Shown here: positions 1-64,000 of the stretch, one piece after another
Numbering within the stretch: position 1 is the stretch's first letter
Layout: every line of letters starts with the position of its first letter
DNA from: Lama guanicoe
Lineage: Eukaryota
Assembly: GCA_013239625.1 (NCBI GenBank)
Contig: MU053652.1
Location: 5,881,902 to 5,945,901, forward strand
Length of the DNA: 64,000 nt
Reading direction: 5' to 3'
Notes under the pieces: model-generated
Database searches by the model: none
The model's input: the letters and a program-made list of their open reading frames with translations, nothing else
What the model was told of the DNA's origin: nothing
Translations under genes and position numbers: made by a program

Positions 1-917
1 GTATCAGTTTCCTATTGCTGCTGTAATAAATTACCACGCAGCCAGTGCCTGAAAACAACACAAATGCATTATCTTCCAGGTCTGGAGTTCACTCAGTAGT
101 TCTGAAATGGGTCTCATTGGGCTAAAACTAAGGTATCATTAAGGCTGCATTCCTTTCTGGAGGCTGCAAGGGAGAATCTGTTTTCTTGCCTTTTCCAGCT
201 TCTAGAGGCTGCCTGCATTCCTTGGCTCATGGCCCCCTTGCTTCTTCAAAGCTGGCAATGACCAATCAAGTCTTTCTCAGGATGCTCTCTGTGATGGACT
301 GAATGTTTGTGTTGCCCCCAGGTTTGTATGTTGAAGTCCTAGCCTCCAGTGGGACTTTATTTGTAGAACTGGGCATCTAAGGAAATAATGAAGGTTAAAT
401 GAAGTCATGAGGGTAGCACTTGATCTGGTAGGATTAGTGTCCTTATTAGAAAAGACAGAGAGATCTTGCTTCCTCTCTTTCTCTACATGCTTGCACGGAG
501 GAAAGGCCATGTGAGCACACAGCAAGAGGGCATCTTTCTGCAACCCAAGAGATGAGCTCTTAACCAGAAACCAGCTCTGCTGGCACCTTGATCTTGAACT
601 TCCAGCCTCCAGAACTGTGAGAAATAAATTTCTGTTGTTTAAGCCAGCCGGTCTGTGGTGTTCTGTAATGGTAACCCGAGCAGCCTGAGACATCTCTCTG
701 GTTCTATCTTCTGTGTCCCTCTTCCCTACTTGAGGATGCTTGTGGTTACATTGGGTCCACCTAGATAATCCAGGGTAATCTCCTTCTTAAAATTCAGATG
801 ATTAGCAATTTTAATTCTATCTGCAACCTAATTCCCCTGCATAACATAACATACTCACCAGTTCCAGGGAGAAGGATGTGGACATCTTTGGGGAGTGCCA
901 TTATTCTGCCGACCACA
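1..917 (-). mobile_element. MaLR LTR (MLT1C/D-like), split by a nested MLT1A/B LTR
   Basis: Typical reverse-orientation MLT1 sequence (tcagtttcctattgctgctgtaataaattacc...cttctagaggctgcc). It resumes at 693 and ends ...attctgccgaccaca at 917. Confidence 0.85.
290..692 (+). mobile_element. MaLR LTR (MLT1A/B-like), nested
   Basis: TG...CA ends (tgtgatggactgaatg...gcctgagaca), MLT1 motif cctccagaactgtgagaaataaa, and tctc on both flanks. Confidence 0.9.
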
Positions 918-1509
918 ATATGTAGCTTCTCTCCCTCTCTGCTTTCAGAGGTTAAGTGTTATTTACTCAGTCTTTTTCCTTTTATAGCATTGCTTTGGGT
1001 GGGAGTGCCTCTTCTTTTTGGCAATTTGTGATTTAGAAACTGTTTGCTTCTGTGGGCAGATAAACAGGTTATAATGGCCCAGAGTGGTTTTCAGTGACCT
1101 ATTTACTCAGGAACATCTTTTTGAAAACCTTCATCCTCATTGTTCCTGGAATCCTTCCACAGAAGGCCGTCCTGGTTTCCCCCGGGTCTGCTGCTCTGCC
1201 TTTGTGCTCCCTGCTTGCCACTTAGAACATTTTGTTCTCTCCTAAGAGTATTTTCTCTATTCCATGTCAATATAGGCTGATAAACTACATTTAAAGTTTT
1301 TCTCCAAAGTATCATGATCACACTTTTTAGCAGTACATCACAAAAATGTTTAATGGTTAAACAATTTGTTGGTCGTGTCTAACCTTTTTTTCTGTCAGGG
1401 TAGGTGCATGAGCTTCCTCTGAAAAGGAAGTATCATATTTATTTCTCCCAGAACATTTTTTTCTTTTAAACTAAAGGCCACCCTTCATTCAGCTTTCTTT
1501 GGTTTTTCC

Positions 1510-3505
1510 CTAGTATTTATTTTCTGTCCATGGATCCACATTGCATTTAGTCATCATGTCCCCATAGGCTCCTCTAGACGGTGACAGTTTCTCAGACCTT
1601 GACAATTTGGTGAATCCTGGTGAAGGTATTTTGTACAGGGTTCTTCAGTTTAGGTTTGCCTGGTGTTTTCTCATGATTAGACTGGAGTTGCGGGGTTTTG
1701 AGAAGGATGCTATGGAGGTTAAGTGCCATTCTCTTCACAGTGTATTAAGGGTGCAGGCTCTCAACATGACTTATCCCTGGATGTTAACTCTGATGAGCTG
1801 GCTGAAGTGGTGTTTGTCAGGTTTCTCTGCTGTAAAGTTACTGTTTTCCCTGCTTTCCATACTGTGCTCTTTGGAAGGAGTCACTGTGCGCAGCACATAC
1901 GTAAGGAGTAGGGAGCTGTGTTCCACCTCTGCGAGGGAAGAGTGTCGCAGAAATTATTTGGAATTCTTCTGTGCAGAGGATTCCCCCACCCTACACATAG
2001 ACATACATTTATTCATTTATTCAATCATTGATTTTTAACAGTATGAACTCATGAACATTTATTTTATACTTTGGGTTAAACCCAATACTACATGATTGAT
2101 TTTGTTGCTCAAAAGTTCCATCTTTGGCCATGGGAGTTTTTCAGGTTGGCTCCTGTGTCTCTTTGACATTCCACCAGCAGTTTGTTTTTTGACCACTTCC
2201 TTATTTTCTGGCATGATAAGATAGTCCAAGATTATCTTGTATATTCTCCAAGGAGCTCTGGTTCTTTTCACTGGAGGATGAAATTAGAAACCAAGATCTG
2301 GGTGCCAGGTGTGCTCACTGCTACTGAGGTGTTGTTAGTTCCAAATCTTCTCATCAGTGCACAGAGCTTAGAAATATATGGGAATATACTAACTTACGTG
2401 TGCATATATATATGTATTATATATAGTTCTTTCTATATTTAATCCATCTACATTTATATTAAACCAAACATGAGGTCATACTGATGTTTAAAACTCTAAT
2501 CTTTCTCCCCATGGATCATTCTAGCCTCCTCCTCTTGCTTTTCTGTAACTTTGCACTCCTACAGTGAGCTCCCACCAGCTGCTATCCATGTATAGCAGTT
2601 TGAGAACTGTTAAGCTGTACCCCATGAGAAACACATTTATCAACTAGAATACAGTGCTTAGTTAACGTTCCTTTTGTCTTTAGTCACTTCTAATTGACTT
2701 TGGTTGGCACCATTTATCCCCACCCCCTTCAGGGAGGTTACATCATACATTTGTAATACAATTAGATTCTCTTGTCATGGTCTACAGTCCGTCCTGGAAT
2801 CCTCTGACCTCCTAACCGATTTTCAAAAATCATACATTAACTTTCACTCTTGTGACCTTGCTATAAAGTTCCATGTATTCACCACCTCAACATCATACAG
2901 ACTAGTTTCACAGCCCTGAAAATATCTCCTGTATTTGGCCTCCTCAACCCTTCTCTCTCCCCATACCACTGACAACTAGTGACTGGCGTTTTGAGCTGTC
3001 ATGTAAATCGAGTCATACAGTAAGTAGCCTTTTCAGACCAGCTTCCTTCACTTAGTAAATATGTATTAAGATTCATCAATGCAGTTGTGTGGGTTGATAA
3101 TTCATTTCTTTTTGTCACTGAGTAGTATTCCATTATACAGATGTACCATATAGTGGAATATTTTGCTTATCCTTTACCTTTTAAAGGTATACCTTGGCTG
3201 TATCCAGTTTTTGGTGATTATGCATAAAACTGCTATAAGCACTCATGCATGTTTTTGTGTACAAAAATTTTCAGATCATCATGTTAAATCCAGCAATTGC
3301 TGAATCATACAGTAAGACAATTGTTAGTTTTATAAAAAAGTACAAAGCTATCTTATTCTATGGTGGCTGCTGTTTTTCATTCTCACCAGTAATGATTGAA
3401 AGCTTCTGTTGCTCCACATTCTTGACAGAAATTGGTTATTTTCAGGTTTTGTTCTTTAATTTTAGCCATTCTGATAGGTGTGTAGTAGTATCTCATTGTT
3501 CTCTT
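1510..3505 (-). mobile_element. Ancient L1 3' region (L1MC/L1MD-like)
   Basis: Resembles L1MC/MD 3' UTR (gtcaggtttctctgctgtaaagttact), running into antisense ORF2 end (gagtagtattccatt, tttagccattctgataggtgtgtagtagtatctcattgt). Confidence 0.8.
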
Positions 3506-3834
3506 AGCTGCATCAGGAAGCTGTGCCAAGCAGCTATAAATGGTCAAAAGAAGAAAAAAAAGGAATGGTGGTGGTGGTGTATATGCTGCTAATGTGGATG
3601 AGTAGTTTTGGGATAGTCAAATTTTACATATTGTATTATTCTTTTGACTTATTTTTCAGGCCTGAACTCAATGAGAGAATTACCTTTAGGAAAGTGAGGC
3701 CTCCTTTAAATCATACTAAGTTGGAAGTTAACTGTGTTATACATATGTTCATATGTCTTCATTTTTCTTTATCTATCTATCTACATGTCCAACTCCACTT
3801 ATTAGTTGGACCAAAGGAAAAAGGCACTAACCAC

Positions 3835-4337
3835 TGAGATCAAAGATGGCTGCGCACATTTGCTACTCCTCTCATTGAGAAACAGTGTCTAATTTCATTC
3901 CTCTTGAATTTTGTCTGGCTTTAGTGGCTTGTTTGACCAACAAATGCAGTGGAAGTGACGTTCTGGAACTTCTGAGGCTGTGTCAGAAGAAACCTTACAA
4001 CTTCTGTCCAGGACTCTTAGGACATTTTCTCTGAGAAGGCTAGACGGCTAAGTAAGGTACCTGACTGGCTGAGACCACCATATTGCAGAAGCCACATGTA
4101 GGTGCTGCGGTCAACGGTCTGGCTGTGCCTACTCTTCTAGCCATTCCCACCAAGATTACGGAAATGTAGTGAAGCTGCCTTGGGCTAACTGGAGCAGCCT
4201 GGCCACTAGGTGAATACCATCAAGTGACTTCTGTCAATGCCTTAAGGCACAAAAGAATAGCTCAGACAGGCCCTTGCTGACTTCTTGATCAACCAAATTA
4301 TAATGGGTGATAAAATAGTTGTTGTAAGAAATGACCA
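3835..4337 (+). mobile_element. MaLR LTR (MLT1F/G/H-like)
   Basis: caaagatggct...ttgtttgaccaacaaatgcagtggaagtgacgttctggaacttctgaggct pattern. The 3' end is interrupted by the L1 at 4338. Confidence 0.75.
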
Positions 4338-4627
4338 TGTCATTCTAGGTGAAGTAAGCCAGAAAGAGAAAGAAAAATACCATATAAGATCGCTCATATG
4401 TGGAATCTAAAAAACAAAAACAAACAAAAACAAAGCATAAATACAGGACAGAAATAGACTCATGGACAGAGAATACAGACTTGTGGTTAACGGGGGGGGG
4501 GGGGGTAGAGGGTGGGAAGGGATAGAATGGGATTTCAAAATTGTAGAATAGATAAACAAGATTACACTGTATAGCACAGGGAAATATACACAAAATGTTA
4601 TGATAAATCACAGAGAAAAAAAAAAAA
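4338..4627 (+). mobile_element. Young L1 fragment (ORF2 end plus partial 3' UTR) with A-tail
   Basis: Perfect 12 bp TSD AAGAAATGACCA (4326-4337, 4628-4639). Closely matches the reverse complement of about 35670-35945. Confidence 0.95.
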
Positions 4628-6259
4628 AAGAAATGACCAGAAGAGTACACAGTGGCTCTCTGGGTCTGAAAGTGAATCACACAGTATATACTCAGGCTTG
4701 TTCTGTGAGATTCTAAAGCAGTCAATGCATGCATCATTCTATTACAGAAATAAAGGACTTCACATACACAGCTACTTACACAAAATGAAATGTATCTTCT
4801 TTATTAAATTTCCAGATCTTCCTCTGATAAAAGCTAGAGTCATCAAAGAAATATTGATTATAAAAACAGAAGCTCTAGTCTCATCTGTGACATGAAGTGA
4901 GTGCATACTTTTCACTATTAAAATGAAAGTTTGATGAAAAGTTATAATCTTCCTTTCAAAAATGAGTTGCCCTATATTCCCTTTCATTTAAATTAAAAAC
5001 ATACACAAAGTTCCTTTTTTTCTCTGTGGAAATGTATTCATTAACAAGTCACACTCTGATGTGGAATTTGGAAGAAAGTTTTCACAATGAAAAACCATAT
5101 GGCCAAAAATTCGTTTTAGAATAAACTCAAAGCCATAGATACCGACACAACGTGAGTGTCTCCTTGAGTCACCTGGTTACAGTGACACACTGTGATGAAC
5201 AAGAAAATATACTCTTAAAAATTAGCACTAAATTCTCCTCCAAGAAAAGATGAAAACACTCTCTCACTAAAGTGTTAAGAAAAAATAAATATTATGAAAG
5301 GCACTTAGCAAAATCCTCAAGTACAAGAGCAAGGGAAAATAATGGGACCCAGTTAGTTTTGAATGAAAAGGCAGTGGAACTAAACCTAATTAATTATGAC
5401 AACTTCATCTGTGGATGACCAACAGTTTACCTTTCTATTCTGGGAAACAAAAAGGTTTGCTTAGAAAATGTGACAGTGCAAATAAGACTAGAGCAGAAAT
5501 GTTTAACCAACTTGAAGTTGAGGAAACTGTTTTCAAGATCAGATGCTAATTCACAGGAAAAAAAACACACACACACATTTTGATTCCTTCTTAGGCTTGA
5601 ATTTCATCAAAGCAAACCCCAGATGGATACTTGATGGGTTAATATAGTTTGATTTATTATATATGATGGGCAAAACTAAAATTGCATTTAAAGATGCAGT
5701 ATCATTCATGTAGGTATTTCCATTTGTCAGATTTAGTGAAGTAGGTGGTATCTCTAGAAAGCTTAAAATTGGGCTGACTGTCTGCAATAAGAACCTGAAT
5801 AGTAAGGACGTACCTTCGGCAAAGGAAGGTTTCTGGATTCTTATTCGTGGGATTTGGAATGCCTTGGCTCCTGAGGAAATGGCCTTGTGCATAGTTCAGC
5901 AGAGGACTGCTTGAGCCTCCTGATGAGGTTATTTGATGTCAGGGACCATTTCAGGTGAACTGGAACAGTGTTGGCAACAGAGTCAGCCTTTAGTCCTCAG
6001 CCACGTCGTCAAATGGATAAAGTATGTTTTTAGCCCAATTAGCTTTCCCATGGTTCTCTCCTACTCCCCCATCAAGGGTATCTTCTACCTCCCTGATTCC
6101 CAGCTCTCCCTTTTCTCTTCCAAAATTTATAATCTCCATATCAGATTTTGTCAGCTAATGAAAAAATCATGCCTAAGTGTAAATGTACTCAGTGTTTTTC
6201 ATTCTTTAGCTGTAATTACATCATCAAGAGGAGCTGACTGTTTTAATATCTAGATTTCT

Positions 6260-6600
6260 GAGCTAGGTACACCCGAGTTTGAATCTCAGTGATTCAGTTT
6301 ACCTAGAGCAGTGCTTCTAAATATTTGCATGCATATAAATCACCAGGAACTCTTATTAAAATGCAGATTTTTTATTTAGTCATCTGGGGTTGGGCCTGAG
6401 GGTCTGATTTCCAACGAGTTCCTAGGTGGTGATGTAGCCGCTATTCCACGGACCTAGACCATGTTTCCTGCCTCTGTTTCCTCACCTGTCAATTAAAAAT
6501 AATGGCAACTGCTTACAGTTGTTGCAGGTGTTGTATGAGCTGCCTTATGTTAGGTGCAGTTCCTGTCCAAGAATCATCTAATGCATGGCGGTAGTGGTGG
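6260..6600 (+). mobile_element. MIR interrupted by MER5A-like hAT MITE (~6309-6452)
   Basis: MIR core cctctgtttcctcacctgt. MER5 cagtgcttct...ttattaaaatgcagatt...ctggggttgggcctgag. Confidence 0.7.
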
Positions 6601-6876
6601 TGGCAGTATCATGCTGATAAGAGTTTTAATAATACGTTGGAGAATTTCAGGCTGAAGGCTTTGGAAAAAAGTTTTAGGTGTAGAATCTTACTTGGATGCC
6701 AGTGCTGTCTTCAGAAGCAGCCCATCAAATCACCTGCACCTAGGGCTTTCCCTGATGGGCTGAGCAATACCTCAATAGCTCCTCAGTTGTCCTCCAGTAA
6801 TTCTTATGTCCACAGAGGCTTCTGAGTGCTCATGTGTAGGCAATGTGGTCCAGTCATTACAAGACACTTGCTGTGA

Positions 6877-7156
6877 CAGAAAATAAGCTTATGGCTACCA
6901 GGAGGGAAAGAGGGTGGCAAGGGATAAATTTGGAGTTTGAGATTTGCAGATACTAATGATTATATATAAAATAGGTAAACACAAGTGTCTAGTGTTTAAC
7001 ACAGAGAACTGTATTGAATATCTTGCAGTAACGTATGATGAAGTATATGAAAATCACTATATGCATGTATATGTATGACTGAAACATTATGCTATACACT
7101 AGAAATTGACACAATATTGTAAGCTGACTATACTTCAGTAAAACTAAGGAAATATA
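6877..7156 (+). mobile_element. L1 3' UTR fragment (cetartiodactyl-type)
   Basis: L1 3' UTR motifs. TSD aagacacttgctgtga (6861-6876) vs aagatactagctgtga (7157-7172), 14/16 match. Confidence 0.85.
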
Positions 7157-8959
7157 AAGATACTAGCTGTGAATTAACATTTTCTCTTATAGCATGACTT
7201 AGATGTTTTAACTGGAGAATTTGAGGGTTGGGGAAAACATGGAAGAGGGGTTTTGTTAGTAGCTACAAGTCAGGAGGACTCTTTGAGTATTTCAGGAGAA
7301 GGAGAATTCAAGTATAGCATTAGAACGCCTGTTAGTGTTAATAAAATTGTATGTGGGACCTCGAATTTCAGCATAATGCTCATTGCACCTTTATCTCTAG
7401 AGGTGTCCAAGAACTTAAAATGGACAGTTTCTTTACCCTTGGTAAGAAATAGTGGCTGGGGAAAATCTATGAGCCATTTCTTTAATGTCTTTGGTCGCTT
7501 ACATTACTCTGTAATTTCAGGAAACTCTGCACATAAGTGCAGAAAAACTGGAGTTTCAGTACCTCAGTGCTGAACAAGCAGAGTAGAGAAACAAAAGAAG
7601 GAAGGTGATATTACCAGTACTTGGCTGTGTCACTGGAGTCTGACTGTCCATATTTTATTGGCTGATTTTTCAAGAAAATGCTTTTTTTTTCTCATGGGTC
7701 TTTTTTTTCAAATGCTATTTCCAAAAGGTCACTTATTTGTCGTATCACTACTACTGCATATTAAAATGCAGAATATATCAGATTAGAATACGCTAAAAAA
7801 TGCTCAGGGAATTCAGTCAGTACACATTTTTAATATTATTTTTAGTATTAATATGTTTAAGGGCACAGGTAGTATTTGTGATTGAGCATCTATCAAGATG
7901 TCCACTTCTGCAGCAATGGTAATCTTTTATAATCCATTTGAAATAGCCTTCACGGTCCCTTTACCTTTAAGAGGATATGGCTTCCTTCTTGGATTTCTTT
8001 AAGGGAAGCACTATAAGTCTTTGATTTTCTGCAGTACTGCTTGAAAGATGAAGATGTCAAGATGGATGACAGCTAATGAACTGAATGCTCAATAGTTCAT
8101 CACCTTGGTTTTTCCTGAAACCATTTCTTGTCCTTGCTTGGTAAATTGAAATCACTTGACTTTGTTGCAATACCTGACAGGAGTCAAATCCCAAAAATAT
8201 CCAGACAGGAGTAAATTCTTTTAGCATCACAAATCTTCCGCTGTCTGGAGCCGTTAGGCCAGTGGGTTAAGGTACAGAAAGATGAGAGCATGGTCATGTC
8301 CCATCTGGCACTGGTTGGCTCCCTTCACTTGGATAAAAAGTGCTGTAGGGCTATAGAAAAAGGAACAAGGTGAGACTTGTGCATAGATCAACATGAATGG
8401 ATCTCCACTCTTGGAAAAATAGCTCAGCAATAGGTCTACTCATGGTTTAGCCAGTCATATCATTTTGGTGTATAAAGTGTATTTCCAGTTTTCATGTTCA
8501 TTCAAAGACATATTTGAATTATAAAGTGGCATGTACCTTATATTGTTTTTTTAAACCATCGAAATGGTTCACATAAATAGAACAATTAACAATACCAGTG
8601 GGTTTCTTTTTATGGGATGTCTTGGCATAAACTATATTAAAGGAAACAGTGTTAAACCAAGATTTTGATACACCTAAAAGAATTTGATATATTTAATGGG
8701 GCACCACTTTTAGCTGTACATAACAAGGAATCATTGCTTGTTATTCACCACCTACAATATTCCTTAAATATCAAGCTTCATTAGTACTAAATGTGAGGTT
8801 TTTCTGGGTATGTCTGTACAGTGTTATAGCAACTAAATGAAGACACTACAGTCAAGTAAACACTTCTTTGGTTTATAAGCTTGATGTCACAAAGATAATG
8901 ATACCTTAAGTTTCCAATTTGCAAAATGTTTTTGTAAATATAATCCAGATATAATATAT

Positions 8960-9570
8960 AGAGGTTATGGTACTGTCGCCCATATTTATAGATAACTTAG
9001 AGAATATAGATAGCTTCATAGTTGATAGAAGATTTATAGATAGCTTAGAGAAGTAAGATGACTTGGCTAGAACAACATGCTTAGTAAGTGTCAGAACTGG
9101 GGGTTAATTAATTTAACATCTTTTATTGAGTATTTACTATATGCTGGTCACCATATAGGAAGCTTCAGAAATCTTTTGGTCTAATGAGGGAGAGAGAAAT
9201 AAAATAAATAATTACATAAATGTGTAATCACACATGTTTGATAAATGTTCAAAAGGAAAGCAAGGTGTGCTCTGAAAGAGAACGGGTGCCTGATTAAGAA
9301 TGTGGGTTAGGCAAGGACTAAGTCTGAGGAGTGACATGTGCATGGTCTGGGTCACGTGACTGAGGAGACAATGGGTGCCAAGGCTGGGGAGGGGCTGCAC
9401 AAGTTAGAGACTGGGCCGCAAGGCAGGGGACAGTGCATGGAGGGCGTTGCAGGCTGTGTCATTCAGGAATTTTCATTTCACTGTCAGTTACACAGGAAGC
9501 AGGGGAACATCACAGTCAAACTTGAGCCCCAGGTAGTCTGCTTCCAAGTTTAGTGGCTATTCCCATCATT
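8960..9570 (-). mobile_element. MIR fragments flanking an L2 3' fragment (~9105-9490)
   Basis: L2 end pattern ttaacatcttttattgagtatttactatatgctgg. MIR cttagagaagtaagatgacttggc. Confidence 0.6.
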
Positions 9571-11309
9571 CACACATCAACCTTCTGATAGTGCCCCCAA
9601 AGAATTCTTGTTTTCCTGTCTTTATATATTTATTTGCCTAGTGTTTAAGTATACTATTATTCTCATACACGCTCTCTATTTGGGACTTTGATCTGTTGGT
9701 TGTCATAACTAGTGGCTCCTGCATTTTCTTTTTTAACTTCTGCAAAGACGTAATTCAGGCTAGGAAATTAATATGTGGTTCTAAGAAGGCTGTGTTTCAT
9801 TGTCTGTGAACGTCAGTATGTAGAATTCAGCTTAGATTTTGACATAATATTTTCATTGTATTAAACAAGTGGTTGAAAAATGCTTTGGAACAAAATGGAA
9901 TGAGCTGACTCAAGGAGGATGTTTTTTAAGACCTGGGATAATGCCCTTGACTGGTTGTCAACTTCTTCTCTGGCCTCCACTCTCATTGATCAGTCTTAGC
10001 AGCCTGTATCTGGATGTTGAACAAGTCTTTGGCCTTGAAGATGGCCTAACCTTTTTAGAGGTGAGTTTATGTGTGTGTTTTAAAGCAGAGAAATATATTC
10101 ACTTTGAAGTTGCTTGCTTCAAAACAACCTAGACGTCTGTCTTTTGAATTCCTAAAATTTTGGAGAGGCATTTAGGACACATGGATGGGATCATCCACAA
10201 AATTTTTATTTTCCTGAGGGAACCTGCTTTGTGACAAAAGGGGCATTTTGAGATCAGTACTTACAAATCACCAGAGACCAAATCCATTATAAATCTAAAT
10301 CTTTGGAAGACTTCATGTTTTCAAAGAAATTAAATGGATTTTTAAAAAAAGATATAAGGATTCACTTTAATTTCAACAATAATCATTTATCATCACAGAC
10401 TTTTTTTTATGATTATCCAAATACTATGCAATGTGCCATTGATAACAAGTTCCTAGGCATTTGGAACTTGGCTAATAGATTTTTTATTACATTTCCTGGG
10501 CTCTGCTTCTAACCTGGAATATTTCTGGTGAAATAGAAGCAATTTGAGTCGCTATTGGGAGGTCTTTATTTTAAAGGGATTGGCCTTGTAGGAATTAGAC
10601 TTCATTGTTCTTTTACGAAGACATAGCTTGAGTAAATCCAGTCTATAAATAATTTTGTAATAAGCAGCACTATGAAGGAACTCATTTTTCTTTTCTTTGA
10701 AACATCAATAGTTTCATTTATTCATACTTGGAGGACAACTTGAAAAGACAAGTGGAACCAAAAAATTTAAAAATGTTTTATATATTTAAACATATCCGCA
10801 TAATTTTTTTGTTGTTATCGTTTCTCTTTCAAAAGGCTTTGCTGTGGTGTCACACTGTCAGGGCGATACCTTCTTGCTCAGGGTGAGCTCTCTTTGGCCA
10901 GACTGATTCCATTGTCCTACACACAGACGTATTCCCCTCACTGGCAGTCCATTGCCTTCTACTGCCCTTCTTGAAATCCATCTAACTCATCTTTAGGCTT
11001 GAGGTGAGAGTTTGATCCAGGTTTTTCCTTTTTTATTTCCCTTCTGCTCAAAAGTACTTTTCTATAGGTCATGGAAATAGCGGTCGGAGTGGGGATTGGG
11101 CAGTGAGTACATTACTCAGATATACGTAACTCAGGACCACTTTGCTGACATTTAAGTAGATGGGCCTCTGTGGCACTTTCTGGTTCTGGCTGTTACCATT
11201 CATAGGACAATCTGATCTCTGAGTACTTCCTTTATAGCACAGGGACTTATGAGCCATCACTTCTTCCCAAAGCTAATCCAAGGCAGATCTCTAACACTGT
11301 GGCCAGTGG

Positions 11310-11465
11310 ACCCTTGCAATAGAATTCTCAGTATTGCCTTTGAAAGTATTTCCTGGCCCCCTCCCAGACAGAAGGAATTAGAATCTCAAGTGTTGTAGGA
11401 TGGTGATCTGCATTTTTCCTACATCTCTCCAGGTGGTTTGTAGGCACACTGAAGTTCAATGATCA
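11310..11465. mobile_element. MER5-like hAT MITE fragment
   Basis: cctggccccctcccagac...gaatctc...atctgcattttt...ctccaggtg pattern. Confidence 0.6.
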
Positions 11466-11466
11466 T

Positions 11467-11836
11467 TATTATGGACTGAGTGTGTCCTTCTCAATTTCAT
11501 ATATTGTAGCCAAAACCCCTTATGTGATAGTATTAGGAGGGGGAGTATTTGGGAAGTAACTGGGTTTAGATGAGGTCTTTAGGGTAGAGTCCTCATAATG
11601 GCATTGATGCCCAAGTAAGAGGAGTAGACATCAGAGCTTCCTCTCTCTGTCATGTGAGGAGACAGCAAGAAGGCATCCATCTGCACGTTAGAAAGAGAGC
11701 ACTCACCAGAACCCTGTGCATGCTGGCACCCCGATCTCTGGCTTCCCAGTCTCCAGAGTTGTGAGAAATAAATGCATATTATTTAAGCCACCCAGTCAAT
11801 GGTATTTTGTTACAGCAGCCCAAGCTGACTAAGACA
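11467..11836 (+). mobile_element. MaLR LTR (MLT1A-like)
   Basis: ttatggactgagtgtgtcc...gtgagaaataaa...gcagcccaagctgactaagaca. Confidence 0.9.
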
Positions 11837-13539
11837 GCCAGTGTCCTAGGGGAAGCTCTCCATATTGGGAGACAGGAGGTAGTTTCATTCTTTAGGATGA
11901 GAATGAAGACCTGGGGTACAAAGAATGATCACTTGGAGATTGGTTCTTGCATATAGTTGTTGTCTCAATTTTTCTAGTATGGTGTCTGTTGTCTATCATC
12001 ACGTGTCTTTGTCTCTCTCCTTTATTACCCCCTGAACTGCTCCTTCCACCAGCTGTATTTAGTGCAGAAGAGTTTTGAAAGCACATCTCAGACACTGGAT
12101 TTAAACTCTGAAATGTCCTTATTCCTAGTCTGCCCTTGTCTAGCCAAGAGACTGATTGTGCAAGACTCCTTATGTTTCTGCAGAGTTAACTGAATTTGCT
12201 TTACCATTAAATTTGAGACTATCATGTGACCTCCCAGTATGCATTAAAATTAACAACATTCTCTTTAGTCTTCAACACAAAATCATATCATTTTTTTGAG
12301 ATTCTGCAAAATTCATGAGCTATCATTGAATTTTCTGAAATTAAAACAGCATGTTAACAAATGGTAGTAAATATGATTTATGGGGTGATGCAGCCATTCA
12401 GCATATGCTGTAGCTTTTAATTCTTGGTTATTACCATTAGCCAGGGAATCAGTGAAAAATGCTTGAGAAAAGGAACTAATAGAAGAACGATTTCTGTAAA
12501 ATAGAACTACCAGCATTGTATGCTTCTTCCTAAGTTTTGTGTGAAGAATAGTCACATGGTTTGGAAAACTGAAAGTCTGCAGCCATTTAGCTGTCCCTTC
12601 TTATAATAAAGGTTTCCCACTGAATAGTTAATATCAGGGCTACATCTAATTACATAACATGTAAATATAAAAATATAGGCAAGTAAGCCATTTAATTACA
12701 AGTAAAGAAAAAATAAGTTGCTCTTCCAACTCAGCTTTATCTTGTTTGCTTGTATGTATTATGTTTCTTTTTGCTCTAACTGAATGGAGTTTGAATTTAG
12801 ATACTGAATATACAAATAAGTTTAAGGACAGCCTAAATATATTCAAAGAAAATGCATTCCTTACACAGTATGATAAGTGGAAGATGTTTGGATGCCCATT
12901 CCTGGCTTTATGACATTGATATGCTACAACAATCATCCCTTCTGGTGCGAAACATTGTCATGACAGAGCACAGGCCTGAGTAGACCAAGGATCCAATCCA
13001 TTCATCCCGGTATTTTGGGGGAATACAGCATGATGTGTGTGCGTACCAGCTCCTGGACAAAAGAGAGGCAGTGATCTAGGTTCTAGTCATGACTCTTCCC
13101 CAATCTTGAGGTTCACTGGGCTTTGGGCACATAGTAGGTACATTACCAATGCTTGAACATGGATTTGTACAGTCAAGCAAGTCTGTGCTTACTTATTCAG
13201 ATGGCTGCCTCACTTGCAACGGAAAAAGAACATTTACTCTACTGTACTCCCAGAGATGGAAACTCTTGAAATGAAATAGAAAAGAAGTTCAACCAGCCCA
13301 ATATAGGATAACACACAAGGGATTATTTAATCTATGGATGTTCCATTTGTGTGTAACTGTTTCAAAGTTTTGATTTTTTTAAATCAATGTTTAAGTTTAC
13401 ATTTTATAAGTTGTCATTTAAAAGCATAGAATCAGAGTTTGTTCTTGGCACGGTTCCCTCATTCCCAGGCCTGTAACAGAATTTAAGGACACTTCCAAAA
13501 GCATAGCCTTTTTGCCATCTTCTTAGGTCATTTGTGCCA

Positions 13540-13770
13540 AGAACTCTGGACTCGGACTGAGAAATCTGGTAATCTGCCACTTGTTAGCTGTGTGTCCCTG
13601 GACAAGTTGTTAAATGTCTCTCAACCTTAGGTTTCCTGTTTATTGGTCAGGCATATTAACAATAATAAAGAAAATAATAATACCTCATTAATTTATTGTA
13701 CATTTTAAGAAGGTCATGTTTGCATAATTACTTTGTAAACTGTGATTTCACAATAGACATGAAGTGTTGC
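13540..13770 (+). mobile_element. MIR SINE
   Basis: ctgccacttgttagctgtgtgtccctggacaagttgttaaatgtctctcaacctt core. Confidence 0.7.
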
Positions 13771-15189
13771 CCAAGTGGTCATCCCAAATTCTATTCTTTT
13801 TAAACTACTCTTATGAGGAAGAGGGGGCTTCTGGAGAGAGTGCTGTAGTACCGAGGTTTTTATGACTCTATTCCTAATGCTCATTCACATGATTTGTTGT
13901 CTTCTGTAATTTCACTACATATGGATTAAGGAGGAAGGATCCAATATAGTAGAGCTGCTAAGTCCCAGAGGTGGAAATATTTCAAGATATTTCTTAGTCA
14001 CTAACCAAGAAGGTAAAGAAAATAATAATCTTCTATTCCAGTTTTTGCTAGAAAGATAGTCCTACTGTTATCTCAAGCTATAGTGCATGAAGAATCCTAT
14101 AAGTTTGGGACAGGTGTCACTAGCAGTCATTATTGTGACATGTCAAATAGAGCTTTGGAGGCTGAGCCACACACAACTGGTGGCCAGATGCAGCCTTTTA
14201 ATGGAACACGTTGGCATGCCAACAGGCACAGCCCTTTACGTGATGTACCTTCCTCTCACTCATAAGGCACCCTTCTTCCAATCAACAACACAGGGAGGTG
14301 AGAGAGAGCTGCCATCCTATAACAGTTATGACTTTCAGGGAAGTGAATCAATGAACTTTTAGAGTCAAAGGTTTTTTATCAATTGACCTGTTATTTGCCA
14401 TTGACTTTGGCTTCTTTCTTTCCTCATATACACTTGTAGTTTACCCATAATATATATTTTAAATTCATAACACAGTGCAAAAGCAATGATAGAAACAAAC
14501 TCTGCAACATCCCTTTGCTGTTCATTCACCCAGACTGTCTGTCATTGGAGAACATGATGTGACTCACGGAGGGGGGAGCACTGGGGACCCCAACCTGGGA
14601 AAGAGTAACAATCACACAGTGATAATGGTATTTCCAATATGAACAAACTTTCCTTAGTCTTATGTAAAAATTACTAAAAGTATTTTCAGAAATGCTGTTT
14701 TATTGATTTGTGGCATGCAATCTAAACAAAAAGTGTTCTTTTTATGCAAATAGAGATTGAATATAGGTTCCCTTTTGTATTTCCCACCTCCTGCTGCACA
14801 CACACACACATTCCCCAACACACACAGATATAAATATATTCTGCCTTGAAATTCTGGAAATCTACCAGCCACTACTGATAAGAAACTTGGCCTTCTTGGT
14901 TAACCTCCACCCTAGTGTAAGTAGTCCTGGCAGTGACCCAGTTGTTTCATCACTATCACTTTTCCTGAATGATGGGGGTACAGTGTGACAAAGAAAAAAC
15001 CATCAAGGAGTTTCTGTGAATTGACTCCTTAATAGGTGGCAGGATAATCCCAGAAATGTCAACAGATGCACTGGAGAGGCATGGGGGTTAACAAAATAAA
15101 TAAGACTCCTACATCCTCGGCCACGATGGCAGGACTGTTTGCATCCAACCCATAGTTCTCCAAATAGAGGTAAGTTTAGTAACTAGTGG

Positions 15190-16345
15190 ATGACTGTACC
15201 GGGGGGCTGCTGATGAAGGGACTGCCACAGGCTATGTATGTATGTCCACAGTTGGGTGTGACAGAGCTCTGTCCTGTTTTTTCACTGTATCTGGATCCCA
15301 TGTTTAAGATGAAGATAACCAAGACATGCTCATCAAATTTGCAGATGGGAGGGATGCAAATGTGGGGCCTGAAACGCAGTTGCCTGTTCAGCTCTTGTGT
15401 CCTCTAGGGTGTTTCAGCTGCTGTACAAGAGCCTCCAAAACACAAGTAGTTTTCTTTTAGGCAAATGAAGCATAAGTTGAAAGTGTGACTTCTACTCACA
15501 TTTCATTGCAAGAACCTGGCTATACTTTATAGTCTCTTCCCCTCTCAACTACCCAGTACGCCTCAGCCATGGCCACGAGGCTGTTGAGCCCTTGAAACGT
15601 AAGCTGATCTGAATTGAGATGTAACATACACATGAAATTTAAAAATTCAGAATGAAAAAAGAAAACATACCATTTCATTAATATGTTTTATATTAATGGC
15701 ATGTTGAAATGATAATAGTTGGGATATACTGGGCTAAATAAGTTATGTTATTAAAATGACTTTCACATCTTTTTTTTTTTACTTTATTTAATGTGGGCAA
15801 TACAAAATCTAAAATCACATTTGTGGCTCCTATAACATTTCTGTTGGGAAGTGTGACATCTAGCTGATGTCCAGGAACCCAGATTAAACTGCAGTACTGC
15901 GGAAGAAGAGAAAATGGATTGGGGTGACAACTAGCAGTATGTCCCACTATAGTACGTTCAGTGTTTCACAGAATTTTTAGTGCTTTCTCAGTGTATGTTG
16001 ATTTAACAAATAAATGAATTACTGTGTTTGGATCGCAGAATGTATCAGACTTGAGTGATGGGCCAAATTCAACGGAGTGACATAATGTGTCTTAAATTTT
16101 ATCTTTATAAGTACAGAACTGGGGAAACAGCTTCAGTGATAATATTTATAAAGAAACTCAAGGACTTTTCTTTTGTAGTCAGCTCAATATGTGTCAATTA
16201 TGTGATGTGGCCACCACAAAATCGAATGCAATTTTAGACGGCATTAATAAAAAGGAAAATCTGTTCTTTCAAAGAACAGATGACATTCTTGACCTACTCT
16301 TTACTTTGTTGAGTTTAGATCTATAGTGGCTTAGCAGGTTTGGGG
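15190..16345 (+). mobile_element. L3/CR1 LINE relic (pieces ~15190-15365 and ~16035-16345)
   Basis: catgctcatcaaatttgcagatg and agctcaatatgtgtcaattatgtgatgtggcc...aatgcaattttagacggcattaata resemble the L3 RT region. Confidence 0.7.
15545..15860. mobile_element. MER33-like hAT-Charlie MITE
   Basis: ttgagcccttgaaacgt...aattgagatgt...gggatatactgggctaaataa...cacatttgtggctc...tttctgttgg. Confidence 0.75.
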
Positions 16346-16399
16346 CAGAGGGGTTCTCCTGAAATGTAAAATAAATCTTACTTTACAAGGCTAAACTTT

Positions 16400-18350
16400 A
16401 GGGCTATTGTAGGATTGGTTGGAGGATATGTTCAGTTTATGATTCCTATCAGAGATCTTATGGAGATATGCGGAATACAGTTGTATATACAGGTATAAAA
16501 ATTAGGAGAGAGAGATGTGTTGAAGGTGGAGATGTGGGAATTGTTTGTAAATGGATGGCCAGTAACGTCAGAGATGGAGATGGACTTGTCCCGGGAGAGT
16601 ATGTCATTAGAAAAAAGCACTGACAATATAGGTAGGATATTAGAAAAGAAGGCCTGGAAAGGGGACTGAGAAAAGCACCCAGAAAGGTTAGTGAAGAATC
16701 AGGTAAGTGTGGTGTCATTGCAGCTGAGGGCATGTGCCAAGGACAGAGCACCCAGCAGCAACAAGACTACCAGTGTGGTCCAGGAGTAAAGGACCAAGAA
16801 GTTTCTTCTAAGTTGAACAACTAGAGAGTTCTTGGTGTCCCTGATAGGAACAGTTTCAGTGTGTTGATGGGGACCGAAGCCACTGAACAGTGGATGGAGA
16901 ACCAAGAGAAAAGAAATGAAGTGAGGTCACTGAGAGGAGATTATTCTTACAGAAAGTCTTGCTCTGACACATTGCTATCATGAATCTCTTGATATGATGT
17001 CCTGAGAAGGACACAATATCAGATCTATGGTATTCTTGATAAAAAAAAATGCAAGAACTTTTCAAATTGCAACCATGAGAAAATATCAGACAAACACAAT
17101 TGGGAGGACATTCTCCAAAAGAACTGATTAATTCTCTTCAGAAGTATTAAGGTCATGACTAAGGTAGACGAAGGAAGATTACAGGAGACTGAGAAATAAC
17201 AACTAGTCTCAATGAGGGATTTGGACTGGGTCCTGGAACAGAAAAATAACATTAGTGGAAAAACTGGTGAAACTTGTGTAAGGTCTTTAATTTAATAGTC
17301 TTGTACCAGTGATAATTTCCTGGCTTTGATCACTGTACCGTGGTTATGAAATGTAGTTAACATTAGGGGAACCTGGTGAGAGGTGTTTGGAAACTACTAC
17401 TTTTATAATTTTTCTCTAAGTCTGAAATCAGTTCAGGAAAAAAAGTTTTAAGTTTTACTCTGAAGGGGAGGAGGGGGATGGGGGACGGTTGGAAAGACTA
17501 TGAGGCCTAGGAGAGTTCAAAATTAGCAATACTAGTGAAAATGGTCAATAATATTTTCTAAGAGCTTTGTGGAAATTTTTCATTCAATGTTCGTAACTAT
17601 GATGTGGAGGAAATGGTGCTGTTTTGTTGTTTTCACTCTTACAGGTAAGAAAAAGGAGACACGAACAATGTTAAACATAATCACACAGCAGATTAAACAT
17701 GATCACACGGCAGGCCTGGGATTTGAAGCTGATTTCTTAAGTCACTGCATCCTACATTCTCTTTGAACTTGGAGGGAATTACATGTGCTTGAATGCTTGT
17801 TAGATGGAGAGAAATAGACAAGTCAGGAAAAATAGGGAATAGAACATAGAGGGTGGTATCTAGAATATGGGTGAAATATAGACTTGGACCAAGACGGGAC
17901 ACTGATAAAGAATAAGTAGAGAGGTAGGAAATGTGTAGGTTACTGGCCAGAGACTGAGAAGTTCTTCTCAGTGATTTTCAATTTCTTTGTAAAGTAGGAG
18001 TGGAGGTTGGAAGTTTGAGATAGTGGAAGGGTTTTATGAAAGCCAGTGTAGAGCAAAGGGGAGAGAGCTGGTAAAGGGTGGCAAGGGTATGCTGAGAAGG
18101 AGCTGGCGAGACCCCACATCTGTGGTTCCACCATCTCTGCAGTGGATGGTTTCTCCAGCATTTTCTGTAGTCCATGGTGAAGACTACTGAATTTATCCAA
18201 GACTGAGTTTTTGTCAGTGGGTGCCACAAAAATAAATGCTCAAGCAAGAGAATGATGTTAAGAAAGAGTAGAATGGATAGACTCAAATATGACTAATGGG
18301 AATGGGGCGAAGATAGGGTGGGGTTGATAGAGAGGAGTTGGAGCAGTCAG
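16400..18350 (-). mobile_element. L2 LINE relic, interrupted by an L1ME/MC fragment
   Basis: Purine-rich L2 antisense motifs (gtccctgataggaacagtttcagtgtg; gtaggagtggaggttggaagtttgag). Confidence 0.7.
16968..17449 (+). mobile_element. Ancient L1 3' UTR (L1ME/L1MC-like)
   Basis: gaaaaataacattagtggaaaaactggtgaaa motif and A-rich end. Degenerate TSD aagtcttgctctga (16954-16967) vs aagttttactctga (17450-17463). Confidence 0.8.
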
Positions 18351-18354
18351 TATG

Positions 18355-19150
18355 TTTCAATTCATATTTTCCTGATAAATACTTTTGGTATATTTACTGG
18401 GTTTTTTTATTTTTCCTTTTTGTATATTGTCTGTGACTGTCTTTTTTTTTTCTAATAGAGAATATTTTTTCACTAATATGTAAGAATAATTTAAGGATAT
18501 GATGTATTTATTCAACCAACAGCTGCATTTCACATATTTTCTTTCAATTTTGTGGTGTGCCTTTTTATTTTCTTTCTATAAGATTTTATTGTACCTACAG
18601 ATCTGTGTTGTCCAAAATAGCAGCCATTAGCTATATGTGACTATTAAATTTAAAAGTAATTTGAATTGCATTTAAATTGATTGACATGAAATAAAATTAA
18701 AAATTAAATCTTGCAATCTCACTAGTTAAATTTGTAGTGTCCCATAGCTATGTATGGCTAGTGGCTACTGTACTGCCCAGTGTAGCTAGGGAACATTTCC
18801 ATCAATGCTGAAAGTTACATTGGGCAGCACTGCTACAGAATTATTTTTCATTTGGAAAAACTGACACTGGTTTCCCAGTTGATGTCTGTCTTTGGAGTCA
18901 TACTCAGAAAGGTCTTTTCCATCCTTCAACATAATATAAATGTTAATTTTAATTTTCTTCTTGTATTTCTATAGTTTTTTTAAAGCTACTTACATTGTTA
19001 GTGTATCAATATGCTTTTGTATTGTATGAGCTGAGGTATGACTCATATTCTCTTCAGATTTCTGACCACAATTCCCAATAACGTTAAATGAAAGTGAAAT
19101 GACATTTTTATCATTTAATGGATACTTCAATATTCATAGTTTACTTATGG
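18355..19150 (-). mobile_element. Ancient L1ME-like fragment
   Basis: T-rich antisense L1 pattern (tttggagtcatactcagaaaggtcttttcc). Confidence 0.55.
18603..18832. mobile_element. MER3-like hAT MITE
   Basis: Termini ctgtgttgtccaa / ttgggcagcactg. 8 bp TSD ctacagat (18595-18602) vs ctacagaa (18833-18840). Confidence 0.85.
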
Positions 19151-21489
19151 ATATCTATTATACTACTTTGACATGTCTGTTGGAATCAATTTCACCTCAA
19201 TGCATATTTATCAAGGAAATTAATACAATGAAGACTAAGACATGATTCACAGCTTAGAAAGGAAAGTAGACAGAATAAATATAATACATGTGAGTTTATT
19301 GGTAGGAATATGAAAGAATCCAGTGTTGCTTCAACGGTTATTAAAGTGGGCTATGTGTTTGGGAAGTTGTGAGGAGGATAAGGTGATGTGATGTGATGTG
19401 ATATGTGTGTGTGTGAACAGGAAGGAGAAATGGGAGAGGAGTAAGGAGAGAGAATGTGGTAGAGTGTAGTGAAACTAAACTGTGAAATATTTTGTGTGTG
19501 ACACTAGTGTGTTAGCCATCCTAATATTGGTTTCTTCCCAAGGAGGGTAGATCTGGTTGTTCAGCTAAGCATCAGTTACTGAGTGGGTGAACACAGAAGC
19601 AGGGAGCTCCCTCAGATAACTGGTCTAGTTATGTAAGAGCTAAGGAAGGCCACAGCTAAGGCATTGGCCGTTGAGTGGATTAGAGAGACTTTAAAAGGTA
19701 GAATTGATAGGAGTTGGTAATAATCAAATGTGGAGGAAATCGACTGAGTGACATTCCAAGACACACCTGTAGACAAGAGCAAAGCATGCCTTAGGTTCTG
19801 CCAAATATGAACCAGTTTCCTGACAGGGGGAAGCTGAATATTAGGCAATATGCCATTCACTATCATTTCCTTGTCAGTTCTCAATAACTTGATCTGATTT
19901 CCTTCAGTTTGAATACGGTTGGGATTTGGCTTACAAGAGTGAAGGTCTTAATGCTGGAGAAAATTTTCCTTACCGTGGTTCTTCATCATGCCAAGATTAA
20001 TTCTGAAAAGAGTTGTAAAAATTCACAACTTAAGAAATTTTAAATGACTAGTTTAGAGCATCTTCCCTCTTACAGAATTTATCTGAGGCAGACTGAGTAA
20101 GACAAAAAGAACAGAATTATTACAGTTCAAAGATTTGACATTTGATATTTTCTGTTGGCACTGAAGGACAAAAAGCAGGAAGAGATTGTCTCTGTATCCT
20201 TCAATTCCATCATCTGGTTGCTCTTTCTGGAAAATATTTAACAGAGCAGTTGACGTCGCTCACTTAAAGAAGATAATGAAGCCCGAAGTCAACACCAGAG
20301 AAAATTAAGTCTAGATTTAACTGGTTTATGACATGCTTATGCTAAGAGGAGCACAAATTAAAGCTCCTAAGAGTTTGGAGGGGAAATAGCTCATCTAGAA
20401 ACCAATTTTATTTGACAGCTGAAAATAAGACATTTCTGGCAATATTATATTTAACTAATATATTTTCTATTAAGTTAAAAATGTCAATTTTCTTAGAAGA
20501 TTTTTCTCTCTTTAGTATACTTTTTTTCCAGTTTGGAAAAAAAAAAACCCTTAAGGATTTAAAAAACTTCATTGCTGTTACTATTTCCCAGACAGAGTTA
20601 AAGACTATGATTCACTAGGTGAATTATCTCTGATTCTAAGTGTTTCATGCACATTGCTTGTAAAGATTTTGAAATGCTGTAGCATTTACTATAGTTTGGG
20701 GGAAAAAAATCATGTCAAGAGAAACAGAAAGAAAGAGAGCATGTAATGAAATAACTATACAGAATGAATCTAAAGTATTTTCTCTTGATCTTCTTAAAGG
20801 GACACTCTACTTACCTTGGTGAAATTAAATCTTTTTCATGGAGTTATTGACTCATAAAAACAGAAATGCTCAAACAACCTCCCCTTCATCCACTCCCCTC
20901 AAATATTTGCTTCTGAAAATCAATTGCTCAAAACTGATGATGGCAAAAGTGGTCAGGATGTGTGTAGAAACTGATAAATGATCAGGAAGGACTTTTCGTG
21001 AATATGCAACCTACAGGATTTTTCTCAATTTATAGGTAACTGTATATCGGTAAATAAACTGATTTTTCAGTGAATAAACTGAGCCCTACAATTGAATCAG
21101 TCAAGCAAAAACTCATCATCCCTTAGGTAAATTATTTCTGAGGAGACTGGTAAATGTGTTGAAAATATTTAAATGAATGTGTATGGTATTGATTTAGTAA
21201 ATCCTCATACATATTCCCTGTCGTATCATTTTGCTATAATTCCTTTTCCTGTATTAAAATGCTCTAAATAATAAATATTGCACAACCTACTCTGGGTTGT
21301 TCGGCTATTAAAATACCAAGAAATTGTAAAGAAAACTCACCTAAGGTAGGGAAGATAGGTATTAATAGAGACAAAATTCATTCTATTCCAGATCCTCTAT
21401 CTTGACAAAAATAGAGAAGTAATTCAATTACTAACCATTCATTTTTTTCAAACACCAACTTAAAGAAAAGCAGAAGTGAAAAAAGGAGC

Positions 21490-21830
21490 CATAAATGTGT
21501 GAAAACAATCGAAATGTGTATAAATCAATGTTGAACTTCTCACCATATTAGAGTCAAAGTACAAGCAACTGGTAGTGGATAATATTAAGGAATTTTTTAG
21601 GGGCGATAATGATACTGCAGTTATATTTTACGATAGCATCCTTACTGTTTAGAGACACATAATGGAATATTAAAAATGAAATTATATGTTGTTGGGGATT
21701 TGCTTCAAATAAAATAAAATGGAAGGGAGAATTAGGGGACTACGGATGAAAAAGATTGTCCACGAGTTGATAATTGTTGAAGCTGGATGATGAATATGTG
21801 GAGGTTAATCATATTCTCTGTGTATTTCTC
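21490..21830 (+). mobile_element. L1ME-like 3' UTR fragment
   Basis: ggggatttgcttcaaataaaat...gagttgataattgttgaagctggatgatgaata motif. Confidence 0.7.
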
Positions 21831-21984
21831 TCTATACTTCCTTTATATATACACACATAATATCTACATAATGCCCTGTTTGTGCAGTTTCTTAACATCT
21901 CTGTGAGGTAGCAATTGGCAAGACATGATTACAGTCCAGGATGAAGAATATAGCAAGTACGAAAAACCATCATCTTCATAGTCC

Positions 21985-22190
21985 CTGAAATTATTGGCCA
22001 CCTATGTGCCAGACAATCAGTATGTATCATATTTTATCAGATTTAATTATCACACCACATCCATTTAAGTAATATTTTTATGCTCATTTTTCAGATGAGA
22101 AAACTGAGGTATAGAGATATTAAGAAACTGTCGAGAACACACAAATCCTGAATGGCAGAACTAATACTTAGTAAGCTCGATTGCATTTTT
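21985..22190 (-). mobile_element. MIR SINE
   Basis: cacctatgtgccagac...catttttcagatgagaaaactgaggt core. Confidence 0.75.
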
Positions 22191-22242
22191 ACATTATAGG
22201 TATACTTGCTTAAGTCTGGTGTGCTGTGTTGTCTGCGGATGG

Positions 22243-22669
22243 TGTACAAAAATGTGAAAATAAATGAAGACCACTCAAATGAGAACAAACAAAGCTGTAC
22301 AGAGCTTGTTATATCTCCTGCTACCACCACTTGCACTTGTCAGAGATTCAGAGACAGGCAGGAGAGTAGGAAAGTTTTATACTGAAAAAAAGAAAGAAAG
22401 CAAAGGTTCTAGGTAGTCTCTGATTGGACACTGTTGACATGGAGAAGCTGACTAGAAGTGGGGCATCCTACGTAATTGCTTTTGGGAACACTTTTGGCTT
22501 TTCTGGGTTGGTCCTGAGTTGGAAGTAAGAACAAAAATAGGGAAACTGGCTGAAGCTTTCTGCAGAGGCTGTGGTTTGGTTCCCAGACTGGTTGCTATGG
22601 AGATTGTGGGTCAGATTTCTATTGGCATATATGGTCTGGTCATTGTCCCTTTGTATATTCAGTCTCTCA
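22243..22669 (-). mobile_element. Proviral 3' LTR
   Basis: Minus strand starts TGAGAGACTGAATATAC...GACCAGACCATATATG...CTGACCCACAA. It is preceded by the purine tract AAAGAGGAAGC (22670-22680). TATA-like TATAAAA lies near 22376-22382. Confidence 0.85.
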
Positions 22670-22719
22670 GCTTCCTCTTTGGGTATTTCTCTCACTTGAG
22701 AGAGGTTGGCCAATTCATG

Positions 22720-24300
22720 GGAAGTTAGAAATACAGATCATCACCATCCAGGGAAGGCTTGGTTGCCTCCATAATCATTGGATGGTAAGATCTTTAACTT
22801 CATGTTGTTGTATCATTATGGCTACCTTCTGATAAGAGACTGGCTTAAATCTAGACATATTTAAGACTCTAGATAAAATGCAACAGACCAGCATCATGAT
22901 CACTCTGGCTAAAACCAGAGAAATTAATAGTCCTTGTAAGATACTTTGGAACCAGGGACTCCAATTGCCCAAATCAGTTTATAAGAATGAATTTCATACA
23001 GCATGAGGATCATATTATAGAGGCAGGAAGCTTTTTCTTTAGGCAAAGTATAGGCTGTCCCACCTTGTCTGCTTCATTGACCCACATACAGCAGGAAGTA
23101 TCAGTAAATGGCACAGAGGCCACCGTGATGCACGAACAAATCTAGAGCAATGAGATTGTCCGTTACTGCTTCTTCCAGTGAGTTGAGGGTGATGTGTATT
23201 TCATGTAGGTTAAGGATGATATTGTTGATAACTTCTGCTAGAGTTAATGTTAAGCTTCTAGCTGTTCTTTCTATTTATATGAGTCCTACTGTTGGGAGCT
23301 CTGTCTCATTGTTTATATAAACAGCGAGTCAGTGATTCTTCTGGGTAGAGTGCCTAAGAAATCAAGAGTGGCCTCATTTCGGAGCTTGTGTTTGAATTGG
23401 AATTTCAAGTCTTGATGAGTTATAGAATTAGGGCTCCTATGGACAGAAAAGTGTTGGAGTATTATTCCTGAGTGTTTGAGTTTGAAGTAAACAGAACCAG
23501 ACACCCTGGTCACAAAGGATGTAATAACCAGTAGGGGCACATGGAGAGCCATGATACATAGAATTATTCATGACATGAGGTTGGAACCGAGGCCTTACAC
23601 TCTCTGGGTTACATATATAAATATCTATTACTGTTTTCCAGGTAGCAAGTAATTGGCCCACCATTCAGTGAAGATGATGTAATTTGAATTTAAAATTATT
23701 TAGGATCTGATCAACAGATGGTAATAATTGGTTCTTTTTCTGGGATAGAGAGACAGTAGTAAAGTCACAGGTTGATTTGTTTGAGGCCATTTGTCCATGT
23801 AGGTGCAAGTGGAAATGTCATTGGAGTAATTCCTTATGGTCTCATTAGAGGAGAGCAGGATTGCTGAGAGGTTTTTTTTTTATCAGGAGATAAGAGTAGC
23901 CACCTCTCTAGGAAGCATCTAAAAATTCCTGAACTTGTTCATTTCTGATAGAAGTCCCAACAGTGGTGAGAAACCCCTTTCGATCTAAAGCACTCAAAAA
24001 TCATGTCCTATTTCAAAAGCATACTTGCTCTCTGTATCTATGTTTCTTCAGTCTTTGGCTGGATGACAAACTGTAATAAGCACAGGAAATTCTGCTACCT
24101 GAGCTTATTTTATGTCAATTAAAGGACTCTATTCTAATGGAGAACTTAATATTAGCGATAACATATCCTGCTTGATAACTCCCAGTTTTCATTTCGAGAT
24201 ATAATCCATCCACGCATAACATTAGGTCATTACTGAATCCAAGTAACATTTAGAAAGTTCCTAACTTAGACAAAATAATCATAACTTTTCCCTTCTGGTT
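22720..24300 (-). pseudogene. env: Disrupted retroviral env (gamma-type TM)
   Basis: Minus strand reads TLNSLEEAVTDNLIALDLF (ISU-like), then GLCAI / frameshift / TDTSCCMWVNE (CX6CC), and a hydrophobic anchor WFQSILQGLLISLVLARVIMMLVCCIL. Stops and frameshifts are present; the SU boundary is approximate. Confidence 0.85.
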
Positions 24301-24329
24301 AGGACAGGATGCGGGCTTTGCAGTCGTGA

Positions 24330-25600
24330 ACAGTAATGTGAGACAGAGAGTAGCAAAGTCTTGTAAGAAGGTCATTGACTGGCTGGCAGTGTTGTTTGCT
24401 CTCAGTCAGTGGCAGTGACTGCGCTGTGTGAGGAACCATGAGATCAATCAGGGAGCCTAGAACTAATTCAGAGGAAGCACTGGCAGGTTTTGCAGAAGAA
24501 GCTATTGGCCTGAGACAAGGGGATTACGCCTTGGCAGCCAGGTCAAGGGTGAGGCTATGGGAAGCAATGGGTTTTGGACGTTCTGAGGAAACTGAGTTGA
24601 ACCTTCAACTTGTCCAGGTCGCTTATGTACAGATAGATAAAAGGGCTTTTTGTAGTAAAGGATGCCTAGGGAAGGAGGCTTTTAAAGAGCCTCCTTCAGG
24701 TTACAGACGGCTTGTCTTGTCTTCTCCGGGGAGAGGATCTCTTTTTGAGGCTTTAGCCAGTTCACAGAGAGAGGCTGCAGTTCCAGAAAAAATTGGCACC
24801 TATTATCTGCAATGTCAGTTAAATTTAGAAATCTTCTAAATTGTCATTTTGTGAGGGGACTGGGATAAGTCTGGATAGTCTTTAGTCTACCAGGAGAGTG
24901 TGTTTCCCCCTTTATATAGACAACTCATATCCTAAATAATGGACTCTGTTTGGCAAAACTGTAATTTATTTTGTGAAATGTTATGTCTTTTCCTGCCAAG
25001 GCTTAGAGCAAGCAAGAAGAATCTTTTTTAAAGGCTTTATTGTCCTCTGAAAAGAGTAGGATATCAGCTACATACTCTGTCATAACTAAATCACAGTTTA
25101 GACCTTCTAAGCCTTAATTGAGAATCTGGGAACATAGGAGGAGGCTTTGGTGAACCCCTAAGGCATGACTGTCCGGGTCTTTTGTTTTTCTCTCCAGGTG
25201 AAGACTGTACCAGTCTAGAGGCTCACTGGGAAAGGTAAAGCAGAGAGAAGTGGCTTCATTTGGAACTGATGGCAGGATGGTGTTTGGGTTAGGTACTGCT
25301 GGGAAGTAAGGCATAGGACTTTTGTTGATGGCCCTGAGGTCTTGAACAAATCGGTATCTTCTCTTGTTTGGTTTCTTTGCTGGCAGGACAAGTGCTACAA
25401 AGGCTGCTATAGGAAATGAAAAGGACTTTGGATATAAGACTTTTTTGTCTGTGGACCTGAGGCCTTCTTTTCCTTTTGGCTTCAAGGGATATTGAGAAAG
25501 TCTGAATAGCTGTTTGGTTGGATCTTTCTGAACTTTAATAGGTTCTCCTCCAGCGATTTTTCCTATTTCAGTGGAAATTTTAGCCTGTAGAGTCTGGCAC
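24330..25600 (-). pseudogene. pol: Disrupted retroviral pol (RT and connection; RNase H and integrase not seen)
   Basis: SQYPLKP...YRFVQDLRAIN...PAVPNPNTIL in ORF 25114-25632. YVADILL (decayed YVDD) at 25074-25054. VHYLGY and QFRRFLNLT lie downstream. Confidence 0.9.
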
Positions 25601-25609
25601 CAGGTCATA

Positions 25610-25812
25610 ATAGGCAGAACCATAGGCCCCAAAAGATGGCCACGTCATTATCTCCAGCACCTGTGAATATGTTAGGCTGGATGACAAAGAGTCATTAAAA
25701 CTGCAGGTGGAATTAAGGTTGCTAATCACCTAGCTTTGAGATGGGAGGGCATCTGAAGTTATCCAGGTGAGTGCAGTATAACCACAAGAATCCTTATGAA
25801 CAGAAGAAAGAA
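25610..25812 (+). mobile_element. MLT1D/E-like LTR 5' fragment nested in the provirus
   Basis: taggcagaa...ggccccaaaagatggccacgtc...cctgtgaatatgtta...ggaattaaggttgctaatca. Confidence 0.8.
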
Positions 25813-26049
25813 ACGTTTTTCATTCAAGGGCCCAAGGGTTTCAGTTAAAGATGGAAAAGTAGGGTACAGCTGTGCATTATTTGAAATACCTACCACCTGT
25901 GTGGTATGTTTACTCTGAGGAAGAGGTTGCATAAAGGTGGGAGGGGTTTAATAAAGAAAGAGCAGCTCTTGGATTCACCAGAATGTTGACCACCTATATT
26001 TATAGTTAATTCATCTTGAGTGTTTAACGGCAAGGCAGGATATTGAGTG

Positions 26050-27430
26050 CATTTTCCTTCCTGAGAGCATCCTTACTTATCTGAGTTGAGGGATTTTTTT
26101 TCTTCGACATGGTGTTTAAGCTGGGACAATCTTTTCCCCAGTGATCCTTCCTTCTTCTTTTGTGGTTTCCAATATCTACAAGTGTCCTTGTCAGTGGATG
26201 ATCAGTCAGAAGGTAGGCTACCTAGCCGTGGGATCTGCAGGACCATAAGTTTATTTTGGATCCTGTCTCATTTTTGTTCCAAACCCTTTCAAAATGTTCT
26301 GTAGGATGCTGTCATTCAGGTAGAGGGGTATTTCTTATTCTAATTTCTGCTTATAAATTGGTTCTCCAATTTGAGGTGTAACTCCATTGACAGAATTAGA
26401 TGGAAGGATCGCTGTTACGTCAGCATCTTTTTAAACCCCCAAATATTGCTGAAGATATTTTCCAGTCTATCCTGAATATGTCCTAAAGTTTGAACTTTTC
26501 TCTGTTTGCATGATTGAATTATGGTCTGATCAATTTTTACTGGAAATGCTCAGCACTGGCTTTTATGAGACTTTGCCCTACTTTTTCATCCTTTTCTGAC
26601 TCACAGGCTTATTGTGGAAGGAGAGATCCCATCAGTCCCTTCTTGGGTTAGTCCAGTCAGCTACTGCCATTTAGGACTTAACATCTGAGGTATTCTGACT
26701 AACGTGTGTAAGTTGATATAGGTCAGGCATCCATGGGTCATATGTACTCAAAAGAATTCTAAGTTATTCTAATTGCTGGTCTTGTCTGTGCTTAGGGAAG
26801 TCCTTGATTATTGCTTATAATTCAGCTCACATCTGAGGTATGAATTCTAGAGTTGCCTGCGTGCCTGGCTCCGGAAGGGACAGAGCTTTCGAGGCAACTG
26901 GCTCTTTAGGACCTCTGAAGACGCTTTGGGAGGGTGTAGGGCGTCTGGACAAGGGGAAGAGGGAGGACAAGATGGCTGAGGAGTGGAAGGAGAAGTGGAA
27001 GAGGGAAACCTGGATCCCAGGAGGCAGTGGAGGACAAGCAGGGAATGGATTTCCCAGGGAAATGGGCCTCGCTTACTCTTGCTCAAGTCTGTCAAATTGC
27101 TCACCAGCCTTGGCCCAAGATTCTTTTAAAGAATTTTTGGGTCAGAATTTCATTTGGAGGCCTCTGCACACCAATCAAGAAACGTTGCCCATTGGGCTTG
27201 AGAAATCTTATTCCCTTTTTCACTAAGCCACCTCTGAAATGAACAATTTTGTTTAAGTCAAACATTCCCCGAGTGGCCTCTGAAGGCTCAAAAGTCCTCA
27301 GTCAAGTTACGCCATTTAGAGAGAGATGCCCAAGAATTCGGATTGTACTGAGAGTTCATAGCATAAGCAGGAGTTTTACTTGCAGGAGGGGACTTAGATT
27401 AGACGACCCGTGAGACCTGGCGATGGACAG
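26050..27430 (-). pseudogene. gag: Disrupted retroviral gag
   Basis: MA-like GMFDLNKIVHFR and AQWATFLDW, a Pro/Ser-rich linker (~26900-27030), and CA-like AEL*AIIKDFP...RILLSTYDPWMPDLYQL. Confidence 0.75.
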
Positions 27431-27825
27431 CCAAAGGTGACACCTATGTACTTTCTGTCTCAGGCTTCCAACCAGTTGGCTGCCTATAAAAACAGACCTG
27501 ACAGTCTGTGCCTCCTGGCAGGCAGAAAAGTGGAGAGAACACTGTTTCCGGATCAAAGCCAAGCTCTTAGGACAAAAAAAGTTGAAACAGAAGCAAGGCC
27601 TCATTCATTTTTATTGATGACTCACAGCAAAGTTTGCGGAACTGGAATGATGGTCTGGGCACTAGTCTAATGAAAACCTGCAAACTCGCTGGTCTGTGAT
27701 GCTGGCTCCGACAACAGGCTCGCAGGGCCGGCGCCTGCGTTCCACCCTGTGAGTCTCCTTCACAGTGTGGTTAGATTGCTGTGGTGTTATGGTAAACAAC
27801 ACTTCTAGACAGCACAACACAACAG

Positions 27826-27847
27826 CACACACACACACACACACACA
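27826..27847. repeat. (CA)n microsatellite in the proviral leader
   Basis: Directly visible CA run. Confidence 0.9.
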
Positions 27848-28086
27848 AAAGAGTGAAAAGGGATGAAAAGGAATTGCCTGCTGAGGATGTCAAACAAATG
27901 AGAACCAATAACAAAACCTGGGAACCAAACACGACCAACAGCTGAGAACTCAGTGAAAGCGAGCGGAGGTCGCTTTCTGAGCTACGGCATCTCTGTGGGC
28001 CGGATAGGCAAGGCACTAGGGATATCCTTGGGTACCGCACCTGACCGAGGCCCAGGGCCGGCAGCAATGGCCAGTGCAGACGGTTC

Positions 28087-28105
28087 CTCCGTGGACAGCT
28101 CGGAA
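28087..28105 (-). other. Degenerate primer-binding site (tRNA-Arg-like)
   Basis: TTCCGAGCTGTCCACGGAG just inside the 5' LTR resembles TGGCGAGCCAGCCAGGAG (about 13/18 with one gap). Confidence 0.5.
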
Positions 28106-28109
28106 ATAC

Positions 28110-28549
28110 TGTGGAAACAACAGAGACTGAGAGAGAATGAGAATAAATGGAGTTACCTACTCAGAGCTTGCCCTAGCACGAGGGTCAGCCGCAGTCACTT
28201 CATTTGTCAGAAGCTCAAAGACAGGCAGGGGAAAGAGAAAGCTTCCTACTCAAGAAAACAAAAAAGGATGGTTTTAGGTTTGCTCTGATTGGATGTTATT
28301 GGCATGAAGGCGGATGAGGGGTGGGGCGTCTGAGGTGATTGGTTTGGGGGGCACAGTCAGCTTTCTCTGGTTGATGGTGGAAGCAGAGCCGGGACAATGA
28401 CAGACGTCGACTTGGTCGAGTTCTGAGTTTTCTGGGCCAATTCCTGCAGAGGCTGTGTTTGGCTCCAGAGGCTGATTACTGTAGGGGTGGTGGGTCCGAG
28501 TTCTGCTGTCATTTATGGTCTGGCCGTTGTCGGTGCACTCAGGCTCTCA
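28110..28549 (-). mobile_element. Proviral 5' LTR
   Basis: Collinear with 22243-22669 (cagagcttg, ttgtcaga, agacaggcagg, ctctgattgga, ctgcagaggctgtg, tatggtctgg, ctctca). Confidence 0.85.
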
Positions 28550-29619
28550 GATGGAAGGAGGGTATCCGAATACGTTCCTGGAGATTATCAAGCGGTGAGG
28601 GGACCACAGTCTGGGCAAAAAATTGTCCTGTCTTTATGCATGTATGCATGCATATATTCATTCATTCATTCATTGGTAGGGTGGGTGGGGTGCATAGTTC
28701 CTTGTAGAACACTTTCTAGCGGAGCAGGACAGAGCTACTTAAGATTCTAAAAGACCTACCAACTGTTAATAAGCCTTAGCATAGATAGGGTAGATCTTGC
28801 TGGAAACTTGATTCAGCCCATCTCCTTTCCCTTGTTATAAACACAGAGGCAATTCAACTACCACAGCCAAGTTGCTCTAACACAGCCCTAAAGAGAGGGT
28901 CGCTATTTCTAGTTCAGGCTGCAACGTTTTGGGCTTGTAAAATAGAATAAGCCCAAAATGTCGTCACAACGAGGATGAAATGCAGGCATCTTTGTTGAAT
29001 GGATTGTGAAATGGAATTACAGCCAAACCCCCTTTAAGCTGCTACCAGTAGATAAAGGGGGAAGGAAACGTTCTGAGATCAATAGGTTAATGACAAACCG
29101 TTTACTCCAACTGGCTAACGAACCTGGCCGAGTATGGCAGAAGAATCAACTGACGAAAGAGACAATGAAATGGAACAGTGTTGGAGGGGTTTTGCAGAAA
29201 ATAAAATGTGTGTGTACAGTCATTTCAGTATGTCTTGGTCATGTTTGGAATATGCTTAGAAGGGTAAACTAAAAGAAGCAGTGACCCTGCTAAGTAAGAA
29301 TTTTGTTAAAGTTTTAGAAGTGAAGGGGGAGGAAAAAAAACCCTCACCTGCCAGACAGCTGCAGGGAAATCCGTGGAGCTGGCAAACCAGGCCAATGGAA
29401 AACAACGTTGGTAAGAGCCGTAATTACACAGAGTGCAGACTGAGCCGAGATTGAGATCAGTTGTAAAAGGGAGAGTGGGTCCCGCTGCTAATGTGGCAGC
29501 CTTGTCCTGCATCCTTTGTGACTGAGATGGGAAGCCAAGGTGGGTCAGCTCTTGCCGTTTTTCATCTGAACTTCCAAATTGAGGAAAAGGTGCCCAGTCA
29601 AGGACTTATCAGGAGTAAC

Positions 29620-29850
29620 ACTAGAGCACTGATGAGGGCTGACTGTGCTTCAGGCACAGGTTTTAATTCAGCACTTTAAGCACATATTCTCTCATTGAAT
29701 CCTATGAGTCAAGTATATTGTTAACACCGTTTTGCTGATAAGGAAACCTGAGGTTTAATAAGATTAAATAATTGACCGAAGTGAATGGTGAACAATTTTA
29801 AACCCATGGCTCTTTGACCCCAGGGCCGTAGCTCTTGACCACAGTGGTCA
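29620..29850 (-). mobile_element. MIR SINE
   Basis: ctcattgaatcct...gataaggaaacctgagg...aagattaaataattg core. Confidence 0.7.
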
Positions 29851-30283
29851 GCATCCTTCCTTAGGGATAAATAAGGACGTAAGTTTACTTGGTTGTGGGG
29901 GTCATAGAATGATGCTTAAATCTCAATAACCAGAACGTGAAGGCAACTAATGCTATGTTTTAGGATGTAGAAGAACATAAATTCTGGTTATGAAATTTAC
30001 ACACAAAAAAAGGTAATTGATAATATGGTATCCAGTAACTGGGACACTTTCAAAAATTTCTGTAGATTTTTTTCAATTTTGATTTTTATTGGAAAATAAA
30101 ACCTCACTTCTTATATCTTATAATCTTTCTGTAGTACTTATACACATTGATGGTTAGAGGTTCCTACTTTTCTCTAAGTGCTGGCATCTTCACAAATAGT
30201 TTTTGTGGTTAGAAAGAATGAAACTAGACATTGTGGGACTACCTACAGTTTGTGCCAAGGCTGTTACCTGCTCAATAAGCTGA

Positions 30284-30318
30284 AGTTGCCACCTGCTGGT
30301 AGCGTCTCTGAACTGCAG
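30284..30318 (-). promoter_or_regulatory. Candidate CTCF site (core plus upstream motif)
   Basis: Minus strand CTGCAGTTC-AGAGACGCTA-CCAGCAGGTGGCA. The core matches CCASYAGRKGGCR exactly. Confidence 0.6.
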
Positions 30319-31299
30319 GCACAAGGTTCCAGGGTCCTTACTAGTTAGTGGGTGCCTCAGGGATGCTATCTTCAAGGACACTGCATCATGACATCCCCAA
30401 AATTTACAATGAAAAGCCAAACTAATTTTGAGCCTCATGAGCACCAAGAGAACCACCAATGTATTCGAAGAGTATTTTCATTTAATAGCAGGGAGTTGAC
30501 CATTTGAAAACATTTCCCATTGATCTGCCTCTAAATATCTCCTTGGATCTCTCTTTCAAGGTCAGTAAATCCTGACAAGAACTACTTGAAAATGTTTGCC
30601 CATTCATGCTCCCCAGTCTATAAGTATAATTCACATGATGGTTTGATTTTGTCAATGGGCACCATTCTTTCTTGAAGTGTGTAGTCAGTCACCATTCTCT
30701 GCACATTTTGACCTTTGCAATTTCAAATTACAAAGGTTTTTTCTTTTTTTTAATGAAAAATTAACTTTATGATTTTATTTCAATTTGCAGCACAGCTTGC
30801 ATTGATACTGTCATTTCTGCTCCAGCTTTAGAAGAACACGGCCAATGTTGAGGAGAGGCTGTAGTTGAAGGGGTTGGGGTAGGTGTTCGGAAGAGGTGGT
30901 GGGCAGGCCAAATGAAGAGGTGGGCCCGCAAAGTCACAGGGGTGAGGCTATCCCAAAAGTTCTTCTAACATAACAGGGGAAATCTTGCAAAAATAAGTAT
31001 ATTAGTACATATTGCTTACGTTAGCCGAAGAAACCATTAGGAGACGCTCACTCGCTAGAAGCCCATTATAACCCATGTTGACATTTAACCATCTGGATTT
31101 CCTGGAATAGCTGAGAAAGTGGACCAAGCACTGGAATCCAAGCCAGAGCAAAGGGGACTGCACCACTGTCACCTGTCTTCCCTCTGTAACTAGTCACTCT
31201 GAAAGGATGGGTTTCTCTACCAGACAAAAAGAGAGATAGCTTCTTTTGAATATTTTGAATACTGGCTCCTGTTCTTTCCCCATCCTCAAATAGTAAATA

Positions 31300-32345
31300 C
31301 TTGTTTATTTTAAATTTTAGCCAACATGTATTATAATAAGTAACACAACATATTATGGGAAATTATATAATGCAGATAAGAAAAAATTTAATAACCCATT
31401 AAATACCACCTATTAACAGACATTAGCGCTGAATATTTTGGTGTCCTGTGCAAACATGTAGCTGTCATTCTTTTCATTTCACACAAAATAAATTGTAAGA
31501 AAAGATACCACCTAGTAACCTCCTTGTTTGTTAATATAGCAATATATCATGACCAACCTTTAAATTAATAATTACAAATTTAGATCATAAATTTTCATGG
31601 CCACAAAGTATCTCATTATGCAGATATCCACTGCTGTTGGTTGCTTTAATAAGCAGCAGCTTTACATCTAATTAAGATTAATTTCTACAAGTAGCCTTGC
31701 TGGGTGAAGCATTTACGCATTTTTAAAGTTTTTGAAAAATATTGGTGATTCGTTTTCTAGAAAATGTGAATCAACTTATATTTTCATAGCAGTGAATGGA
31801 ATATTAATAGGTGAATAATAGTGTTAAACTGTGGCTTTGATTTGTATCTGTTCAGCACAAATGAGGGTGAACACTTTTTCTATGCATATTGGCTGATTGT
31901 ATTTCTCTTTCTTAAATATCCTTTTTATAGCTTTTGCCACTAAATTTTTTTTACTTATTTCAGACATTTCTCAGTTTTTTCTTATTTATTTCAAACAGTT
32001 TTTTTCCATATACAATGTTGTATCTTTTGTTCATCATATGTGACAAATACTTACCCCAGGGACTTACTTGCCTATTAATAATGCTGATGAAATATGACTT
32101 TTTTCTTGCACTTCACAACTTTTGTCTTTTTTATTCAGTTACATATCTCAATCATTCTTTTGAAGGTTTTTGACTTTGGTGTCATGCTTTTTAAAAGTTC
32201 TTCCTCCAGTAAAGACATACTTGCATTCTGCTTTCTTTTAAACAATTTATTACTTTTTACATTAAAATTGTTACTTCATCTAGAATTTATTTGATGTTCA
32301 TTTAAGACAAGGATTTAATACTTTTTCTCCTAAATCATTGGCTGG
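31300..32345 (-). mobile_element. Ancient L1ME-like fragment
   Basis: Antisense L1 motifs actgtggctttgatttgtatctg and gcatattggctgattgtatttctc. Confidence 0.65.
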
Positions 32346-33734
32346 GACATCATATCGATGATGTTCTATAAAGCTTCATGCCCTCCAAGTATTGACTGTA
32401 CTCTGGTGGCAGATTTGGGATGATGTGAACAGCAAGCTCAGAGGCCAGTTAAAGAAACAAATCATCATGCAGTGAGCGAGGCAGAAGCATTAACTCAGTA
32501 TTTAATGGTCCACATTTCTCTGTCATTAAATAAAGGAAGAATCACTATTGATGAACGGGGGCATAGCTACATTACATTTATAAATATTTAAATAAGGAAA
32601 ACGGGGAAAATCTACTGAAAGCTGTGATTTCATAGCAGAGGATTGAGAAGGAAGCCTGCCTGGTGTGCAGATGAGGGACTTCTACGGGGAACCTAGAATG
32701 CATTAGGAAGGACACTTTGATGAATGACAGAGGCTGGTCTCCTTCCTGGGTCTGTACAAAGCAATGCATTAGGATGTGATGAGATTTGTAGATCTTACGG
32801 TTTTTAAGGTACCACAAAGTAATTTGGTAAGGTGGAATATTTTCAGCAGCATTAGTCATCATTATCGTCATGGCCATCATCTTCCAAAAAAAAAAAAATC
32901 AGGAACAGTTTGAAAGTTAGAGTTTGTATCTGAGGATGATCATGACATTGAACTTGAAAAAAAGAGTATGTCAACTTTCTGATTGTGTAATGTGAGATGA
33001 TTTTTCCAAATCTAGGTATGTATTTGAAGGGACAATAGGGTGAGTCTCTTGGTTTCCCTGGCTTCTATTTCCTTGGGTTGGGATGGTGGAGATGACTGGA
33101 TTCTGCAGCTTTGGGCTGGTTTGCCTCAAATTCAGGTCTGTCTCACACAAGTTTATTAAGTTATCACAGAACTAAGTACACCCAGCCTTTGTGTGTCTGG
33201 TTGGGTAGGTGAGGAGGCACAGTCAAGGTAACAAATAACAATTGTTTCATTCTAACAACAGTAACCACATTTACGGAACACCTACTGCTTGCCAGACAAT
33301 GTTCCTTGAATTCTACACAAGCAGCATCCTAGTTACTAGTAGCTGAGTTTCCCAGCTGGGAGATCTGCCTCCTGCAGGAAGGGCAGAAGAAAGGATGGAG
33401 GTGCTACCTTCGGATGACTTCCCGAAGTACAAAGAGGGCTCCTTGATACTTTATCCATCCTATGCTCTTATGTGCCAAGTTAAGAATCAAAGAGATAGTA
33501 GGCTTGGCTGACCCCACAGTGCAGGTACAATCACGCCTACATTATTGTTACTGTCTTTTGACTGATTCCTGCTTGTCCCTTTACCCTTGTATCTATCCTG
33601 CTCATTTTCATCAGATTATTGTTCCTCAGTTACTTGGTATTCGCCATCCTCTTAGTTGTCTCACTCGGGGTGATTGTTGAACATGGAGTTTCCTGAGATC
33701 ACCTTTAGCTTTAGTACCCCAGTTCAGTCAATTA

Positions 33735-33905
33735 AGTACTGGAGCAGAGCTCCTCTAACACCAATGTGCAGAAAAACCATGTGCGGATCTTGTCAAAATG
33801 CAGATGGGGTTGGGGGGGTGTGGTTCCTGAAACTGCATTTCTCTGAGCTTCCATATGGTGTCACTACTGCTGGTCCACAGATCACACTTCGGGTAGCAAA
33901 GGGCA
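33735..33905. mobile_element. MER5-like hAT MITE
   Basis: cttgtcaaaatgcagat...ctgaaactgcatttct...ctgctggtccacagatcacactt. Confidence 0.7.
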
Positions 33906-34346
33906 TCTAAATGAGTTATTCTGGCATTTTAGTCCTTCTGTATATTTGACCTGTTTTCACATCTCCAAAGGACTCCTCTGGCTCCCTAACTAGCATCTCT
34001 GATGCAGTCAAAGCAGTGTCTGGAATGTTCTCCAATAGGGTCACATAGATTGAATTTTTGCTCCAGCTTACCATCACCGCCGATCTTTCTCATTCCTGTT
34101 TGTCTGAAACAGATCTTTCTTGGAGGACCTTCCCAGGTAAGGTCGTGGGTAAGGCTCTTTCCAATAGCCCAGCCCTCTGAAGTCCTCTGACTTTCGGTAT
34201 GAATGCCAGCCATCTGTCCTTGATGTCGTATGAGGGGCCCCAAGCCTTTCGATCTCACCCTCAGATACAGGAGGAGTTCCCCTAAGTTAAGCGAGTCTTG
34301 TCACATGAGCTGCTTTATTTTCCCTTGCTACTAGGTGGGAGCCAAG

Positions 34347-34360
34347 GTTGCCATGGAGAC
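34347..34360. promoter_or_regulatory. RFX X-box motif
   Basis: GTTGCCATGGAGAC is close to the palindromic X-box GTTGCCATGGCAAC. Confidence 0.4.
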
Positions 34361-35535
34361 AGCACAGTCTTATTTCAAAAGCCAAAGCTCTCTTTACCAC
34401 CGCTCCTGCTGCACAGGGTGCCCATCCCTGGAGCTACCTCCAACTTGAACTGATCATTCAAATTAATCCTAGGAGTATGCAAGGAGAGCTTATTGAAGTG
34501 ACCCTATCCCTGTGAGGTGGGCATAACCACATCTCCCCCTCTCCCCAAAGCAAAGGAATATATTCATATTTTCACTCAGTTTTCCTTTGTCTTATACTTC
34601 CGGACTAACTTACGTGGATCTGTTTTCTCCCTATCAGAACTTTCCTGGGTGTCTTTGTTCCATCTTGGTAAGATGCAAACACCGAAGCCTTTGCCGCTAA
34701 TCCTTAGTTACACACTGCGAATCTGTCCTTGCGTTTGTGAAGGTGATGAACACTACGCAATGGGAGAAAATGCTCTCAAATATTAATCCCAATATAGTGC
34801 ATAGCAAACTGCAGAGAGGGGACTTGGCGCTGTGTAAATCTGGAAAGAAATTCTGAGATGTTCTTTGATACAGAACTTAGAGTATCAGGATGTCACTTGA
34901 TTCTCCTTATAGAGTTATTTTCTTTTTGCACTTTTTCTGCAGATGTGACTTTATCCCCAAAGAAGACAATCCGGAATCTCTTTCAAATGCTGTATTGGTG
35001 GTTAGCTATACTTCTGTGCATTAAATAGACTTGCTCAATATTTATCTCCTTATTCCTCCTTTTAATGTGAACTTAAAAATGTATCTTTAGACAGTATCAG
35101 GCTTAAGCCAGACACAAGTTTATATTGGTGTTTGGGGAAGAAGGGGCAGCAAATTTGGAATGCCTTTGTTATTTTACACTATCTTAGTGCCAGTTATGGA
35201 TTTTGGAATAATATTTCATGTGCTAGGAGTAGCTTTTATCCAGTGATTAGACCTTCAATTTTTTAGCACTTTTCCCCTAAATCTCTTAAGGTCAAAAATC
35301 ATGAATAAATCCATGCTTGATAGACTGAAAGGTCTTAGCTTCAGAGAGTTGTCAGTAGACTTCAAATTGGAGCAGTCTTTCAGTTCTCTTACTTGCAAGT
35401 TATTGATAAATTTGCACACCGCTGGCTGCAGATCTAATGAATATATTCATGGACCATGAAGCATGGTTTGGTATTTAGAAGAATCCAAGATGTGATTTTT
35501 TTTTTAAATTACATTGAGTTGGAAATGTTATTTAT

Positions 35536-37131
35536 TTATTTATTTATTTATTTATTTTTTAACATTTTTTATTGATTTATAATCATTTTACAATGTTGTG
35601 TCAAATTCCAGTGTTCAGCACAATTTTTCAGTCGTTCATGGACATATACACACTCATTGTCACATTTTTTTCTCTGTGATTTATCATAACATTTTGTGTA
35701 TATTTCCCTGTGCTGTACAGTGTAATCTTGCTTATCTATTCTACAATTTTGAAATCCCAGTCTATCCCTTCCCACCCTCTACCCCCCTGGTAACCACAAG
35801 TCTGTATTCTCTGTCCATGAGTCTATTTCTGTCCTGTATTTACGGTTTGTTTTTGTTTGTTTGTTTGTTTTTTAGATTCCACATATGAGCGATCTCATAT
35901 GGTATTTTTCTTTCTCTTTCTGGCTTACTTCACTTAAAACGACATTCTCTAGGAGCATCCATGTTGCTGCAAATGGCATTATGTTGTCGGTTTTTATGGC
36001 TGAGTAGTATTCCATTGTATAAATATACCACCTCTTCTTTATCCAGTCACCTGTTGATGGACATTTAGGCTGTTTCCATGTTTTGGCTATTGTAAATAGT
36101 GCTGCTATGAACATTGGGGTGCAGGTGTCATCCTGAAGTAGATTTCCTTCTGGGTACAAGCCCAGGAGTGGGATTCCTGGGTCATATGGTAAGTCTATTC
36201 CTAGGCTTTTGAGGAATCTCCACACTGTTTTCCATAGTGGCTGCACCAAACTGCATTCCCACCAGCAGTGTAGGAGGGTTCCCCTTTCTCCACAGCCTCT
36301 CCAGCATTTGTCATTTTTGGATTTTTGAATGACGGCCATTCTGACTGGTGTGAGGTGATACCTCATTGTAGTTTTGATTTGCATTTCTCTGATAATTAGT
36401 GATATTGAGCATTTTTTCATGTGCTTTTTGATCATTTGTATGTCTTCCTTGGAGAATTGCTTGTTTAGGTCTTCTGCCCATTTTTGGATTGGGTTGTTTA
36501 TTTTTTTCTTATTGAGTCGTATGAGCTGCTTATATATTTTGGAGATCAAGCCTTTGTCGGTTTCACTTGCAAAAATTTTCTCCCATTCCGTAGGTTTTCT
36601 TCTTGTTTTATTTCTGGTTTCCTTTGCTCTGCAGAAGCTTGTAAGTTTCATTAGGTCCCATTTGTTTATTCTTGCTTTTATTTCTTCTAGGAGAAAATTT
36701 TTGAAATGTATGTCAGATAATGTTTTGCCTATGTTTTCCTCTAGGAGGTTTATTGTATCTTGTCTTATGTTTAAGTCTTTAATCCATTTTGAGTTGATTT
36801 TTGTATATGGTGTAAGGGTGTGTTCTAGCTTCATTGTTTTACATGCTGCTGTCCAGTTTTCCCAACACCATTTGCTGAAGAGACTGTCTTTATTCCATTG
36901 TATATTCTTGCCTCCTTTGTCGAAGATGAGTTGACCAAAAGTTTGTGGGTTCATTTCTGGGCTCTCTATTCTGTTCCATTGGTCTATATGTCTGTTTTGG
37001 TACCAATACCATGCTGTCTTGATGACTGTAGCTCTATAGTATTGTCTGAAGTCTGGGAGAGTTATTCCTCCAGCCTCTTTCGTTCTCTTCAGTAATGCTT
37101 TAGCAATTCTAGGTCTTTGATGGTTCCATAT
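35536..37131 (-). mobile_element. Young 5'-truncated L1 (~1.6 kb) with complete 3' UTR and (TAAA)n tail
   Basis: TSD aaatgttatttat at 35523-35535 and 37132-37144. ORF2 is open throughout. Confidence 0.97.
35872..37131 (-). pseudogene. L1 ORF2p C-terminal fragment (~420 open codons, no EN/RT core, no promoter)
   Basis: The 360 aa ORF extends upstream without stops ([11 protein letters not shown]...TAWYW...IESPEMNP). Cys-rich motif [18 protein letters not shown] is intact. Confidence 0.95.
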
Positions 37132-39059
37132 AAATGTTATTTATGACTGGATATTTTAAATAAATAATTAAAATTAAGAATATGTGCCATTGTACTTTTA
37201 ATTCCAGATTAAGTGTGAAATATGTAAATAATAAATGGCAAATCACAAATGATGTTCTTGGACCATTCCGTTTAAGCCATCTTTACTAATGCTAATCACA
37301 ACACAGATGAAGTATTTATAAGAATTAAGAGGTTTAGTGTGGTAACTCTGATTAAATCCTAACGTTTATACTGACAGAAAAGCTGGGAGAATTATCAACT
37401 GTGAATATCTCAGGGATTAATGATCTGCAATTCTGATGACAACTCCTAGGGTGGGGGTGGGAAGCCCCCAGATTAAATGATCGTTTCTATAGTCTGGAGT
37501 GCAGTTTGATCTCTGTTTTTCAGTAAACAAATTAGAATTTTTAAATGTCCAATTTTATTCTCCCACTCAAGGGGGAAGAACAGAGCATTTTCTTTCCTGA
37601 AAGCATATCTTGAAGAAAAGCAAGATGGTGAGCTCAGAGCTCAGAACTCCGAGCAGGACTAAGTCTAGAACTGATCTGAACCCTAACCGGCCCTCCAAAA
37701 ATGTTTCTTGGAATGATGATTTGAATACTTCTTGGCTGGTAGTGAAAATAATGTCTATGATAGAGTTTTTCTTTCTGAAGAGTCTGTTAAAAGGAGAATC
37801 TTAGTAAACTAATTCTATGCCATGCATTCACAGAGGTCAGCATGCCCTCCTAGACCCAACATGGAGAAATGGGCACACTGTCAACCGCCAGGGAGGTGGC
37901 ATTTTATGCACAGTTCATTTTTAACTTAAAGGAATTTGGTGTGTCAACACTAAGTCAGCAGACTCCCATTCTCCAGTGTGTTATAATTATTAATGGGACA
38001 CACTTACTAGGAGCTTTGATAAATGATCAACTTAAATCCTGCCATCGTAAATACCACCAAATCCTGCAAGACATGTAGGTCAGTGTGATGACCGGCTTGC
38101 CCAGTGTATCATTATGGTCACAGACCCAGCTCAGTGGTCTTTTCAATCATTTGCTGGTCATTTATGTTTCCTTCTTTGATAAACACCACATTTTGAAGAT
38201 GTGAATTAATTTTTACCAAATCTGAAGCTATAGTAATATCGAGAGAACTTTAAATTCCCATTTTAAAAATGATGCTGATATCTGCTTCCTGGACATATGC
38301 CTTCTTAGGACATTTTTGTAAAATTTGATATGTGGAGTCTTATTCATTTAAGGAAAAATGCTTCAAATGGGCATGTGCCTTCCTCACATTGATTGATTTC
38401 TTTCTGTGTTCTTTCTTCAATTTACAAAGGTACATTCTCGCTAAAATTTATTGAAGTCATTGGTTTAATTAGAATTTAGCTCTGTATAAATTTTGGTCTT
38501 TGAAATTTGAACTTACTCTTGTTGAGAAAACTTGCAATCTGAAATTCTTTTAAAGATAGCATTATCAGTTGAATGGTAAAATATTCATCATTTTATTTTA
38601 AATTACTGTTATTTGTAGATTAGGTTGATGTTTTAAATTTGAGGTGACTGTAAAGAGAGAACGCTACCGAAATTTTAGGATTGTTATTTATCAGTCTGTA
38701 TTGTTTCCACTTCACCAGCTACGGTTATGTACATTTGATAACTTTAATCTTCTCTTTCACCGTGTAAACTTGTGGATGATTTTGTGCTTATGTTTATTCC
38801 ATCTGGACCCTCATTTATTTGGACAACTGGGTAATGCCTAAAGGCCCCCAACTTTTTCCTGAGGAGGAAACTGCCTTAATTTTCAGCTGCTTTGTAAACA
38901 GCAAAATAGTGAATATCTCTGAAAGGTGGCTATTATTCAGGACTTTTCTCCTGCAGGGAACCCTGGGGGTCTAGAGAGGGGTTTGTGACTATAGAAGCCA
39001 GTTTACCAATTATGAAAGAGTTTAACCATGGAGACCAACCTTTTAGAGGCCCTCTTTTT

Positions 39060-39875
39060 ATTTACTTATTTTTTTAATTTTACTTATTTTTTATTGATGT
39101 GTAGTTGGTGTACAATGATGTGTTTGTTTCTGGTGTACAGCATAGTGATTCAGTTACACATATGTATATTCTTTTTCATATTGTTTTCATTATAGGTTAT
39201 TATAAGATACTGACTATAGTTCTCTGTGCTATACAGGAGGTCCTTGTTGTTTATCTATTTTATGTATAGTAGTTTGTATCTACTAATCCTTAATTCCTAA
39301 ATTATCCTCCACTCTTCCCCCTTTGGGAACCATAAGTTTGTCTTCTATGTCTGAGTCTATTTCTGTTTTGTAAATTAGTTTATTTGTATCATCTTTTAAA
39401 TTCTATATATAAGTGATATCATATGATATTTGTCTTTCTCTGTCTGATTTATTTCACTTAGTATGATAATCTCTAGGTCCATCCATGTTGCTGCAAATGG
39501 TATTGTTTCATTCTTTTTTATGGCTGAGGAGTATTTATATATATACACATAATATATATATTATATGTGTGTGTGTATATATATATATATACACATATAT
39601 ATATATACACACACACGCACCCTACATCTTCTTTATCCATTCATCTGTCAATGGAACATTTAGGTTGCTTCCATGTCTCGGTTATTGTAAATAGTGCTGC
39701 TATGAACACTGGGTGCATTATCTTTTTAAATTAGCATTTCTCCTGATATATGCCCAGAAGTGGTATTGCTGGATCACATGGTAACTCTATTTTTAGTTTT
39801 TTGAGGAGCCTCCATACTGTTTTCCATAGTGGCTGCACCAGATTACATTCCTACCAACAGTGTGGGAGGGTTTCT
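39060..39875 (-). mobile_element. L1 3' fragment (cetartiodactyl-type) with internal (TA/TG/CA)n expansion at ~39535-39617
   Basis: tttctggtgtacagcatagtgattcag UTR motif and antisense ORF2 end (ccatgttgctgcaaatgg, ttccatagtggctgcacc). Confidence 0.9.
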
Positions 39876-40270
39876 TGGGAAGCTCCCTTGTATTTTACAA
39901 ATACATAATAATATTTATTATATATTTTCCAAGAGAATATTTCAATTGAAAAAGATAGATCATGTCATATAGAAAACCTGTCTTCTCTTTTATTTATGTA
40001 CCTAATTTAAAATTAGTTATTTAACACATGACATTTTGGGGAAAACAAATGAGAGATATGAAGTCAAGGTGGGACAAATGACTTCACTTTATTTGCCTAA
40101 TTTTGAGCTAGATTATCTCAGCTCTGCTTCTATTGCCTGAGTGTTTCTGTAGAGTTTATATTCCCATGTCTTTAGAGCCTTGGTTTAGATTTAGTTGTTT
40201 TCAACCTCAATTGCCCAGTTGACTCAAAAAGGGAAGGTTTTGAGAAATCTCAGGGAGGGGCTCCATAATT

Positions 40271-40395
40271 CAGATTGTCAGACTTAATAAATAAAAATAT
40301 AGAATGCCCAGTTAAACTTATCAGATAAACAACAAATAATTCTTTGGTATAAGTTTGTTAAATAAGTGTGTTCTGGATTTTATCTGGCAACCTTA
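40271..40395. mobile_element. MER53-like hAT MITE (internally deleted)
   Basis: ttgtcagacttaataaataaaaatatagaatgcccagttaaa...tttatctggcaacc. Confidence 0.8.
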
Positions 40396-40449
40396 CCTAT
40401 AGAATGTGTGCGTGTGTGTGTGTGTGTGTACACATGATATATATATAAT

Positions 40450-41245
40450 TTTGTGACTGATTCATTTTGTAACTGAAAATTTATATCTCTTAATCTCGCC
40501 TATTTGTCTCTTCCTCCCACCTCCTTCCCCTCTGTCAACCACCTATTTGTACTCTGTATCTATGACTTTTAAAAAAAATTGTTTGTTCCTTTGTTTTGTT
40601 TTTTCTTTAGATTCCACATATAAGTGAAAACGTACAGTATTTGTCTTTCTCTGTATGAATTATTTCACTTAATACCCTCTAGGTCCATCCATGGTGTCAC
40701 AAATGGCAAGATTTCATTCTTTTTATGGCTGAGTAATATTCCATTGTATACATACTACATCTTCTTTGTCAATTCATCTGTTCATGAGAACTTAGCTTGC
40801 TTCCATATCTTAGCTATTTTAAACAGTGCTACATTGAACATAGGGGTGTATACACCTTTTCAAATTAGTGTTTTTGTTTTCTTAGGATAAATACCCTGGA
40901 GTGGAATTGCTAGATCGTAGGATAGTTTCATTTTCAACTTTTGAGGAATCTTCATACTATTTTCCTACTTTGCATTCCCACCAACTGTACACAGGGTTCC
41001 CTTTTCTCTAAATCCTCAACAACTCTTTTAATTTCTTGTCTTTTTGATGGCAGCCATTCTGACAAGCATGAGGTGGTATCTCACTGTGGTTTTGATTTGC
41101 ATTTCCTTGATGAGCAGTGATGCTGAGTACTGTTTCATGTGCCTGTTGGTCATCCCAAAGTCTTCTTTGGCAAAATGTCTATTCAGGTTCTCTGGCAGTT
41201 TTTTAACTGGGCTGTTTTTTTGTTTTGCTTTGCTTTCCTTTATTT
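40450..41245 (-). mobile_element. L1 fragment (L1MA9/10-like), ORF2 end plus partial UTR
   Basis: The minus strand reads NRHFAKED...[12 protein letters not shown], with stops and frameshifts. Confidence 0.9.
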
Positions 41246-41339
41246 TCTTTGGTCTGGGGTGAGGTCTGCCCATTGGTGTTTTTATAAAGTCCCCAGGTGA
41301 ATATAATGTGTAGTGATTTAGAAACTGTTGGCTAAGATT

Positions 41340-41510
41340 AACAGTGTTCCACACAGTTGTGTGTGGGGGAGACTCAACAACAGTGTTTGTGAAAATGCAA
41401 CTTCTCAGTTCCCCTCAAGTCTAATTCACCTGGATGGAGCGGAGGAACTTTAATAAGGATCCTCGGTAATTCTGTTGCAGGTGGTTTGTGGACCACACAC
41501 TGAATATTAG
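41340..41510. mobile_element. MER5A-like MITE
   Basis: cagtgttcc...gtttgtgaaaatgca...ggtaattctgttgcaggtggtttgtggaccacac. Confidence 0.6.
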
Positions 41511-42769
41511 CAAGTACTGATGTTTCTCTTTCTTTAAAAAAATTAGTGTTATGCTTTTATGGTATTTTAAAAAAATCTCAGAATAGTGAAGTTACAAGGT
41601 ATAGCATAACACACTGGATAAGAATGAACACTCATTATTTTCATATATTAGAATAAGTGATATGGATTGGAAAGATGTTTTTAGAAAAAAAAGAAAAGAA
41701 AAATCAATGTGAATTGTGTCCTGTTGTTTGCTGTCATTTCTTATGTAACAAATTAAAGACATTAATCTTCTGAATTGGAAAACAGGTCTTTGTGATGACA
41801 GTATGTTAGCTTTCAGGACCCTGCTTCGCTAAAGGACTCTAATCTTTGGTAACTGAAGAAAGTGACCTTAGAGGACACTAAACCTGGGGAATTGACACTA
41901 ACAATTTGGGACTGGTTGTAAGCTCACGCTGAGCAAGATGTCTGTGAAAATGCACTTTACAAGGTTAACAGGCTGATTTTTTTCAAGTTTATATACAAGG
42001 AAAAATTATGTAGATAATTATAACACTGTTAATGCCAAGGGCTGGGTTTTTTCCCCCATTTCTTATGTGATTTCAGTAATACAAAGAGCAAAGACATTCT
42101 TATTTTAGTGTCTTTGTTTTGGTGATTTCTCAGTTCCAAAGCGGTATTTTATCCCTGAGACTTAAAAACACCCCAGGGAAGTAAATATTATGCTTTATTT
42201 TCAAGGGCCATTTAAATGGATGGAAATCTATACTGCTGTCAGTGATCCAAAGCGATTTCTTATGGGTGTGATTTTCCCCATAATCTATTAATGCATAATT
42301 GGTTAATTCACAAAGCCTATTTTATGTTAGTAAACATTTCCATGTGGGATCATTGACCCCAGATCCCTTTCCATGGTTCTTCTAGATAGTATGGTCTTTG
42401 GTAGGTTGACTCCTTTCATTCCAGATTTTCTCCAAATGTGGAGATCTATTCGGCAGTATTTTCGAAGTTTCTCTACTGAGAACTCTTTCAGCAGAACTGA
42501 ACAATTGCTGTTTTTTTTTTTTATCACAAACATTTACTATCTAATCAGTTGGATCAACCTGTTTGACTTGTGCTATTCGGACTGTATAGATTAAAAGGCC
42601 AGTCTTGGGAGACTGAGGGCACACATAATGGCTTTGAGGTCCTAGTTACATTTGCTCTCACTTTGAGTCCACAAGCTCTGTCACTGACACTAGTAACTCA
42701 GGTTTACAGTGGCCATGATGACTTCACACACATTTGTAAATTCGGTCTTCTTAAGAGTTGTATGGTGCA

Positions 42770-42910
42770 TGCAGGGCAGGGATAATTATTAATCCCGTTG
42801 TCCGGACCAGGAGACTATGGCTCAGAATTTTAAGTGGCATGTGCTGATAAGCCTGTAAGTGTCAGAACCGTCCCTTGAACGCAGACCTTCTGACCTGTCA
42901 CTCTACCATA
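42770..42910 (-). mobile_element. MIR fragment
   Basis: attattaatcccgtt...gagactatggctcaga...taagtggcatgtgc core. Confidence 0.55.
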
Positions 42911-43648
42911 ACCTTATCACTCTATCATAACCCTCTTTTATTAGAACAGTCCAAACCAGGCAAAAGGAGATAAAAGTGTAGTGGGAGGGTAGCTGTTACC
43001 AAGGAAACTATTATTTTAAATTTTAAAGTATTGATTAGAAAGGAAGTTGGAAAAGAGGACACTTTTTATCCCAAGTAGAAATAGAAAACAAATGACCAAG
43101 TGAAGACTGAGGGCGAGCTGGGGGAACACCGTGCACAGACCTCGTGCAGCAGTCTGATTATGTACAACATGCTCCTTCCAACTTTCTTCTGCTTCCGGGA
43201 GGGGAGGGGGGCATAGGGGATGAGCATGGACACGGAAGAGTGTTCTGCAGTACAAACTATATTTCAGGGAAGAATGTGGTGTAAAATCTATAGAGTGGAC
43301 CTCAACAGAGAAGAAGATGAGAGAGAGGCAGTGGCTAGACTTCCTGTTGACAGTTGGCAAACATGGTTCTGTTTCCCTCAGTCACTGAAACAGCTTACAC
43401 AGAGTGAATATACTGTTCATGGCTGGAATGGAAAAAATCACCTGATAACTTACATAGTTAGAGCTCTTCTTAAAAAGAATCAGAAAATTAGCTTTATTTT
43501 CTGGAACTGTGGATGTGTTTTAGTTTGAAACTGCTTGAAATGTCAGGGCTGTGATAGGAAAGTCAGGGAGACAACCAGGTTCAGGTTAATTAATGATTAG
43601 GGCTGAGAGTAGCAGAGACTGTCTACACCTAATTGCTCACAGTTTAAA

Positions 43649-43834
43649 CAGAGGCTCTGAGTTTACAGTGAATCAGAATCACTTTGTTAAAACACAGATT
43701 GCTGGGCCCCAGCCCTGAGTGTCTGATTCCGTAGACCTGGGGTGGGACCTGAGGGTTTACTTTTCTAACAAGTTCCCTGACGGGTGTTGCTGCTCTTGCC
43801 TGTCTGGGGACCACCCATTGCGTGAGGGCCATTG
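43649..43834. mobile_element. MER5A hAT MITE
   Basis: atcagaatcac...ttgttaaaacacagattgctgggcccc...tttctaacaagttccc, with gtttaaac on both flanks. Confidence 0.9.
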
Positions 43835-46289
43835 GTTTAAACGTAGCCTTGATGACTTTGGGTTTCCAGGGGTGATGGATATTGGCAAAAAGAGAACCAG
43901 TCACTGTGAAATTTTTTGAGTTCTCATCAAGAAAACATACTGCTCAGATGTGGAAAGACTAGCAGGACTTGGAGCAGACTGAGATCCCCCTCTCGGCTTC
44001 CCCCGGTTCTCTGTTCCTGGGGGGGCACAGTGTGGCCATGAACCTGGCCCTCCAGACTGCCACACTGCCAGGCTCTGGAAATGACAGCAGCATTTTGCAT
44101 GTGCCACAAATCTTTTAAGTCACCCCTCTGGACACATTTCCCTTATAATCTGTGAGCTTCCTTTGAAAGAGTATTGACAAATACCAGGCACTCCTAATTT
44201 CTGCAGAAAACCCAGCATCATCTTCCTACATTGCGTTGAGGAAGAACACAGAATGCTTAGGTGTGCTTCTTTAGTATCCCTGTCTCCATCTCTCCATCTT
44301 TCCTAAAAACTTGTTTCCTTGCAATTACATGTTCAATTTCAGCGCAATGATGAATGGCCTGATTAAAATTGATGTTTATCTGTTTTAGAGTTTTTTTTTT
44401 TTAATGGAATTCAGTTAACCATACTTACGGTTCTTTTACGCACAAGCTGTGCCCAAGAGGCTATTTTTCATGTGATGGTGACAAATAATAATTACGAGCA
44501 AAATACTATGAAAGATTATGTAAGGACTATGCTTTTGAACACAATCCCGTGAGTTGGTGGTAGACATTACAAGTCGGTTTCTCCTCCAGAACTCCTAAAC
44601 CAGGAGAAAAAAGAATGCCCTCTTCCTTGATCCGGAACTTGAGTGCATGCAGAACTCGATGTGTGAGTCATCACTGGAGTTGGCAGCCTCCTTGGTTACA
44701 GCAGGACTCGGGGGGAAAAAAAAAACTGGTCTAGGAAAGCTGCCTCCTATACAATACAGACAATGCTTTACATCAACAATATGAATATAGTACAGGAGGT
44801 AGAAGATAACCTTAAAAGAAGGTCTGTATTATAAATGCGAGTCAAAGCAAACATAGACAAAGAAAGATGGTAGCAAGTGAAGATATTCAATTATCTGAGC
44901 CTGACACCTCAAATTAAGTTCTTTTTTAAAAAAGTAAGAATGTAGTAGTGTAGTGTTCTTAAGAACTGCGTGCTAGGCCTGAATAGATCTCTCTGGCTGG
45001 TTTGGCTCCTCTCTCTCTCCAACGTAATAACAGCACGTCTGAGATGTACCAGCCATTATCACTCAGATACATTCTTTGGGTGGGCTCACACTCTATGTTA
45101 ATAAACTGGCCACTTTAGGATGTACGTTCATCCCAACAGGTGCTTGGGCTCCATTTAGAGCTCTGAACACCAGCACTGTCATTTATCAAATGGGACCCCA
45201 GTGATCTCAAAGAGTTAATGAAAATTTCAAACCTACGCCCTCCTCCATAGGAAAGGCATCGGACTCACATTTTGCAGCCAGCAGAACAGGTGGCCCCCTC
45301 TGAAGTCATGTCAAGCCCTTCTCCTCAGAGGCCCAGAGTCTCACCTACAGAGTCTCCATTCATTCTTGTCTTATCTGCGTCTACAGCTTGTGGGGTATCA
45401 CTGCTGCCCTTCCCCATCCACCTTCCCCTGTCTGGGCTCTGAACCGTTCTCACCATATGTTCCTGCCTCCATCCGTGCAGCCCTGGCTCCAGAGGTGGCC
45501 TCTGACTTGGCAAATTTCTCTCCACTCTCTCATCACCTTGACGCAACCACTGAAAACACAGCTGACTCACCTCTAGGACTTATAACCTTAGGTTTTCGTG
45601 GAAAAGAAGCGGGCTTTTAAATAAAATGCCGATAGAATGGTTTAATACAATGACAAATACAACCACATGAATAAATACTAATGCAAAGCCATTTAATTTA
45701 AAATGTAGGTGTGAATGGGTATATTATCTCTTGCATTCTTATGAAGCTACATAAAAGTAGATTTCTCTTTAGGAAGTACAGTATCTCCATTTTTATAAAA
45801 TGAAAAGTGTGTACTTCAGGGTACACTTCAATTATGCTAATGATGTACATCTTTAGTTTGTTTTTTTAAAAAGGTAGAATTTCATTAACAATGTCTTTAA
45901 GGATATGCTCTTCCACAGACGAATTTTGGAATGAAAGAAGTAGTGAATTCCATACTCCAAACTGCCAGTTAGGGGAAAAAAAAGTTAGTTATTCAACTCT
46001 ATAAATTAAAAGAGAGTCTTTACTGTTTTCCTTTTTGAGATAAATTGATCTCTGGGTCTGTGTAACATATTCTGTCTAGCAAACCTTCTCTGTAGAAAGT
46101 CACTGTACAGAAAATGTAAATGTTTGGAGTTGCAGAAGTCAATTCACATTTTCTAGTCCACTGAAATGGAAAAGTTTTAACAAGTCAGGACAGTAGATAA
46201 TATTCACGTATTTTAAAAAGAGCATTTTTCATGTTTCTTTAAACTTGTTACTTGCTACAAATAAGCTACTTTCTCCTGATGCTTGAATT

Positions 46290-46540
46290 ATTTACGTTTT
46301 ATTTTATTTATTATGTATGTATTTTTTTAGTATGGAGGGATAGTCGATTCACAATGCTGTGTTAGTTTCTGGTGTACACCATAGTGATTCAGTAGTACAT
46401 ATATAGATACTCCTTTTCATATTCTTTTTCATTATAATCTATTACAATGCATTGAATATAGTTCCCTATGCTACACGGTAGGACCTTGTTGTTTATCTGT
46501 TTTATGTATAGTAGTTAGTATCTGCAAATCCCAAATTCAC
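46290..46540 (-). mobile_element. L1 3' UTR fragment (same type as 39060-39875)
   Basis: gtttctggtgtacaccatagtgattcag...ccttgttgtttatct matches 39125-39290. Confidence 0.85.
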
Positions 46541-49500
46541 AGTTAAACCTGTGTTATTTGCATGCTCTACAGGGTTTGAGCATTTTAAAAAATAGCTTCT
46601 GTGGAACATTAGCCTGTACCTTTGGTCTGGATGCTGGTCCTGATGAAGGGAACAGCTGCCTAAGAACTTAGGAGTCCCCATCACCTGTCAGGACAGTGAA
46701 GATGAAAAGCCGGAAGACACCATACATTTATAACAGGGAAGCTGACTAGGACTTTCTTTCTTGCTGTTTCTTTATGTGTTGCCTTGTTTGCAGGGCCATA
46801 ATTATACACTGATTACAGCTAGTGAAGAAATGCCTTCCATTGTGCTCCGCGCTGAATAGTGATTACTCTGTTATTGTGTTTCATTGCCACTTTTGGTTGT
46901 TGTTGTTAGTCTTTAGAACATTATTAGACGATCTTAGATTTCAGTATGGTTTCCGGCAAGCAGGAAATGCAAAATAAGTATAAACTATGTAAGATGTTTA
47001 TAGTGATTATCTGACTGTATGTTGTAAATCACAGTGTAGAAAAACTAAGTGTATAACTAGACAAAATGTCTTATTTTTCTACCTGCCTTCATCTGTACCA
47101 TGTTTGATGCTCTTCCCCTTTGCTCTTTGTTCTGCTTCTCTCTGTTCCTTGATCATACAGGTAGTTCAGAAACAGCTGATTCAAAGTTAGAATGCCAGAT
47201 ATTGTTTCGAATAGGATCTGGACAATATGAAATATATTTCCATGTGAAGAATAGCTTATCTTTCACTGCATTTACATCAGCTGAAAAGCAGAACCATTCA
47301 CAGGTTTTGTTTTTATTTTTCCTGTCTCTGAGTTAATTTACTTTTTTTGTTTTAAATTGACTGAATCGACCTGAATGCTGTCTCACAGGCATAATCTGTA
47401 AACTCATCTCCTAGAGTCTAGACCTAATTAGTCTAAATCCTTTCTTGTTTTTCTGCTAATTGTATGTTTAACTGTATACTTATGATAAAGCCCACTTAAA
47501 GGGTGAAATAGAATTCATTCTTCATGTCCTTTAATGTAATTGTATTTCATTTTATCATTGCAGTAGAAAGGGAAAACAAATTTCCCCACATCCTAAGGCT
47601 TAAGAGACATTTGAGTGACTCTTGAAAAGAGGAAATATTCAGGAAGACTTTAGTATCAGTAGGGTGGGAAATGTTTAAAAACACATGCAATCTGGAGAAC
47701 AAGGAATAAAATAAACAGAAAGGATATCTGAAAGAGATTTTTGAGGGATAGAACAGCCTTACTTTTTTCAGAATGACTTTATCTGTTTTTTGGACTTCAC
47801 CAAAGATTCACTGAAGAAAGTAAATGGGAGCAAGTACATGGTCGAATATGATACTTCGAAATAGAAAGAATTAGGTGGAGATTTCACCCTCATTTTCAGT
47901 CATTTATATTTGATTTTCAGTTGACATCTTTGGCTTAAGAGAATGAAATTAATCATAAAATAAGTTTTAGGAAGTTCTTTGAATATTAGTGAAGTTACTA
48001 AGAATTATATTTCGGTAGAATTTACTGAAAGTTGCATAATACAGCTGAAGGAGTTGCATAATTGATGTATGATAATCTATAAATATGTAGAAGAGATGAG
48101 ATCAAGTATCCAAAAATAAAATTAAAAGGCCTACCAAATTATTTAAGCACATAACTATATATGCCAGAGCAAGTAGAAGCTGGAGGTGTTTATGACAAAG
48201 TTAGAAAGGAGTAAAACATAATAAATAGTAAAGTATTTAATAAAGTGAGATATCACTTGGAAAATTGATCAAAGTGAATAGAAAATTCTCTTTATTCATC
48301 ACTTTGTAAGTATAACAGGAATAAAATTTTTTAATTAGATTGAGAGGGAAAGTAGTGACTGATTTTATAATATTTTTCCTGCATTTTTAATAGTAAATTT
48401 TTACCTTTGAAGAAAGGTAGAATTTCTATTAATAAAAATTATACATAGGGAATACTTTGAAGCTAAATATGCTTACATATTTAATTTCTGATGACTAACA
48501 TCTGATAAAATAAAAGGAATAATACAGAATTTGGCTGGAGTTATTATTACTCCCTCTCCTCTTTTAGATAACTCCTCGAGATCTGGAAAGAGGATCATTG
48601 CTGGGATAGTTGAAATAAATGGCCACCTAAATGTCGTGACTCTTTCCTACATACAACATGCTGCTAACATACATTCCAGAAGTGAAGGCATGCCAGCAAA
48701 ATAAACTCAGGGTGGTAACACCTTGAACATCATCAGCCATTAATATCTCTTTGTAAAGCAATATATCTTGCTAATATCAGTTGTACCTAATATCAGGTAC
48801 TTGTTGGGCAGGGATGAACGGACAGGGGACGGCTATTAGAAGAGAAAAATGATTAAGAACTACAAAAGGAAGAGGAGGTGGAAACAAACTTAGTCTCCCT
48901 TATAACCGAATTATATGTAGCCCTAATTCTGGGGGCAGAAAAGACCCAGTACTATGCACAAAACAGCATTTGCAAATTGAGAAGAATACAACACTGAAAA
49001 TTACTTTGTCTGTGAACTTAACTGTGAAAAACAGTCATGCAGTTCAAAAACACTTTGTCACGTTAATCTAATCTTTTCTAAATGAGACCAATACATCTAG
49101 TTGATTGACAAAAAGTCTATACATGCTAATTATAATAACTATAGAGAGCTTTTGAGTCGGCTTGATTTGTTGCTCATATTTATTATTAAGCTGTAAGAGT
49201 GTGGGACAGAATAATGAGTTCTTATCAAGGAGCATAATTGGCTATAGGACTGTATTTAGAAAGTAAAGGACAAGAGGTTGCCACAAGAGGTGACCAGCAG
49301 ATAGAGGGCCTCAATCTTTCATAACTTTTCATTACATGGCAGAAGAAAGGAGAGGACACTAACATTCATTAAGCTATTGCCATGTGCATGGAAATAAAGT
49401 GATAAATGAAAATAAACATGGTCTCTGCCCTTGTGGGCCATTAATGACAGTATCTTAAATCAGACAGGATACAGGGATGATTTTAGAAACAACAAAGAGG

Positions 49501-49719
49501 AGAGTGCCTTCAAAGGGTTTCTTTTTTCCTTACAAATTTCCTTACAAATAGACAACTGATTTATTTGAAGAAAACCAGAATATCCATTAATTCAATGAAT
49601 AGGTGAAACTAGAAAAGGAGTACTTCAGTTGAGAGGTATTTTAAACTTAAAGGTATAAAATCTCTAATTCTAAAGTCCATGCATCCTGTTAAAAAAAAGA
49701 CACAAGAAATTGTACTTTC

Positions 49720-49870
49720 CATTTGATTTATGATTTATAACAATACTTTGAGGAAAGAGGTCACTTTCCCTTTATTCACCAATAAAGGCACTGAGATCAA
49801 GAGAGGTTAAGTCATTTGCCATAGATAACAGAGCTAGCAGGGAGAGGAATTTCTACTATAAATTCTTTAT
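49720..49870 (-). mobile_element. MIR fragment
   Basis: cactgagatcaagagaggttaagtcatttgcc core. Confidence 0.65.
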
Positions 49871-49974
49871 TTCTCCTGCTGTTTCATATACCTCATAAAA
49901 ACTGGTGCAATTAAAAGTCAAAGTGTGGTGAGTGGGTTACTGTCTTTGGGTTTAGACACAAAGAGATCGTGGTT

Positions 49975-50490
49975 GTTTATCATTTCGGGTAATATCCAGT
50001 TACAAATAACAGAGAGAGAGAATAGCACTGGCTTAAACAAACCAGAACTTTATTTTTCTTTCTGGTAAAATCCAGAGGAGGTAGTCCAGGAGTGGTGCAG
50101 TGGCTTGGCTTTACTCTAGACTCAAGGACCTTTGCTTCTAGGTTGCTAGTTTTCCATCTCTAGGGTGTGCCTCTAATTCCTCCTGGTTCTGGATGGCAGA
50201 TAGAGTTCCAGTTTTCATAGTTGCCTTTTAGGTATCAAGATGGAGGAAAGTCTGAAAAATGGTAAAGACAAAGGGCGCATGTCCTCATCTTTTAAAAAAG
50301 GTTCCTAAAAGTTGCCACCCTACATATTTGTTTACATGCACATCGGCAGGTATATTTAGCCACAAGGGAGGTTAGAAAACTAAGTCTTTGTTCTGAGAAG
50401 CGATGTGCCCTGATAAAAAATCATGAGTTCTAATACTATGGAAAAAGTAGTGGATTAATATTGGAATTCAACTAATGGTCTCTGTCCAGA
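49975..50490 (-). mobile_element. Old MaLR LTR (MLT1J/K-like)
   Basis: cagttacaaataacaga...tggcttaaacaa...tccagaggaggtagtccagg...tttagccacaagggaggttagaaaa. Confidence 0.7.
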
Positions 50491-50685
50491 TAGCCTTGAT
50501 TTGTGGTTAGACTAGAAAACAAATTGTAGGAGTCAAGATGTGATTGAATGAAAATGAGGAAGTGGGAGCATAAATGCTCTTTTAAGAATCTTGGCTTTGA
50601 AAGAGGATGGTTTACCAGATGACTCCCATATCCAAGTCTGTCTCATTTCTATAAGTATTGATTGAAAGACTAACAGAAAAGTCAT

Positions 50686-51940
50686 TAGAGAGCAAAGATA
50701 AACCCATGCATATATGGTCAATTGATTTATGACAAAGGAGCAAAGAATATACAGTGGGGAAAGGACAGTCTCTTTAATAATGATGTTGGGAGCATTGGAT
50801 AGCCACATGCAAAAGAATAAAACTGGACCGCTATTTTATACCACCCACCAAAATCAACTTTAAATGGATTAAAGATTTGAACATAAGACCTGAAACCATG
50901 AAACTTTTAGAAGAAAACATAGGCAGAAGGTTTCTTGGCAACAATTTTTTTTTTGAGTCTGACACCAAAAGCAAAAGCAATAAAAGCAAAAATAAACAAG
51001 TAGGACAACATCAAACTAGAAAGCTTTTGCACAGCAAAAGCAACCACCAACAAAATGAAAAGGCAACCGACCGAATAGGGGGACATAGTTGCAAATTACA
51101 TATTGGTTAAAGGGCTAATACCCAAAATATATAAATAATTCATAAATCTCAATAAAACTCAGCAAAATTCAGACAATCCAATTTAAAATGGGCAGAAATC
51201 TGAATAGACATTTTTCCAAAGAAGACATACAGATGGCCAACAGGTACACGAAAAGGTGCTTAACATCATTAATCATCAGGGAAATGCAAATGAAAGCCAC
51301 AGTGAGTTGTCACCTCACAGCTGTCAGAATGGCTATTATCGAAAAGGCAAGAAATAACAGGTGTTGGTGAGGATGTGGAAAAAAGGGAGCCCTGTGAGTT
51401 GTTGGTGGGAATGTAAGTTGGTACCACAATGGAAAATCGTATGCATCTTCCTCAAGAGATTAAAAACAGAAATGCCGTATTATCTAGCAGTTCCACTCTG
51501 GATATTTATTTAAAGAAAACAAAAATACTAATTGAAAACATATATGCACCTCCTTCTTTACTGCAGCAGTATTTACAATAACCATGATATGGAAACAACC
51601 TAAGTGTCCACCTATGGATAAATGGATAAAGTAATTGTGATGTATATAATATACATGTATGTATAATAGAATTTATTCAGTCATAAAAAAAGAATGAAAT
51701 CTTTCCACTTGTGACAACATGGATGGACCTTCAGGGCATTATGCCAAGTAAAATAAGTCTAACAGAGAAAGACAAATACTGCATGAGCTCTCTTATATGC
51801 GGAATCTAAAATACAATGACAACAAAACCAAGCTCATAGATAGAACAGATTGGTGATTGCAAGAGGCGAGGGTTAGGGGGTGGAAGAAGTGGGCGAACTT
51901 TTTTTCTAGTTTAAATAAATCAAGTAAAAAAATTTTTTTA
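50686..51940 (+). mobile_element. Decayed 5'-truncated L1 (ORF2 C-terminus plus short UTR)
   Basis: Broken ORF2 peptides ([27 protein letters not shown]...CW). Degenerate TSD aacagaaaagtcat (50672-50685) vs aaaagaaaactcat (51941-51954). Confidence 0.92.
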
Positions 51941-52164
51941 AAAAGAAAACTCATATATTAAAAATTGATTCTTCATAGAGAAGCTGAACAAACAAGACTG
52001 TCATAGAAAGTCAAAGGCCAAATGTTGACCAGACACTTAGAGCAGAGGTGTAAAGGAGACAGGTCTATCCAAGGACCTGGTAGCAGGTTTATATCTGAAT
52101 CTAAATCCGTTATGCTGTACCTGGGCACAGTCTTTATTGTTTAGATGAGCTATAATGAAAAAAT

Positions 52165-52390
52165 TAAGACAGTTTGGATAGACAGACCTAATTTAGAGTC
52201 TTGGCTTTACAGCTCACTACGTCTGTGGTAACAGGCAGGTTTTTAACCTTTCTGAGACTCGGTTTCCTTATAAAAAAATGGGAATAATAGAACTTGCTTT
52301 ATAGAATTAGCACAGGGATTATGTAAAAACATATCCAACTTGTCTAGCATGGTGTTTGCTCACAATGGACCCTGGTAAATGTTATCTCTT
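52165..52390 (+). mobile_element. MIR SINE
   Basis: gacagacct...ttaacctttctgagactcggtttcctt...aaaatgggaataatag. Confidence 0.8.
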
Positions 52391-52680
52391 CTTTGTAGTT
52401 TCTAAAAAGGAAGGCTGTTTATGAAAATTTGTAGACTAGAAGCATTATGTCTAAATGTTTCCTTTATCATATCTCCCTGTTTTCTACTCAAGTCCTTGAT
52501 GCTAGTAACATAATTTGGGGAGTAAAAATAAACCACTGAGAACAGAATCCAAAAAGCAGACTTGTTAGAAATAAATTTAAAGTGCATCTCAGGCTATGAT
52601 TTTCACACTGGTTCTAAATATATCAAATTTCTATTTATAATTTTTCTCACAAAATGTGTTTTGGTATTTAAAGCATGTGA

Positions 52681-52785
52681 TGAAAGTTTAAAGATGAAAA
52701 TATTTTCAATTCTTTTTTGCATTTGCATGCATTGAAAGTTTAAAGATGAAAATATTTTCAAAAAAATTTTTTGCATTTGCATACA
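52681..52785. repeat. Tandem duplication, 2 x ~52 bp
   Basis: tgaaagtttaaagatgaaaatattttcaa...ttttttgcatttgcat starts at 52681 and again at 52733. Confidence 0.95.
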
Positions 52786-54439
52786 GGGGTAATAATGGGA
52801 GATGCCAACTGTTTCTCAAGGTGAAACCAGAGCTGGTTACCAAAACAGACCTATGGTGATTACAGGACCAGAACTCCACTTTTGTCTTGGAACGTTTTCT
52901 AGGTCCATATAGGACTCACACTAAATCGTGAGCTATAATTTAGTTTATATGTGATGTTGAAGGACACCACAATTTATATTAGTTAGATTGAAAAAAAAAA
53001 AAGACTTCGAACAAATCTGCTCCCTTTCTGTTCTAAGTTCCTAGTCAAAAGCCACAATTTTTGATCTTAGGTGACAGTGTGTATGAGTTCTGCGTAATGA
53101 ATACTGATGTCTTATTGATTGTTTAGGAAGTGATGAAATACAGCCACAGGTTCCAGATTTATGAGAGTTTCGAAATGAACACTTACCGCATCTTGGATCT
53201 GTTGTTTCAACACTGTCTAGTGCAGTTAGTCTCAGATGTCCTATTTCCTCTATTATGGAAATTATCCTACCAGTCTGAGTGGAGAGAAACAAAAAACAAA
53301 ACACCCCTACTGACTTTACCTTTTATGTACACATATTTGAACATAAAAATAGAAGGCATAGCTTTAGTTTATTTGACAAAAGTTTTCCCAGCTGTACTTT
53401 ATTATATCCCATAATAGTTTCCTGGAGTGGCACTTCATAGAATATTAGAGCAGAGGGGATGGAGACTTTCTGCACAGCTGGTTGGGATTATTTATTGATG
53501 TATGCCCTTCTTTAGAAAGAAGCTTGATTCAGGTTGGTTTAACAAACGTTGATGTTCATCTAAGACGTATTTGGGCACCATATTATGCCCAGTTGGTATT
53601 CAGAGGAGGCAGATACAGCCCCTGCCCTTCGTGAGGTCTCAAGATTATGGGGAGAGAAAATAATATTTAGAAACAAGCTGTAAATCAAGAATGATGACTG
53701 AAAGATGAATCCTGCTTATTCATTAAACGCAGTTTGCAGCCTCTGTGTTTACTGATTCCTGGTGAGGACTTGGAATGAGTGGACAGTTTGCCTCCCTGAA
53801 GGTGTCTGATGGAAGCAGAGACTGATTGAATTAATTGGAAGGCAACAAGAGAGGTCATCTTGTCTGGTCCCTGTCCCTATGAAGGATGGCATAGAAACTC
53901 TCCCAGACAGATTGCGACCTGCTTTAATCAGCCACTGGCATTATACCTACGCCTGTGCCGTGACCCCTAAAATTGGGCAGAGAAGTGAAAGACCCAGTCA
54001 GTCACCCAGAGGATGGACCACGTTGTACAGAGGACACAATTGTGTTCATTTTTCATCTGGGTGTCCAATACTACACAAAGATACCCTGAAATTTTCATTT
54101 AAAGGATATCTATCTTTTACTCAAGGCACTTCTGATTTTCTTTTTTTAATTTAAGCTTCTGTTATAAAATCCTTTGCTTTTACATTTTTGGCATTTTCAA
54201 CCAAAAAACATTGTTCCTTGAATGTTGTTGGTTTCCACCAATACTCTTGTCAAATTGGTATGAGAGAGAACCTTACTTTAACTCATACCTTCTTGCTATG
54301 CATTTCTTCCCACAATTCATTTGATTAACTCTTTTCAGGCTTTTAATTCCTCATGGGCAGACTCATTTACTGATCCCCTCAACTTTTACTTATCCTCAAT
54401 GGAGTTAATTACAAACGGAATAAGAATGCAGCTGAAAAG

Positions 54440-54840
54440 AGGCAACATGATATAAAGGGAAGAGTCATGGGATTAAGTGGTTAAAGTTCTATTCTTGGCT
54501 CTGCCTCTTTGGGAGCTGTTGGACCTGGAAAAATCATTCAGTGTTCCTCTACCCTTGTTTCACCATTTTTAAACTAAGAAGATTGGCCTAGGTCAGTGAG
54601 TTTCCTTTTTTTTTTTTTTGTTTTTGACTTTGCTGCAGATTCATAATTTGTTGTCTATGGCAACCCAACATACACTTTGTAACTGAAATAAGTTTCAGGA
54701 AACAGTATTTCCCATTACTATATGCAATGCACTTGATTTCTGCCTATTTTCTTTATTTTAAAGATATGCTGTTTCTGACTTACTACATTGATTTTAAGAA
54801 CCACTAGGAGGTCGTGTCATGAAGTTTAAAAACAGCAAAT
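54440..54840. mobile_element. MIR fragment followed by hAT-Charlie (Charlie4-like) element (~54595-54838)
   Basis: MIR attcttggctctgcctct. Charlie-like end acattgattttaagaaccactaggaggtcgtg...agtttaaaaaca. Confidence 0.55.
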
Positions 54841-55109
54841 GGGGTGAGTTTTACGGTGGCTTTAGCACGAGCATTCCTATTTCATTAACTACAAGTTCTG
54901 GGGCTCTTCTATCCCTAGGCCTTTGCCATCACTGTCACCTGCCATTTGTGCTCCCCTACTTCCCATTCTCACCTAACTCGCTCCTGTTTCTCCTTTAGAT
55001 CTTAGTCCTAGTGTCATTCCATGGCATCAGGGACTAGGTGAGTTCTGTTTACCATTGCATCCAGCTCAGTGCTTAATATATCACACAGGCTTAATGAATG
55101 ATGTTAATA

Positions 55110-55400
55110 AAGGTGATGATAAGAATGACAACATCCCCTTATATCACACTTACTATTTCCAACACGCTCTTCAGACTGCTTTAAATATATTAGCTCATTT
55201 AATTATGGCAACCTCTATAGGATGAGATACTATTGATATCTCCATTTTACAGATAAGGAAATTGAGGCATAAGATATTGGGGGACTTAATCAAATTCCCA
55301 TAAATGTAAATAATGTAAATGATGTAGTAAATGATGGTCCTGAGATCTGAGCACAGGAGGACTGGCTGCAGAACTGTTGTTCCCAATCATTGAACTAAAT
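55110..55400 (-). mobile_element. MIR SINE
   Basis: ctcatttaatt...ccattttacagataaggaaattgaggc core. Confidence 0.8.
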
Positions 55401-55617
55401 TACCCTTTTCATGGTTATTGAATGAGTATGTGAATGTATATCCTGGGTTTAAATTGTGATTTCTTTTTTTGTGTAATTGGAAAAGTGTTGCACATTATAG
55501 AAGGTTAAGTATTTTCCAGCCCCACATAACAAATAATGGTGTCCATTTCTTCACTATATAATTTGCCAGATGTCCTACATTATCTCAATCCTCACAACAA
55601 CAAGCATGCAACATAGG

Positions 55618-56083
55618 TGTTGGGCCAACTGACATTGTTCAAAGTTCAATGACCCCCATTTCTGCGCTCTCAGATAAAGTACATTCTTAACTGGGGGTGT
55701 TTCCCTTAGAATCAGAAAGTTGTGGTTTTTTTTGGTTTTGGGTTTTTTTTTTTTTAATAAACAACATTTATTTCTCACAGTTCTGGAGGCTGGAAAGTCC
55801 AAGACAAAGGTGGCAGCAGATTCAATGTCTGGTGAGGGCCCTCTTCCTGGTCCACACACAGCTGTCTTCTCACTGCATCCTCACACAGCAGAAGAGGCAA
55901 GGGAGCTCTCCAGGGTCTCTTTTATAAGGGCACTAATCCAACTCATGAGGGCTCCATCCTCATGATCCAGTTGTTGTGGGCTATTAGTTTGTTAGGGGAA
56001 ACACGCCCAGTAAAGAATGTACTTTATCTGAGAGCCCAGAGATGGGGGTCATTGGACTTCAAAGGACATTAATTGGCCCAACA
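55618..56083. mobile_element. Unclassified foldback/MITE-like element: 91 bp TIRs, TG...CA ends, 5 bp TSD
   Basis: 55618-55708 vs reverse complement of 55993-56083: 77/91 identical, ungapped. Flanks ATAGG (55613-55617) and GTAGG (56084-56088). Confidence 0.85.
55726..55972 (-). mobile_element. Polyadenylated partial MLT1A LTR copy (retrocopy-like)
   Basis: MLT1A sequence runs to AATAAA (55772-55767), then 11 nt, then an A-rich tail (55755-55726). U5 is missing. gttgtgg occurs at 55719-55725 and 55973-55979. Confidence 0.8.
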
Positions 56084-56299
56084 GTAGGTATAAATTTCCA
56101 TTGTATGAGTAAAGGATAAGAGATTCAAGAGGCATGGTTTCAAATTTTCATCTGTCCGATCTCAGAGCCCATGCTTTTTGGCATTTTTGTTTTGTAGAAG
56201 AGAGGATGTAATCCGGGCCTTCTTGGATGTGTAGAGTTTAAATTAGGGGAGAAGAAAATGTTGAGCCTTAAAGGTGAATTGAAATTTATGAATTATACC

Positions 56300-57270
56300 C
56301 TGAATAACCAATTAAAAATAAAATTAAAAATTCTATTCCATAAAGCTTGAAAACGCAAAATACTGAGGAATTACTTAAAAATAAATGAGGGAGTGACATA
56401 TCTTTCTGAGTGAGGATTCCAAAAGATTTGAGTGGTTGGAGATCTTGTGTCCCCAAATGGGAAGACTGAATAGTGCAGCTAAGTCAAGTCTTCTGCAACT
56501 AATTTTAAAAATTGATGCAATTCTAATAAGAGCTTCAATTTTTCGAACAATTTTAAATAATTCTAAGGTTTATTAGAGAAAATAATTAATAATTTAAAAA
56601 ATAAAGGTACTGATAGAATTTGCATGAACAGATGGTACAACTTATTACAGAATTATAATAATTATAAAAAAGGGAGTATTGATGTATTAAGAGACAAGTG
56701 ACTTAGAACAGAAACTCTGTGTGTGTGTGTGTGTGTGTGTGTGCATGTGTGTGTGTGTGTGTGTGTATGTGTGTGTGTATATATATATATCTCCAAGAAT
56801 ATATAGGAGTCTATGTGTTTAAAATGACTTTATATAAATTGATAGAAAAATATTCATTCAATTGTCTGGGAGAATTGGTTCACAGTTTAGAAAACCTAAA
56901 GTTAGATTTCTACTTTGGACCAAATGTCACATTAAGTATCAAGAGTTAAATGCAAAAATCTGAATCCATTAAGTGAATCACAATACAAGAATTATAAAAA
57001 CCATGTTTTCTTACAATGTCAGGAATTTCTCACTATAGGTGAAGTGCATATTGCATATTTATTAAAAAGTATACACATAATTATCTTAATTTTTAAAAAT
57101 AAAGAGGGAAGGAGGAGTGCTATAAGGCAATAGACCAATGTGCAAATGGTGGTTAACATGGTGGGCTATTATATATTCCTTCTTTTTTTCTTTATACTTT
57201 TCCCCCAAACATTTCTACAAAGACTGTGATTTGTTTCTGTAGCTAAAAAAACCCCACATTTTTTAAAAGG
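56300..57270 (+). mobile_element. Highly decayed L1ME-like fragment
   Basis: aaaatactgaggaatt, atgggaagactgaatagtg, tattcattcaattgtctgggagaattgg, aaagttagatttctactt. Confidence 0.6.
56718..56790. repeat. Compound (TG)n(TA)n microsatellite
   Basis: Directly visible. Confidence 0.95.
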
Positions 57271-58925
57271 TAAATCTTAAGCCATATCATAGGATTTGTA
57301 ATGATAAGAATTACTTACTTTGTCACAGGAGACCAGGCATAGAAATTCTACCCATTGAAGGGGAAATTATTAAAGGAAATTTTGAATTCTTCAATGGAGA
57401 AGCGTTAATATGCTTTAAAGAGAAAAACTCAACTATTAACTCTGCTATTAATCAACAGTTTTACACACTATTTTGCATCAAAATTTGTCTCCAGTGTGTA
57501 TGATCTAAGATAATTATGTAGAAAAATGCAACTGTTTGAATTTAATCAAATGCCTTTTCTTCGTTTGGGGACCTAGGGATTTATCTGTGAATTAACTTTC
57601 TCTTCTGAATGTCTTTCTTTTAAACTGGTGGTTTTGCCTGAAGATACACTCTTAATCTTATTTGCCACTTACCTTAGCTTCTTCAGTGTTTTAAAAAAAC
57701 CCTAGGGCATTTGCATGGGAAAATTTAACACTGAAGGGGACACCTGGCACCTGCCTGAAGCGTCTTCCATTCCTGCCAGGCACAAAGGGAAGAAGTTACT
57801 GTGGGCTGCTGTAGCACTCTTCACTAGTTGATTTACAAGTGTCTCCTGACATGTCCTCAGGCAGCTGAGAGCCTCCCATTCTTGGGACCACATTTAAATT
57901 ACAGAAGAAGATGGAGAGCAGGTGATTTTCAGCAGAGAACCCTTATCTTCTCATTTTCTCTGCCCTTTGTAAATAGATAAGGCAAGGCTCAAATTAGTTC
58001 CTTAGTCTAATACATCTGTTTATACAGTTCCTTGAAGAAGCCTACTGTAGAATCTGCAAAGCAGGACCTTACGTGCGGAATTCTCTTTTGAGCTTGGTGT
58101 TATGTTCCTAGAGAAATCCTCTAGACATATAAATACATACACACAAATACACTCTTACTCTCCAAAGTGAAAATGCTCTTCTAATTTTTAGAAATATCAG
58201 TTTATAAGCCTTAATAGTTTTGGCTTTCATCACAAATATCCAATCATCTTGCTTATGAATTCCAGCCATTTTATGCCAATTTTATCTTAGATGTATGGTT
58301 GAAATTCACAAACAAAAACTATACTTTTTTTGTAGTTCAGAAAAATGCTTAAAATGTTATAGAAATGTCTTTCCCCTTTTCAGCACACTTCAATATAGAT
58401 ATTGTCATTTGTTAGTATTTTTGTAAGAGTATATATAATATTTTACAATATTAAGTTTTAATTCCTGCTTCATTAGAGATTCACACGCACACACAAACAC
58501 TGACACAGACACACAAACTCACACACACACAATTTCTGCTTACTACTTAACTTAGGAAACAAGCCAATCATGGGTCCAATTCTGAACATTAAACAAGAGT
58601 TCAGAGAAGTGAAAGTTAAGCCTGATTTGGGAGAATCAAAGAAAATTTCACAGAAGAGGAGGAAGTTAAGTAGTAAATGGCAGAGGTGGTGGGTCAAACC
58701 TGATTTTACCATTTACTGCTATAGCTATGTGCTCTTGGGTAAATTACTCAACTTTTTGAGTCTTAGTTCCTTTATCTATAAAAAAAAAGGAGTAATAATA
58801 ATTTAGAATCAAAGAAAAGATATCTGCTAAGAGTCCTGCCCATTTAAGTTATTTATGCCCCCTCCACTTCCCTTTCACTTCTCCATAATTGATTTTCCAT
58901 AATTGATTCCTTTAACCATTGGATC

Positions 58926-59428
58926 TGTAAATGAAAAACGTTGCCTGCCATATCAGTAAACAAAGGATGTTACGGCCATCAAGTCATCAGCCACTACTGC
59001 CTCCCCAGACAGTGGAGGGAACTCAGGATGGAGAAAAGTAGGCAGCCAGGCCTCTGCTGCCCCTCAACAGTGCTCCCTGAGGGAACTCAGGATAGGAAAG
59101 AACAGGACACTGGCCCTAGTGAGCTAGGTGCATATCAAAGGAATGATTTCAGTGAGCCCAGACTGTTGCTCCTTTCCATACATAGAAAAGTGCTAAATTC
59201 CTTAACTTGAGATACCTGGTTTTCTTTTATTAACAATAATCTTTTTATGTTCTGACTCCCTGGTATCTGTTGCCAAAACTCCTATATATTCTGGCTCCTC
59301 CCTTGCCTCTTCGGAGCAGTCCCTCAGAGAGATCTGAGAGGCTACCTCCTGGGCTCGAGTCCTCAGAAATTCTACCAAATGAAACATAACTCTCAACTTT
59401 TAGGTAGTGGATGTTTTTTCAGTTGACA
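58926..59428 (+). mobile_element. Solo ERV1 LTR (MER41-like), 503 bp
   Basis: TG...CA ends and perfect 4 bp TSD GATC (58922-58925, 59429-59432). TATA-like cctatatat at 59281. End ataactctcaactttt...ttttcagttgaca. Confidence 0.9.
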
Positions 59429-59514
59429 GATCTAAATCAAAAGAGGACTGAAAACTTCTCTGCTTTGTGAGGAACCAGATTCCATACAAAGCTCAAGTCT
59501 AAGAATAATGACAA

Positions 59515-59932
59515 TGTAGGGACTCGGTGGCTGGTCAGGCCATTCAAGGTGGCTGTTCTCTTGCTCTCTGTACATCCCCTGCTCTACCAGTCCCTTCTTC
59601 ACTCCATGACTATCCAATCGTCATAATTATGGGGCTTAACTAGTAACTGCCTGCGTGCTTGCCCCCAGCCCCAGCTGCTGGTTTCCCAGGTTACTGATGA
59701 ACCAACCTGACGCCAGTTCCCCCTGTGAATGGTAGCCTCCTTCTCCCCCAGGGAGGAAACACTGCGGCCATGTCCTGACTGCTGCAAGTGGTGGAGAGTA
59801 ACTCTAGGACGTTTTGCTTAAGATCCACTGTCCAATAAACCATCAATGTCTCTGTTGCTGTCTCCAGACTCTTTCTTCAGTCTCGGGACTGGGCAACTAC
59901 AGGGCTTGCAGGCTTGGGGGTGCAGCCCAATA
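59515..59932 (+). mobile_element. Second solo LTR (family uncertain, ERVL-like)
   Basis: Starts tgtagggactc, has AATAAA near 59834, and ends gggtgcagcccaata. No clear TSD. Confidence 0.6.
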
Positions 59933-60149
59933 CTCAGTTAATCAGTCTGAGCATGCAGGAAGAAACATCCAGGCTGAAATTCAGTATTTTATGTTTTGTT
60001 AGTGCAGAATTCCAGGTCTTCATGGTTGCCCAGTTACTGGGTACTCCAGACTGTTTTGGAGACTTGACTTGAGTGGCATTTTTCAGTCACACCCTAATGC
60101 AATCTTCAAGTGATCTTAGACAGTGTAAGAAGCAAACAGGAATAGGGAG

Positions 60150-60330
60150 CATGCCCTAGAATCCAGAATTTTAGAACTGAGGGACCCAGATTGATCATCT
60201 TGTTTACTCCTCCAGTTTCTTCTGAGAAGTCAATAAATACCAGAGGGATCATGACTTGACCAAGGACACAAAGTCAGTTGGTCACTGTTATAACTAGAAC
60301 ACAAGTCTTTGACTTCTTAAGCCATTGTTC
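60150..60330 (-). mobile_element. MIR-type fragment
   Basis: agaattttagaactgagggacc...cagagggatcatgacttgaccaaggacacaaag. Confidence 0.65.
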
Positions 60331-60639
60331 TTAAGGCAGCACAGCATAAGGTGCTTCACTCCAAGGCGGCATAAATCATTGCAGTGTTACAAGTAAATGA
60401 TCAACTGTATCACTATTGCATGATTACTCTAAACGTTTGGACCTTTATTCTGCAAGTAATTCAACATCTTTATATAAAGTCCAGACTATATTAAAGGGTG
60501 TAATCAACACTACAGAATCTTAAAAATCAGTCCTTTTAACTGTCATAATTGGAAACTTATTGTTCATTTGATCTTCCAAATTCTGTCAATGGGGCCAGTA
60601 TTCTACAACCTAGCCTCAAAACCCTTGAGATGTTGGTTG

Positions 60640-61180
60640 CCTCCAACTCTTACTTTCATATTTAATCTCATGTCCAAATACCATCAGTTTGACATCTGAA
60701 ATATATTTTCTCTCATTCTTTTTCTTCTTTACTGTTTCAGCCTATTTCTGCCCTGCCTCCCAACTTGGATCTCTACCTTCAACTTATGTTTGTTTCAATT
60801 TACTTTACACATCACTCCCAGAAATAATTTTAAGTTCCAGTCTTGGTCCTCCGTTTCCAATTGAACAATATTCAGTATTTAAACCTAGCATTTAAGATGC
60901 TCTCTGATCTGATCTGAGCTGCTAAATTGAAAAAAAAAACCCATTATTTAATATCACTACTGCAGCCTAACTTGAGTTGGCATCTTACCTGAAGCTTGGA
61001 GGCTGAGAAGGAGACATCTGTGAAGGTGTGAAGAAAGTTACAGAATGAACATCTAAGTGAAGTCTTGTGGTTTGAGGATCTCAGGTTATATTCGAGGACC
61101 TGATGGTGGAGCAGAGAGAAGTAGGGGTGCTACCAGCAGATAAGGCTGGAGTGATGGGGACTCCATCATGGAGGTCCCTG
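60640..61180. mobile_element. L2 fragments (two orientations)
   Basis: aaacctagcatttaagatgctctctgatctg (sense-like) and agaatgaacatctaagtgaagtcttg (antisense-like). Confidence 0.45.
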
Positions 61181-63658
61181 TGGGCAACTTTCCCAGTTGA
61201 AGGCCCAGGCTTAGTTACTGAGACTCAAGAAAGTGTCCCAGGCCTTTTCAGTTGAGCAGCTGGGACTTGCAACCAGCTCTGCCTGACTAGGCAGTCCTCT
61301 TTCTCCTCTGCCAGCTGCCTCTTAGTCACTTTGTCTTTCTGCCTTACTGCAGGCCCATGTTTTCATCCCTCTGTGGCTCGGGAGGTACATATATTTTCTT
61401 TGTGTATCTTAGTCGATATTTCTGTACAGTTGAATGTGTTAATGTTTCTTTCCCATCCTTCTCCTATAGTGTCCTTGAAACCCAAACAGTTTAAATTCAG
61501 CATAAGCTGACACGTGTTTGCTCACCTGAAAGTGATTACTTTTTAGGGTGCAGTGCAGTTCTTGGCATGACTCTCCCTGGTTTAAGAGTTGCCTACTTTG
61601 CAGTTACTACATACGTGTGCAGTCTTGGGAAAGCATGACACAGAGTGTGACAGTCTCATCTCTGGTGTACCAAGTAGTGGAGCAAATGGGGTTCTTGTGG
61701 AATTCAGAATAAATCTTAAATTTGGTTCTATATGCATAAATGTGTTTATTCATATCAGCTCGCCAGTTCTTCTTCCTCCCCACAGCAACTACAAGAAAAT
61801 GATTTAATTATTTTAAATAGTTGCCGCATACTTAAGAAAAAGTCAGAGAGGAGCTAAATAAAGAAATGCTTCTTAACCTACAAATTTAGTGTGGAATTAT
61901 TTCTACTACATGCTAAGACTGTAGTAAAAAAAAAAATTCAACCAATTGGATGTTTGCTTTCTTGGGAATAAAAGGACTAATATGACTTACATTTTTATTT
62001 CCACTGAATTGACCAACTGTTTGCTAGATCACTACTACATTAACATTAAGAGCTGTATAATAATTTCAGAAAAAGGAAAATAGACCCTAACATCTCAGTT
62101 TGTAAAACTAAACTGTCTCCTGAGAAATTCTTAGAAAGCAAAGCTCAACAACTATATGTCAGTCAACAAATTTAAAATTCATGTCAAGCTCATCTCAGGA
62201 ACTCACATTGTAAGGTATATAGCACTTTGCAAACTTGAGCAGATCTGCCTTTTTCCTAAGAGGGAACAAAACTCAAAAGGATGCACTTTGATGTGCAAAA
62301 AACCTTAACGGAGGTCCATGTGGTATTCCTGGACCAATAAGAATTTACCTTGTGTTCCAGGGATGTGAGATACTGTCAGAGTTTTAGATTTCATTAATGA
62401 AAACAGAAAACAATCTTACTATACATTTTATAAGGCTGACTTCATTTCCCATCACACAAACACTTAGCTATATGTTGTTAATTTTAAGCTATATGCTAAA
62501 ACACATCACAACTTTACCATCAGTGTTTTAAATGGATAGCTGGCATATAGCCTTTGACAATATTTAGCACTTTATAACAACACATTAATGCTAACTTTAG
62601 AAACTATAGCATAATGAAATTTAACAGCCAATTAAGTTGAGGAGTCACTGTCAGCTTCCCCAGTTCTGCTTTTAGATGAAAGACAGAAGCAAACACAGGA
62701 AGTAGGGGGCAAACTCTGGCTCCTGTAAAATCTGAAGGGTTGTGGGCTTGAAGTGTTAGGGAATAGAAAAACACATTATCTAAACGGTCGGAAAAGAAAT
62801 CAGGTGATTTCTTTTTAAATTTAGAAATGGTAACAGTGTTCAGTCTTTCTGTTTATCGCTACGTTCATACATTGATCTCTGAAAAAGTCTCACTGACTCA
62901 TGTGGCAGCAGCCCCTAGACAACCTTCTGAATGTTTACTTTAAAAGAAAAAAAAAAGCAAAGTTGGATGTATTTAATCTTCACTCAAGCTAATTGGGGTT
63001 TATAACTAGTCAAGGAAATAAATAGTTTGACTAGTGAAAATTTAGATGTTTTCCTTTACTAAGATGCTGTGGTCTTTGAGAAGTAATATAAACTCATTAT
63101 ATATGAAGTTGAAAAATGTTGGATGGGGGAATTCCAAGGAAGAGTATGTCTATTCAGTTGGGGTATCTATATTAAAATATATTAGGAAAGTGTTGTATAT
63201 AACTTTATCTCAATTATTGAATGCTCAGAAATAGCTTTATAGATTGATAGGAGGTTGCAGTAGCATTAAAATAAAATTCTAGTGTATGAAGTCCAGAACA
63301 TTTAGGTGCAGAACAAATTTTAAAATATAAAATATTCATACACAGCTAGCTCTTCCATATATCACATGGATTGTGGAAAATTTCCAAATTCCTTAGTGTT
63401 CTCATTGTCATTACTTTCTTTGAATCAATTTTGCCTTTGGCATTTTCTGCCAGTTCAGTGCCTGCTCACCACAGTTTACCCTGTAGTAATGTAGACATAG
63501 AAATCTTTTTTTCTTTAAAATCCATGAAAGAAAACAAAATCAGATAAATAAATAGTAATGCTCACATAAAAGATGCCAGTGCTTGCATGCGTGCATGCGC
63601 GCGTGCAGCAGAGAGGTTTACCGAGCAGCAATGCAAACCTCATAACCTGAAATGTGAG

Positions 63659-64000
63659 TGCTATAGACAGAATGTGTTCCCCCCAAATTCCTGTGTTGAA
63701 ACCCTATCCCCTAATGTGATGGTATTTGGAGGCGGACCTTTGGGAGGTGATTAGAATTAGATACCGCCATGAGGGTAGAGCCCTCATGAATGGCATTAGT
63801 GCCCTTCGAAGAGTCACGGGAGAGCTTGCTTCCTCTCTGCTCTTTGCCATAAGTAAACGGCTGCCTGAAATGCCAGAAGAGAGCCTTCATCAGAACCCAG
63901 ACAGGCTGGCATCCTGAGCCAGGACTTTCAGACTCAGAGCTGTGAGAAATAAAATTCTTCTTGTTTACAAGCCACTCAGTCCATGATAATTTATCATAGC
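63659..64000 (+). mobile_element. MaLR LTR (MLT1A-like), runs off the window edge
   Basis: tgctatagacagaatgtgttccccccaaattc...gccctcatgaatggcattagtgccc...gtgagaaataaa. Confidence 0.9.

Follow-up and report, generated by a model that had tools for sequence, protein, structure and literature searches.

The window (the whole 64-kb stretch of DNA that was analyzed), which is mammalian to judge by what we take to be an L1 ORF2 end and a broken pol-like frame, carries a foldback structure lodged in a likely SINE and interrupted in its middle by a second insertion. The left arm (91 bp; positions 55618 to 55708, plus strand) starts with TGTTG, and the right arm (91 bp; 55993 to 56083, minus strand) is its inverted counterpart, with its CAACA end on the plus strand; both were delimited by inverted-repeat alignment. 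Between the arms, a nonpalindromic spacer of about 30 bp is divided, on the plus strand, into a left part (55709 to 55725), whose last seven bases, GTTGTGG (55719 to 55725), form one copy of a direct repeat, and a right part (55980 to 55992), which is preceded by the second copy of that repeat (55973 to 55979). The nested insert occupies the intervening positions, 55726 to 55972, on the minus strand. Immediately outside the arms, and likewise read on the plus strand, a comparison of the flanks yields ATAGG (55613 to 55617, with a C before it) and GTAGG (56084 to 56088) as the two copies of a candidate 5-bp target-site duplication (TSD), and these are in turn bordered by the likely left (55545 to 55612) and right (56089 to 56180) parts of the host SINE.

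The two arms align as ungapped inverted repeats that are identical at 77 of 91 positions, with coordinates and counts exactly as the original prediction, made from the letters of this DNA, had given them. The alignment holds without an indel across 91 bp, and the 14 mismatches consist of 10 transitions and 4 transversions, among them the CA/TG pairs that had also been predicted and that were found at arm positions 16 to 17 and 23 to 24. The outermost 11 bp are identical in both arms (11/11), and complementarity ends exactly at 55618 and 56083, that is, at TG and CA. The resulting ends, TGTTG...CAACA, conform to the pattern TGTNR...YNACA, and the flanks predicted to adjoin them, ATAGG and GTAGG, are correct.

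A chance inverted repeat was rejected because both the inverted-repeat score (a top value of 49, compared with at most 16 in 30 shuffles) and the folding of the 476-nt stretch (z = −12.6; 0 of 100 shuffles equally stable) lie far beyond what shuffled sequence attains. In the 64-kb window, the foldback pair is the sole inverted repeat with a spacer of <1.5 kb at E < 1e-3. Without its middle, the structure was expected to be a hairpin of about 210 to 220 bp, and it indeed measures 212 bp (91 + 30 + 91) and folds as a single hairpin at −73.8 kcal/mol (shuffles, −22.0 ± 3.1 kcal/mol; best of 100, −29.3 kcal/mol), with 86% of the unit made up of the long inverted repeat. In common with MITEs, this 212-bp unit is short and noncoding and is bounded by TIRs, here the 91-bp arms. 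The foldback is thus a genuine, well-formed structure with ends that are uncommon for a mammal. Nine of the 14 arm mismatches fall within arm positions 12 to 29 (55629 to 55646 and 56055 to 56072), between the perfect 11-bp end and an inner stem that matches at 57 of 62 positions (permutation p = 0.002 for a segment picked post hoc, with 4 of the 9 in CpG-type pairs), and the arms may have been unequal in this segment from the outset, as are the subterminal regions of transposons.

The middle of the structure had been regarded in the original prediction as cargo of the element, and this view was not borne out; captured transposon cargo is ruled out by an A tail and a direct repeat that belong to the insert itself. 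On the minus strand, the insert consists of a partial LTR copy (about 55756 to 55968) with a poly(A) signal, a gap of about 11 nt, and then a 30-nt interrupted A tail (55726 to 55755). The LTR piece is 70 to 87% identical to window repeats at 576 to 641, 11640 to 11774, and 63768 to 63953, and we assume that it belongs to MaLR/MLT1. Two of these relatives (576 to 641 and 11640 to 11774) run 50 to 60 nt beyond the position of the tail to their own ends, a part (U5) that the nested copy does not have. The bordering 7-bp repeat GTTGTGG is perfect (7/7; chance of 0.0001 at one fixed spacing). Taken together, these features suggest that the insert is likely a later, L1-made retrocopy of an LTR transcript. 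The closest described parallel that we considered is provided by the L1-processed HERV-W LTR transcripts, in which the 3′ LTR is cut at the poly(A) site (U3-R without U5) and is followed by a tail, the copy being flanked by a TSD of 5 to 15 nt (PMC5537654). Like these, the nested insert is without U5, is tailed, and has a TSD within that range (7 nt); unlike these, it comprises only about 210 nt of LTR, is likely of MaLR type, and has no TT/AAAA nick motif at its junction. Given that HERV-W is, according to the same review (PMC5537654), the sole human ERV group mobilized by L1 processing, MaLR-type retrocopies in camelids are possibly worth counting.

Several other repeats occur in the window. 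Three LTR repeats akin to the nested insert are located at about 291 to 692, 11470 to 11836, and 63768 to 63953, and the first of them ends inside a GA-rich stretch, which makes its duplication register ambiguous. An old provirus-like element spans about 22330 to 28530, with two repeats that are 71 to 77% identical and about 5.9 kb apart, and contains a broken frame on the minus strand (25114 to 25644) that is presumably pol-like. The 3′ portion of a young L1 was found at 35535 to 37140 on the minus strand, with an open stretch of 422 residues that we take to be the end of ORF2, and a short inverted partner of this portion, 90 to 98% identical, lies 31 kb off at 4337 to 4622. A (TG)n/(TA)n microsatellite (56710 to 56790) is present about 0.6 kb downstream of the foldback.

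Likely host SINE and candidate target-site duplication

The flanks of the foldback presumably belong to a MIR, as does, on the same assumption, a second SINE-like copy (55130 to 55385), which is oriented like the host and situated just upstream of it. The original prediction held that removal of the element restores the MIR core, and this found weak support that did not reach statistical confirmation. Across the junction, the joined flanks align weakly with window SINE copies (best z of 2.6 among seven copies), but their summed score of 1107 falls inside the shuffled range (1022 ± 53; maximum, 1152), and removals of anywhere from 0 to 12 bases are indistinguishable by this measure. Nor were the joined flanks picked up by either of two profile models, which had been constructed from 8 and 5 window stretches. 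The spacing between motifs in the joined flanks is 34 when five bases are removed and 39 when none are; two SINE copies of the window have spacings of 33 and 35, and a duplication of 4 to 6 bases is favored by this measure.

Duplication registers were enumerated within ±4 bases of the arm ends. A 5-bp register, with RTAGG as its target, sits exactly at the ends and has one transition mismatch (4/5); at the same spacing, 2.3% of window positions match by chance in at least 4 of 5 bases, 4.7% allow any fit of 4 to 10 bp, and 13% allow any fit of 2 to 10 bp. The prediction of a genuine 5-bp TSD therefore names the best fit to the junctions, but one that matches at 4 of 5 bases and that coexists with other registers: a perfect 3-bp TAG/TAG if the terminal pair of the arms is mismatched (G versus C), a 4-bp TAGG that requires one extra base, and a perfect TA/TA located two bases outside the left arm and one base outside the right arm. 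PIF/Harbinger elements have 3-bp TSDs with a TWA-type consensus, whereas hAT, MULE, and piggyBac elements leave TSDs of 8 bp, 9 to 10 bp, and TTAA, respectively. Neither TTAA nor any register of 8 to 12 bp with at most one mismatch was found within ±4 bases, and these last three footprints are ruled out, as is a TA duplication directly at the TIRs (Tc1/mariner), in which TA is out of register and both an insertion and a transversion would be required. Against TA in register, TTAA, and footprints of 8 to 12 bp, the ends together with the 5-bp register are, as had been predicted, the most economical reading.

The ten junction bases were also compared under explicit models, giving likelihood ratios that are rough, come from one locus, and depend on assumed rates. 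The 5-bp model is favored 30-fold over the 4-bp model, with or without an assumed credit for the TG end, and its ratios to the remaining models bear on two rival explanations. According to the first, which we consider unlikely, the foldback is an ordinary MITE, perhaps already in Repbase or Dfam, whose end has been misread, the duplication being either TAG (55617 to 56084; PIF/Harbinger-like) or TA (55616 to 56084; Tc1/mariner-like, with an eroded left end). The perfect TAG/TAG and TA/TA repeats that it calls for are present, the 3-bp model is only about 3 times less likely than the 5-bp model on the junction bases (157 times for the TA model), and TSDs of 2 and 3 bp as well as Tc1-mariner and Harbinger-like families are reported in camelids (PMC8605555). 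However, the 3-bp duplication requires a transversion of the terminal base, the TA duplication requires a transversion and an insertion in a structure whose arms are free of indels over 91 bp, and under either one the additional direct-repeat bases and the TG end would be coincidental, so that with the assumed TG term the ratios in favor of the 5-bp model rise to 78 and about 4,700, respectively.

According to the second explanation, to which we assign quite a low probability, the foldback is a one-off templated insertion: in the course of break repair or replication, a piece of about 120 bases from another location would have been copied and turned back on itself, the TG end and the flank match being coincidences singled out by a large scan. 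The single copy seen so far, in the 64-kb window, is in keeping with such an event, and a look-elsewhere effect also speaks for it, many windows having been examined. Weighing against it, a model without duplication is 58 times less likely than the 5-bp model at the assumed rates (686 times with the TG term), the motif spacing favors 4 to 6 removed bases, and the clustered mismatches at arm positions 12 to 29 hint at arms that were originally unequal.

Composition, age, and copies of the arm

Four arm sites have CG or a CA/TG pair, compared with 0.65 CpG expected per arm (p = 0.004), a hint that the incoming DNA was richer in CpG; this count combines two decayed sites with two seen in a single arm, and two sites alone give p = 0.14. 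When CpG-type sites are excluded, the arms differ at 8 of 83 to 10 of 87 positions (95% interval, 4 to 20%). At about 2e-9 neutral substitutions per site per year, this divergence would place the element very roughly at 10 to 50 million years of age, assuming that the arms were identical at first and were not homogenized afterwards.

Translation of the arm in three frames gave no match in Pfam, and one translated frame gave none among 1.84 billion proteins. Over the window, Rfam returned nothing at the gathering threshold (one chance match at E = 0.73), indicating that the foldback matches no known microRNA family, and ARAGORN made no tRNA-type prediction. Neither AATAAA, ATTAAA, nor TATAA occurs on either strand of the insert-free halves, an absence that makes a plain solo LTR less likely; one AGTAAA is present in the right arm.

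These motifs bear on a further explanation, which we think improbable: the arm would derive from the end of a retroviral LTR, and an ERV integrase would have inserted a folded-back or head-to-head copy of that end on one or a few occasions, unless the whole is an unusual palindromic LTR. The combination of TG...CA ends with a TSD of 4 to 6 bp agrees with the rule of thumb given by Dfam for LTRs, which names TG...CA, a poly(A) signal, and a TSD of 4 to 6 bp (PMC7805219). With about 80,000 ERVL and about 140,000 MaLR elements in camel genomes (PMC6675863), the necessary enzymes would have been available, in contrast to a Ginger transposase, and the AGTAAA of the right arm might be counted on the same side. 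Yet that motif is missing from the other arm, the canonical poly(A) signal and TATA motif are lacking, and the arm is unlike any LTR in the window. Among the matches listed for inverted-LTR or aberrant integration in the literature, no title describes such a product, and to our knowledge no route from an LTR end to a clean two-ended palindrome has been established.

Self-BLAST of the arm against the 64-kb window recovered no copy beyond the pair and no match to the window's own LTRs. Among collections in which mammalian repeats are not expected, viral contigs contained no match for an arm 19-mer, and the 7 matches for a gapped pattern were all chance matches without extension; the 10 matches for an arm 18-mer in metagenome contigs were likewise all due to chance (32 to 41 of 91 positions identical, including the 18 that were forced), and prokaryote genomes and plasmids had no arm match. 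In sequencing data, 19 of the 23 runs listed contained 0.73 to 0.91 of the 105 words sampled from the 1.1-kb locus, these shares being word-index values with no read alignment behind them. The 19 runs represent 8 studies, plus one entry naming none, and 6 organism labels, and one of them is possibly the source sample. Since the flanks make up <60% of the 1.1-kb stretch, each of the 19 runs contains at least part of the element, and this recurrence of the locus words makes an assembly artifact unlikely.

Proposed mobilization by an integrase-like enzyme and known systems

The reading that we put forward, tentatively and with somewhat less than even confidence, is that the foldback is a nonautonomous TIR element for whose movement an integrase-like transposase was responsible; it would work in the manner of Ginger2/TDD, kinship to that group being a candidate only. 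Its size and palindromic shape, as in mammalian MITEs, and its exact TGTNR...YNACA ends speak for this reading, whereas the single copy seen in the 64-kb window, the one mismatch in the duplication, and the unfitting targets RTATAY and CCGG/CCGT speak against it. The original prediction of an integrase-moved element is supported in part, by the TG...CA ends and the 5-bp register, for which it is the best fit; the TSDs of animal Ginger2 and Ginger1 do not fit.

If this integrase-like mobilization took place, the two arms would have traveled as a single mobile unit, and a transposase supplied in trans would have attached to at least the terminal 11 bp. This enzyme, an integrase-like DDE protein, would have excised the hairpin and, cutting with a stagger of 5 bases, pasted it into a likely old MIR. 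A G-to-A change through CpG decay would have broken the left duplication, and the L1-made LTR retrocopy would have entered the middle of the hairpin later. It is also conceivable, although we give the idea only a small chance, that a Ginger/TDD-like transposon with an integrase-type transposase and a 5-bp footprint entered the germ line of camelids or early cetartiodactyls, probably horizontally, and that the foldback is one copy of a MITE family left behind by it. In a bolder form of this idea, a resident retroviral integrase would have mobilized the TIR hairpin in trans.

Recent class II activity in mammals is attributed to hAT, piggyBac, Tc-mariner, and Helitron elements (PMC10162687), and non-cetacean artiodactyls show about 20-fold less of it than cetaceans do (10.1101/2022.12.28.522108). 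If the foldback proves to belong to a family dispersed in camelids, mammals would gain an integrase-type cut-and-paste lineage, or retroviral integrases would be shown to move TIR hairpins. A true Ginger-like invasion would concern a DNA-transposon superfamily that the searchable papers do not report as mobile in mammals. Elements of this kind are relevant to how DNA transposons and LTR retroelements are connected; a one-off insertion or a misread ordinary MITE would be a curiosity.

The prior for a Ginger-type reading is low because the mammal and bat surveys are silent on Ginger and because the MITE TSDs reported in camelids are of other lengths. Ginger goes unmentioned in the main texts of a curation of 248 mammals (10.1101/2022.12.28.522108) and of a survey of bat DNA transposons (PMC10162687), both of which focus on young elements. 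The accessible text of the camelid survey likewise does not mention Ginger and gives TSDs of 2, 3, 8, or 10 bp for MITEs, along with Tc1-mariner and Harbinger-like families, but with perfect TSDs and Repbase similarity among its requirements, that survey might have missed the foldback element (PMC8605555). The main text of the GingerRoot paper does not contain the word "mammal" (PMC6839031), and in the accessible part of the Ginger paper (PMC2836005) the mammalian representative is the domesticated Gin-1 gene only, with no transposon. Among the matches listed in the searchable literature, outside which most subscription journals and Repbase Reports lie, none describes a mammalian TIR element with TG...CA ends and a 5-bp TSD. 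The terminal 11-mer is present in 14 papers, and the 13 of these that were listed include no transposon paper by title.

With respect to known systems, LTR elements and DNA transposons cannot be told apart by a 5-bp TSD on its own, whereas TIRs do distinguish them (REPCLASS, PMC2817418). The foldback resembles a solitary ERVL or MaLR LTR in its TG...CA ends and in a TSD within 4 to 6 bp (with one mismatch in the TSD), and it differs from such an LTR in having no canonical poly(A) signal and in consisting mostly of inverted repeat. MER53, a 193-bp palindromic mammalian MITE with a TA TSD (PMC2996404), is similar by description rather than by sequence, the foldback likewise being about 200 bp long, noncoding, and folded into one long hairpin, but no TA TSD is in register at the foldback.

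Among integrase-related TIR transposons, Ginger1 has TIRs of 40 to 270 bp and GingerRoot has TIRs of 100 to 150 bp, the latter with a 6-bp TSD and elements of 3.9 to 12.9 kb (PMC2836005, PMC6839031). The foldback shares with both the TG-type ends and TIRs of comparable length; it is unlike Ginger1 in that its flanks are not CCGG/CCGT, and unlike GingerRoot in its 212-bp size and in its 5-bp rather than 6-bp register. The animal groups leave 4-bp TSDs, at RTATAY in Ginger2 and as CCGG/CCGT in Ginger1 (PMC2836005). In comparison with animal Ginger2, the foldback has RTAGG as its target and not RTATAY, a preference that one site does not exclude, and a 4-bp TSD would need an extra base; it also differs from Ginger2/TDD in being without a transposase. 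The pattern TGTNR...YNACA is that of Ginger and Gypsy termini, and Ginger2/TDD elements have TGTNR termini and TIRs of 50 to 180 bp (PMC2836005). The TGTTG at both ends of the foldback fits these termini, its 91-bp TIRs fall inside that range, and its candidate 5-bp TSD, here with one mismatch and at a single locus, would have the length of that in TDD-4 and TDD-5 in the slime mold Dictyostelium (PMC2836005).
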